Shown one piece after another: positions 1-64,000 of a stretch of 64,000 nt of DNA (positions are counted from its first letter, which is position 1; every line of letters starts with the position of its first letter). This DNA comes from Trichoplax adhaerens (lineage: Eukaryota > Animalia > Placozoa). The notes beneath the pieces are model-generated. The model saw only the letters and a program-made list of their open reading frames with translations. It did not search any database and was not told where the DNA came from. Both the position numbers and the translations under genes were made by a program. The stretch is from positions 1,295,199 to 1,359,198 of the forward strand of contig NW_002060947.1 of assembly GCF_000150275.1 (NCBI RefSeq), read 5' to 3'.

Positions 1-291
1 TTATTTGATCTATATGATACAATTTCCTCTATGATATGATGACAACATAAAATGATCGACTGATAGACAATTTCCGGTTATACGAAATATGTACAACGAA
101 AAAAAAGCACTCCGTACTCATGCTTTGCTCTAATAAAATTAGTAGCAAAATACATAGTGTCTATAAAATTATAGAGCTAGATTCAACCTGTTAAGGATTG
201 ATAATTATCAATCGTGAAATAATACATATAAAATTTTTTTAACCGAGCCTCTCTCAGGTCTAATGGCAACGTCATTTAGAGCGTAACTTAC

Positions 292-459
292 TTGCATTTT
301 GAATGCTTGTCAATTGGCTCATATCGACATCAGCCATAGTCGTAGTAATATTAATGTTATAAAGAGATTGAAGCTGGGAGCTAAAATGTTCCACAGCATA
401 TTCAAAAGCTACTTGCTCTTGCGTAATATGAGGTGGGGAAGAGCTTAGTGTTATTCCTC
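292..459 (-). CDS. Internal coding exon of an ionotropic glutamate receptor (AMPA/kainate/delta-like) amino-terminal domain; gene continues off the left edge, first exon not located
   Basis: 168-nt exon with acceptor ttaattcAG| and donor |GTAAGT, phase 1/1, open frame (G)GITLSSSPPHITQEQVAFEYAVEHFSSQLQSLYNINITTTMADVDMSQLTSIQNA. Resembles the GGI...E..AF.FAV...A|C start of the iGluR ATD, which in vertebrate GRIK genes is also a phase 1/1 second exon. Another ANF/LIVBP-fold receptor cannot be excluded. Confidence 0.7.
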
Positions 460-2551
460 CTGAATTAACAAAGTATCAGCAGTCAAAATTCGATATCGAT
501 TAAAAGTTACTGAATTACTTAATTTAAATATGGTTCATATTCGTTATAAGGTTTGACTAAAAACATTTCATTTATACATATTGTATCTTCTAATGGTTAT
601 GAGAAGTTTAAGAATAAGCCAGACAAAACGAAACTTTAAATTAAAATCTCTGATCTATGTTGTTAAATCTATGATATTTAGATATTACAAATAAATATAT
701 AATTGATCCCGAGATGATTATCAAAGCTGCGTTTAGACTGCTTAAAAAAATATTGACCGACATTATCTGTCATTCTCACCAAATACAATTTCTTGATTTG
801 ATGCCTTACACGTTGCAATCCATATTACAAAGGCATACAGTCCTATAATTTCCATTTTTTTCATTAAATAAGAATAAAATGATTAAAATTTTGATTTCTT
901 TGTGAAATTTGGCTTCTTAATGTTGATAATCTTATCTGGCTTCCTGATATGTAATGCATATGGTTCCAAGACTAATTCAAATTCGATACAAATGTTATTC
1001 TACCGTGATGATCTAATAATATCAATAAACGTCTGGCATCATAATGGATGCCATTCATATCTCTCCCAATCAGATAACGAATGGGGTAGAGCAAACTAAT
1101 CATATGTATCTATTTAGTACATCAAATACCTAAGAATAAAGATTACGAATAAGCTAGGATAATTATCCTACACGATCATAGCACATCACCGTAAGCCCGC
1201 TTAATGTGTTGCTACAGGAATAAAGTATTTTTATGTGCTGTACCAATAAAATGATTATTTTCAATGTCATTTGGTATTCCTATAGGCACCATAGACAAAA
1301 TATATGCCAATTTTTAATTGACGATGAATTTGTATTGCTAGAACATGATCTAGAATACCGAAATGATGACATTTAGTGCGATTTAAGATAAAAAAGAATG
1401 CTAGCATTAAACTGGCCCCCACCTACTTATACTTTAGCTTGTTTAAAAAAAGCAAAAGTAGATACTAATTCTTAGAAACTTTGGTAATTTATTAATACTT
1501 GTAAAAAATCATGCGAAAGTCTTTGTTTGATTTGTCAGAATCATTGCGGATCAACTAAAGTACCACCAATAGATCTGAATTACTCCTATTTTACCGAAAT
1601 CCGCTTTACATCTGCCGTATGTTAACAGCCTTGTGTCAATACTTAATATTATGTTGACAATTATCTGATTGTCCACCATCGCATGACCACGTTCTTTAAT
1701 CTAATTTCAAAATCAGAACTCATTTTTCATTCCAAATATTACCATATGAAAATGACAAACAATTAGCAAACAGAACAGCCGAGGCTTACTCAATTGGATT
1801 TTTCTAACATATGAAACAAAAAGAATTCTATTTAATTTCCATTAGCTAAGTTATGCAATGCCTAACAATTTTATGAATAATTAATTATTAGGGCCTAGAT
1901 GAAGATTCATTGTAATGAAAAGAGATTTTAAAATAAGCGATAGAAGATTTATTTTACCAGCTAGGAATAGCCCTAACTTGCAACTAGGTTTGGGAGAGTG
2001 TTTTCTAGCATACGCTAGCGTAATTTAGAATATCAATGATTGATATTCCTAGGTAGATAGGATTTAACACAGTGAGATCTCCAAACTTCTAGAAAATCAC
2101 AATATAATTTATTGTCGGCGAAGCCGTCACTTATATAGGCTTCGGTACCTAAAACTAATTTAACTACACGAGTTACCTCGTCTATTAGACATTAATCTAA
2201 TTCATACTCTAAAGAGCCTCTATTTATACGGATTAAACACAGTCTAATCCTATTAGATTTACTGTATCAGTATTAAAATTACTCAATTTCTAATAATAGT
2301 TTAACAATATTTGGCTATCTTACTAAGATATTTTATCTAAACTTAAAGATTGTACTTTCAACCTCGACATCCTTCGAGGCGATAGACACTATCTAGTTAA
2401 ACCAGTTGGAAATTACTATTTTAGTATATTTAATTCTAAATTAAGGATTGCTAAGACATCAAGTGTTAGCCACTAAAGTTACAAATCAAGGAGACCGTAG
2501 ACGTTACTAATATATAAGCAAATACAGAATATAACATAAAAATAATGTACA

Positions 2552-3205
2552 CGTCACGAAGATTACTTTCGTGATAATTCCGTTAATAGTTGAAGGAGTT
2601 AACGGTTACAAGGGTAAATACGGCACATTTTTGAGTGAAATTTAAATTTCTTCAAAATAATGGTGTTACAGTGTTGAATACTGTATTACAGTAGAAATAA
2701 CTATGTTAGGATAATTATGTTAGACTATCCTTATTTAGTTAACTTATAATTTGGATATACTGTATTTTAATATAGCACTGACTTTTTATGACAGTGACAC
2801 TTATACACATACTGAAATTAATAGTTATAATAGGGAATGCAAATCATCTACTTATAATTCGAATCATTGTGATTGTAATTTACTTATGGTAGACTGTAAA
2901 TTATCATGGAAATGTTCCGTGATAGGACATATCGTAATCTGACTATTCTGTATTAGTCATTACATGTCTATGTTCGTAAATACTGTTGTCTGCATTAAGG
3001 GAGCAGTAGCTAAAGTTAATATCTAATTCAGTAAATGATTCCAATGTTAATTGTATTAACTATGACTCATGAACTATTGAGGAGTAGTATATAAATGCAG
3101 CATATCGTGAAATAAAGTGAATTTCTCCAACTTAGTGTTTAACGTAAAATACGAGGCGTTTAAGTCTTTGTGTAGTCTGCTAGTAGAGCAAAAGTGTTCG
3201 TGACA
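2552..3205 (+). mobile_element. Probable solo LTR of an LTR retrotransposon (654 bp)
   Basis: Inverted termini (C)GTCACGAA...TTCGTGACA (TG...CA with one substitution). Flanking 5-mers GTACA (2547-2551) and GTGCA (3206-3210) match 4/5, as expected for a target-site duplication. TATATAAA at 3088-3095 is followed by AATAAA at 3111-3116, about 90 bp before the 3' end. Confidence 0.6.
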
Positions 3206-6200
3206 GTGCAGATATCGTTCCTTGATACGTGGTTCAAGGAATTGACTTATTGATCGTATATTGCGTTATCTTGTTGCAAAGCTGTTTTGTGACAAATGGC
3301 TAGTCCACAAAACGGTTTCGGATATACGAGTATGATGTAGTATTAAAATTTTGCATATTGCCAAATTATTTTTTTCCTTAAATTTTTGTTAGGTTCATGT
3401 TATGCTATTGAAAATCTACTTCCACTATCAATTTAAAATAAAGTAATATTATAGCTAAGAAAACAGTACCATACAAACTATTTTAAACTCTATAGCTGCT
3501 TATCTATATACACTTTCGTCCGATAATAGTAAATTCTTAAGCTAACTTTCCTATTCCTTTAATTACGCTGTCGGGCTTAGATTAGATGCTGAAATATTGA
3601 TTAGATAGCCTAAGACAGCAAACTCCTTCTTTCAATATTGAATTATATGCTAATTATCTTTTAGCATTCCTGTATGATTAACATTTACTTAAGAAACTAG
3701 AGGTAGCTAAACAAAATATAATAGTATCAAGATATCGAATAGCAGGCACACCATAATAAATCCGCCAAGATTTATTATCTCTTAAATCAGATATGTTTGA
3801 AACGATGATAAATGATGCGGTCATAAACTGAATTAGACTGCACACAAGAAACTTATCTAATAATATGTATTAGTATTACATACAAATATTGATTGCTAAA
3901 TATAAAATAACTCTCCTACAAGCTACTATCTATAAGCTTTATTGTTAAATATCCCGTAATTAGCTTAAGTTTCACGCACAAACTGCTAAACTGGTTACTT
4001 TTAATTAATAGCTTGCTGAATTCACAACAGTGCAATATCAATTTATGTCATATTACGCCGACGAAGCCGATCCAGGTTTAGTCTAAAAAATGACGTTCAA
4101 AATTAGTACGCAGCTAAGGATTAATTTATCAGCTTAAGTTAACCTGTCTTAACTACCGTAGCTAAGTTTAGTGTTAAGTACCTGGATTTCCGAATATGAA
4201 ATAGATAAAACTTGTGGAATTTATAAATAGCATCCCTAGATATCGAATTAAAACTAGCCTATAATGGCAGAAAAGAGCCCATATTATTAACGAACAATAT
4301 ATTAAAAGGACAATTAGACATTATTTGATCGATGTTTTATTTTACAATACGGTACATTTTACCTTAAGTAGGATGACATAATGAAGCTTCAGACGACGGT
4401 TCTCGATTTTCTACGTAGCTGTTTATATCCGCTAAAAGGAGCTGACGTTTCATTCTTTACTTATTTTTATACTAAATCACATTTACGATATTTTCAATTA
4501 TTTCTCCTATATTTAATCTTATTTAGATACAGAATTAATTTTTCCATTATTCATTTCTTCTTGCTACACTTAGTATATATGTTGCTGCTAAGTTATACCT
4601 TAATTGTTAATATTAGCGTTACTAGTAGTCACTTACTACCTCATTGCTAATACAGTTACTATAGCACCTTATCTTAACATAAATTGACGAAACATTGTAA
4701 GCCGCAGAGAATAGTGCCCTAAATCATTTCTCAGCCTATTTAAGATTGTAAATGTTTATTGCTGTACATATCTGCATTTGAAACGGAACTGCTCATAATC
4801 GCGATATTGACAATATACATGTTTATTGAAGAAATGATAAGCTCCTTTACGCATGTTAAAATTATCAAGAATTTGTTAGTTTTTTATTTTACTTTTACTT
4901 TATCACTTTCCAACGCTCTGAATAATTCATTATTAATCACTACTTGATTTGTACCACTGCAAAAGGCAATTCAGTAAGTAGTAATATTAGCATTACAAAA
5001 AACATTATATCGTCTCTTCCTTTCTATTTTAATTCATCATTAAAGAAATCGCAAATTTTTTACAGCTAATTGATCTCCATTCCTTGAGTAACGGTGAATT
5101 GAAAGCTAAAAGTAAACTTTGATTAAAATTTTCATTAAAATCATCTGGCTAAAATACATACGATATATTCTATTCATATAGCTGTAATGACATTTAATTG
5201 AAAAAATTAAACGCAATACATCGGAAGGAAAGTAACTTCATTTGCAATTTAGATATTCTGTTTAGTTTACGAGAACTTTAGGTATTTATTCAATTGCATG
5301 TGAACTATCGTACTATGTTTCGTTTACAATATATTTCTTACTTAATAATGATATCTATTTGAAAAATTGAATTAATCTCAACTTCCGCCTAAATTTATAT
5401 TTATAGATTAAAAACGATCTAATAAATATTAAATTATTTCCACCATTCAACTTGTTTACTTAATATCTGATATTTTAGTTTCACTGAGAACAAGGCGAGG
5501 TAATCCTAAATAAAATATTTTACGATATCATACCATACGGCACCAAGTCCCAATGAATGAACCGTAGGAGAAAAAAATCACTTTCAACACCATAATATTT
5601 TTTAAGATAAAAACAGTAGTTTGCCCCTATATATGTATAAATCTAATAATAATTATTATTATCTACATTTGAATTTTAAATAAACCATTTGTAATACTTT
5701 AAAAAATCCTAGTCGTATCAGAAATTTTCAGAACCTTCGGAAAAAATATAGATATACGTTTACATGATAGCAATATCTTATACGCATTTATATTGCGTAT
5801 TAGTTCTTCCTTAATTACTATGCATTTTCTTTCATTACGACGTATTTAGTACTACTTCCTGTGCTTTTAAAACCGACACTTATTAATAATTTACTACAAC
5901 ATTACATATTTTGATTATATTTTCTAGACATTTAAGTTAAATCCATTCTAAAGTTACGCATAAAATATAGCACCTGATAAGAATAAGCCTTGCCGTAGTA
6001 TCTGCGCGGCTAATAGATTTCAGTGATTAATAACAATAAGTAATATTGTATATTATGTTTTTATTTTCTACATAACTCTTTCTATTACAGGAAAATATCC
6101 AATTCAAGCCAACGGATTTGAAAACTTACAGCGCAATCATAATTACTCTGTATTATACAAGCTGTCACGCAATCGTAAACTATTTACTACCTACATAATG

Positions 6201-9200
6201 AATTGAAATAGTAACCCAAGTATGGTAGTAATAAATTTTATTTGTTCAATTAGTTCTTTAGAATAGGAAAAGTAATTATATTAGAAACATATATCTTAAG
6301 TTAAACAGTCTATTCCAATTTATTGCGAGAGTTCTAATATGAAACTAAAATGACTAAAGCACTTTCTATTATTTTTAACCGCCGATTTAGTTTGAAATTG
6401 CTATAAATATAAAATGCTATAACAAACTGATTACTGGATTACGATTCGAATGAAATAAATAATTTTTGATCTCTTTTTGGTATATTAGTACACAGTATAA
6501 AGTAAAAATAAGCTTGCTATAGCAAATATTGTTCTATCCTAAAGTTATGCATCACAATCTGTAATGCAAAATCGTTAGTAAACTGTCTACAGACAAAAAT
6601 GAAAAATTGAAAATATCTATATTTGACCATAAGGTAATAAATAATTTGCAGCGACAAAGATAACATTAATTTATCTTTTTTATAATTGATCTGATGTCGT
6701 TGAAATAATTAAGAACAGTGCCTTTATCATGAAATAAAAAGAATTAGTCAAAAGTAACTTATTGTAGCAAGTCTTTTCAGTCGCAGCAATATAAAAATCT
6801 CTACTCTGATATGATGATGCCTTTTAATTTTATTTACTACTCCAATCTGAACGCAAAATTATTAGTTATATTCTGACATTTTTGAAAAATCTAGAAATTA
6901 GAACCGTCAAATTTAAGATTGTTTAATAGTTGGCATTTTGAATAGCAGCCATTAATCAAGATCCATTTCTGGAAAACATTCAAAATCTGATTGTTGAATA
7001 ATAGGTCTTTATAGTGGAAACTATATCATGATTATTCGTTCTGCTCAATTACTTAACTAGCGCATAAACAGATATATGCCTATCGTGATAATCACGATAA
7101 ATAGATAGAATTGATTGCAGTTCATATTAACTACGATATTTCTAAAGTTAATCAGTACCTTTAGAATGATATGTTTGCTCAATATCAATAAACCGACGAA
7201 AGTTTATGTCGTGATTACTTTCTTGATTGCAAAACAATCTAATTTAATTATATGCTATTTCCATTGACTTGTCATTGTGTCAAATTTATTATTAAACACG
7301 AGAAAATTTAGGCACGAAAAAAGATCTATTTATCCCAATCAAGTATTTTTAATTGATCAACTATCATCTACTATCTATACTAAGATGTACAATATAATAC
7401 TGTTACTTAATCATATTAGGGGAGAATAACGTAATTTAGATTGGAAACTTGATATTTATTAATGCAGTGCATTGCCATGATAAATTACATACGCTATTCA
7501 TTATACAACTGACCAATTTTGCCTTGTTACTAACAATAGTTAATTTAATATCGTATCTACCAATTGGAAATCTTCAATCGAAATGAAGGTATTAAAATTC
7601 AAGCAATCTTTTATTGTAGGTACTATTTTGTTGTATCTTATCTTTATCAACTTATTTCAACAATTAAAGTACTACATTGACCAATTTAATTTTATTTATT
7701 CAAATCTATTAGTTTACGTTTACAGAGGAGGAACGATAGCAGTATAAATTGGACTTCTATTTATCTTTCTTGCAATCAATATTCAATAATTTATTACTCA
7801 TTATCTTATTCTTAATGTCAATAATTTCACCCGCTATACTTTTTTATGTACTGTTTGACTAACATATAAAGTCATCTCCGGATCTTAGAAGAAAAAGACG
7901 TTAACCATATTATCATATCAATCTTGGATTTTATCTCCTATTTCCTATTTAAAGGCAACGATTTTAATTTTATTCAATCCTTTTACTTAACGATCAATAG
8001 TAACTGATAGCATTAGCCGAATCAAATCAAATCAAATTATTAGATGATGGGTTAAAACATATAGATAATCGGATACACTTTTCTCAAAGGTAAAGCGCCA
8101 GTAATAAAATATATATTAAATTTTATCCAATCTTACATAACAATTTTAAATTTTAATCTCTAAATTACTACTGTATCATACTGTATCATTCTTTCATATA
8201 AATAATATATCATTTCTACCTTTCGATGGAATTAGTAGAAAATGCTTGATGGACTATTTTTAATTGAGTCCATTAGGCTTTTGATGATTAGAACCAAAAT
8301 TAGCAGAATAGTTCATTTTCTTTTGGTATTAATTTCATAATTTTAAAGATGATGATATAATCGATTTCTGTAATCATAATGAATAGTCAAGCCATCCAGC
8401 AAATAATAATGACGATCGATAGGCTGTATCTAAATTTTGTTTTATTACAAACTAACATCTTAATAAATCAGCTTTACTATATTTCATTTATAATAAATGA
8501 TTTCCATCCATTTTTTGTTGTATCCTTATTTTTATCACTGTTACAAAACATCATCCGCTAAATCTATTCAATAATAATAAAAAATTTATCTTATTTAGGA
8601 CCTTTACAGTAAGAAAATTTTATAGACTGGCTAATATAATGTACTTATAGTTGAGCGAATATTTCATTTTTATAGCGATATTAAAGATATATTGATTGTG
8701 CACAAGGCATCATGACATTCAAGGTGCAAGCATCTAAAAGGCAATCTTTCGTCAACTAGCGATAACTCCGATCAGAAACGTATGAATAGCCATGATATTG
8801 TATAATTTAATTTTTTTATCCATCATTTAATCTAGCATCTTTATTTTAATTACTCTTTTATCTTGGAAATTATATCAAATTCAGTAGATTTCCTTTGTCG
8901 ATATATCTGATTTATGTAAATATACAGTCAATCAGTTATAATATTTAGATTGAAAATTACTCAAGTTTCATGACGTCATCGCTAGGTTTTATTAACTTTC
9001 AAGGCTGGGAATAAATTGTATCTTTTTAATATGAGTATTTCTCACTATTTTGTATCAAACAACATCTAGTTGACAAAATTGAAATATTTTTATTTTATTC
9101 TCGATGACAAGGCTGACTTTAACTCATTTATTCTTATTCTCTCTTCATTAGCATTGGAATATTATTTGCTAAAAATTAGACTCCTCTTTCTGTCCAATTT

Positions 9201-10184
9201 GGATCTTGGACTCATTAATTGATTCTATTCTATCATTAAGAAAGAAAGAACGACTGTTTTTCTTAAAACAGAAAGAAGACTTACATCTACATAGTAGTAC
9301 TATTAATAGTATTAGCAAATTAAGATCTGGTAGCACTAGCCACAAATCGTTCTATAACCAATAACTGTTAAGATCAAGGATCGATTAGTACAACAGCAAA
9401 AAAGAAAGTACGTAATATTGGAGCATCGCAGGCTTCTTCAAAACTCTTCCATACCCAGGTAAGCCTCTATCTTAATTCTAGAACAATTTTATCCTAATAT
9501 GTATCTTTATTAATATCGCTGTGAACTTAACATTATAGCTTCAGACACTTTACCCCGATCAGTAGGAAGCAACTAATAGGATACAATTTTTGACTCAATT
9601 AAATCAATTTATAAGAAGGGCTTTCTTTGAAATTTTATTTTTTCTACAATTCTGCATATGGGAATGACAAAATGGCCGTAGTATTAGACGATCAGATTAT
9701 TATAAAATCAGATAATTAAAGCCACCATCGGTAATACCCTAATTAATTTAAAAGTCCAAACTGTTAAATCAGATCTCGCTATAGTTCCAGAAATAGACTG
9801 GTAGAAAATAAAATGAAATATTTTCTGTATTGCTGTTTGTAAATTTTCCTGGCCAACTCTTCACTTCTACTTTAGATATATCAACTTAATATCGGACAAA
9901 CTCTTAAATAATTATTATCATGAGTGGAATAAAGTTAAATATAGCATTATGATCAATCCATTAGCTGCTTGTTTTAAACTCCAAACGATTTCATTTCTCC
10001 ATCATCGATCAGTAATGCCATGGATTAATCAACTTAAAGCCAGTATTCATAAAGTAATCCTAGTATTTCTAGCTACCTAAACTGCCTCCTCTTATAATAA
10101 TCATACTTCAGCGATAGCACAGATATGAATACGCTAATAAAGTCTATCGTAAATTGAAATTAGTTCTACCAGTGATATCTTTCC

Positions 10185-10550
10185 AATTCTTAAATCTCCT
10201 GATCGATTGGATCACATCAACATAAAGAATTCATTTTAGTTATTGAGATTAATGTAACTATATGAATAACTTTTTAATTTCTTAAATCTCCTGATCCATA
10301 GATCACATAGGCCTGAAGAACTCACTTGTACCCTAGAGATTAATAAAACTTCACGAATAGCTTTTAATTTTCTGAATCTCATGATCCGTAGATCGAATAA
10401 GCATAAAGAATTTACTTTAGTAGTTTAGGTTAATGAAATTGTACGAATATCTTCTAGATTTTAAATCTTCATTTCCGCTAATCACATAAGCATGCAGAAT
10501 TCGCTTTCATTGCTGAGATTTATAAAACTGAACGAATACTTTCTAATTCT
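10185..10550. repeat. Degenerate tandem repeat, ~90-bp unit, 4 copies
   Basis: Motif TAAATCTCCTGATC...GATCACAT...AAGAAT...GAGATTAAT...CGAATA recurs at about 10191, 10283, 10373 and 10462. Confidence 0.8.
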
Positions 10551-12771
10551 TTCCAATTAAATGTATCCAGCCTGTTTTCTAATATTGATGACATATTAAA
10601 TGGCATCAACTTAATTGGATAAAATTTTAATTTTATGGAAACTATGATACCAACCTAGTATCATATAATATATCAAAATGGATGATTTTGCTGATAATTC
10701 AATCATAGAATGGCATTGTTTTTAAGAATAGACTAGTAAATAAGTTCTAGTCACTTAAATCACCATTAAGATTTAATGGAACCTTCTTACAAATTTTAAA
10801 ATAGAAATGCTACAGAGTTGTTTACAGATTGGAATAAAATGCAATTTTAAATGACTAATGCTCAATATGAATAACCAGTAAACTTTAGCATCTACCGGAA
10901 GATGCTATTTGACAATCTTAGAAAAAATAAATTAATTAAATTTAATGATACAAGTTTCCAATCTATAATCGCCAATAAATGTATTAACTGTTGTGAATAA
11001 TTTAATCTAATAATTAATCTCTCTTGATTGATCATGGATGTTAAAGGAATATTCTCTAATATCAGCCCTACGCTCCGCTAGAGTCGCATGTACTCTTAGG
11101 CTAAATATGCACTAATTCGATGATCATAATTATATAGTAGTTGAGTGAAGAAGATTCAGTTTACGATTAGCAAGATAGATAGTAGATGTTGCTATTGAAC
11201 CAATAGACCTTGAGCTTAGTATAATATCTGCTATTTATTAACAATCTTTTACTCCTTTAGTGAAGATTTTATTTACTAATCTAATCCTATAACCGTCACT
11301 CAGAAAGTTAAGCAAATTTCTTTTTAGCCCATTACAAATCATGATTACAATTAACCCATTCAGCTTGAAACAAATCTTAAACACTTTCCTAAAATTTTTA
11401 TTCATGCTTGTCATTCCCAAACTTAACATTTAACTTAATAACCACAATCTGTGTGTATACCAAATAATTTTATCCTCTCCCATGAGTAACTTAAACATAA
11501 AATTCTTCTTGAAACTTAATCTTGAGTGACAAAGAAATTGCTTGCGTTGCATAGCCTAATGCATTGGATACCATAACATACAGACTGGAATAAAACAGTT
11601 TGCCTCTTGCTCTTGAAGGTCTGCCCTATCAAAATTTAACTGTTGGGTCTACTCATTCGATTTCACGAGATTCTAACTAGTTTTATTTCACTAGTATTCA
11701 TTCAATTGAATTTTGTTTCGTTTGAGTGCTAGCAAATCAATTCTTTTCACTTCAGAGTCACTTAAATTTATAGTTAATCCATTTAAATCATGCCAATTTC
11801 CCTTACTCCCCCTCCTCCAAAAAATAGTATTCCCTGCTCCATCCTGTGACCGTGCAGCATAAACATTTATCTATTTTAACATCACTCAGATTTGAATTAG
11901 TGATTGAATTCAGTGATTGAAATTAAGGCACTGAAAGTTTTAGTATATTTCGATTCAGTTCAATGTCTTCAGTTAAGGGGCCGTAAATTTTGACATGGTA
12001 GGTTAAGGATCAGTGAAATTTTACTAGTCAAATTGTACTGATGATCAATTTTCCTTTGATATCCTACATAGAGTGCTGAATCCAACATAGATTATCAATC
12101 AGTCCATTTCAACTAGTTCAATTCTTCCTATGACATGGAGATTGACGGTTTTCTAAATGTTGAAATACAGTAGGCCATTATGAGTAATCTAATCTTCATG
12201 AATTGCCAATCTATACAATATTATGTTTCTGTAAGTGTATGCTAATCTTATTTCTATTTTGGTTGCTCATTCCATTTTGTAGCCAAATTAATGATTTTTG
12301 ATGCCGGTAAATTACCTATTCCAACACCTCTTCTTGTAGTCTTCTCTTAAGGCAATACTAATGTAATATCATGACATTACACTAAAATGATCTTCTCTCG
12401 GCATTTCTGACCTACCAGCCAGTCGAGTACACACAAACATCATATGGAACTATTCATCTAGAACATTTGAATTGTTTTCAAAAGATTAATAAAACCAAGA
12501 CATTGCAAGGATAGGGACAAACAATATAGAATTACGCATAAATAACAAAAGTGGACACAATATCGAGTTAGAAATACCATAGTATAACTAGAGAGAAGCC
12601 AAACTAATGTAGCACAATAACATGACTATTCTCTAATGGTATTTGTTCGGGGAATTATTTACTTTTAATGAATACAGCAATGTCTAGAAGATTACAACTC
12701 TTACATCTGCGGTTTGCAATCTTGGCGCCAACTGTTTATGGCATTTACTATCTATTAGTATAGTATATAGA

Positions 12772-13315
12772 ATTCCTGAGAGAATCAGAAATTACAATAT
12801 CGACTACCAACACAAATGAGCACAAAAACAAGAATAAAAATGGCGTAGAGTCTGTTGCCGTTACCTAGTGGCTATAGTTCAAATAGGGAGTAGGGAGTAT
12901 AGGTAGAAATGAACGCTACCTTAATAAAGCTATCCATTTCGATAGCTGGCATTTCTGAGAAAAATCACAAGCTACGATATTGACTACAAACACAAATGAA
13001 AGCCCAAATAATAATAAAGATGGTGTAGAATCACTTGCCATTACCTTAAAGAAGACTACAACGTGGTTATGACCTAAGTAGGGAGTATACAGTAGGTAAA
13101 GAATAAACCCTACTTTAAAAAAGCTTCCATTTGGATAACCTACATTTCTGAGAGAATCAGAACTGCAACATCGACTACAAACGCAAATGAGCACCAAAGT
13201 AGAAAGAAAATTAGCGTCTCGCCATTATCTTAAAGAAGGCCATAGAGGTTATGGTTTAAACAGGGAGAATAGGTAAAAATGGACTCTATTTTCAATAAGT
13301 TTCAATTTGAAGAGC
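12772..13315. repeat. Degenerate tandem repeat, ~180-190-bp unit, 3 copies
   Basis: ATTTCTGAGAGAATCAGAA...ATCGACTACAAACACAAATGAGC...TAGGGAGTA recurs at about 12772, 12951 and 13144. Confidence 0.85.
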
Positions 13316-14779
13316 CTGCTATTACCATTGCTTTAAGAAATTGATATTACGCAAAGCTAAAAAGATATCCTGCCTTTTATCATCGCTTCAGAGTAATATA
13401 TTAAGTTACGGTGATATTTGGCCCTTTTAACACCTCTTACTAGTATGAGCCTAAAATATAATCTCCATTTTACACTTAAATTAAATGACTATAACATCTC
13501 GCGACAACAGAGGCCAACTTGAAATTTTCCTTGTGTTTGACAAACTTGTCTAACATTAGCGATCGTTCTCAACAATACTGCATCCGCAATATTAGCGCAT
13601 CCGATTATTATTTTGCATTGTGACAAGCGATGAATGGCTTAGAGGTAAAAATAACAGGCCTATCTATCGTCAATTCGAGTTTAAAGTTTAAATTTAGCAG
13701 GCAAAAATTCAATCTCGATTGTTAATTCAACTTAAAGGAAGTCTTATTATTGCTCAGCCATTATACGGTACTGTCTAAATCTTGAGACTTTCGATTCATT
13801 GCCATGTCAATTATGTCGCTAATGCCGACATTCACAAAATGTTAGAATGAAGGAAATTCTAGAATTCAATGCAATACGAATTATTTACCCGATTACTATT
13901 TCATATGCACAAGAAATGTGATATAAATATATATGAATCGGTATTTCATACAGCAAATCTCAGTTTTTAAAATAAACCCTCTAGTAATTCTGTACTAATT
14001 TCTTGTCGAATTGAATATTTCCTCCGATCGTTCTGTATGTACCTACCCGCAGCCTATCATTTCGTATTTTTCCAATATCTTAAATCACATCTTGTAATTA
14101 TATCTGAAGCTTTCCTTACGATATCCTATTTTCGAATCACTGTACATGAATTACTACTTTTAATAGTTAACAAAATTTATATACTCCGCAGTATTTTCTC
14201 ACCACCGAAAGAGATTCTATCTTCACCTTAACCACTCAATAATTTTATTGTGACAGTAACGAAGTGAAGTTAAAACCAGAATTACGCTCATAACTCATGC
14301 TTCGCCTTTCGTTATAGCGCAGTTAATCGACTTTAGCTATAATGATGTTATTTTTACTCACTACTTCACTGCAATAGGAATATTAACAACAACAGCGGTC
14401 ATCAGTGTTGTCGTTAAGCATAGGTAATTATTGCACATACCGCCTTCACTTTTCTTCTAAACTGTCACTGTTGTTATTGAATTTTACCTTTCAATTACCA
14501 ACGGGAAGCAATTATTTTCTTACTCAACTTTTGTCCTACATTACCCACATTACCTTTCAATGGCAAAAAGTTACTGTAAGTTATCCTAGTTTGCTGTTTT
14601 CATCTTGGCACTAACAATTGATGACCTTTGCGAGGTCACTTATTAATAAGTACAAAATTTATTGGCAATCAAGCAATTTTCCATCACTGCAAACTAAAAC
14701 TAAATTTTACATTTCAACCAAAATTTACGTTGAATATAATATACATTCTCATAAGAGAACGGATGTGGATGAGAACTGA

Positions 14780-15130
14780 AAGGCTATCTGCAGTACTGTA
14801 CGAGGGATATAGAAGCGAGAAATAAGCTGTCTGCATATCGATATCGTATAATTCAATCATAATATGGCTCAGAAACAAAATTTAATGGCGACCAAACAAA
14901 TTTCTATCATATCATAAATGAAACTAGAATCTAGATTTAAACGAAATTTCACGTTTAAGATAATTTACTTTCCCAAAAGTGAACAGATCCTTACGCTCAA
15001 TTATATTATTTTATACTATACTAAATATAGAAATTAAGTGAATAAAAAATGGAAAGTTATTCGCAGTAAAAGGGGTATAGCAGCGAAAAATGGGCAATCT
15101 GCATATGGATGTCGAATAATACAATCATAA
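14780..15130. repeat. Old local duplication (~80-bp similar blocks about 270 bp apart)
   Basis: GCAGTA..GGG.TATAG.AGCGA.AAAT....TCTGCATAT.GAT.TCG.ATAAT.CAATCATAA is found at about 14790-14862 and 15063-15130. Confidence 0.6.
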
Positions 15131-18100
15131 AACTTGATTTGGAAGCAGCATTTCCAAATAAGAAACAATACGTAACCTTTAAATACAAATGAATACCAGT
15201 AGAGTATTTTTATTCCTTCATAAATATCTCTCTAACCATAAGTCAACTGAATTGGTATTGTCGCTATAACTATAGGGGCTCAAATAGTCAATATCTATCT
15301 CTTTCGTTTTTAGTTCTGGGCTATTTCCAAGGCAACTATTAAATAATATTTATTATCCAACTTTTAGATATAAATATTTATTGCCAAAGAGAAATTATCA
15401 TATTCACAGAAATTAATTTTTAATTATCAATCGGATCTTCATCAGCCGTTAAAAAGTAATTACTCACTTTGTTTACGCGAAAAACTATCATACAGTACGT
15501 CGCCAAACAAATAGAGAGATTCACATGGTGTAAATTGCATTTTAAGCTAAAAAAATCAATGTAAATCTGAATTAGTTCACATCAAAACGGAAAAATCACC
15601 TTAGTAAATCAATTAATTTACTCCTTTAATTCTTACTTTCTTATTAGAAGTAAGCTCAAAATTATAACATTATTAGCGAGAATATTTCAATTCTATATAA
15701 ATATAGTATTTGAGGTAACCTGCTTAAGGACTAAATATTACTATAAAATAAACATAATCTAGATGTAATAAATGCATCTCACAGTAACTATCTTAGTCAA
15801 ATGGTATTTTCTAAAAGGCTTTTATTACAAGGGTTTAGGAATAGTAGAGCAATATTTAATTACTAGAAGAATCTAGTCTAAAATCTAAAATATTCCGAGC
15901 TCAAAGCGAAGTAAAGTCTCTTCTCCCCTGTGAGCTCATCTACGCAGTTCTTATAAACATTTCGTTAAATCCATTTATGACAACTTGATTGATCTGCAAT
16001 CAGACATGGGTCATCAAACAAAATAATTTTCTCTAATAGTATATCATTATTTTCTACAATCTAAATCATTCTACTTAAGATGTCTCTACTCTTCTATTAA
16101 CGTCTAGGCCCTTTCTCCGAAGGGCATCTTAACAACTACAGTATTTCTAGCTACATAAATCTTGTACCATAATTAGTCAACCGGCTACTAATAGTCATCA
16201 ACAATTTCGAATATAGTAGTTAGCTATCATCTAATATTAGCTTCACGATAATATCTACTCAAAGTAGCCTAACTATATCAAATATGGCTATCCGTATAAT
16301 CAAATATGGGTGCATCACTACACTAGATTACTACTACCATAAGATAGCGACTATGTCTAGGTTAATACCAGAAAATATTAAGGGTCATTTATTAGCTACA
16401 ATACTTTAGGCACACTACTCGATCAGAAATAAAGTAGTAACTATAAAATACATTTCCGATAGATCCTTTCGTGATAGGTAATTCTTATTGAATAGTCACA
16501 ATAAAGAGTTTTTTCGATCATTTAAAATTTTATAGTATTACACTACCTCAATAGAATATAATAACAGGATTGACAACATGATTATATTTTACAACTAATA
16601 AGTTCACCTCATAAATAGCTGTTCAAAAACGGACTGAAAGTATTAGAAATATAAATTAGAACGTAAATTCTCTATATCATCGCTAGGTGCACTGGATAGT
16701 ATCTAATATTCAACAAACTATACACAGGACAATTAACAATATCCAGCAGTAACCAGCTGCTGCAAATTTATGGTATGCATTGAAACAAATAAATTGATAC
16801 AATGTTTTTGCACACTTTCCTTTTCTTATGCTGTTACGGATCAGGCAATTGAAAAATCATAACAATATTCTATTTTGAAACAATGAGAATCGCCATAGGG
16901 ACTGTTCGATACAAATATTTAAAATCTTAATACTATATTTAGTGAACAGTATTTCCCACATCTTACAGTGTGTTCATCAATCATCGAATGTGTATATCTC
17001 TTAACTTGCTATCAATTATAGATTATACTAATAAAAAAGAAAAGTAAACTCTGACTCTTTCCGAATATTTTCTTTAAGATAATTTTAAATAAATTGAATT
17101 GATGAAAAATTAATGATGGATTCGCTTCATCTACTCAAAAATTAATTTAAAAATCGTTTGCTTTATTATCATATTCCTTATTATTTATTAAGTTACAAGG
17201 GCACAGTCTATTTGCTTGCCCTTTATGAGATAGAACCATTTCTATTGCAAATAGATAAAGCACAATATATCAGCCTAAGTATATCTGTCTTGATTTGAAA
17301 TGGATGTATGATGAGTTTATTAACCTATAAAACAGTGAACATTCATCTCGCACTGCTGATTCAAATTTCTCTAATTCGATAAATAAATAATGTAATATCA
17401 ATTCTGAAACTATCTCAAATTCGATCCAACCATTGTTTCGTATGATAGCGATCTTTATTTTGAAATCGCTATGCATGGTGTGCTAGTTTGATTTATTCAC
17501 TGCAATCGTTAGCAATGATTGTGTTGTAATGATTCTTACTAAATAAAAATGATGAATCATCTAAATACTCATTTAAAATATATTCTCCTGGTTTATTCTT
17601 CGTCGAATTTTGTATATTTCCTAATTAAAATCTTCTATTAGTAAAATATTCACTCAGAAACAGATCATATTATATTATTATATACAGTATAAGGCCAACT
17701 GAGAACTCATCTCTTACTACAATTTAATACTTAGCTTATAAATTATTAAGCTTAGTTCGATGCACATCGCTTCTGATATAATATCATTAAATACAGAGAG
17801 GTAACTGTACCCTTTGAACAGCTATGATCACGTAAATATACAGCAACCTCACCATTGACCTTTAACCTAACTTCATTATACCTAATTAAATATGGATTAG
17901 CAGATATTAAATTTTTCGTTCTATTCTTCACATATACATACATTTCTAAGAATTGTCATAAGATATACGTATACGGCTTTTACAATCAAAAATTTCTGAA
18001 TGATTAATAACGTTCTTGACTGATAAAATCGTTCCTGTCTTTTTCAAGTACACAATTTCCTATCCTGATGAGAGATTGAATTGATGCTTATGCATATTTT

Positions 18101-21100
18101 CATCGCCATTAGCTAAAATTTACTAATTTAATCGATATTGAGGATGCATTAGTAATCGATTACATAGATAGTGATATTAAATAATAAAGCCTCGGATAAC
18201 TCAGTCCAAAAATTGGTAATGGTCAATATTAATCTTCTATATATCTGTTAGAAGATATTGAAAACAACCGAATTTTAGGTGCAAAGAGTGACAATTACAA
18301 TTCATATATTCATTGTCACTATCTGAGCTCTAATCAAATAGACGTTAACATTGCAAACAAAACTAGCGTTAGGCCGGAGATAATATATTTGATTTTCTTG
18401 CCTACCACATCGTAAAAGGATAATCTAACACTATATTTATAAGCATCCTAATACATTTTGTAATGTTATCGTGTTTAAATTACTTTTAAGAATCTATCCA
18501 TTCCGAAATTCGACTTGATATCTGTCTCTTATATCCAGATTATCATTTAACTATTACTCATGTAGGATCTAACGCTATTAGAAAATGGGATAGTACGTTT
18601 GATTTCTATTCTTATACACTCTATAGACCAACAAATATGAGAATTTCAGTACCTTCTATATTTTATCAGTATTGTACTATATTAATTCTAGAATCAATTG
18701 TAAATGTGCTATTCGCGAAATTAAGTACAAGACAAGAGTGGCATCTAACAGCAGCTAAATACTTGTAGTTTTAAAATAACAGGTCACGGATTCTTATTAA
18801 TTGTTGCCCGCGGTCAGTTACAAATCATTAGAGCAAGGACATTGCAAAATCGTAAATGGTGAATAAGATTGGTAGCCTTGTTTATCATTGCCTCAATATT
18901 GGATTAAAGGTAGTACCGACCAATACTTTCGTTTTTTCTTTGTTACATATTATTACCCTCAATAGTTCCGATTTCGCTAGTATATTGGTCGAAAAACTGG
19001 GATTGTTTAACAACACAATTAGTAAGCAGCCCACTGTCATTCCAATTGATCTTTGGGTAAATTAATCGTAAATTTGACTCTTATCTCCTAAACATGATTG
19101 GAAATGGAATAATTATTTAATTACTTCATAAGTCAAGCTACAATAATAACGATGATCATGATTAATGTATATGTTATACATATTTCTCCTCATATCTAGT
19201 TTTTTAACTATGTATTGTTTGACATTATTTAGAGATAGCTACGAATTTTACCTACCATGACAACAACCACTGTGTTAAATAATTTCATCGTCTTAAATGA
19301 TAGCTAATAAATGGATGATAACTTATACGCAGCAAATAATATCGCAAGACCAACAATGTCTTAGATATTTAATCCTTTCAATTTTTTATTTACAAAATTT
19401 TCATCAATGAAACCAAGCTAAAATTATATCTGTAGTTCTTTCTACAGTTGAAATTAGTTTAGATGTGACGATGTAAGTGAAGAATAATTCACTTATACCC
19501 TAATATAGCTAATAATGATTGGTGGGATATATTAATATACAATTAAGCGGAATTCGCAGCAGAATTCGTTAAAAAATCTTTTCAGAATTTTTGTAATAAT
19601 TAGTTTGTTAATTTCTATCCATTCGCATAATATATGATCGATTTTACGGCATTTATAAATTAATTCTTATAACAGATATTATTTATTCATTGTAATTCAA
19701 TTTTGCTTCAATGGTAATTAAAAAATTAAAACTGTAGATAATTGACAACGCCCCATACCATGCCCATCAGTAAATAAAGTAGAAAATTTATCAAGCCATA
19801 CTTCCTTAACACTTCCAGCGACGTCATTACTAGCCTTGAAAGTTCTATCAGTGATAGCGATTATTCATGACTGTTTCAAAAATGAGACTGCTACGTCTAA
19901 TATATATGTAAGGTCTAGAAATGAAATTTTGCAAAGCTTAGCATTAGCGTACGTATACGAGCATTGCTAAAAATTTAGTTAGTGTACTTGTATTATACAC
20001 TAGATACTCAAGAAGAATAAATAATGTAAGGATAGAATAGCACCGCCATCAAGTGACCTTGAAGAGTTATAACTATCTCTTATTCTTGTCAAGTACACAG
20101 TAAGTCCTTAAGTGTTGCATAAATAACCTACTGCATCGCACCGATGATACCTCTAGCTCTGATACATAACTTCATTATACTACTACATTTTCAAGCTAAA
20201 CGATTTTATAGTAACACTTTTAATCGCTTAGTGCCCTACTATCATTAAGCTTTTTGTATTAACATACTCATTTTACAAAAGATAAATATTAAATAGTATC
20301 AACTATTTGAGGCCATAATGAAAAATGAATAAATAATATCGTATTGCAGTTCTATTTACGATCATAAAATTGGAATGCATCAAATTAATATCTAATCACA
20401 CTCAACTTGATTTGAATGAAATCAACAATGAAATAGCAATAAAGTCTTATTCTTATCTTAATTATACTTTACTTCTTTAACAATTAGAATGATGCATTTA
20501 TATTGCTGGTTAATTAACGCCATGTAACGCTACTAAATAAAATGAATAATAATTTGAGGGTTATGTATTTTTTCTATACCATAAACTTTGGTTTACACTA
20601 AGAAATCTTGTCTTATCCATTTTGCAATTAAATTTATTTCAGAATATAAATTTTAACTTATTATGGCACAGTGACAACAATTTTTCTTCAATTATAGCTG
20701 AATCTATGCCTATTTGGTAATGTAACACGAGTAGTCAGATGAGAAGTTCTATTTAAAATGAAGTGAGAAAATTAATTTTGAAAGATTTTGTTATTAGCTA
20801 TGGTACGTAATTTATTTGTAGTATTTGCATTTTTTTTGTAATATCAGTACCTGCGTACAATTCCTGCAAATGACCCAATATCTCTCTATTTACATGTTTT
20901 ACTACCGAGTTTGATGCACTAAATTTAAAGCTATTTCGTCTCGATACAATGTAATTGCTTTACAAGAACTATTCTTGACATAGACTGAATAGCACTACTT
21001 GGATATTTAAAGCTATTACAGTCATTTGGCGATTGTAATAATTCTGTTTTTGAGACATACTTGTTTCTATTGAGATTTCAGCCATATTTTTTAATATCTG

Positions 21101-21111
21101 TATGAGTTAGC

Positions 21112-21131
21112 TATATATATATATATATATA
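21112..21131. repeat. (TA)n microsatellite
   Basis: Direct reading of the sequence. Confidence 0.9.
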
Positions 21132-24100
21132 ACATGCGTACGGTAAATATATGTAAGATACAATTAATGCTTGTGTAAATATCATGGTACCTATCTTGTC
21201 ACGAAAAAAATCATTTCAAAATGTTATATAATATTCAATGGATTATTGAATTATACTTGACTGCGCATGAATTTAGTTTTCAATAAATACATTTAGTAAT
21301 ACTCCATATTAATAATTAATTAATAATTAGTATAACTACAATAAATAATCCATGATTGGCTGTTAACTTCGATCGTTACTAATAGAGAGGAAGGAGTTTA
21401 TTATTTAATTTTCGTACAGAAAACTAAAATTCAACATGTAAACATTGTTAATATAAGTTTTACACATTACTATTGATGTAGAAATATTTTTATTTATATC
21501 ACACACAATAGTTACTACTGGTTTTCTTAACAGAATGCATGATAGAGGTTTAATCAGCCGATTTCGAAAACCAGTATGGAAAATTATATCACTGACAACA
21601 TTTCAGATTGGACAGCCCTATAAAATTGAATATTTGTTTTGATAACGATTATTTAATGATCTAATGTTGCTTAGCTTGTTTCATACAATCGTGCTGACTC
21701 TAAAATAAAAGCCGCCAAGTCAACAATGTCTATAAATAATCAATCCTTGACTATAAGCCGACAAATTGATTGGCTGTTGTAAAGTAATTCAGTTGTTTAG
21801 TAATAAAAGGAAGGGTCCTTTTCAGTATTGTAAGCTATCACCGTACGATATCGCAGTTATACGATGTCTAGCTTTGATCCTATAATTTGATTGAATTGTG
21901 TATCGGCCTCATACTATCCAAATAAGCCATGACGCAATAGGATATAGAGGAAGAGATTTACGCTTATGATTAGATCGATCGATATATGTAGGATCTTGAC
22001 AATGTTGCAAGATATCTGAAGGTAGAGCCAATAGATTCTATTTGATGAAGATATTAATAACAATATAATTTAAACAGTATTAGCCTGCATTGGATACAGT
22101 AAATTTCATCCTAGGAAAATGTTTTACAATTTCAATTTAAATCAATGTAACTGTACAGATTAATTATACACGAATTGTTAAGCTATCTTGTAAAGTAATA
22201 AAATGAGATAGTATAAATGTACTTATACATCATTTACAACAGAATCGAAGGAAATGGTCTAATTTAATAACTAGAGCATCCATATAGCAATCACTCTTAG
22301 ACTAGACCTGTATGATAAAATGGTTGAATTTTTGTTGAATGGTTGAAAAGTGCAGCTGCTCAATATTTACCGTTATACGATTTATCCATTTATCTAGTAA
22401 ATAGATATAATACCTACATCTACAAATAGATCAATCTATAATGCATAGGAGGAGTCAATAATTTATGGCCACTTCTGAATTCATTTACAAAAATATCTCG
22501 TTGTGTATTACTATTGCAATAGTCAAGCCTTTACAGTTATTATTTTTAGCTATAATCCCTGCTTCATTTGAACTATCATCAAAGTGACAATCTCTAACCA
22601 GCATAGAATTTTAAAATGACCATGATCAACTTCAATGACTTCCGATTATCGATATATTATATTCATATGTTAATAGATAGAATGATTGTTTTGAGATGAT
22701 CGACATTGAAAAATGTCGTGGCCTACAAACCCCAGTTTATTATCCTCCATACTAAAGACACAACATTGATTGTTCTATTCATTAATATTGCCGTCAACGA
22801 AGATTACTATCATAGTGCTGTAGATCGGTGTAGATTGATGACCATAATAACCACACTTTAGCCAGTAAAGTGTGGTCTACGGTAATATTGCTCGATACTC
22901 GTTATTAATCCATTTGTATCAGTAGGCGAATATAGCTTTCACTATTCAATTTTCATCAGTTAGAATACTACAGGAAAAGAAGAAATATTATTGGCTTGCC
23001 GTTTAGCTACTTTAGCTACTCATGAAAACGATGATGTAAATCGTCCTCTTAAATTGACTATTCTTGTGTCTTTTCAAGTTCTCAAATTGAAGTAAATTAA
23101 GACACACTTTGGACAAGATTGAATTATTTTGGTTATTTTAACGGAAAAAGCACGTAGATGATGATAATAGATTGTAAGGAAAGAGAGTAAGAACAGAGAA
23201 AAACAAAAACTTAGATAAGATAATAAGAGAATAGAATTGAATAGAATGGTAGAAAAAAGGAATACAAATCGATTTAATGAGATGGTGAATAGAACCAGTT
23301 GGACTGGCTATTCTTTCTATAGCCATCGTATTCAACTTGATTGATTCATTGATTGTATCTTAACTAATTTAGTTATGTTATATTAATATACAAGTTATTA
23401 TCTTATTGCCTATTGAGTTGGAATCTTTTATCTCTTGATTATTGGCCATTTTCTATTGTTGTTGTTACTTACATAACAACAAGACAATAATAGCATCAAC
23501 ACAATACGTAAACATAAAAAAAATAGCATTACCAATGTCCCCCAACAACCAACGGGATAGCGGCTAGCATGATTGGGATTGTTGATGTCGGCAATGGCCA
23601 TAAGAAGAAGGCATTTGCCAAAGTAGTCGGGACAAGATTAGTAGAAGAGGATGATGAGTAGAGGTACTGTTTGATACGCTTAGCTTGAATCACATTAGCT
23701 AAATTTAGAGGGGGTACGATATTTTACTGGATAGTATTAGCCTTTGACTAACACCATTTAGCAACAAGCTACTGTAATAGCATTGCTGAGATGCAAAGTG
23801 CAGCAAATTACCTTATTATTGATTAATCAGAACTTGTTGGCTCACTATAGGCAACTCTTGATGACAACGTTGATACTAGAATTATCTTCATCACCTTTTT
23901 TCACCCCCTTTTTGGACTTCAGTTGAATCACGCTAGACTGAAGGACGCGGTAGAATATTACTTCGACATTCTATTCAACTAACCGCATTTGCAACATTGG
24001 AGTCAATAGGATACCTATCCATAAACCTCAAGGTGACAATTAATTGATGATTATAATATCGTTGCCTCACTAGGCTATTACTTGATTATTAGTATCTTGC

Positions 24101-25905
24101 CTTGGTCTTTATTGACATCAATCTAATTTTGACTTTGCCATCGATAAAAAAATTATTCTACTCATACTACAGGTAACAACTAGTTATTTTTTATCTTTTC
24201 TTCTTCAGTAAATACAACCAATATCAAGTCATTTTCATATTGGATGCTAACTATTACTTTTATTTGAGGTTTCTTTTACGTTTCCATTTTTTTCCCTTCC
24301 TCTACTCTTGTATCTATCTTATCTACATCTCGCAATTTCGGCTATTTTCTCTCTTTGATTGGAATTTTTGATACACATAGAATACTAATTTAGATGATAT
24401 ATGTATTATATTTTGGGGGAAATGGAATAATAATCATTGCAAGCAATCATTTGAATATGATTTTTGGACGATAAGAATCATTTCGATTTGATTAAATTAT
24501 TATGATTGTTCAACTAAAAGTTTTTTGACTCTTTTATGAAAACGATCAAGAAGATATCCTTACAGCTATTTTAATTCTTTTACTATTTGATAAACTTGAA
24601 GATAGATTACTGAGTCTAGAGAAGAGATTTTAGTCAATACATGGATAGCATGGTAATCATGACCAATAAAAAATCCTCACATTTTACTCTTGTAGTAATG
24701 TCATACGCTCGTATTTCATATAATGTCATAATGAGCGAAAGCATAGCGTCCGGAAAAATTGCTAATTTCTGTTTTGGGGGTTGTTATTATTCCTAAAGTG
24801 ATGCTAGCATTATTTTACAAACTGCCTAAAACATGGCTTTCTTTTACTCTGCATTTGATTGATTTGGTAATGGATGTTAGTGAAATGGATTCAAAATTAC
24901 AATTAGATCAGACTTTTCAGAATTTGTATTGATTAACATTATTAGATCATGATGACTAATTCGACGTAACTGATTGCACAATACGACCTAACTGATAACT
25001 TTCCTTACTGTATAAAAGTATTTCTTGATCGGTATAACTAACCATCTTGATTTGGTTTTCCTATTCCGTTTTAAATTGACAATGTTGAAAAGTATCATCA
25101 GATCAAATAGGTTTTATTGGTGGCAAGATGCTGGATTGCTATCTATTTTTAATTCCATCGTCTTATCAACTCAATCTTGTCCTTTTTCTTTATCGCCCTT
25201 TGCTAACACTAGACATATTGTAGCTGTAGAGGTAATTTAATAATCCCTTAACCTTTTATTGCAATATTATTGAAATATTAATCCAGTGTTATCATACCGT
25301 AAATATTTTGCCAAGATTTTTTTATCTAGTATGTGATAACATTAACTGCCTTAAAAAGAATTGTTGAGACTATGCTTGGTGCCAAGAAATAATCCAGTTG
25401 CCATTTTTTTTTATTTTCACTCGCCTATATTACCCATAATCTACTCGTTGTGCCTTATTGCTATATGATTACTCAGCGGCTACCATTTCCTTATTTTTTA
25501 TTTTTTAATGCGCTGATTTACAATAATGATCAAATAGCAAACCTCAATTTATTTTCTCCCTTTGACTAAATGTAACTATTTTGTTAACAACAGCTACTTG
25601 TGAATAATATTATTTTAGCTCTCTGTAGTATCTGAAATAGTCAATGCACAATTTTTTTTCGATATCGAATGAAATTTGCATAGGATAGTAACATTTGACG
25701 TTGGATCTAATAATAACCTTGTTTGCTGTTTTCTCTCCTATTTCTATGTCTATATTTAAGTCAAGAACGTGCACGGCTGCCACTAACTTAATTTCTGGTA
25801 AGTTTCAAAAAAGGCTAAAATAGATCACTGATCCAACTTTGTCTTGCCTAGTTGGTTACTATTAAGATGCAATGACAAAAATAAAACAAATTATTTTCAA
25901 CGCTT

Positions 25906-25920
25906 GTTATTGATGACAAC
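25906..25920 (+). promoter_or_regulatory. Loose RFX X-box-like site upstream of the candidate PDE10 first exon
   Basis: GTTATTGATGACAAC, followed by a GGCAAC half-site, about 120 bp before the ATG at 26042. Imperfect match to the consensus. Confidence 0.25.
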
Positions 25921-26041
25921 AAGGCAACTATCTAATCCTATTACCATACAATTATTTCGTTGTCAAATAAAAATATAGAGTCCAGAAAATCGACTACACA
26001 GAAATAGCAATCACTTATATCACGCTAATTCTTTCAAGCCG

Positions 26042-26222
26042 ATGTCATCGCCTGCTAAGCATTCCACTAATGCACGCCGGACGGTCTTGCTGCCCGATAT
26101 TAAATCGGGTAGTAATGGTCATCGTAAACAGCGCGCTGTTGTATTAACGACTACATCGTTAGAAAAGCGAAATTACAATCGATCATCTAATTTCGTCGAA
26201 TTTGACAAGAATTTCCATATAG
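26042..26222 (+). CDS. PDE10A: Candidate first coding exon of the PDE10-like gene
   Basis: ATG-initiated, relatively GC/CpG-rich frame MSSPAKHSTNARRTVLLPDIK...NFVEFDKNFHI ending at a perfect donor AG|GTAAGT after 181 nt (phase 1). Its last G plus the TG at 44474 rebuilds the conserved Val of VK(S/A)YL. There is no recognisable homology within the exon itself. Confidence 0.5.
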
Positions 26223-28799
26223 GTAAGTCATTGAGTAGTTTTATATTTGATTTGGTAGATAGGTTATCGCCTACTATGAAGGCATTGAATCAGGTTTGAA
26301 TCAGAAATGATATCATGTTACACTGTCGGATTGCCCTTACATCATTTAAATCAACTCCTTTTCAAGTAAAGAACATTTTTGATTTTAAGACATCATTTCA
26401 TAGATCATATTTATCATGATTATTTATCTTTTAATTTCATTCCTTCCCGCAAATCAATACTTAACCCAATCAACTAGAGTGAACCCATTTCTATCGACAA
26501 AAAATTCTTCTTATTTTCAACCCAAAATAATATCTTGCTATCATGCAGCTTGTATGCTAATTAGCCATCTCTTAAATCAAATTAAACTAGCGAAAGAGCA
26601 CCGAAAGATTACTTTCGCCCATTACAAATAGTTGAACACCATTTTAAGAAACGAATCAACGGAATGCATTCTAATACTACCATCAGCAACAATTTCTAAT
26701 ATTGATATTATCTTCTATTTGGACAACATTAACAATGTGTGGTATAGCATTTATGGACCCGCAAAAAGTTGTCAACGATTGGCAGTTTTAGCATTCAATA
26801 ACGATGTAAACTAAGCCTTTTTGTAGTATCGGCTAAGCATTCGGTTAGAACGGCTAATGTGATGGGAAAACAAAATGATATTAGAAATGTTTATGGACAT
26901 TTTTATCGCCTGTAATCTCCGTTGCATGGGGCTGGCAAAAAGAAATCAATTCATTATAGCACCCATCATTCAATAGTAATAATGCCCTTTTTAATGGTAT
27001 TAGAAGAATAAGGATGAGTTGAAAAAGAAATGAAGAGGGAGAACTGCTCAGGTATATGATGGAAAATGAAATTGCTGCTGCAGTCGATTAATGTAGATCC
27101 TGACTACTCTAGTTGTTAGAATGAAGGCCATAAAATCAAACTAAAAGTGCTTTGAAATGGATCCAATGGTACCAACGGAAGAATAATAATTATGCTGATT
27201 TATACTTTATCTAGCATCAATCAAATTAAGAAAGTACTTTTTATTATTTACTACTTCTAGCAAACCTCCTTTATCTGTACCCGATCGATATTAGGGTTGT
27301 AATCGGTGGCGTAGTGATACCTAAAAAGTTTTTATTTGAACTTTATTTTCAATGCATTTCCGAGTATACTTGATTGTTCACTTCAGACACAAGCATTTCC
27401 TTTTTCTCTATAAAAATAACTCCATGATTTGTCATTCTATTTTTCATATTTGAAATTGGTATTATTGCTATGTTTGCTCATTGCGATAATCTACCAATCA
27501 ACTGTATAGAGTCATAGAATTCATTAAACGGAAACGACCTGGAGTACTTTAATAACAGCATGATCATGTTGATAGCCTTATAACAGCTGGTGCAAGCCCA
27601 AATAGGGAATAAGAAATTGAGATTTATGCATTGGAACAACGTCAACATCTATCGATATTCAAAGTATGGTATTCCTTTAATCAAGGGGAAAATGGATTAC
27701 CACTAGTATTTTGTCCCAAATTATTTCATTGGAAATGTAATATTCTCACCATGAGCAAGAGATGTTGTTTTAATGCTGAAATCTAGTCTTATTGATTGAC
27801 CTTTATCCCCCCTTTCTGTTGCAATGGGTATTAAAATACCTAAGTTATGATTAGTCATATTTATTTATCAACACTTATCTAATTCAACCAGTCAAATTAA
27901 AGATTAACTTTGTCTCACACGAGGTCAAGTTAGATTTACTAATGGATTCAAAAGCGAAAATGGAAACTAGTAAATTAACCTTTCTTAACTTGAATGAATG
28001 CATAGCAGACAAATGTTGAATTGATTTATCCAATTTTAGGCGTGGATGTCAAACGTTCTTAGTAACTATTTGAATCTTTCCAAAGTAATCCACTTGGTAA
28101 AACTTTAGCTTTTTAAAGTTATTCCATTACGGTCGCTTGACCACTACTTAGTATTAATAGTATAAGGTCTTACTTGAACTTTTTCTTCAATGTCTTGATG
28201 ATATGAGATATTCTAGCACAAAGTTTGAATTAGTTGGTGTGATTTATGATATTCTATCGTAATAGACTAGGATACTTTTAACGGAAGAGAATCATAAATG
28301 TGGATAGTTTTATCCAACGCTATCCTCCTGAATGGGTAAATTTAGGAAATGAAAATTTTGATTCTTTAGTTGGATCATGTCATCGTTTTCGCTATCGCCA
28401 TCCAATGTCATCTGTATTCCATCTACAAATGATGTTATAGTTTCAAAGTAATGCCTTTACTCCATTCTCGATATTGTCAAGATTGGAGTGGATGCAATGA
28501 ACGCTACTGCTATTAGGCTAAAGAAGGGTAGAGGAATATCTTTCTGCATCGGGTAGGCAATTCGAGGAGGAGTATCTATCGGAACATGAAAATTAGTTGG
28601 ACAATCTTTTTGTATCTTGAAATTGTTCCTAATGGAACAAATGGCTAATGGAATGCCCACTAAATTGAGAGATGTTACTTATTGCTTGGCATCCCCTTTA
28701 TACAATTATAGTATACAATCGTGCAATTTTACCACTGATGTATGTCTTTTATTGCAACTACCAAAATTGATGATGCCCTATAAGGTTTTTATTTAGCAA

Positions 28800-29460
28800 C
28801 GTCAGAAATACTTTTCAATATTCTCACAGTTATCGTATGATCATCTCAGGTAAGGGATATCCACGCATGAGACCTTCATCCATAGCGTTGAGAAAATGAT
28901 TTACTCATGATCGACTTTTCTCTATCCAACAACATTGTATATTAGTGGACATAAGATGGTCAAGAATACTTTTGATATTCTCAAAGTTATCGTACAGTCC
29001 AGGTTATCCCAGGTGAACGATCTACTTATTGACGAGGCCTCAAATCAAAGCGTTAACATTATGAGTTATCCATGATCAACTTTCCTCTCTCCAACAACAT
29101 TCTATATCTGACATCGTATAAGATCTTCAGAAAATGTTTCAATATTTTCAAAGTGATCCTATAACACAGGCTATCCCCGGTAAAGATATCGGGACTTCTG
29201 AGACTTTCGATTATAGCGTTAACAGCATGCCTTCCAGATAATGATCAACTCTCCTGCTTCCAATCGCATTCTACAGTATATCTGGTGTCCTAAAATCGTC
29301 CGAATTACTTTCAAATATTCTCAAAGTGATTGTATAATAATTATGACATCGGTCATTCCAAGCAAAAGATATCCACTTATGAGACCTCCATCGATAGCGT
29401 TAAGACATTGACTTAGTCATGATGTAATTTTCTCTTTCCAACAACACTCTACATCCGGCA
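28800..29460. repeat. Degenerate tandem repeat, ~160-175-bp unit, 4 copies
   Basis: ATATTCTCAAAGTTATCGTA...ATAGCGTT...CATGATCAACTTT.CTCT.TCCAACAACATT recurs, with units starting near 28806, 28965, 29130 and 29303. Confidence 0.85.
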
Positions 29461-30489
29461 TGATTGCAAACACAAGGTATCAATTTATCCGCTAATAAAA
29501 TCCCCATACCAAGTGTCTATCTTAACGCAGAACGGATGTTTTGAAATGATTCTCCTATTGCAATGGTGGGAAATAAGTCCAGAATTGATGATAGAAATAG
29601 AAAGCTATCACGCTGATTGTACATTACCACGAGAGCAGTATTAATCATTTCGATCAACGGGTAATAATTACTTCTATTGATATAAATTGATGAATTCACA
29701 GTAGAATGGATACTCAAACTTTGGCATCCTACTGTGATCGCTTGGACAGTATATCCTTCTCGTTTTCTATTCTGCTACTTTATATCATTGTCCTCCTTAT
29801 TGTTGCTACCGTTCCAATTCAAAGATTGGAGAGATATTGCAATAGGATGTATTTTAGCCATGGATTTCCTTTGGCTTTCCCTCCACTCCAATGCTGTCGA
29901 TTGGAGTGTATAGCACTAGTGCCTTGCTTAATCATGATTGAGAAGACATTATTTATGATAATATTGAAGAAAGAATCCAATCGGATGGATCAAAATGAAA
30001 TGACAGTTACAATGATGATGCAACAACTGCCATTTCTCATGGATAGTCAGTCCAAGGTGTCAAGACTGTTGCAGCCTTATTGACTGTAAAGTAACAGATT
30101 TCTCCATTTTCAAGTAGTATAATGACAATTGCTGAATACTAATGTGATCAAGGCAGTTAAAATTGTATTTCTATTCTTTTCGACCATAATTTGCCAATTG
30201 AATTGTAATTGATGACGATTCAATGGGATAACGGCGTGATACTACGGCATAATGTCGATAGGAGATGATTCACAACTGGATGAATTAATCCGTCAGCGCA
30301 TGGAGAATTCTTCTTCTTGATTCTTCATCTTCTTCTTCTTTATTATTATTACCATTATTATTATTCTCAAGTTGTCAAGAAAATACATTAGCAATAGAGT
30401 ATTGAACGATGTTGAAGACAATGAATCATTGAAAACGACAGCACGAGTAGAATATGGCACACTTTGATCATTCTTTACCTTCAACATAT

Positions 30490-31890
30490 GTTGCTCTAGT
30501 CTCTTGACGGACTTTTTCGCCATCCTCAAAGTTGTTTTTCGTCATGGCGCTCCAATTCATTCTATATACTAGTCTCTTGACAGACTGGATAACCATGGAT
30601 GATGTTTTTAGTTATGACTATCTGCATGGCAAGTACCATTTCCACTGCCTGTCTATGCGATGCCAGGGAATAGGGTATAAAATAATATACGCGTAGATAG
30701 AATTCTATTCTCGTTTCTTGACGGACTTTTTCGCCATCCTTAAAGTTGTTTTTCGTCATGACGCTCCAATTCATTCTATATACTAGTCTCTTGACAGACT
30801 GGATTACCATGGATGATGTTTTTAGTTATGATTTATTTCCATGGCAAGTACCATTTCGACTGCATGTCCAATTGTCCATGCGATGCCAGGGAATAGGGTA
30901 TAAAAAATAATATACGCGTAGATACAATCCTGTTCTAGTCTCTTGACCGACTTTTATCGCCATCCTTGAAGATGTTTCGGTCATGATGCTCCAATTCATT
31001 CTATCCTAGTCTCTTGACGGACTTGATCACCATAGCTAGTACCATTTCCACTGCCTGTCTATGCGATGCCAGGGAATAGGGTTTAAAATAATATACGCGA
31101 GGATAGAATTCTATTCTCGTCTCTTGACCGACTTTTATCGCCATCCTTGAAGATATTTCGGTCATGACGCTCCAATTCATTCTATATACTAGTCTCTTGA
31201 CGGACTTGATCACCATGGATGATGTACGTTTAGTTATGATTTATTTCCATGGCAAGTAGTATTTCCACTGCATGTCTATAGATACTATGTCAGAGAATAG
31301 GGTATAAAATAATTTACGCGTAGATACCATTCTATTCTAGTCTCTTAACCGATTTCTCGCTATCCTTGAAGTAGTTTTCAGTCATAACGCTTTAAATAAT
31401 TGTGTACTAGTCTGTTGACGGAGAGATATAATTTACTCTGTATGTGATGTTTCTATCATGCAATGTAGTACAAAATCATTCTATTCTACTTTCTTGACGC
31501 AATTAATTACTATCGTTGATGACGTTTTGACTCTCGATAGCGTAGATGTAAACTAGATTGCATATGATGCTTTATTTATCAGGGAACGTAGAACAAAATA
31601 ATAATTCTATATCGCCATCGTGCAAGATATTTTTTTACACTGCATGTATGCTTTGCCAAGGAGTGGGATACAAACATGATGCAATGATAATTTCTTGACA
31701 GAATGGATCACCATCATGGACGATATTTTCAGTCATGATTCTCTGGATGGCAGATGCAATTTACACTATGACTCTCTCCATAGCAAATACAATTTACAAA
31801 GCATGTTATGCTTTGCCAGAGAGTGGGATACAAACATGATGCAATGGCAGTTTCTTGACGGAATGGACTACTATCATGGATGATATTTTC
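30490..31890. repeat. Composite tandem array with alternating ~72-bp and ~110-150-bp subunits, decaying rightwards
   Basis: Anchor CTAGTCTCTTGAC or variants at about 30496, 30569, 30710, 30783, 30935, 31006, 31116, 31189, 31337 and 31407. A related ~160-bp dimer lies at about 31648 and 31808. Confidence 0.9.
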
Positions 31891-32092
31891 TGTCCGGATT
31901 GACTAGGGAACATACTACAAAAATAACTTTCCTCGTCCATTTCCTTCTATCAATCATAGCACAGTAGAAGGGTAGGATAATATTGTACGCGTATGAAGTG
32001 AAATGGTCCATTTCTCAACAAGCTGATTAAACTGAAGCATCCATCAAATAGTAAATGGTACTTGTTGTATTTCTTGTTCTTCTTATTGAGCC

Positions 32093-32188
32093 NNNNNNNN
32101 NNNNNNNNNNNNNNNNNNNNNNNNNNNNNNNNNNNNNNNNNNNNNNNNNNNNNNNNNNNNNNNNNNNNNNNNNNNNNNNNNNNNNNNN
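32093..32188. other. Assembly gap (96 N)
   Basis: Run of N characters. Confidence 1.
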
Positions 32189-33842
32189 GGGTCATAAATA
32201 AAATAAGCTAGAGTACAGAAGTTGTTTGTTAAGTAGACACCATTTCAATAATTAACTACAGTATTGTTGGCTACAAGTTTCCAACTGCTACTGCGACAAC
32301 ATAACTAGCCATGCTAATGGTTGCTTGGACAGTAATGCATAGCTCTTGCTCAAAATCAGTAATGAGGTCGATTAATAGATTGTGTTAGCAGCCGACGGTA
32401 TTTCAACTTTTTCATGGCAAAAGTAAAGTTATTCCTGCTATGTATTTTTTTTAGCATGGTACTATTTCGTTCTCCTTGACACGGTTACTTTAGCTTGATT
32501 GCAACCCTTACAAGACATGGAATATCCTCAACACACACGATTATTTAAGCTATCCGCTATCATATTGAAAATGCACTTGTTACTATCTATCCTACGATCA
32601 TTTGCGATAGATTCGCTGCAAATGATTGACTTGCTGACTCCATAATTCATGGAAGAAATGCATGCCAAAAGGTAAATAATCCTTTATGTCTTCAACCGTT
32701 AATTACCCTACGCTTGGCACATTTCGACCAAGTACTTTCAACTTTATTCTATGTCGTCATAAACGTAAAAGTGATGGACCTCCTAGACCTTCCCAAGGGG
32801 TAAAAGCAATAATGCATTAATGGCAGCGTTCTACTTCACCATGTTGCTCTTCTGGCTAGTTTGCTTATACATGAAAATAAAGTCATCAAATATGAACTCG
32901 AAGGTTAAAGATAGAATAGTCCGAAAAATACTGCAGCTGGATGTTGCACTTTCTTCTTCTCGTATTATTGATTTCAATTTAGTTTACAAGTCGATTTTAG
33001 TAGCGACAGAATCAATCCAAAATGGCTCACTTTCTTCTGGTTGCAAATTAGTATTATTTTTTATGATTGACAAGTCCAACTTACTATTGGTAAAAGACAG
33101 TTAAAAGTCACGACAGAATCAATGCAAAAGAGCTTTACCAGGATGTCGCACTTTATTATGCTTACACTTGATTTGACAAGGAGATTTGAGACAGAGCATT
33201 ATTTTACACATTAAGCATGACCAAGATTGAAAGGGAAAGTATTCTTACAAAATTTTAACTGCAGATCGTTGACTTGACCTACGAAAGAGAAAAACAAGCA
33301 ACTTTACAATACCATAGGCCCAAACATGAACGATAAAATGATAAGCACCATTTTATTGATTCTCTTTCTGCCATCTAAACAGTTATTCTATTGAAATTGG
33401 ATGTTGTGTCCATGTGGATGGTAGACAAATGTCAACTAGGCTAAGACATATTGTCAACATGGAATACTTTGAATAGCAAAATTAAACATGGCAGTAGTGC
33501 AAGCCTTGCGACGGATTGTTGACAGGTGATTCAAGTCTAAAAGATCAAAATAGGAGAAGTAGACAATGGTGATTAATTGAAAATCAATATCTAAATGATT
33601 CCTCTCTTCAATAAGTAAACAAGTTAACTACCGTACGTCGTTAGGACCATCTATGGATGATGCCTAATGTCCCAAGCAAGTCAATGCTTTTGGCAGCTTA
33701 ATCCGATCGTGATTTGGGTATGGATGCTCAAATTTCTTGCATGTCGATCAGGATTTCGCCAGTATCCAACTGTAGCTTAAGATTGTGTTGATGGAACACG
33801 TTGCTAACTTTGAAAGGTGAAAAATTTCAACTAGTCAATCTC

Positions 33843-34082
33843 CATCAGCATGAATTAATTATCATGCACGAGAGAAGATTGTTGGAAGGAACAATAACAG
33901 ACGCTAATCTGTCTTTAGACGCAAGTGATTGCAAATTTGATGGTGCAACAAGCCACCCTTTCTAATCAATCTTCATCGACATGAATCAATTAATTATCAT
34001 GACGATAGGAGATTGTTAGAAGAAACAGCAACACCCACTAGTCAGTCTGTCTATAGACAAAAAACTGATGGCAAACTTGATT
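33843..34082. repeat. Degenerate ~130-bp dimer
   Basis: CATGAAT..ATTAATTATCATG...AGATTGTT.GAAG.AACA...TCTGTCT.TAGAC...GCAAA.TTGAT occurs twice. Confidence 0.7.
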
Positions 34083-34164
34083 AAAATGTCAGCTAATTTC
34101 TAGCCAACCTATATCAACGTTATTTCCATCTTGCCATGACTATCCATTGAGCCCTTCCGCCAAA

Positions 34165-34670
34165 ATGGGCTCTTGACGATGAGTGTAATAGAGATAGTTT
34201 GAGCCATTAATGTTGTAAATAGCGATTGCCCTTTCTACATTCAATTAGCCTCTTGACGATGAGTCTCATTGAGAAATTTTGAGCCATTAATGCTGTTGAT
34301 TTCATTCTTGCTGTAAATAGCGATTGCCCTTTCTACATTCAATTAGCCTCTTGACGACGAGTCTATCTCCGAGATTTTGAGCCATTAACGCTGTTGATTC
34401 CATTCTTGCTGTAAATAGCGATAGTCCTTTCTACATTAATTAGCCTCTTGACGACGAGTCTATCTCCGAGATTTTGAGCTATTAACGGCGTTGATTTCAA
34501 TCTTGCTGTAAACAGCGATTGCCCTTTCCACATGAAATAAGCCTCTTGACGACGAGTCTATCTCTGAGATTTTGAACCATGAACGCTGCTGATTTCAATC
34601 TTGCTGTAAATAGCGATTACCCCTTCCACCAGTAAAATAGGCTGTTGACAAGGAGTTTATTAGCTGGGGA
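34165..34670. repeat. Tandem repeat, ~98-bp unit, ~5 copies
   Basis: CTCTTGACGA(C/T)GAGT...TTTTGAGCCATTAA...TGTAAATAGCGATTGCCCTTTC, with anchors at about 34170, 34250, 34348, 34445, 34543 and 34642. Confidence 0.95.
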
Positions 34671-36945
34671 TTTTTTTGTCTTGTCGGCAAATGCAAGGTC
34701 AATGAATGTTATCCACTTTCCATTTACTCCATGGGAGTGATTCTCGACAATAGCAATTAAATAATAAGTTCATTTTGGAGATTGAAAATCGGCCAAATAA
34801 TAAGCTCATTATCCCCATCCACTAAGTCAATGAGCACAGGCTTAAGGGAATCATGGTTGGATCCAGTTGATCGATTAGACTGCATGTTGTCGGCGTCAAG
34901 TTGTTGATGTACAGTAAGCTTAGCCCCTAGCACTAGCACTCTTCAAGGCAAGGCTGGCATCCCACCACTTCTCCACTGATTTCTCTTCAAACAACGATCC
35001 AATTCCCCTTGCATGATCAATCCAACGGATTGAGTTTGTTGAAGCTGCATTAAGTCTTTGCGCTACTTTCCATCGATCAATAGAATGGATTAAATCCATG
35101 TCATGTCGTCAATGCATGCTTTGAAGATGGATTAGAAGGTGAATGTAGCCCAGAGTCTATTCCGGATATCCATGTTGAAAAGGATCAAGGAGTGGGGGTA
35201 GTGTTGGACTATGCTGGCTTAATTACTGTTGAAAAGATGCTGTCAAAATAGGCCAATGAAATAAGGTGCCATTGGAATCCATCTTGTTGTAGACGGGATA
35301 ACGTAAAGCATGAAAAGGAAGCAATCCCATTGGACAAGCTGTTGATCATTTACTGGAATGATTGGGAAAGGAGAATTTGCTCTTGCATTTTTTTTTCTTC
35401 AAGTGTAGAGAATTGAATTGAAATGGAGCCCCCCCCCCCCAAAAAACAAAATGATCCATTGATTAATCAGTACAAATAAAGTCAGAATGTCAATATTCTT
35501 ATATGGCCAGATGGAGATTGAAAAGAGTGTAGGAGTTGAAAACATTTCCTTTTGTGGCGTAATGCCATGGTAGTTGATGGAAGCAAGCTGTTTCCATTCT
35601 CGTTTTAGCCATGTAGAATAGGGGTATGGGCATTTTGTACTAGCGATCAAGATCGAGGGCAAAATGAAAGTACCAAAATAGAAATAGAAGGAAAACAACA
35701 AGGTGTTGCAGACCATTTGCATAAGAAATAGAGAATGTATTTTTCAGCTTTATTCTCCATAGCCAAGTTGTCCTAGGCTGGCTTGATAACATGACGTTGA
35801 AAATGGAGTAAGGTTAGGCTTGAATGATTGCTATCTCTCTTGCCTAGAGAGGAATGGATCGGATGATGTCCGCTTGTTGACATGATTTTATACTCTACTT
35901 TTGGGGGCAGCCTAAAATGGCCAATGCCCTATTCCATTGTGATCGTTGGAAATTAGCTTGGTTAAAGGAGAAATGATGGTCAACGACAATGCTGTCCAGT
36001 CGAGAATGGCTGTGGAAATTCGGCTTTGATGTCCTCTATCTCCCTCTATCCTAAATGCAATCCAAGACGCTGTGATCGCTGGCAATGTCGCCATGCAAGG
36101 GGAAATTGATTTACTGACGACATTACTCTCTCCAATGGAGGATTGCCATCAACATAAGCTTACAACCATTCTCTTTCCATTGGAGGATTGCCATTGAAAT
36201 GAGCCAACGACATTCTACTCTTGATAACCACTGTGCAATACCATTGAAATCAAGTTAAAATGACGATAGGGAACAGCGTCCATGAGGAGGAGGAAGATGA
36301 TGTTGTTGTGTCGAGTTTTATTTGCTAATGATTGAAAGACAAAGCTGCAGTTCTAATTACCCCCATGATGACGACTATTGCCCATGCTGTGATAGCCAGT
36401 AGAAAGGCAATTAGGCAGCCAATGAGTAGTGGACTAGTATGCAAGCCATGTCCGCTACAACAAGCAAACAAAAACAAGTGCAAAAGATGGACAATATCAC
36501 ATTAGAAAGATGAAAGTGAATCAAAAGTAATTGAAAAAAGATTGATTGTCAATAAATTGCAAGACAAAAATTATCATAATAATACTTTACAGTCAATAAG
36601 AGACAAATAAATAATGCAAAGCGTTGAACAAGAGTAAGGACAAATGGACAACACTTGAGGGGGGGGAAGAAGGAGGAAAAAATAAATAATAATCATGTTG
36701 TATCATCTAATTAGGCTAATTTTCATTCTTGAAATTGCACCTACACAACTTGCTTGTCCATCATCTCGCTCCTTACCGATAGTATAAATGGTGCTGTAGT
36801 CTTGTCGATGCAAGGCCATTTTCTTTTTCTTTCAGTCTTTTTCCTTTTCTTTCTCTTTCCCCGATCGCAAAATCCAATTGCCAATTTTTTTTTCCATCCT
36901 CGTCCCTTTTCTACATGGTGTTGCCATTGAGTTTGGCCTGAGTGG

Positions 36946-37030
36946 GCTATCGTTGATTCTACTCTCTCTCTCTTCATCGTCTTGACCTGATTGCGCTATC
37001 GTTGATTCTACTCTCTCTCTTCATCGTCTT
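36946..37030. repeat. Short direct duplication (~40 bp)
   Basis: GCTATCGTTGATTCTA(CT)nTCATCGTCTT occurs twice, differing in CT count. Confidence 0.85.
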
Positions 37031-37492
37031 CTTCCTATCGACCCGGCTGGCAAAAAATTGAAAAGTTGCTCTCCATCCATCCATCACTGGAGATCGATTG
37101 CTATCCGTTATTTGCCTATCCATTCATTGCCAAGCAGAGGAGAAAATTGCTTTCTTCATTTTCTCGCTGCCTGTTTATTCTCCAACACCAACAGCTAGCC
37201 GATGGCGATTGTTGGATGATGATTCTTGTTGCGTCGTAGTTGATCTATTCTTGAAATAGCTTTGGCTGGGGTAGTGCGTCTCCACAGCAATAGTATTATT
37301 TCCTGATTGGCATTGGCTATATTGGTTCACTTGAATTATCCTCTTTGCTTTCATTTAGAGAGCAATAGCGCGGCATTGAAGTGCAAGTTGCGCCAAGCGT
37401 AGCAAAATTCTCTCTACCCTATTGCCTTAGCCGTGGCCAACAAGGCAAACTTGCATCGCTTAATTGATTTCATCAATCAAGCGGTTGATGAA

Positions 37493-38050
37493 GCAAGAGT
37501 CATCGTTTGAATCAATCTTGTTCAGCAAGACTAATCGTTTGAATCAATCTTGTTCAGCAAGACTAATCGTTTGAATCAATCTTGTTCAGAAAGACTAATC
37601 GTNTGAATCAATCTTGTTCAGCAAGACTAATCGTTTGAATCAATCTTGTTCAGCAAGAGTCATCGTTTGAATCAATCTTGTTCGGCAAGACTAATCGTTT
37701 GAATCAATCTTGTTCAGAAAGACTAATCGTTTGAATCAATCTTGTTCAGCAAGACTAATCGTTTGAATCAATCTTGTTCAGCAAGAGTCATCGTTTGAAT
37801 CAATCTTGTTCGGCAAGACTAATCGTTTGAATCAATCTTGTTCAGAAAGACTAATCGTTTGAATCAATCTTGTTCAGCAAGACTAATCGTTTGAATCAAT
37901 CTTGTTCAGAAAGACTAATCGTTTAAATCAATCTTGTTCAGAAAGAGTAGTCGTTTGAATCAATCTTATTCAGCAAGAGTAATCGTTTGAATCAATCTTG
38001 TTCAGCAAGAGTAATCGTTTGAATCAATCTTGTTCAGAAAGACTAATCCT
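37493..38050. repeat. 32-bp minisatellite, ~17.5 copies, with a 128-bp higher-order unit
   Basis: Unit G(C/A)AAGA(CTA/GTC)ATCGTTTGAATCAATCTTGTTC(A/G), head-to-tail with no spacers. Confidence 0.98.
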
Positions 38051-39773
38051 TTAAGGAAATACGCTGGGGAAAGAGAGAGAGGGAGAGAGAGCTATTTCAA
38101 CCTTGTCTAAACTCGTCTTTGCTCAGTGGATTGATCCATCGTCGTCTTGGTCAAGCAGCAAGCACTGATTTGGATCTTGGTTAAAATCGATCGATCAGTC
38201 CATTTCCATCATCCATCATGGCGCATTGCCAGCAACGCTCGCGTACGAGGAGGAAGAAAGCTTTCAACCAAGTCAAGGGTAAAGTACAAGTTATTTTACT
38301 CTCCATTCCTATCCTATCCGATGTATTGTCGTTGTTTTTTTTTTCTTGATGGCCTCATCTTTCCTTTCTTTTTTTCTTCTTTTATTCATCTTTCTCGATC
38401 ATCCCCTAATTCTATTTCCACTTGAGCCTTGTCACATTTTGATGTCGAGTCTTGTGATCGTCAAGATCAATCGGGGACAGAACAAGGCTTTGAGGTTGTT
38501 TCTTTTTCGATTCTTTTTTGGGGGGGAGGAGGGGAAAAGGAAACAAGGCCAAAGCCATTTTGACTTGCAACAACAAAAGTGGAATAGAAACTTTGAATAG
38601 CCAGCCATATTTGTTTGCATACTTTGCATGGCCCAAAATAAGATGTTTACCCTTGGCTGTGTGTGTCTGATGGCTTACGGCATGATTGATGGAAAGAGTT
38701 GGATGGGGTTTTGTGGAGTCATTTTCCATGGGGATTTTGTGCTAGTTAGGACGATGGCTAATGTAGTTTGTATCCTTTTTGTACCTTGAATGAGATCGAA
38801 AGTGATGCCATCTTGTCGTTCTTTCTCCCCATTTTTGGTTCCATTACTTGCATCATCATTATTATTGGATGGTAGGGGGAAATGAAGGAATAGCCTGGCG
38901 TTGTTTCCATCTTGATTTCCAGTTCATCTATGGCATGGGTTTTGTAGACGCCATGTTGAATTACTTTCAAGCTGATTGAAGATAGTTTGTCGATTCTTTC
39001 CATTGCCTTTCTTGTATAATAGTCGATTGCGTTGGTCATGTACTAAGTTAGCCTCCATCATGGCCAATCGTATGTTGAACTTGTAGTCCTGGTTGGATAT
39101 CCCTTCATTTACTACGCTATCATGGATTACTGCCATGACCCAAGAAGGACCTTGGAGAAGGACATTTGTCAACACCTTTGATTTACTCATGTCCAAAATC
39201 CACATGGTGCCCATGGTTGTGGATAAAGAAGGATTCAGTCTATTCAACATGATGTTGTTTGCCATGACTTTTCCTGTTGAAATATGATGCCTATCGAGGA
39301 TTAATGCATTGCCTTAACGATTGTAGTATTGTCGATAGTTTACTTTGCCATCAGCGCTATTGAACTAGGGTTGACAAGAAAGTCAATTGCCTTGTGAATA
39401 TGAAGAAATCTGTTGTAGACACTAAAGGAATTGGGCGTGGAGGGAGAACAAGACGACACTTGGCAAATATCCACAAACGACTGATGCAATAGTTTATTTG
39501 AACTATCAGGCTAGCCCTGATTGCTATCAAACATCCACTTGGCATTGGTAAAGTCTGCATATTGTCAATGGCATTGCAAGTTAATGAAGGAGATTGTTGG
39601 TTAAAGGATGCCATTAACCAACAATCTTGCTGTCATGACAATCATTCCACAAGACATTGATTTTGTGTTGACAGAGTCCAAATGCAGTTTTACGAATGAG
39701 CAAAGTGTTGGTATTACTCCTTCCATTTCCATGATTATCCCTGTTGGGCATCCATTTGCCACTGAGCACAGTA

Positions 39774-39921
39774 CATGAATTTAGCATGAGCACAGGACAT
39801 TGGTTTAGCATTGAGAACAGGACATTGGTTTAGCATGAGCACAGGACATAAATTTAGCATTGAGAATAGGACATGAATTGAATTAGCATTAAGAACAAGA
39901 CATGAATTTTAGCATTGAGAA
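39774..39921. repeat. 24-25-bp minisatellite, ~6 copies
   Basis: TTTAGCAT(T)GAG(C/A)ACAGGACAT repeated. Confidence 0.9.
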
Positions 39922-40249
39922 AATGGCGAACCAATGCAGTGTGTCCACTTTGGGCTGGAAGAAATAAATTGATGGTTGTTGTTATTTTTCTGCCATGAAT
40001 GATGACTTATCGTCCAAGGCGATCGAGATTTCCCTCTCTGTTGAGAGAGGGAAGGAGGTAAAATACACAGTCCAAAGTTGGCAAATCAAAGGTACTGGCT
40101 AGACTTTGAATCTATCTGTCTCCTGTAGTCTACATGACATTGATTATTGTTGTACCCAGAGAGGAAAAAGTGCAAATTGATTTTGGATGGAATGAATGAT
40201 TGCATCTGTCTTATGACCAACATCAACATGATATTGATTTTATGTTGGA

Positions 40250-40610
40250 GCGAAAATGGAGTAGAAAGTCGAGCTAGGCATAGACTCGATTGTATGTATA
40301 GTAGTAGAAAGGGTTCCCTTTGAGTTTATGTTGAATTAGAACGAAAATGGAGTATATTAGGCATAGACTCGATTGTATTTATGGTAGAAGAAAGGATTCC
40401 ATCTTGTCGCTACACGATATTGGTTTGTGTTTCAATGAGAACTAAAATGGAGTATCCAGTCTAGCTCGGTATAGACTGGATTGTATTTATACTAGTAGAA
40501 AAGATTCCATCTCTCTCGTCACTACCGTCCAACACAATATTGAATTTGTGTTGAGAAAGAACAAGGAGAGTTTAAATGGAGTGCAAAGTCGAGGTACTGC
40601 TTGGACTTGA
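40250..40610. repeat. Degenerate repeat, 3-4 copies, 90-130-bp spacing
   Basis: AAAATGGAGTA...TAGGCATAGACTCGATTGTAT...GTAGAAAG..TTCC at about 40251, 40342 and 40442, with a partial copy at 40575. Confidence 0.8.
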
Positions 40611-40679
40611 AAAAATGAATCAATCTCTCTCTCTCTTGACAATTTGTCCTTTAACGTTGAGAAAAAATGGCCAAACTTG

Positions 40680-41320
40680 CTACCACTACGAGATTGAAAA
40701 ATGATTGAACAACAAGCTACCGCATAACTTTGCAAAGGTCCGAATAACTTTGCAAAGGTCCGAATAACTTTGCAAAGGTAAAACTACCAGTAAAAGAGAT
40801 GCGACTACCACTAGGAGATTGAACAACAAGCTAGCGAATAACTTTGCAAAGGTAAAACTACCAGTAAAAGAGATGCGACTACCACTAGGAGATTGAACAA
40901 CAAGCTAGCGAATAACTTTGCAAAGGTAAAACTACCAGTAAAAGAGATGCGACTACCACTAGGAGATTGAACAACAAGCTAGCGAATAACTTTGCAAAGG
41001 TAAAACTACCTGTAAAAGAGATGCGACTACCGCTAGGAGATTGAACAAGCTACCAATGAACTTGGCAAAGGTAAAACTACCACTAAAAGAGATGCAACTA
41101 CCACTAGGAGATTGAATAAGCTACCAATGAACTTGGCAATGGTAAACTACCACGAGGAGATTGAAAAATGATTGAACAACAAGCTACCCATGAACTTTGC
41201 AAAGGTCCGAATAACCTTGCAAAGGTAAAATTACCACTAAAAGAAATGCAACTACCACTAGGAGATTGAAAAATGACTCAACAACAAGCTACACATGAAT
41301 TTTGCCAATGCAAAACTATC
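40680..41320. repeat. 74-bp tandem repeat (~8 copies) with a nested 20-bp sub-repeat
   Basis: Unit ACTACCACTAGGAGATTGAACAACAAGCTAGCGAATAACTTTGCAAAGGTAAAACTACCAGTAAAAGAGATGCG at 40804, 40878 and 40952, with more diverged flanking copies. ATAACTTTGCAAAGGT(CCGA) is tripled at about 40724-40780. Confidence 0.95.
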
Positions 41321-42207
41321 AATAAAACACATGTAAGGAATGTGTCCATTGAAAGGGGACAAATCAACTTTGAAAAGCCCAAAACTGGGGCAGCTGCAAT
41401 TCAAACTCGATCCAACCGATAGAGTGGCAATCAGTGATTGAAATCTTTTGCCAACAGTCCATTCATCCATGGATTGCAAAGGAAAATCATCAGAGTCATG
41501 GATACAGGAAGCCATCCATGTGTGGGGCAAAAGAAGAAAATGGCGACAGCAAAACGGATAGACTACTCATGACAAGGTGATGGAAGATAGTATCCATCTA
41601 ATATTGAATAACTGCCAACAGTCCAGGGATCCATGCCATTGGCAATATGGCAGCCATTTGCCCATGGGATCCATCTTGAGGATAGTGCTTTGATCCAGTG
41701 TCCATGAGGAAAAGCCAAAAATACATCTTGAAGATGGCAAGCAGAATAGGTGGCGAATAACATCCACTTGGCTCACTTTGAAAGGGTATACAGCAGAATC
41801 TTGAGTTATTGCATGATAGGTGGCATCATTTTATTTCCAACCTGGTTGATATCCTTTCCTGTCTGTGGACAAGTTGAACACCTTGCTTTGATAGATATCC
41901 ATCCATCTCCACAGCTTTGCTTACTGTCTTTTGCAGCAACGATGGCTTGCTGTTTATGGCGTCCTCTTCCCTTTGAATATCGTATAAGCTCGATTGGCAA
42001 AGGAAAGCACTTGTCCGTTTTCAACGTTGCTTCTCTTCATGTCAACGATGATCAACCTTAATGGAAGAGAGAGAGACAGTCATTGGCCTTACTAATACAA
42101 CCAACATGAAGAGAAAATGGTCAAGTAGAGAGTAGGGACAAGGTTGATTTTCAAGCTTGAAAACCAATCTACATGGTCGACCTTTTCAACCTTGCGTTGA
42201 TCCATTC

Positions 42208-42431
42208 TAAATGTCTCTCCTCCATCCTAACCCATGGACTAATGGACCAATGGTTCATAGCAATGGCCGACAAGACTGTCTTCGTCCAACGCTTGGATAA
42301 GGCATGGAGAGAATAAATTGTAAATGTCTCTCCTCCATCCTAACCCATGGACTAATGGACCAATGGTTAATAGCAATGGCCGACAAGACTGTCTTCGTCC
42401 AACGCTTGGATAAGGCATGGAGAGAATAAAT
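42208..42431. repeat. Recent 113-bp tandem duplication
   Basis: Copies start at 42208 and 42321 and differ by one visible substitution (GGTTCAT versus GGTTAAT). Confidence 0.95.
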
Positions 42432-43104
42432 GGCCTAGACATGATCGCAATGCCCTTGTACCCTAATTGATTTGCCCTTGTTGTATCTTGTTGTCGATTA
42501 AACAGAAAACAACTGCAATGCAATCAATCGCTTGAGCTCCATCCAGTTGGTTAGCCATTGGCAGCCAAGGAAGGCAAAACGATGATGGCAATCATCCACC
42601 ATGATGATGGGCTGCATCCATTCCCTGCATGCAATACTTGTTGTCCCATGGCTACAATCCATTGCCTGCCATCGTCTTGATTGCATCTTTTGTCGCCATT
42701 TTCAGGGGTAGAAATGCAATCTTTTTCTATAGGCAGCATTGTTTTCTATGGGATTATTTCCTTCTCCTTTTACCTCTACCTTTCAAAGGATCATTTGTCT
42801 TGCATTTGCTGTTGTCCAGTTGCAATTGAATTTTTTTGTTCTCCATGTTGTACACAACATTTGGCTTATTATATAGGAGAATGATGGAATGATTATAGGG
42901 CAATGGGGGGGAAGAGAGATTGAACAAAAAATAATAACAAGGGCAGAAACAAATCAATCGACTCTAAGCCAAGGATTGATTTTGCAATAGAATGGATAGA
43001 TATAATCAGAGTCTTGTTGCTATTCTATCCTTGTTGATGGCTTGCATCAATGGACGATTGATCCATTGATGTTGAACAATTTTTCCTCTACTTGTACTGG
43101 TTCT

Positions 43105-43630
43105 TTTGAATCTTGATTTTCCGACATTTTCTTCTTCAAGAAATTCATCTCCCGATATTGTCTCCTATCATTGATTGCCATCAGTCTTGCTTACGAGACC
43201 ACTGGCCACTTTCTTTTGAGCCTTGATTTTCCGACATTTTCTTTTCAAGAAATTCATCTGCCGATATTGTCTTCTATCATTGATTACCATCAGTCTTGTT
43301 GAAAAGACCACTGGCTATCTTGAGCCGACATTTTCTTTTCAAGAAATTCATCTCACGATATTGTCCTATATCATCCAATATTGCCAACAGTCTTGTTGAA
43401 AAGACCACTGGCGATCTTGAGTCTTGATTTTCCGATATTTTCTTTTTAAGAAATTCGTCTCACGATATTGTCCTATATCATCCATTGCCAACAGTCTTGT
43501 TGAAAAGACCACTGGCTATCTTGAGTCTTGATTTTCCGACATTTTCTTTTTCAAGAAATTCATTGCCATCAGTCTTGTTTACAAGACCACATCATCATTG
43601 AAACGTTGCCAACAGTCTTGTTGAAAATAT
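43105..43630. repeat. Tandem repeat, ~100-110-bp unit, ~5 copies, decaying to about 43800
   Basis: TCTTGATTTTCCGACATTTTCTTTTCAAGAAATTCATCTC.CGATATTGTC...CAGTCTTGTTGAAAAGACCACTGGC at about 43111, 43221, 43323, 43422 and 43526. Confidence 0.95.
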
Positions 43631-44473
43631 CTTGAAACATCATCATTTTAACGCCGCCAACGCCATTGCCGACAATCTTGTTGACAACATTATTCATCTT
43701 GTTATTATTCCATAGTTGCCAATTGCATTTCCTAAGGCCTTGTTGGCAACAATTATATTCAATCGTTGACAGCCAATTGCATTTCCTACGATCTTGTTGA
43801 CACCATCACCTGAAATTGAATAGCGACCTAGTCCTTTTGCCTACGCTCTTCTTCATCATCATTTAAGTGATTGGATGCGCCATTTTAAATCATCTCCTTG
43901 ACGCTATTGCAATCTTTCATCCTTGCCAATGTGCTAACATCCATTGGTAGTAGGGGCAATTTCTCCGCTTGCATCAACCAATTGCCACTCCATTTCAGAG
44001 AGTCTTGTTCACAACAGCATCATTTATTGAATCACTTGTAATGCCTTGCAATCAATTAACAAGAAGAAAATGGATTTGATCCTTGATTTGACACTATTCC
44101 TATTGCATTCTTGACTATGTGCTCAAATCGATTGATCCATTTCTATCTTACAAGAAAGACAATTTTACCCCTGGCTTAGACAGTCGGAGCAGCAATTTGC
44201 AAGCCTTTTCACTTTTCAAATTGCCATCATTAATAGTCTAATATCAACCATTGAAAAACGCCTGCCATTGATTGTTGTGCCCATCATGAGCCAAAGAGAA
44301 AAGTAGTTCAATTCAATCCATTCTCCATACGACAAGGAAGATAGCCCTTTTGAGTCTCGACACTCTTCATTTTTTTGTACTCTTTATTCAAACTTGCTAT
44401 CCTGTGGATTACTACGAGTCAATGAATAGGATTACTAACCATTGGATTAATGAAACATCTTTACTTTGTATAG

Positions 44474-47400
44474 TGAAATCATACCTAACCAATAATCCTG
44501 AAACCTTTGAAGAATTAGTCTTGGAATTGGCTAGCCCTCAACAACTGGAAAATTGGTTGAAAAGGAAAGGGAAAACAGTAACCAAATCAGGTAAGTTTTC
44601 ATCCATTGCCATCATCAATTCATCAACTAGCTAAATAACCTTGCTCCGACCACCAGTGTGGAAAAAATGCAATCACTATTCTACCTAGACTGAAATTCTT
44701 TTACTGCCATTTTCTTTCAAGCTCAATCACGTTCAAAGTAGAATACCTCAACTAAAATCCTTCTACTGTTAATTTCTTTCAAGCTCAATCACGTTCAAAG
44801 TAGAATACCTCAACTAAAATCCTTCTACTGTTAATTTCTTTCAAGCTCAACCATGTTCAAAGTAGAATATCTTACACTGTAGTGCATCATTTTTGCAACA
44901 ATTTTAGGCGCTTTTACAAGCAATCATCGTATAGAAAATAGCAAATTGACTTTCTCTGCAGTGGATCATTTTCTTCCATATTTTTCAATTCTGACTCCAT
45001 TATTGTAGACGCGGTTACGCCATTTTCGACACGTTTTGATTGATTTCTACTTTAGCTTAGTCGGATCGTTTTTTTCTACCTAATCTTGACCATCTTTCTG
45101 CCCTACTGCGTACTCGATCATCGCCATGGACTACTGCAAATCTTGCCGGGGAAGATTTAAAGTAGTCCATGTCATTGCGTTAAAGATCTGCCGCTACAGT
45201 TGATGATTTTTAACCTTTTTCTACCTCACTGCAGACTCGATCATAGCCTTGGACTAGGACTACTGGAAATCTTCCCCCAGAAGATTTCCAGTAGTCCATG
45301 TCATTGCGTTAAAGATCTGCCACTACAGTCGATGATTTTCAACCTTTTTCTACCCCACTGCAGACTCGATCATAGCCTTGGACTAGGACTACTGGAAATC
45401 TTCCCCGAGAAGATTTCCAGTAGTCCATGTCATTGCGTCAAAGATCTGCCACTACAGTCGATGATTTTCAACCTTTTTCTACCCCACTGCAGACTCGATC
45501 ATAGCCTTGGACTAGGATTACTGTAAATCTTCTCTGCAAATTTTCCCCGAGAAGATTTCCAGTAAGTAGTCCATGTCGTAACGTCAAAGATCTGCCGCTA
45601 CAGTCGATGATTTTCAACCTTTTTCTACCCCACTACAGACTCGATCATAGCCTTGGACTAGGACTACTGTAAATCTTCCCCCAGAACATTTCCAGTAGTC
45701 CATGTCATTGCGTTAAAGATCTGCCACTACAGTCGATGATTTTCAATCTTTTTTTACCCCACTGCAGACTCGATCATAGCCTTGGACTAGGATTACTGCA
45801 AATCTTGCCGGGGAAGATTTAAAGTAGTCCATGTCATTGCGTCAAAGATCTGCCGCTACAGTCGATGATTTTCAACCTTTTTTTACCCCACTGCAGACTC
45901 GATCATAGCCTTGGACTAGGATTACTGTAAATCTTCCCCCAGAAGATTTCCAGTAGTCCATGTCATTGCGTTAAAGATCTGCCACTACAGTCGATGATTT
46001 TCAACATTTTTTTACCCCACTACAGACTCGATCATAGCGTCCAAGATGGAACACTACAGACTACAGTAGATGATTGCAACTTGTTTGCTATCTCAACTTT
46101 GCCAATAGCAGTCTCGATAATAGCAAAACAGTTGTAACTGCAAGTTGTAGTTTACTAGTCCAATTTCATTTTCATTCTGTACTATAGTAGCACCCTCTCT
46201 GTTGATACGTATTCTCCAAGAAGTAGTTCAAGAGCGAGCGATTGGATTAATCTGTAAAATAAAAAGAATGAAAAGACTACTCTAGCGGCATGGAATTTCT
46301 TTCCACAGCACTCCCAATAGCAATTGCAGATACGGCACATGAAACTTTGCAATAATTCCTTTCAAGACCACCACCAGATCTAAATAGAATCCTTTCGTTT
46401 TCTGCTTTTTTATCTTCCAAATAGAATCCTTTCGTTTTCTGCTTTATCATCCAAATAGAATCCTTTCGTTTTCTGCTTTATCATCCTAATAGAATCCTTT
46501 CGTTTCCTGTTTTTTTATCATCCAATCATTTTCAATTCAAATCACCATCTTAATCAAAGTGCAAGCTAATGCATCAATGATGGATCAACACACAATAATA
46601 TAAAAATAATTGGTTTTTTGATTAATTGCATGTAAGGATAATCTACCCTCTGGTGGAAAGGCATAATCTTTCATGACATTTGTTAATCACTTAGTGTATG
46701 TGTTTTTTTTTTATGTTTTTTAATCGCCGGATCACTCTCCTACATTGCTTATGATACTCTCCATCATCAAGCAAAGTATTGATTATTATTTTTTTTCTTT
46801 TCCTTTTTGATTGATCCTTTTAATTGATTCAATGGTCATCAAGCTCGATAGCCTACAACAAATAAGATTAATTTTTATTTTCCCTTTTCCCCCCCCCCAT
46901 TGCTGCATATACTAGTACAGAGACTAGTTTTTGAGGATACGAGGGGGAAAAAGAAAAACAAAAATGTCCACATCAGAAAGAGATGATCGCTTTTCGTCCA
47001 TGTTATCCATCATGGTAGCCATTTTTTCTTTTTCTTTGTATGGAACAGATGTAAAAATGAAGTAATTAAGTGGAACAGAGAGAAGGAGGAAGTAGGCATG
47101 ATAATAGTTGTATAATTACATCAATCGATCGCCATATCGAATTAATTATCTCAACAAGATGAATTCAAACAGAAACATATGGCACATTCTTTAATTGCTA
47201 TGCCTATTACATTCGATCTTAGTTTGACGTCAAACTTGCTCATTGAAAGGCAACTAAAACTATAAATTGCATCCATATTGAACAAAATCACCAAGTTGCC
47301 ATGGCAATGATTGCCCATCTTTCTTTTTTTCTTTCTCCATCTTGATATTTACGTCACTAATCAATGGATTCTTGATTCCTTTTTAGCAACATTCGACAAA

Positions 47401-50400
47401 CTAACCAGCAATGATAATGATATGGTAAGTCTTGTAGGAGTAGTAGCCATTATTAGACTAGGACAAGAATAATCGAAAAATGACTTAGTTAAAATATATG
47501 GCAAAGAATCCATCATGCCTATGTGACACTAATCTGACTTGTTCTTCCTCATCCAATTGAAAGAAAATAAGGATTGCATTGATTTTTGATCATTAATGTT
47601 GACTTTGTATCAATGATAGGTGACAAGAAATAATCTAAAAAGACTACCTGGTACAGCAGATGGCCTTCTCCACAATAATGAATCCTATTTAACCAATAAC
47701 AATATCGGCAACAGTAGTAGTAGTAGTAGTAGTAGCAACACTACTAGTAGAGTGCTTGTTGCTAAATATGATCATCATTTACACGAAAAGAAAGAAGCAT
47801 CCAATAATAAAGGAAGCCACTTAAACAATTTTCAACTGATGAAAGTTTTAAATAACAGTATAAGCTCTGATGCTGATCAAAGTAGGATTCTCTATGATAT
47901 GGCTAAGCACATTGCTGCCAGTAAGCACTTGTTCAATTCAATCATAACATTTTAAGTCCATTTCAAATAGAATGAATCCAAAGAATTGAACTTTTTCTTT
48001 GTTTATTTCCTATAGCTGTTTCTGCTGACCATTATTCACTCTACACCGTCAACGAAAATGGCAAGGTAAGAAATAATAATATTGAATCAGCCATTATTGC
48101 ATATACATTGATTGATAGTCAAGGCGCTTCTCCACTTTATACCCACCTTACTTTCTACGGTAGTAGATAAACTCGTACATTATGATACGGGTTAAAAAGT
48201 GCACTACTTAAACAAATCGTTAAGCCAATGATGAACAGATTTCTTAAATCAACATAGAGTCTATCTTTATTACATCAATTACAAGAATTAATTATTATTA
48301 TCTTCAACGCCAATACTAATATTGAACAAAATGACATTGTTATTAATATTTGAATATCAAAATGTGGATCAATTTAGTCCATTTCTTTATATCAGCCGGA
48401 CCGTAAAGAGTAAGTAATATATAAAACGTGACTATTTTAAAAATGATCAAACGTGTTAAATAAAAAATACCTCGACATTTCAAGAATAAATTGAAACAAT
48501 TTCCAATAACTGCATTTTCAACCCAACCCAATACAACTACTTACTATAGTATCTATTGACTAATAAATATATACCCATCATCATCTCAATTTATATTTTA
48601 CTAGTAATGCCGCTATCACTAGTATACCCATCGAAATTGGATCAACTATGGTCGCTTATGTAGCTAAAACAAAAACTTGCTTGAATTTGCGCCCTGAGCA
48701 AATTCTCTTGGTAATAAATTATATCATCATAACGATCATGATTAGTAATAATGATAGTATAGACATAGGTATCATAAATTGCTTCATTTATCATTTTAAC
48801 AGGACGATCGTTTCCCAAAAGGAATCAGCTATGAAGGTAATAAAGAATAATAGATTCATAAAATGTTTGTTTAGCTTATCGACCAAATTTTTAATCGACA
48901 ATCATGCCATGATAGCCAATCATAATAACTATAATGATACTGCATCACTATATCGATACTATTTATTCAAAATTCTCTATCTCAATTTCTATTTGATATA
49001 GCTGTTTCAGTGGATTCAATAATATGTCAGCCAATCGTACTTCCTGACACTGCTCTAGTTGGTAAGATAGATATTCACATCAATTTATTACCTATTTCTT
49101 CTTCCATCGATAAACAATTTTTCATCCTGATCTCCTAAAATGAAGGACAAACTCTATCTTGAATCTAGTTAGGACATAAACACATTGATTTATCAGCATT
49201 AAATTAATATAATCACTCTCTCATTTTATTTTTAGGCGTTTTAGTACTTATTAAGACTGTGGGTAGTAAATCTCGATTTAGCAGCAACGATGAAGAGGTA
49301 CTAACTAACTATAATATATCATTAGTATCTAGATCATACAATACAAAAATTGGTTTCTTTACGAACTTATTTTAGTAACGAGCTCTTGATAAAATACAAT
49401 TAAGCCATGCAATTCAAAATCTTCACACATTACATTTTCAATTAGATTGTTGGAACTTTCTTACAATGGGGATCTCTAGCGCTATGCTCTACAAAGGTAA
49501 CAAACAACTGCAAGTATTTAATGCCAAATTTTTAACTATACTCACAGATTACTAAAAAAAATAGTTACTTTGCATTTGTAAATCAATTACCTAATCCTTA
49601 TACACAAATATACCATATGTATTATTCATTTTTTGACAATAAATACTTTTATTTCCAATTGCTGCTCCTACAGATGATGAAAGCCGTTGATCGCCAACGA
49701 CAACTACAAAATGTTTTGTTTTCCGTTTCTCAGTATGTCAATGGCCGATAGTAACTAAGAATTACTTTCTGATAATAAGCTATCCTCTAATATTAGGATG
49801 TATTATACTCTGGAGTGTATGTTATTGAAATAGTAATTTAAATTAGATGAAATATTTATGCTTAAATTAAATAAGATGTTATGTTTCAATTTTACTTATG
49901 ATTTCGCTTTAATTTTACTAGATCAATCTTCAATGAAGTTACAAAAAGAAACACCCTTCTCGAGATTATTATGGTATGATATCATTTCAGATATAGATTA
50001 TTATTTCAATTCTGATGTTATGCTGATAAATTGATAACACTAAAATCTATACCTGTAGGTCTCCGCCAAAAAATTACTAAATGCTGATCGATGTGCTCTG
50101 TTTTTGGTTGATAACGAAAATCAAGAACTCTACGCTGATTTATTCGATGAAAGTGAACCATTTGGCGATATTAAGATAGTGCCCAAGGAAAAGGATATCA
50201 GGTACACTTCTTAAAATCATGTTTATTTTTTTCGCAATGATTTCAGCTAATCAATTTCATTATTCAATATCGTCACAATAGATTTTCAGTCAAAAAAGGC
50301 ATTGCAGGACATGTTGTAACACATGGACAGATGCTTAATGTATCAGATGCTTATAAAGATTCAAGATTCAATCGGTATACAGTATACAAATATAAATTAA

Positions 50401-53381
50401 TGAAAAAAAACAAAAAACAATTAATTTAGGATTTATTATTATTACGTCAAATTTTTCCATTGCTCTCGCAATAAAAATAAAAATGACCTTTAATTTATAC
50501 TCTCAATATTCAGAGATATTGATATAAAGACTGGCTATACAACTCGATCCATTTTGTGCATGCCAATCATGAATAAAGGCCGGTTCGTCTATTAATTTTA
50601 ATGCAATTATTATTGTCTCTGCATTGTTAAGACAAGTGAAATATCTGCTGTAGAAACTGCCTAATCTAATCTAACTATAATTATTGATCGTGCGCTTATA
50701 AAAACTAATATTCTTGATGTAAGATTTTAATAAAAACCCAATTTCATTTATCTCTTTAGCTGTATAGGTGCTATTCAAATGTTGAATAAAATCAATGGGG
50801 ATTTTACGAAAGAAGGTGATTAAGTTTTCGTATTACTATTGATTTAGAGTTCAATTTTCCCCTTTCTTCTCTGACAATAATTTTACTTCACTTATTGATG
50901 TAAAATAACAATGATGACATTATACCCTTTCTAGATGAAGACGCATTTAGGATATTTACAGTTTATTGCAACTTGGCACTCCATACATCCGAGGTAACTT
51001 GAAATACTCATAATATAAATAAAAAATAACATTTCTTTTAACCACTGGGCTATTTCTTAAATAATTAATCCAAATTTATGAATAGATAGCAGATACGCAA
51101 TATGATGCCTTTACATATGCGCTAAAATTATTCTACTATTGTAATTTCAGATCTATGTACAACTGCGCAAATCAGAGAGCAAAAGGAAAGTTGCCCTCGA
51201 TTCCTACTTTTATCATAGCAGTTGTACAAATGAAGAAATGGAAGATGTTATTGCTTCCCCATATTTACAGTCAGAATTAATACCTACTCGCATAGAATCG
51301 TAAGTTAAAATTCAATTTTAGTACAATAGCAATTATTCTAATAACGTAAAGTCTAATAGAGAGATGTGATAAATTATTGTTGGCATATCGACATCGAGCA
51401 CTTAAGCATGAATAAATTTGATCTTTCATGAACAGCATCAATTTTACTGCTGACGATGCAAGTGCCGAATATACAGATCCGAATATATTGCCCCGACTCT
51501 TCTTGCATATGTTTAGGGAATTATTTGGAACAACTGGGTATACCAAATATCAAAAAGATCGAATAATAATTTGTTTTGATATACAAATTTAAAAAATTTT
51601 TTATTAATTCGTTAAATATCCACTTCATTTCCTTTAGATTCGATGTGTTCGATTTATGTCGATTCACCTTGACCTGTCGTAAAAATTATCGCCGAGTACC
51701 ATACCATAACTGGTATCATGCCTTCAATGTAACGCATAGCATGTATTACATAATCAAGAACAGCCCTGGCATGTTTGATCGTCTAGAGGTAGGATCCATT
51801 TCCATAAGCTTCAAAATTATCACAAAGTTTTTTTGTAATGCCCGGATGATAGCATGAATAAATCCAACATTGACTAGATATTATGCAACTTTTTTACTGC
51901 TTATTTTGGTTAATATTGATTATTTTGTAATTACTAAAAGAAAAAATAATTTCTTATTCCTTTTATTAGTGTTTGGCAATGTTTATTGGGTGTTTATGTC
52001 ACGATTTAGACCATCGGGGAACAAATAATGCTTTCCAGGTCAAGTCAGAAAACCCCTTAGCTGATTTGTATTCAACCTCAGTACTGGAACAACACCATTT
52101 CAATATGACAGTGATGATACTGCAGGTAAAAATAGTTGTCCTGGTTCATACAATAGCATAATATTATATTTGAATCTTTACTCTGATTATTAGTAAAAAT
52201 GTATGTTTCAAAATTTGCAACAAAAATGATCATGATAAAAAATTTCATTTCTATCAATTATTAACTATCATTGCTTCTTCGCATATACTAGCGTGATGGA
52301 CACACCATCTTATCGAGCTTATCAAAAGAAGATCACGAAATAGTAAGTTCATATACAAAATAATACTTTGACCCACATACTCATATATTATTCTAAGATT
52401 ACAATTCTATAAATATAATATCGATAAAAAAAATTACTTATCGCTTCCAAGTTGATCATACTGTTATAAATAGAATTGAATTTGAATAGATCAGGCCAAA
52501 AACTTATTACCAACTTCAACTTATTTTCTAGGTTATGAATTATATCCATGACGCAATTATCGCTACCGATTTAGCTCTCTACTTTGGCAATCGATCAACT
52601 TTACAAAAGCTTGTAGACAACAAAGAGTTCGACTGGAACATCCAACGCCATAGGTTAGACAATCTTAATACAGTATCTATATTTTCTAAATTCTACAACT
52701 TTAGTAAAGTTATAAATTAATATGATCTTAGATCCCGAGTTCGAGGATTAGCAATGACTGCATGCGATCTTATTGCCGTTGCAAAGCCATGGAAATACCA
52801 ATTTGAAACTGTCAAGCAAATTTTTGCCGAATTTTACGATCAGGTATTGATTCTTATGCATGTCTTTGCTTTAATAACAATCAACATAAAATCTAAACTT
52901 GGATATTATTAATGGCTTTCAATTACGCCAAATAGGGTGATGTAGAAAAGAGATTAGGTATAGCACCAGTTCCTATGATGGATAGAGATAAGGAATCGGA
53001 ATTACCAGCTAATCAGGTAACTTAACTTTAATGTGATAGTAATGAAATATCTTATTTTTTAAAGCTACTTTTTAATCTCAATCATCGCGACTTTTTTATG
53101 ATACTGAAATTTAATAATTAGGTCGGCTTTATAAATGGAATCTGTTTACCATGCTACGAGTTGTTAGCATACCTACTACCCAACACTCAGGCAATGGTAG
53201 ATAATATTATGTAAGTACTATATTTTATGGTCATCGACAGATTGAATCTTGTCATCATGTGTAGAATGACGATTAATAATTTCTTGATTTTTAAAGGATC
53301 AATCTCCAGCAATGGCAACGTCTATCTGACGAGCAAGATCAAATTGGAAAGGACGCTAAAGTAGTGAATTTATCCAATTAA
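44474..53381 (+). CDS. PDE10A: PDE10-type cyclic nucleotide phosphodiesterase (N-terminal helix, GAF-A, GAF-B, class I catalytic domain); 27 exons in this interval
   Basis: All introns are GT-AG and phase-consistent. Exons: 44474-44590, 47387-47424, 47620-47920, 48016-48065, 48378-48409, 48605-48710, 48803-48836, 49002-49061, 49236-49297, 49446-49496, 49674-49732, 49922-49973, 50059-50201, 50282-50374, 50514-50582, 50760-50815, 50935-50993, 51151-51299, 51436-51537, 51638-51788, 51970-52125, 52292-52342, 52532-52653, 52732-52843, 52936-53016, 53122-53210, 53297-53381 (TAA). PDE10-like motifs: [163 protein letters not shown]. The micro-exons 47387-47424 and 48378-48409 are the least certain. 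Confidence 0.95.
44695..44868. repeat. 62-bp tandem repeat, ~2.7 copies, in PDE10 intron 2
   Basis: TTTCTTTCAAGCTCAATCACGTTCAAAGTAGAATA at 44711, 44773 and 44835. Confidence 0.95.
45100..46040. repeat. 129-bp tandem repeat, ~7 copies, each carrying an inverted repeat, in PDE10 intron 2
   Basis: AGTAGTCCATGTC at about 45161, 45290, 45419, 45565, 45693, 45823 and 45952. A perfect 18-bp stem GGACTACTGGAAATCTTC/GAAGATTTCCAGTAGTCC lies at 45257-45297. Confidence 0.97.
46380..46525. repeat. 35-36-bp minisatellite, 4 copies
   Basis: AATAGAATCCTTTCGTTT(T/C)CTG..TTATC.TCC repeated. Confidence 0.95.
47225..47232. promoter_or_regulatory. Perfect CRE (TGACGTCA) inside a 16-bp palindrome; CRE variant TTACGTCA at 47349-47356
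   Basis: AGTTTGACGTCAAACT at 47221-47236. This is a motif match only; function is untested. Confidence 0.45.
47295..47308. promoter_or_regulatory. RFX X-box
   Basis: GTTGCCATGGCAAT matches the palindromic X-box GTTGCCATGGCAAC at 13/14 positions, about 80 bp upstream of exon 47387. Confidence 0.55.
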
Positions 53382-53472
53382 CAGAATTTCATTATAAGAT
53401 AAAATGAAATTGCCTATCCTATATCAATTGATGGTTGGGGACAAACAAACAGCAAGCAAATGCAAGCATGCG

Positions 53473-53478
53473 AATAAA
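53473..53478 (+). terminator. Candidate polyadenylation signal of PDE10
   Basis: First AATAAA seen after the stop codon, about 90 nt downstream. The hexamer is common in AT-rich DNA. Confidence 0.4.
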
Positions 53479-56400
53479 CATTTGAATATACAATAATCAT
53501 GCTATAAATGCATAGATTATGGTAAAGTGATACCATACGTTATTAACGTAATTGCATGCCATACATTTTATATGAAACTTTTGACAACTTTACCAATTCA
53601 TTTGGTAACAAAATTTGCTTGCAATGTTCTTGTTTCTAATTTCCTTTTTAACAAAATATATTTAAATGAAATTTCGTATAAGTTAATTATTTCCTGTGCG
53701 ATAAAATCACAGGTATATCTAATAACTTAAGTCATTCATTGCATTTATTCATTTTATTACGAAGATAATGTAGTAGTGTATAAAAGAATAGCTAAAATGA
53801 TACTAAAATAGCGTTAGAGTGAATTCAAATACGGTAAATTTATTATTTATATTACATTTTATTGGTCGGATAAAATGTTATAAAGAGAGACGTAGAGCGT
53901 TATCACGTGCAGAAATCTTAAGCTAAAACACGAGTTATTAAGTAATTTGTTATTAATTCATCTTTATTGAAGCGATTCATTGACGTGGCAGTTTAATTTT
54001 ATCTTTTATTTTCCGTAAGATGCCATGGATTTTATTGCTAGTTAATTTATTTCAACCTATTATTTGCCAATTTAATTTACAAATCCTCAACAACTTTTAT
54101 TAACGTTACAAGTATTCCAAGGTAAATTAAGTGAAAATTATAGCATAAATTGAATGAGATGATAAATTACGTGGGAACGACTATAAAATCGATATCATCT
54201 TGACAATCGGTCACTTCAAGTTGCAATAATCGTTATTTTATGGAGGATAATAAGAAAGATTATTATTTATCATTTCATTTTCCATTTGCATTGCTAACTC
54301 AACAATTTTCACTTGCAAGAATTTTAATTGTAAGAAAATGAAAGCATTTAGTTCATTACATATCTTTAATATGGAACATAACCTATTTCAATTTTACTAT
54401 TATATCATTAATTCATTCATTCATTACTTATTTGAATAGTTGAAATTGTAGGCAATGTATGTTATGATTTGATTTTATACGTTTTATGCATTAATCGCGT
54501 TAGCTTTTGTTGAGCAAATTTTCAACTTGGATTGTTTTTGCGCTTATTTGTTTACATATTCCTTGGATATTACATTGCATTTTTTATTTCAAGAAAGAAA
54601 TGTTAGAATTACCATGAAGTTGACTTGTATTAGATTTTTCATAACAGATGAAAGTTTGATTATTCTATTATTCCATAAGATTAAAATCTAGGACTTAATT
54701 AATTGATTAAACCGTCAAGTATATAATCAAATTTATCGCCAACGTTCGGTGAACGTTGTGCATCAAATAATGATTATCAATAGGTATCGTCATGATACAA
54801 GATTAGTATTTCATTTTTCGATTAACTGACAAGCAGTCCACTTAGTCTGCTCCATTTGCAATATATTAATATATATAAATAAAGCACAAAATTCAATTTG
54901 CTTTGACTCGAATCATTTTGGTTAATGATATGCCGCTCATGTCATGATCTCCATCAAGTAGTGAGCTTATTAAAATAACAAGCGTAATCGAATTATCACT
55001 ATCGTTTAATTTCAACATTAGTTAACTTTAACTTTATTAATCCAGTGATTAAATTATACATTATGTTTATTCGATTAGTAACTATTTCATTGTATACATG
55101 CTACTCTAGGTCAGTCCTTCCAGCTGATTAATTATATAAACATTAGTCAGGCGGTTCGAAATAAAATAAATTTCCAATATTAAATCTCAATTATGCCGCT
55201 AAGCTCCAAAAATATTGGACTCTTTAATAGGCAGTTAATTGCTATGGAGAAACACTACATAGATAAATCATAACTGCTGTGTCAAGCCTAGCATAACCTC
55301 CTATTATACTGATTGAAAAATTTGAAATAACACTGCAATGATGAATCAATTTTTTAGACTAATGTAAAGTTCATTCAAAAGCCCTTAGTTTACCAGAAAA
55401 TTCAAATATAATGAATGAACTTTTAGATGACGGGTTCAACGGATTTTGAAAGTCTAAATCAGTTTAGCTATATCAGTCATTCCAACTTTACCAATTCAGT
55501 GATAATAGTGCATCCAAACTCTATTCGTTTTCATTTTAAATACAGTCTAATCCATTCAATTCACAGCTTTGTTATTCTAACTACTCATACCCGTATGACA
55601 GTGTGCTTTCAATACATTCAAACAAGAACTCGTATTTCTTGTTCAACTTTGTTAATGACATCGACCTTAATTCATCTGGCAATACCAAAGACTTTCTACC
55701 TTCAATTATCTATCTACGATTTCTATTTCCGTCAATATCATCCAAAAATAAAGACTAGTAAACACAATCTTACAATCAATCGTTTAACTTGTACTGTTTT
55801 CATAAATCTTACCATTACTATCTTAAGCTAATTTAGAGACTACGTAACTGCCATCACACCAAGGTTACAGTTAATTAAAGAGATCGTCAGTACCGCTAAG
55901 ATCTAATATAATTATTGGCCGAAGACATGATATTCTATCCACTGAAATAGGAAAATAATTTATGATTCATATCCTTGTCACGGCAATCTGCTGCGGTGAC
56001 ATACATACTATAAAATTTATAGTATAAATACGGTAGACCAGACATGGATAAAATTCCTTCCTACAATAGCCTTCAGTACTACTATGAGTAAATAATAATA
56101 AATGGTATCTAAAAGAGACCGATAATACTGCTACTGTAGTCCTACGTCATCATATGAGTATACCCTTAACATAATAATGGCGAAAAGATTTTCTTCCTAG
56201 CTCTATTGGCACGGTAGCTCAGACAGATAAAATAAATTGTTTATTAGTCAACATCTGCAGTTTACAAGAATCACCTAGCGGTGGTGTATACTTTTGGCTG
56301 TTCATTGCTCGATATCCTGTACTTCTATATAGAATTATAGAGAGTAGACATTGCATAGTAGATTTACTGTGCATATCGCAAAACTTCACTTTACCAAGTT

Positions 56401-57189
56401 GCTGATGTTGTATACTGCTGGCATAGAGACAAGGTTCGTGGATAGCGTTAATTTGTGTGCTTTATTACTTTGGTGCGCTCCTGGAAAGCATTCTATAATT
56501 ACCCAGATATTAACTGATAGCCCATCTGAGTACTATGCAGGACCTATTCTCAATCTACCGTAAAATACTTTATTACTATCAATAAATAAAGTATTCAAAA
56601 GGACTAACGGAGAGTTTGGGCGCTGTAAGACAGTGTAATATTGTATTCTAAGTTGATGATATATTTAGTAATGTCTACCGTAGGTGTTGTGTTCAACATG
56701 TGATAGATATACTCGTTAGAAGCTTAAGTATTAAATATAGCTAGCTTAGTAGCTGTAATCCTTTTGAAGAGGAGCGCTACAGTGCTCACACTAGAGCTTC
56801 ACATGAAAGGTGTAAACTAGCCTGTATTTGAGATGCTAATACTGAAGTGTGTAGTAAGTAAGGTGCTAAGACTGTAAACGCGGAAAGGTATATAAGCGAG
56901 TAGTTTAGTATAGTAAGTTAGTTCTTTCTCTTTAGAAGTCCTCAGCTAATTGATTACGTTGTATCTTCGTAAAGGAGGTTTTGTTCAATAAATCTTAATT
57001 TACTAAAGTTTTTGAAGATTCTTGATCTATCAACCTCACAGGCGCCTTGCAATAATAACCGACTACAATTCATAAAGAAGCCTTGCTGTACAGTGTACAT
57101 TAGATACCCGCATCGTTTCTCTTCAGAGCGAGCTCGACGACCAGTATTATATAATTATTAATGAGCTTTGACACAGCTTCATCATTATC

Positions 57190-58320
57190 ATCATTATGCT
57201 CGTTAACATTGCCTATGGATTATTTACAGTCTTGCACTGTCTATATTTAAGAATACTATCGGTAAGCACTTGATTTACTGACTGCTGTAGTATAACTGCA
57301 TCAGAATCACCATTGTGCTCGTTAACTTCGCCTATGGATTATTTACAGTCTTGCACTGTCTTGTAAAAGTCTATATTGAAGACACCCTTGGTAATCAATT
57401 AATCGATGACTACTGCAGCGCTACAACACCAACAACTGCAAAGAATTTTACATAACTACATCAATATTCTGCTCGTTAATATTGTCCATAAAGTGTTTAT
57501 AGTCTTGCAGTGTATTGTAAGTTACAACTTGTATTTGTTTATAATTAAGACATTATTGATTAATGCTTGTTTGACTTTTGTGGCAAAACAGCATCCACAT
57601 CACCATTGCGCTCCTTGACTATGGATTATTTACCGTCTCGTACTATTTTGTCACTGTCCATTTCCAAGACACTATTTGTGAACACTTGAATTACTTGAGT
57701 GACTAACTACTGCAGCACAACTACATCTATATTACCATCGAGCTCATTAACATCGCCAATGGATTGTTTACATTCTTGCTCTATCTTGTAACTGTCCATA
57801 TTTAAGACACCGTTGGTAAGCCCTTGATTGACTGAATACAACACCATAATAGCCTCAGCAAGTGTACAAAATCATGAACAACTGCATTAAAATGCACTCA
57901 CTAACAGCCAACAAACTGTTCACAGTCTTGCACTATGTTGTAATAGTCCAATATTCAAATCATCGTTGGTAAACACTTGATGGACTGACTTCTACAGCGT
58001 AATACTTTCAACATGTTTACAAAATCATTCAGCAACTGCATCAATATTGTGCTCGTTAACATCGCCAATTAACTGTTTACAGTCTTGTATAGTGTTATAG
58101 CTGTCCAATATTCAAAACATCGTTGGTAAATACTTGATTGACTAACTACTGTACCATAATAGCCTCAATAAATGTGCAAAATCATCACACCACTTCATCA
58201 ATATTATATTCGTTATAAACATCGCCAATGGGCTATTTACGGTCTTGCACTGTGTTGTAACTGCCTATATTCAAGTCACCGTTAGTTAACACTGGATTGA
58301 CTAACTATTGCAGCATAACA
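57190..58320. repeat. Old degenerate tandem array, ~120-160-bp unit, 8 copies, directly upstream of RPGR
   Basis: TGCTCGTTAACAT.GCC.ATGGATTATTTACAGTCTTGCACT...CGTTGGTAA.CACTTGATTGACT at about 57197, 57316, 57470, 57610, 57741, 57893, 58050 and 58206. Confidence 0.9.
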
Positions 58321-58431
58321 ACCTCCATAACAGTATCAAATGATCGTTCTTTCCATATCCTATCCGGTCACTATGGAGAGAAAGTGGCCAAAAGACAACA
58401 ACGCTCAAGCTAGTATTTTTTTGATTCTTTC

Positions 58432-58444
58432 GTTTCCTAGCAAC
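58432..58444. promoter_or_regulatory. RFX X-box in the RPGR promoter
   Basis: GTTTCCTAGCAAC about 175 bp upstream of the ATG. Weaker sites are GTCACTATGGAGAG (58367-58380) and GTTACTATGGGCAG (58831-58844, intron 1). This is the expected position for a ciliary gene. Confidence 0.65.
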
Positions 58445-58619
58445 CGCTAACAACAACGGAGAACGAAATACGCAAACGCATCAAAATTCTTCAAGTCCTT
58501 TAGCCAGATCAAAATATTCCTCTATAGCATAGATACTATAGAGTGAAAATCGTTATTAAACTACTTCCAAGTAAAGAAAACTAATATAATATTAAAAGCA
58601 GCAACAAGAGATTGAAATC

Positions 58620-61600
58620 ATGGAAGTCGACGATAACGATATCCCAGGTAATGAACAATAATAATACGAATAATCGGATCAAATCCAACCCAACCCGTCC
58701 AACAGGCAAAATGGTATCTTAAAAGATACCATCATTTTCTCTATATACAATCGAGATGATTATACTACTCTTACTTTTATCCGATAGGAGAATTACTTAT
58801 TAAATAGACACGTAGACAACGTATGCAAATGTTACTATGGGCAGTTACTAGGTTAACAAATTGTTCAGTTATAGCTCAACTCTTAGCTAGAGAAGAATCA
58901 GTGTTACCAACCGCTTGTTTAATTTATTACTATTCTAAGATGGCAACGATCGCATCTTTGAAAGCAATTAATACTGTCTTCCATATTCAAAGTTACATTT
59001 GATTTAATATACTATGCCTACTCTTCTTTCTTGCTTATTTTGCTTCTTCTCCTTATTGAATGATGACTAGAAACTGGAGCGGTTTTTACTTTTGGTAAGA
59101 GTCGATTTGGTGATAACCGAACCAATAAATTTTGGATCCGTAGCGATAAAGTAACCGATATTGCTTGTGGTGACGAACACACGGTAGTAGTTACAGGTAT
59201 GTTAGCCCAACCTATTTGAAATCGATAAACACACTATTTGCTAAATAGGCATGGAATATCCGTATTTAGAATCGGCGATGAACGATAATCAATCATGGCC
59301 ATTTGAATTGCAGTCTTTAAAAATTACAACTATCTTTGATTTTCGTCTTCATCCTATCTATACCAATCTTGACTAATTGATTAAAATAGTGAGAGGATGA
59401 TGAATAGTCATACCAAAATTTGGGGATAATACCACTCATTTACTTTTATGAAAGCAAAGATAGCGTTGTAACATTTTGAGGTGTAAATGAAATAACTTGT
59501 TCATATTGTTCAATAGAAAATGGACGACTTTTCACATTCGGTAATAATGAATGGGGACAACTAGGAATTGGTAGTAATAAAACTAGAAATAAACCAACCA
59601 CTGTCAAAGGTGTGCTCAAAAAATGAATATAATATTCATAAGGATTAAAAGCAATAGTAAATGTGATCCATTAGCAAATGTTATCGATTATTTAAGTATT
59701 ATCTTAGTGATACCATCATGACAGCGTTAATGCACTACACTAGAATAGGTTATGAAATTGAACATATACTAAAAATGAGTAATGGCCAGTATTTAATTTA
59801 TTTTGATACTTGTAAAATAGCTTTGAAACCAGAAAAAATAACTCATGTGGCCGCAGGAAGATTCCATACGTTAGCTGTTACAGGTAATGAGGTTGAACAA
59901 TCTCTTATTTTTAATTGGACTCTAAATTATTACCCATATTCCACATCATCATCAATAATATACTATTATAACAATCTGATAGAAGGATGATTAAGATTGT
60001 AATGCCTATGTCAGTATTAATGTAGACGAAAAATCATAACCGACTTAGAGATTGAAAACATTTTCTTTATTAATTTGTAATGACAATTATTATAATAAAC
60101 TTATCATTCGTCACTTTAAATTTAAACCTATTGTTTTCTCGATTATAACGAGCAAGCAAACTAACAATACTTTCGAATAGCTTATATGCTAATCTTTGTC
60201 TTTTGACCAGATTCCAATAAATTATATAGCTTTGGTCAAGGTAGTGAAGGTGCATTAGGACATGGCGATGAAACGGTAAATAACTTACTGATCTCTTGAT
60301 CTGTAATTGATAAACTAATTGAAGTATACGTAATCTATCTATTTCGATGGACTATTCTGTAGCACAGAATGAATTGTATCGCTTCAAGTTTTAAGTATAT
60401 TAGCATCAGCCTTAAATGCTCTAAATATGCACAAATATGTAAACATGAGCAAATTAATAGACTATTGTCCATGTTCTTTTCTTAACCTTCACACTTATAT
60501 ATATATATATATATATATATCCATTTAATTGGTCATCATTTAATGATACTGTATCTATAGGATCTTAATATGCCAACATCAATTGAAAGTTTAGAAGATA
60601 AAGACGTAAACATCATTGCTTGCGGCGGTTACCATTCTGCTGCCATAACAAGTGAGTAGTAGCATTCAACATGTACAATCACGATAATATCTCCTTTACT
60701 AAGATACTACCAATTCCTATACCTGGAGATGGTATCTACTTTATTTCAATCCATTTTAAAAATGGCTACAAGTTATTTCATTTCTTTTTCATTGACTTCT
60801 AGAAAATGGAGAGCTATATATTTGGGGTAGTAATAGTGAAGGTCAACTTGGCTTAAAGGTATTCTAACCTCAGCAGCATATATACGTAATATCTGTCTGA
60901 AGGATACCGTACACTTCAATCTATCATCATACATTTGGTTATCATATTGAGCATTTTTTTTAAACCATAACTTACTTACTTTTAATGTCTATAGAATGAT
61001 ACAATATCATATCCGACAATGCTGGATCTGGGTAAATCGGTGATTTCAGTTGCTTGCGGTTATTATCATACAGCCGTAGTGACAGGTTTGTTTCTAGCAA
61101 GACATATCGTACTTTTTTCGTCCATTTCTGTTACGTTGGTAGCATGTATTATTTAGGTTGTATAATCACTTATATCATACTAAGAATCACATATTGAACA
61201 GTTCAATTAATTGAAGTATCCAATTTATATTAAATACAATACCTACACTCGTTTACAGCTGATGGCAAACTTTATACATTTGGTGAAACAGAAGGTGGTA
61301 AATTAGGTTTAGGAGATATAGAAGCGCACAAAGTAACAAAGCCAAAGGTTGTTAAAGGAATATCCGGTAAAGTTGTTAAAGTTGCTTGTGGTGGAAATCA
61401 CACTGTCGCTTTAACAGGTATGCTCCACCATATCATTTTGTGATGTTGAAATCATAAGACTCGATTATAATTCAATTCTATCAAGATTATGACGTCCTTG
61501 AAGGCTGATAGTTATTAAAATTTTCTATTTAATTGATGATTATTATATAGCTTCTGGCCAAGTTTATACATTTGGATCAGGACAAAATGGCCAATTAGGG

Positions 61601-63983
61601 CTAGGCTCAAAAATAATGGATTCTAACATTCCAAAATTAGTTGAAGCATTATCTAAACGTAAAATTAAACATATAGCTTGTGGTGAAAGTCATACAGCTG
61701 TTGTATCAGGTCTGCATCAAACTGCACCATAGCATCGTTGATTTTTAGTAACTTAAAATTTCGACATTTAGTAAGCTAGTACGTGGAAGATAATCTAATG
61801 CTTTCACAAAATTGGACTCTTAATATTAGATAAAGGAGAATTATTTACTTTTGGCGATGGCCGTCACGGGAAATTGGGACAAGGAGACGAAAGCTTTTCT
61901 AATTTATTCAAGCCTGTTAAAGTCCAACGTTTAAAGGAATTTATCGTCCTTCATGTACGTAATATAGTAATATGTCGAACTTCAAACCGTATCTACTTTG
62001 TTCTGTACCGGTACCTAAAACAGAATATCTTAAAAGTAGACAAGTAAACAATTCTTTAAAATATATCACCATATTTTCTGTTCAATGCCGAAATGATCAT
62101 CTATCCTTACCGGTAGCTTTCAATGACATCTAGTAACTTTTATGCCCTTTTCTGATTTAGATCGCTTGTGGTGGATGCCATACTATTGTTGCATGCAATA
62201 AAATCGATAAATTAGCTAACGGCGATGACGATAATGAATCATCTAGTAATGATGAAGTCGATTTTGGCAAAACTAAGCTCATGTTATCAAGCGATGAATT
62301 GAATCGAACTGATGATATCCCTTTATCAGCCAGAGATCGTCATCGAAAGAAAGATAATTCGGTAAGAACATTTACCTAATAAAACCGCATTAAAAATACG
62401 CTATAAATAATAATGATGCTATAATGCTAAACTTTCGCATATAGCATCATTATTATTTGAGAAACTATAGAGTTATAAGGCATATGTCTTAGTAAATATC
62501 CCTAGTATGACAGTGTATTATTACCGGTATTTTACAATATAGTATGATAGGTAAATACTACGTAAGTGAGATGGGAATTATATGAGTTTTACCAAGTTAC
62601 AACCAAGTGATGGAACTATGAAAAATATATTTATAAATTGAATTATAATAGTTAATCGCCTTTGCTGCATGCATATAAAGTGCGAACAAAAATAGTAAAT
62701 AAATATTTAATTATCAACGTAATTTAGAGTCCAAAATAAATACTGTACTACTGTACGGAAATAAATTAATAATCCTTGACACCTAATTTTGAATAAATGA
62801 TTTACTTTATCCTTATGGGGAAAATTATAAACTATCTTTATACTTATACATTAGCGGCGGATTACTAATTAGTATCGGATAGAATTAGACCATATTAATG
62901 ACAATTGCGATCCAAACGAACATTTTCTGTCTGAATCTGATTTATTGAATAGAACAGGATATAGTATATCGTTTTATTGTACAAAATTTGTGTTAAATTT
63001 AATAATTAAATTAATCCTATTCGTAGCCACTAAATAAAACTCTACCACAAATTGGAAAGCGACAATTAGCACCGTTGAGAGGCAAAGGACTACAAAATGA
63101 GGGTAAGAAAATTATATTTTATTCGATAATTGTGCCAGTTACAATATTCATTGTTATAAAACCATTGTTATATATAGAAGACGGATTATTTAGTGCACAA
63201 AAACGATTAGGAAAATTAAAACTGCAAGACAGTGATAGCGAAGAAGATGACTATCGCAACAAAAAGGCTTCGAAGAAGCACATTAGCAAAAGCAGGAAGG
63301 ATGAAGACAATGAAAGTGAAGATGAAGAAGAAAGTAGATTTAGCCGTAAAAAAGATAAGAAAATGCTTGCTAGTAAAGACTTCAAGAGAAGTAAGCAGCT
63401 GCGAAAAGAAGAATCATCAGATGAAGAGGAAGAAGAGGATCAGTCTGAAGATGAACGATCTAATAGAAAAAGAATACAATCTAAGAAAGTAAATAAAAGA
63501 GCGAGCAGTGATGATGACGATGATGACGATGATGACGATGATGATGACGATGATGATGACGACGAGGATGATGACAACAAGCCAAAATCTAAAAAAGAAC
63601 TGGAAAAGCGTAAAAACCGTAAAGACGACGATGATGACGATGATGACGATGATGACGATGATGATGACGACGAGGATGATGACAACAAGCCAAAATCTAA
63701 GTTAAAATCTAAAAAAGAACTGGAAAAGCGTAAAATCCGTAAAGATGACGATGATGATGATGACAACGACGATGATGATGACGATGATGATAGCGATGAT
63801 ACATCAAGGAAAAATACAAAGAAAGCAAAAAATGTTAAAGGGAAGCGTAAAGATGAAGATGATGAAGACAATGACGACGAAGAAGATAGCGAAGATGAGG
63901 ATGAAAAGCCCAAGAATAGCAAGAAAGTAGTCAAGAAAAAAGAATTAAGGGATGATTCAGAAGAAGAGTCTGAAAGTGATATT
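58620..63983 (+). CDS. RPGR: Retinitis pigmentosa GTPase regulator orthologue (RCC1-like propeller plus acidic/basic low-complexity region); 3'-partial
   Basis: Exons: 58620-58647, 59071-59196, 59517-59609, 59821-59883, 60211-60275, 60561-60651, 60803-60858, 60995-61085, 61259-61417, 61551-61709, 61830-61954, 62161-62361, 63027-63102, 63178-63983, followed by a GTAAGT donor. The translation MEVDDNDIPETGAVFTFGKSRFGDNRTNKFW..ACGDEHTVVVT..WGQLGIG..KPTTVKALKPEK..NSEGQLGLK..CGYYHTAVVT..FGDGRHGKLG..ACGGCH..LSARDRHR..KTLPQI is colinear with human RPGR. Confidence 0.96.
60496..60520. repeat. (TA)n microsatellite in an RPGR intron
   Basis: Direct reading of the sequence. Confidence 0.9.
63508..63800 (+). 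repeat. Coding (GAT/GAC)n tracts in a duplicated poly-Asp/basic module
   Basis: Three poly-Asp runs separated by two copies of NKPKS(KLKS)KKELEKRK(N/I)RK. Confidence 0.95.
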
Positions 63984-64000
63984 GTAAGTAGTTTTCACAC

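Follow-up and report, generated by a model that had tools for sequence, protein, structure and literature searches.

Results

The window analysed here, a stretch of 64,000 nucleotides from Trichoplax adhaerens, contains a GAF-GAF phosphodiesterase gene that is PDE10-like by exon-level searches (Table 1). The architecture of the gene was read exon by exon and not as a joined protein, and Pfam searches with individual exons often returned no match. The PDEase_I family was matched on three exons. In searches of the PDB, PDE10A was the top match for the GAF-B exon and for the catalytic exon: the GAF-B exon matched the GAF-B domain of PDE10A with an E-value of 1.5e-10 as against 0.096 for PDE2A, while for the catalytic exon PDE2A came close behind PDE10A, by a small margin. 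The PDE10-like identity proposed in the original prediction is thus supported by these two exons. A representative search with the catalytic exon gave distant phosphodiesterases and exon-sized fragments at no more than 78% identity, and these matches served only for mapping exons by tblastn. A literature search pairing Trichoplax with PDE10 found nothing.

Table 1. Features of the PDE10-like gene and of the intron preceding its 38-nt exon
Feature	Position in window	Strand	Basis
Upstream coding exon, N-terminal helix motif of GAF-PDEs	44474..44590	+	
Smaller tandem array, intronic	44682..44869		
129-bp tandem array, 6.9 copies, intronic	45128..46038	.	
Smaller tandem array, intronic	46378..46513		
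16-bp perfect palindrome AGTTTGACGTCAAACT, CRE octamer TGACGTCA at its centre	47221..47236	.	Read from sequence
GGCAAC, isolated RFX half-site	47249..47254	.	Read from sequence
Near-perfect X-box palindrome GTTGCCATGGCAAT, 13/14	47295..47308	.	Read from sequence
TTACGTCA, CRE variant	47349..47356	.	Read from sequence
38-nt internal coding micro-exon, (x) + 12 residues	47387..47424	+	AG and GTAAGT borders; ortholog
Coding exon 3' of the 38-nt exon, 301 nt, N-terminal linker preceding GAF-A	47620..47920	+	
GAF-B exon	50059..50211	+	PDB top match 2zmf
Catalytic exon, HDLDHRG metal-binding motif	51970..52158	+	Pfam PDEase_I 1.1e-21; PDB PDE10A 2.4e-17

At the 5' end of the gene, the upstream coding exon gave weak tblastn matches to the N-terminal parts of two proteins (P0049, residues 89-122; P0116, residues 56-84), and an in-frame ATG at 44423 provides an alternative beginning for it. 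The helix motif that it encodes N-terminal of GAF-A presumably corresponds to the one in the human PDE10A sequence. The exon ends within a codon, to which it contributes one base and the 38-nt exon two. The 301-nt exon that follows is preceded by AG, has a GT donor at 47921 and is in frame with the 38-nt exon; its open reading frame matched P0151 at 69% identity, and blastn gave 69% to two metagenome contigs. It had been predicted that the 38-nt exon is in frame with all downstream exons, and this holds for the next two, which are the ones that were checked.

The 38-nt exon itself is real. Its acceptor AG lies at 47385-86 and its 3' end is an ATG followed by GTAAGT. A colinear orthologous fragment was found on the same two ENA metagenome contigs (L020 and L021, 1.6-1.7 kb), where the micro-exon occupies positions 106-143 of L021 and reads (x)TYDKLSSNDNET. 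The AG and GT borders and the reading frame are kept, 26 of the 38 positions are identical, and 7 of the 12 differences are synonymous. In place of the terminal ATG, the ortholog has ACG (Thr). Since the borders, the frame and the residues preceding the ATG are conserved whereas the ATG is not, the comparison marks the 38-nt exon as internal, coding and conserved, of a constitutive type, and ATG 47422 as a lineage-specific codon within it rather than a conserved start. This result contradicts the dedicated first exon and start codon that had been proposed for a short form of the enzyme. A word search with the open reading frame at 44290-44631 for the ortholog's upstream exon found nothing. A pattern scan of metagenomes for the micro-exon junction returned three contigs, which were rejected as chance matches because only a 23-bp word was shared.

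The intron preceding the micro-exon contains tandem arrays, as had been noted. Because 47100-47450 is single-copy in the genome, an origin of the palindromes from a repeat or transposon was ruled out, and a CpG-island promoter was rejected because the observed/expected ratio of CpG is 0.54. All the motifs reported here before, namely the CRE palindrome, the half-site, the X-box and the CRE variant, are present at the positions given for them, as is the exon.

We then consider the CRE-type motifs. The full CRE palindrome lies at 47225-47232. The octamer TGACGTCA occurs twice in the window (0.54 expected), and it is unremarkable by itself because 10 of 100 shuffles contain at least two. The extended 12-mer TTTGACGTCAAA is not enriched, since it occurs 14 times in the genome as against 20 times for a control. 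The variant TTACGTCA overlaps a forkhead-like TATTTAC (47346-52) and adjoins a branch-point-like CTAAT (47357-61); it falls within the stretch of branch point and polypyrimidine tract that belongs to the micro-exon acceptor. It has no counterpart in L021. One pKID/CREB-type gene was identified by a PF02173 match of 28.6 bits, over the cut-off. Two CRE-like octamers lie within 75 bp of the X-box, which is unusual: the expectation is ∼0.01 (the octamers occur in the window at 0.038 per 614 bp), and around 35 other X-boxes, searched to a distance of 300 bp, only one such octamer was found. X-boxes are thus not regularly accompanied by a CRE. The full palindrome and a pKID gene exist, but there is neither a genome-wide excess nor recurrence beside X-boxes to support the proposed role of the CRE.

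The X-box matches 13 of the 14 positions of GTTGCCATGGCAAC and departs from the strict consensus GTNRCC-N(0-3)-RGYAAC in its last base, which is T for C; working X-boxes of other animals often show such a mismatch. It is the only site with up to two mismatches in the window (0.10 expected), and it is situated ∼90 bp upstream of the micro-exon and 113 nt before ATG 47422. The nearby GGCAAC is uninformative by itself because the window contains 19 GTTGCC/GGCAAC hexamers. The ortholog contigs of 1.6-1.7 kb contain neither an X-box (up to three mismatches) nor a CRE (up to one mismatch), and this covers the 105 bp that precede the micro-exon. The absence of the X-box is weak evidence because L021 ends ∼13 bp past the aligned position, and the contig does not reach as far as the main CRE.

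Genome-wide, X-box palindromes with at most one mismatch number 39, as compared with 10, 4 and 8 for three composition-matched controls. This ∼5-fold excess implies that most instances of the near-perfect class are not due to chance, with roughly one in five expected by chance. The genome also encodes RFX factors, as shown by at least four matches to the DNA-binding domain PF02257 at 3-4 or more loci, all over the cut-off (best 2e-16). A DNAH10 ortholog (8j07_k8, 7.5e-15) has a near-perfect X-box 337 nt ahead of its ATG, and others stand ∼270 nt before a gene for an axonemal inner protein that is TEX49-like (8snb_9J, 9.5e-10) and 231 nt before a p25-alpha+DCX gene. The intronic X-box is of the ATTGCC/GGCAAT variant, and the three other sites of this variant all lie 180-370 nt before the starts of open reading frames, which belong to an FHA-domain gene, an ankyrin gene (ANKUB1/ANKRD60-like) and one gene of unknown kind. 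At least three sites adjoin non-ciliary genes identified by eye (ADH-like, MFS transporter and VPS13-like), and two further sites are copies of one repeat. PDB searches with open reading frames adjoining X-boxes in L038, L031 and L041 gave no match, nor did an Atlas search for L037. The suggested link between X-boxes and cilia is in this respect supported for the class, which is over-represented and found upstream of axonemal genes in a genome that has RFX genes. A literature search gave a single paper, PMC4635004, in which Trichoplax, RFX and X-box occur together. PMC3493443 deals with FoxJ1 only.

Discussion

Here, we have shown that a near-perfect X-box lies in an intron of a PDE10-like gene, ∼90 bp upstream of a conserved micro-exon. 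The X-box is likely to be a true target of the organism's RFX factors. The reading that we favour, tentatively, is that the micro-exon is an internal coding exon and the X-box an intragenic RFX-responsive element. If bound by RFX factors, such an element could raise PDE10 transcription in ciliated cells, acting either on the upstream promoter, as an enhancer, or as an internal start region; that it is an RFX-responsive element of one kind or the other is plausible. The CRE palindrome and TTACGTCA may add a bZIP input, but they are equally likely to be fortuitous.

It is also possible, though we would not call it probable, that the cluster of X-box, CRE palindrome and TTACGTCA has arisen by chance where an AT-rich intron reaches its 3' end, with no regulation and with the micro-exon spliced into one long transcript. 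This would fit with the count of TGACGTCA, which is within chance, with the lack of genome-wide enrichment of the extended CRE, with the scarcity of CRE-like octamers near the other 35 X-boxes, with the placement of TTACGTCA in the acceptor zone, and with the ortholog fragment, which shows none of the motifs. The controls, moreover, yield 4-10 near-perfect X-boxes per genome. On the other hand, the ∼5-fold excess of the class, the position of all three other same-variant sites upstream of ORF starts, and the two CRE-like octamers so close to the X-box all argue against a chance origin. As the motifs were chosen after the fact among many possible ones, the cluster is suggestive only as evidence that it is not a chance one.

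The original prediction went further. It proposed an intronic CRE and X-box promoter with transcription starting just upstream of 47387 and translation from ATG 47422, giving a cAMP-inducible, cilium-linked short isoform with the GAF-GAF-catalytic architecture. We consider this model unlikely. The in-frame ATG has a G at both -3 and +4, and its distance of 113 nt from the X-box is promoter-proximal too, although shorter than at the other X-box genes examined, where it is 180-370 nt; the genome has RFX and pKID genes, and the short forms of vertebrate PDE4 provide a precedent for intronic cAMP-inducible promoters. However, the ATG is replaced by ACG in the ortholog, where the residues preceding it are conserved as protein, and no other ATG is in frame in 47311-47422. 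The two out-of-frame ATGs at 47411 and 47417, which had been given as a caveat, are indeed there; they open a five-codon upstream frame that overlaps ATG 47422 and stops in the next exon. A third lies at 47364, upstream of the acceptor, and would be included by any transcription start upstream of it. The CRE, in addition, is not enriched, and none is seen in the ortholog fragment. The short isoform and its cAMP feedback loop are unsupported, and the promoter and isoform claim as a whole is a motif-based hypothesis. More doubtful still is the idea that ciliated cells have a PDE10 form of their own, made from an internal promoter that RFX drives and that includes a CREB-responsive element. The least likely reading is that the motifs serve a minus-strand transcript: an open reading frame lies at 46927-47115 on that strand and its ATG at 47022 is 272 nt from the X-box, within the range of the other X-box genes, but it has only 32 codons from ATG to stop and no recognisable family, and no coding frames follow it in the region of 44.6-46.9 kb, where tandem repeats make up most of the sequence.

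If the X-box works, as our favoured reading of an intragenic RFX-responsive element would have it, the RFX regulon of a placozoan-type animal would include PDE10, and cyclic-nucleotide signalling would be tied to the cells with motile cilia that drive its locomotion and feeding. Were the RFX/CREB internal promoter true as well, the breakdown of cyclic nucleotides would, in this early-branching and nerveless animal, be part of the programme of ciliary genes and subject to cAMP feedback, a connection older than nervous systems. A more solid by-product of this work is that near-perfect X-boxes are over-represented and mark the promoters of axonemal genes in this genome. Another is that exon-level matches to open reading frames of metagenome assemblies can yield orthologous DNA for footprinting.

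We would like to compare the locus with three known systems. The short forms of vertebrate PDE4D and PDE4B are made from intronic cAMP-inducible promoters and have first exons and start codons that are unique to them. In the present locus, too, a cyclic-nucleotide phosphodiesterase gene carries a full palindromic CRE in an intron, upstream of exons common to all forms. Unlike in PDE4, the exon that follows is internal and coding, with a conserved acceptor and a non-conserved ATG, the CRE is not enriched, and the enzyme is a GAF-PDE rather than a UCR-PDE. Vertebrate PDE10A consists of GAF-A, GAF-B and a catalytic domain and has N-terminal splice variants. The lead of PDE10A over PDE2A at the catalytic exon is small and the architecture is known here from separate exons, but the GAF-B and catalytic exons both match PDE10A best in the PDB, and the N-terminal helix motif precedes GAF-A.

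The X-boxes bound by RFX/DAF-19 are promoter elements of ciliary genes in C. elegans, Drosophila and vertebrates. The candidate site differs from them in that it lies in the intron of a signalling enzyme and not before a structural ciliary gene, in that its last base is off the RGYAAC consensus, and in that none was seen in the short ortholog fragment. It resembles them in being an imperfect palindrome in which an AT spacer separates two half-sites of the GTTGCC/GGCAAC type, in occurring together with RFX genes, and in belonging to a class of sites that, in this same genome, lies 180-370 nt upstream of the start codons of axonemal genes.

Results and discussion

We tentatively propose that, in a PDE10-like gene, a probably genuine RFX site lies 5' of a conserved internal micro-exon and would serve as an intragenic regulatory element. 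That the gene is of PDE10 type, as the original prediction held, is borne out by exon-by-exon inspection, which supports a PDE10-like GAF-GAF phosphodiesterase. Three exon-sized ORFs match Pfam PDEase_I (top 1.1e-21), the catalytic exon 51970-52158 has PDE10A as its top PDB match (2.4e-17, a narrow lead over PDE2A), and the GAF exon 50059-50211 matches PDE10A GAF-B at 1.5e-10 vs 0.096 for PDE2A. The helix motif preceding GAF-A in GAF-PDEs is encoded by exon 44474-44590, which gave weak tblastn matches to two proteins (P0049, residues 89-122; P0116, residues 56-84) and whose product we take to resemble human PDE10A. The codon split across the junction takes one base from this exon and two from the 38-nt exon, and therefore the long form reads through both; the intervening intron contains tandem arrays of 62, 129 and 34 bp. 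An in-frame ATG at 44423 shares the open stretch (44423-44590) of exon 44474-44590. The long isoform could start there without an upstream exon, in which case the proposed 18-kb first intron would no longer be needed. Our literature search found nothing linking Trichoplax with PDE10.

A word search with ORF 47620-47952 returned a single relative, P0151 (69% identity), encoded on a pair of contigs from ENA metagenome assemblies, L020 and L021 (ERZ27263980 k141_388608; ERZ23499115 scaffold_45488). Both assemblies contain an identical 1.4-kb PDE10-like gene fragment that is colinear with the window, with DNA identities of 69% to 47617-48105 and 65-69% to the GAF-A exon region 48592-49321; presumably a related placozoan-type organism in the sample contributed this piece of the same gene. 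The counterpart of the micro-exon, L021:106-143, keeps the length and the AG and GT borders, and encodes (x)TYDKLSSNDNET in place of the window's (x)+12 residues. Identity is 26/38 (68%) in the micro-exon, 48% in the intron upstream and 51% in the intron downstream, and 7 of the 12 base differences in the micro-exon are synonymous. This pattern marks a translated exon spliced to an upstream coding exon, and the 38-nt segment is a conserved internal coding exon.

The motifs reported at the intron end, and the exon itself, are all present where predicted (Table), as are the two out-of-frame ATGs (47411 and 47417) raised as a caveat; a third lies at 47364, 5' of the micro-exon acceptor. Region 47100-47450 of the window (G000:C1410:1295199-1359198) occurs only once in the genome searched (105.6 Mb, 1414 contigs, GC ~33%), so the palindromes are not repeat-derived. 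A forkhead-like TATTTAC overlaps the CRE-like octamer (47346-47361 region), and a branch-point-like CTAAT abuts it ~26 nt 5' of the acceptor AG. This octamer, described as a CRE variant, could be no more than a component of the splice-acceptor region.

Table. Motifs and other features in the window and at two comparison loci
Feature	Position	Strand	Basis
16-bp palindrome AGTTTGACGTCAAACT	47221-47236		read from sequence
GGCAAC	47249-47254		read from sequence
X-box GTTGCCATGGCAAT	47295-47308		read from sequence
CRE-like octamer TTACGTCA	47349-47356		read from sequence
38-nt micro-exon, AG / GTAAGT borders, last codon ATG	47387-47424	+	read from sequence
ORF with ATG 47022	46927-47115	-	
Degenerate X-box-like word GTTTCCTAGCAAC	58432-58444	+	
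Degenerate X-box-like word GTTAACCTAGTAAC	58844-58857	-	
X-box GTTACCATGGCAAC, locus L010 (G000:C1406:2462540-2465553)	1501-1514		
X-box GTTGCTATGGCAAC, locus L014 (G000:C1409:602329-605342)	1501-1514		

With one mismatch allowed, the X-box palindrome occurs at 39 sites genome-wide, all carrying one mismatch and none exact, against 10, 4 and 8 for three controls of the same base composition (read backwards, half-sites everted, and the everted pattern read backwards). The excess is roughly five-fold; part of the count is repeat-derived, because two of the 39 (L002, G000:C995; L007, G000:C1398:557895-560908) lie in copies of one repeated element having an 89-aa ORF in common. RFX DNA-binding domains are encoded by at least three to four loci. 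Inspection of the DNA flanking the 38 other sites placed the L010 X-box 337 nt 5' of the start codon in an ortholog of DNAH10, axonemal dynein heavy chain 10 (8j07_k8, 7.5e-15, alignment beginning at residue 1). This locus is a clear instance, within this genome, of a ciliary promoter of RFX type. The L014 X-box lies ~270 nt 5' of a TEX49-like axonemal inner protein ORF matching the homologue in the sea-urchin sperm doublet structure 8snb (8snb_9J, 9.5e-10), another lies 231 nt 5' of a p25-alpha+doublecortin gene, and one adjoins a weak SAXO5-like match. The ATTGCC/GGCAAT variant of the window X-box recurs at three sites, all 180-370 nt 5' of ORF starts: ahead of an FHA-domain gene, an ankyrin protein nearest the ANKUB1/ANKRD60 clusters (a lead only), and an ORF without assigned family. 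Counter-examples, identified by eye, adjoin ADH-like, MFS-transporter-like and VPS13-like genes. The usual position is promoter-proximal. Given the class excess, the RFX genes and these neighbours, an X-box of such quality in this genome is more likely to be functional than not. To that extent the original idea of an X-box promoter gains support. Elsewhere in the window, two degenerate X-box-like words lie 200-650 bp 5' of the point where an RPGR-like gene has its first RCC1-type exon (59067-); they are not significant alone, since ~2.7 such matches are expected per window.

That the motifs cluster by chance is a serious possibility, if short of probable. Against an expectation of 0.54, TGACGTCA has two copies in the window, a count reached by 10% of shuffles. 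The idea of the CRE as a selected element found no backing: the 12-mer TTTGACGTCAAA occurs 14 times genome-wide vs 20 for its control, and CRE plus X-box is not a recurring architecture, because one CRE-like octamer vs 1.3 expected lies within 300 bp of 35 other X-boxes. The genome has a single pKID (CREB-type) domain. Scanning L020 and L021 gave no X-box (≤3 mismatches) and no CRE (≤1 mismatch), and TTACGTCA has no counterpart in the ortholog contig; absence of the X-box is weak evidence, because L021 covers just 105 bp 5' of the micro-exon and the window X-box spans -92 to -79. The position of the main CRE falls outside that coverage, and for this element the scan carries no weight. A search for further orthologous DNA yielded only these two contigs. 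The window X-box has two CRE-like octamers less than 75 bp away, a locally unusual arrangement (expectation ~0.01) that, allowing for 39 X-boxes and many recognisable motifs, is suggestive, no more.

The exact model first put forward, in which cAMP induces a short isoform that starts at ATG 47422, is improbable. In addition to the unremarkable CRE statistics and the coding constraint on the micro-exon, the ortholog has ACG where this exon ends in ATG, which leaves the proposed start unconserved, and no other in-frame ATG lies between 47311 and 47422. Initiation there would need leaky scanning past two to three ATGs: the five-codon frame opened by 47411 and 47417 runs across ATG 47422 and terminates within the next exon. 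An antisense transcript from ATG 47022, 272 nt from the X-box, is a minor alternative that we consider very unlikely; its ORF has only 32 codons and no recognisable family.

Under our proposal of a conserved micro-exon preceded by an RFX site, the putative intronic site would act as an enhancer or an internal start region, with promoter activity a candidate role. As background, one study shows that FoxJ1 from a placozoan is able to activate motile-cilia genes in zebrafish (PMC3493443).
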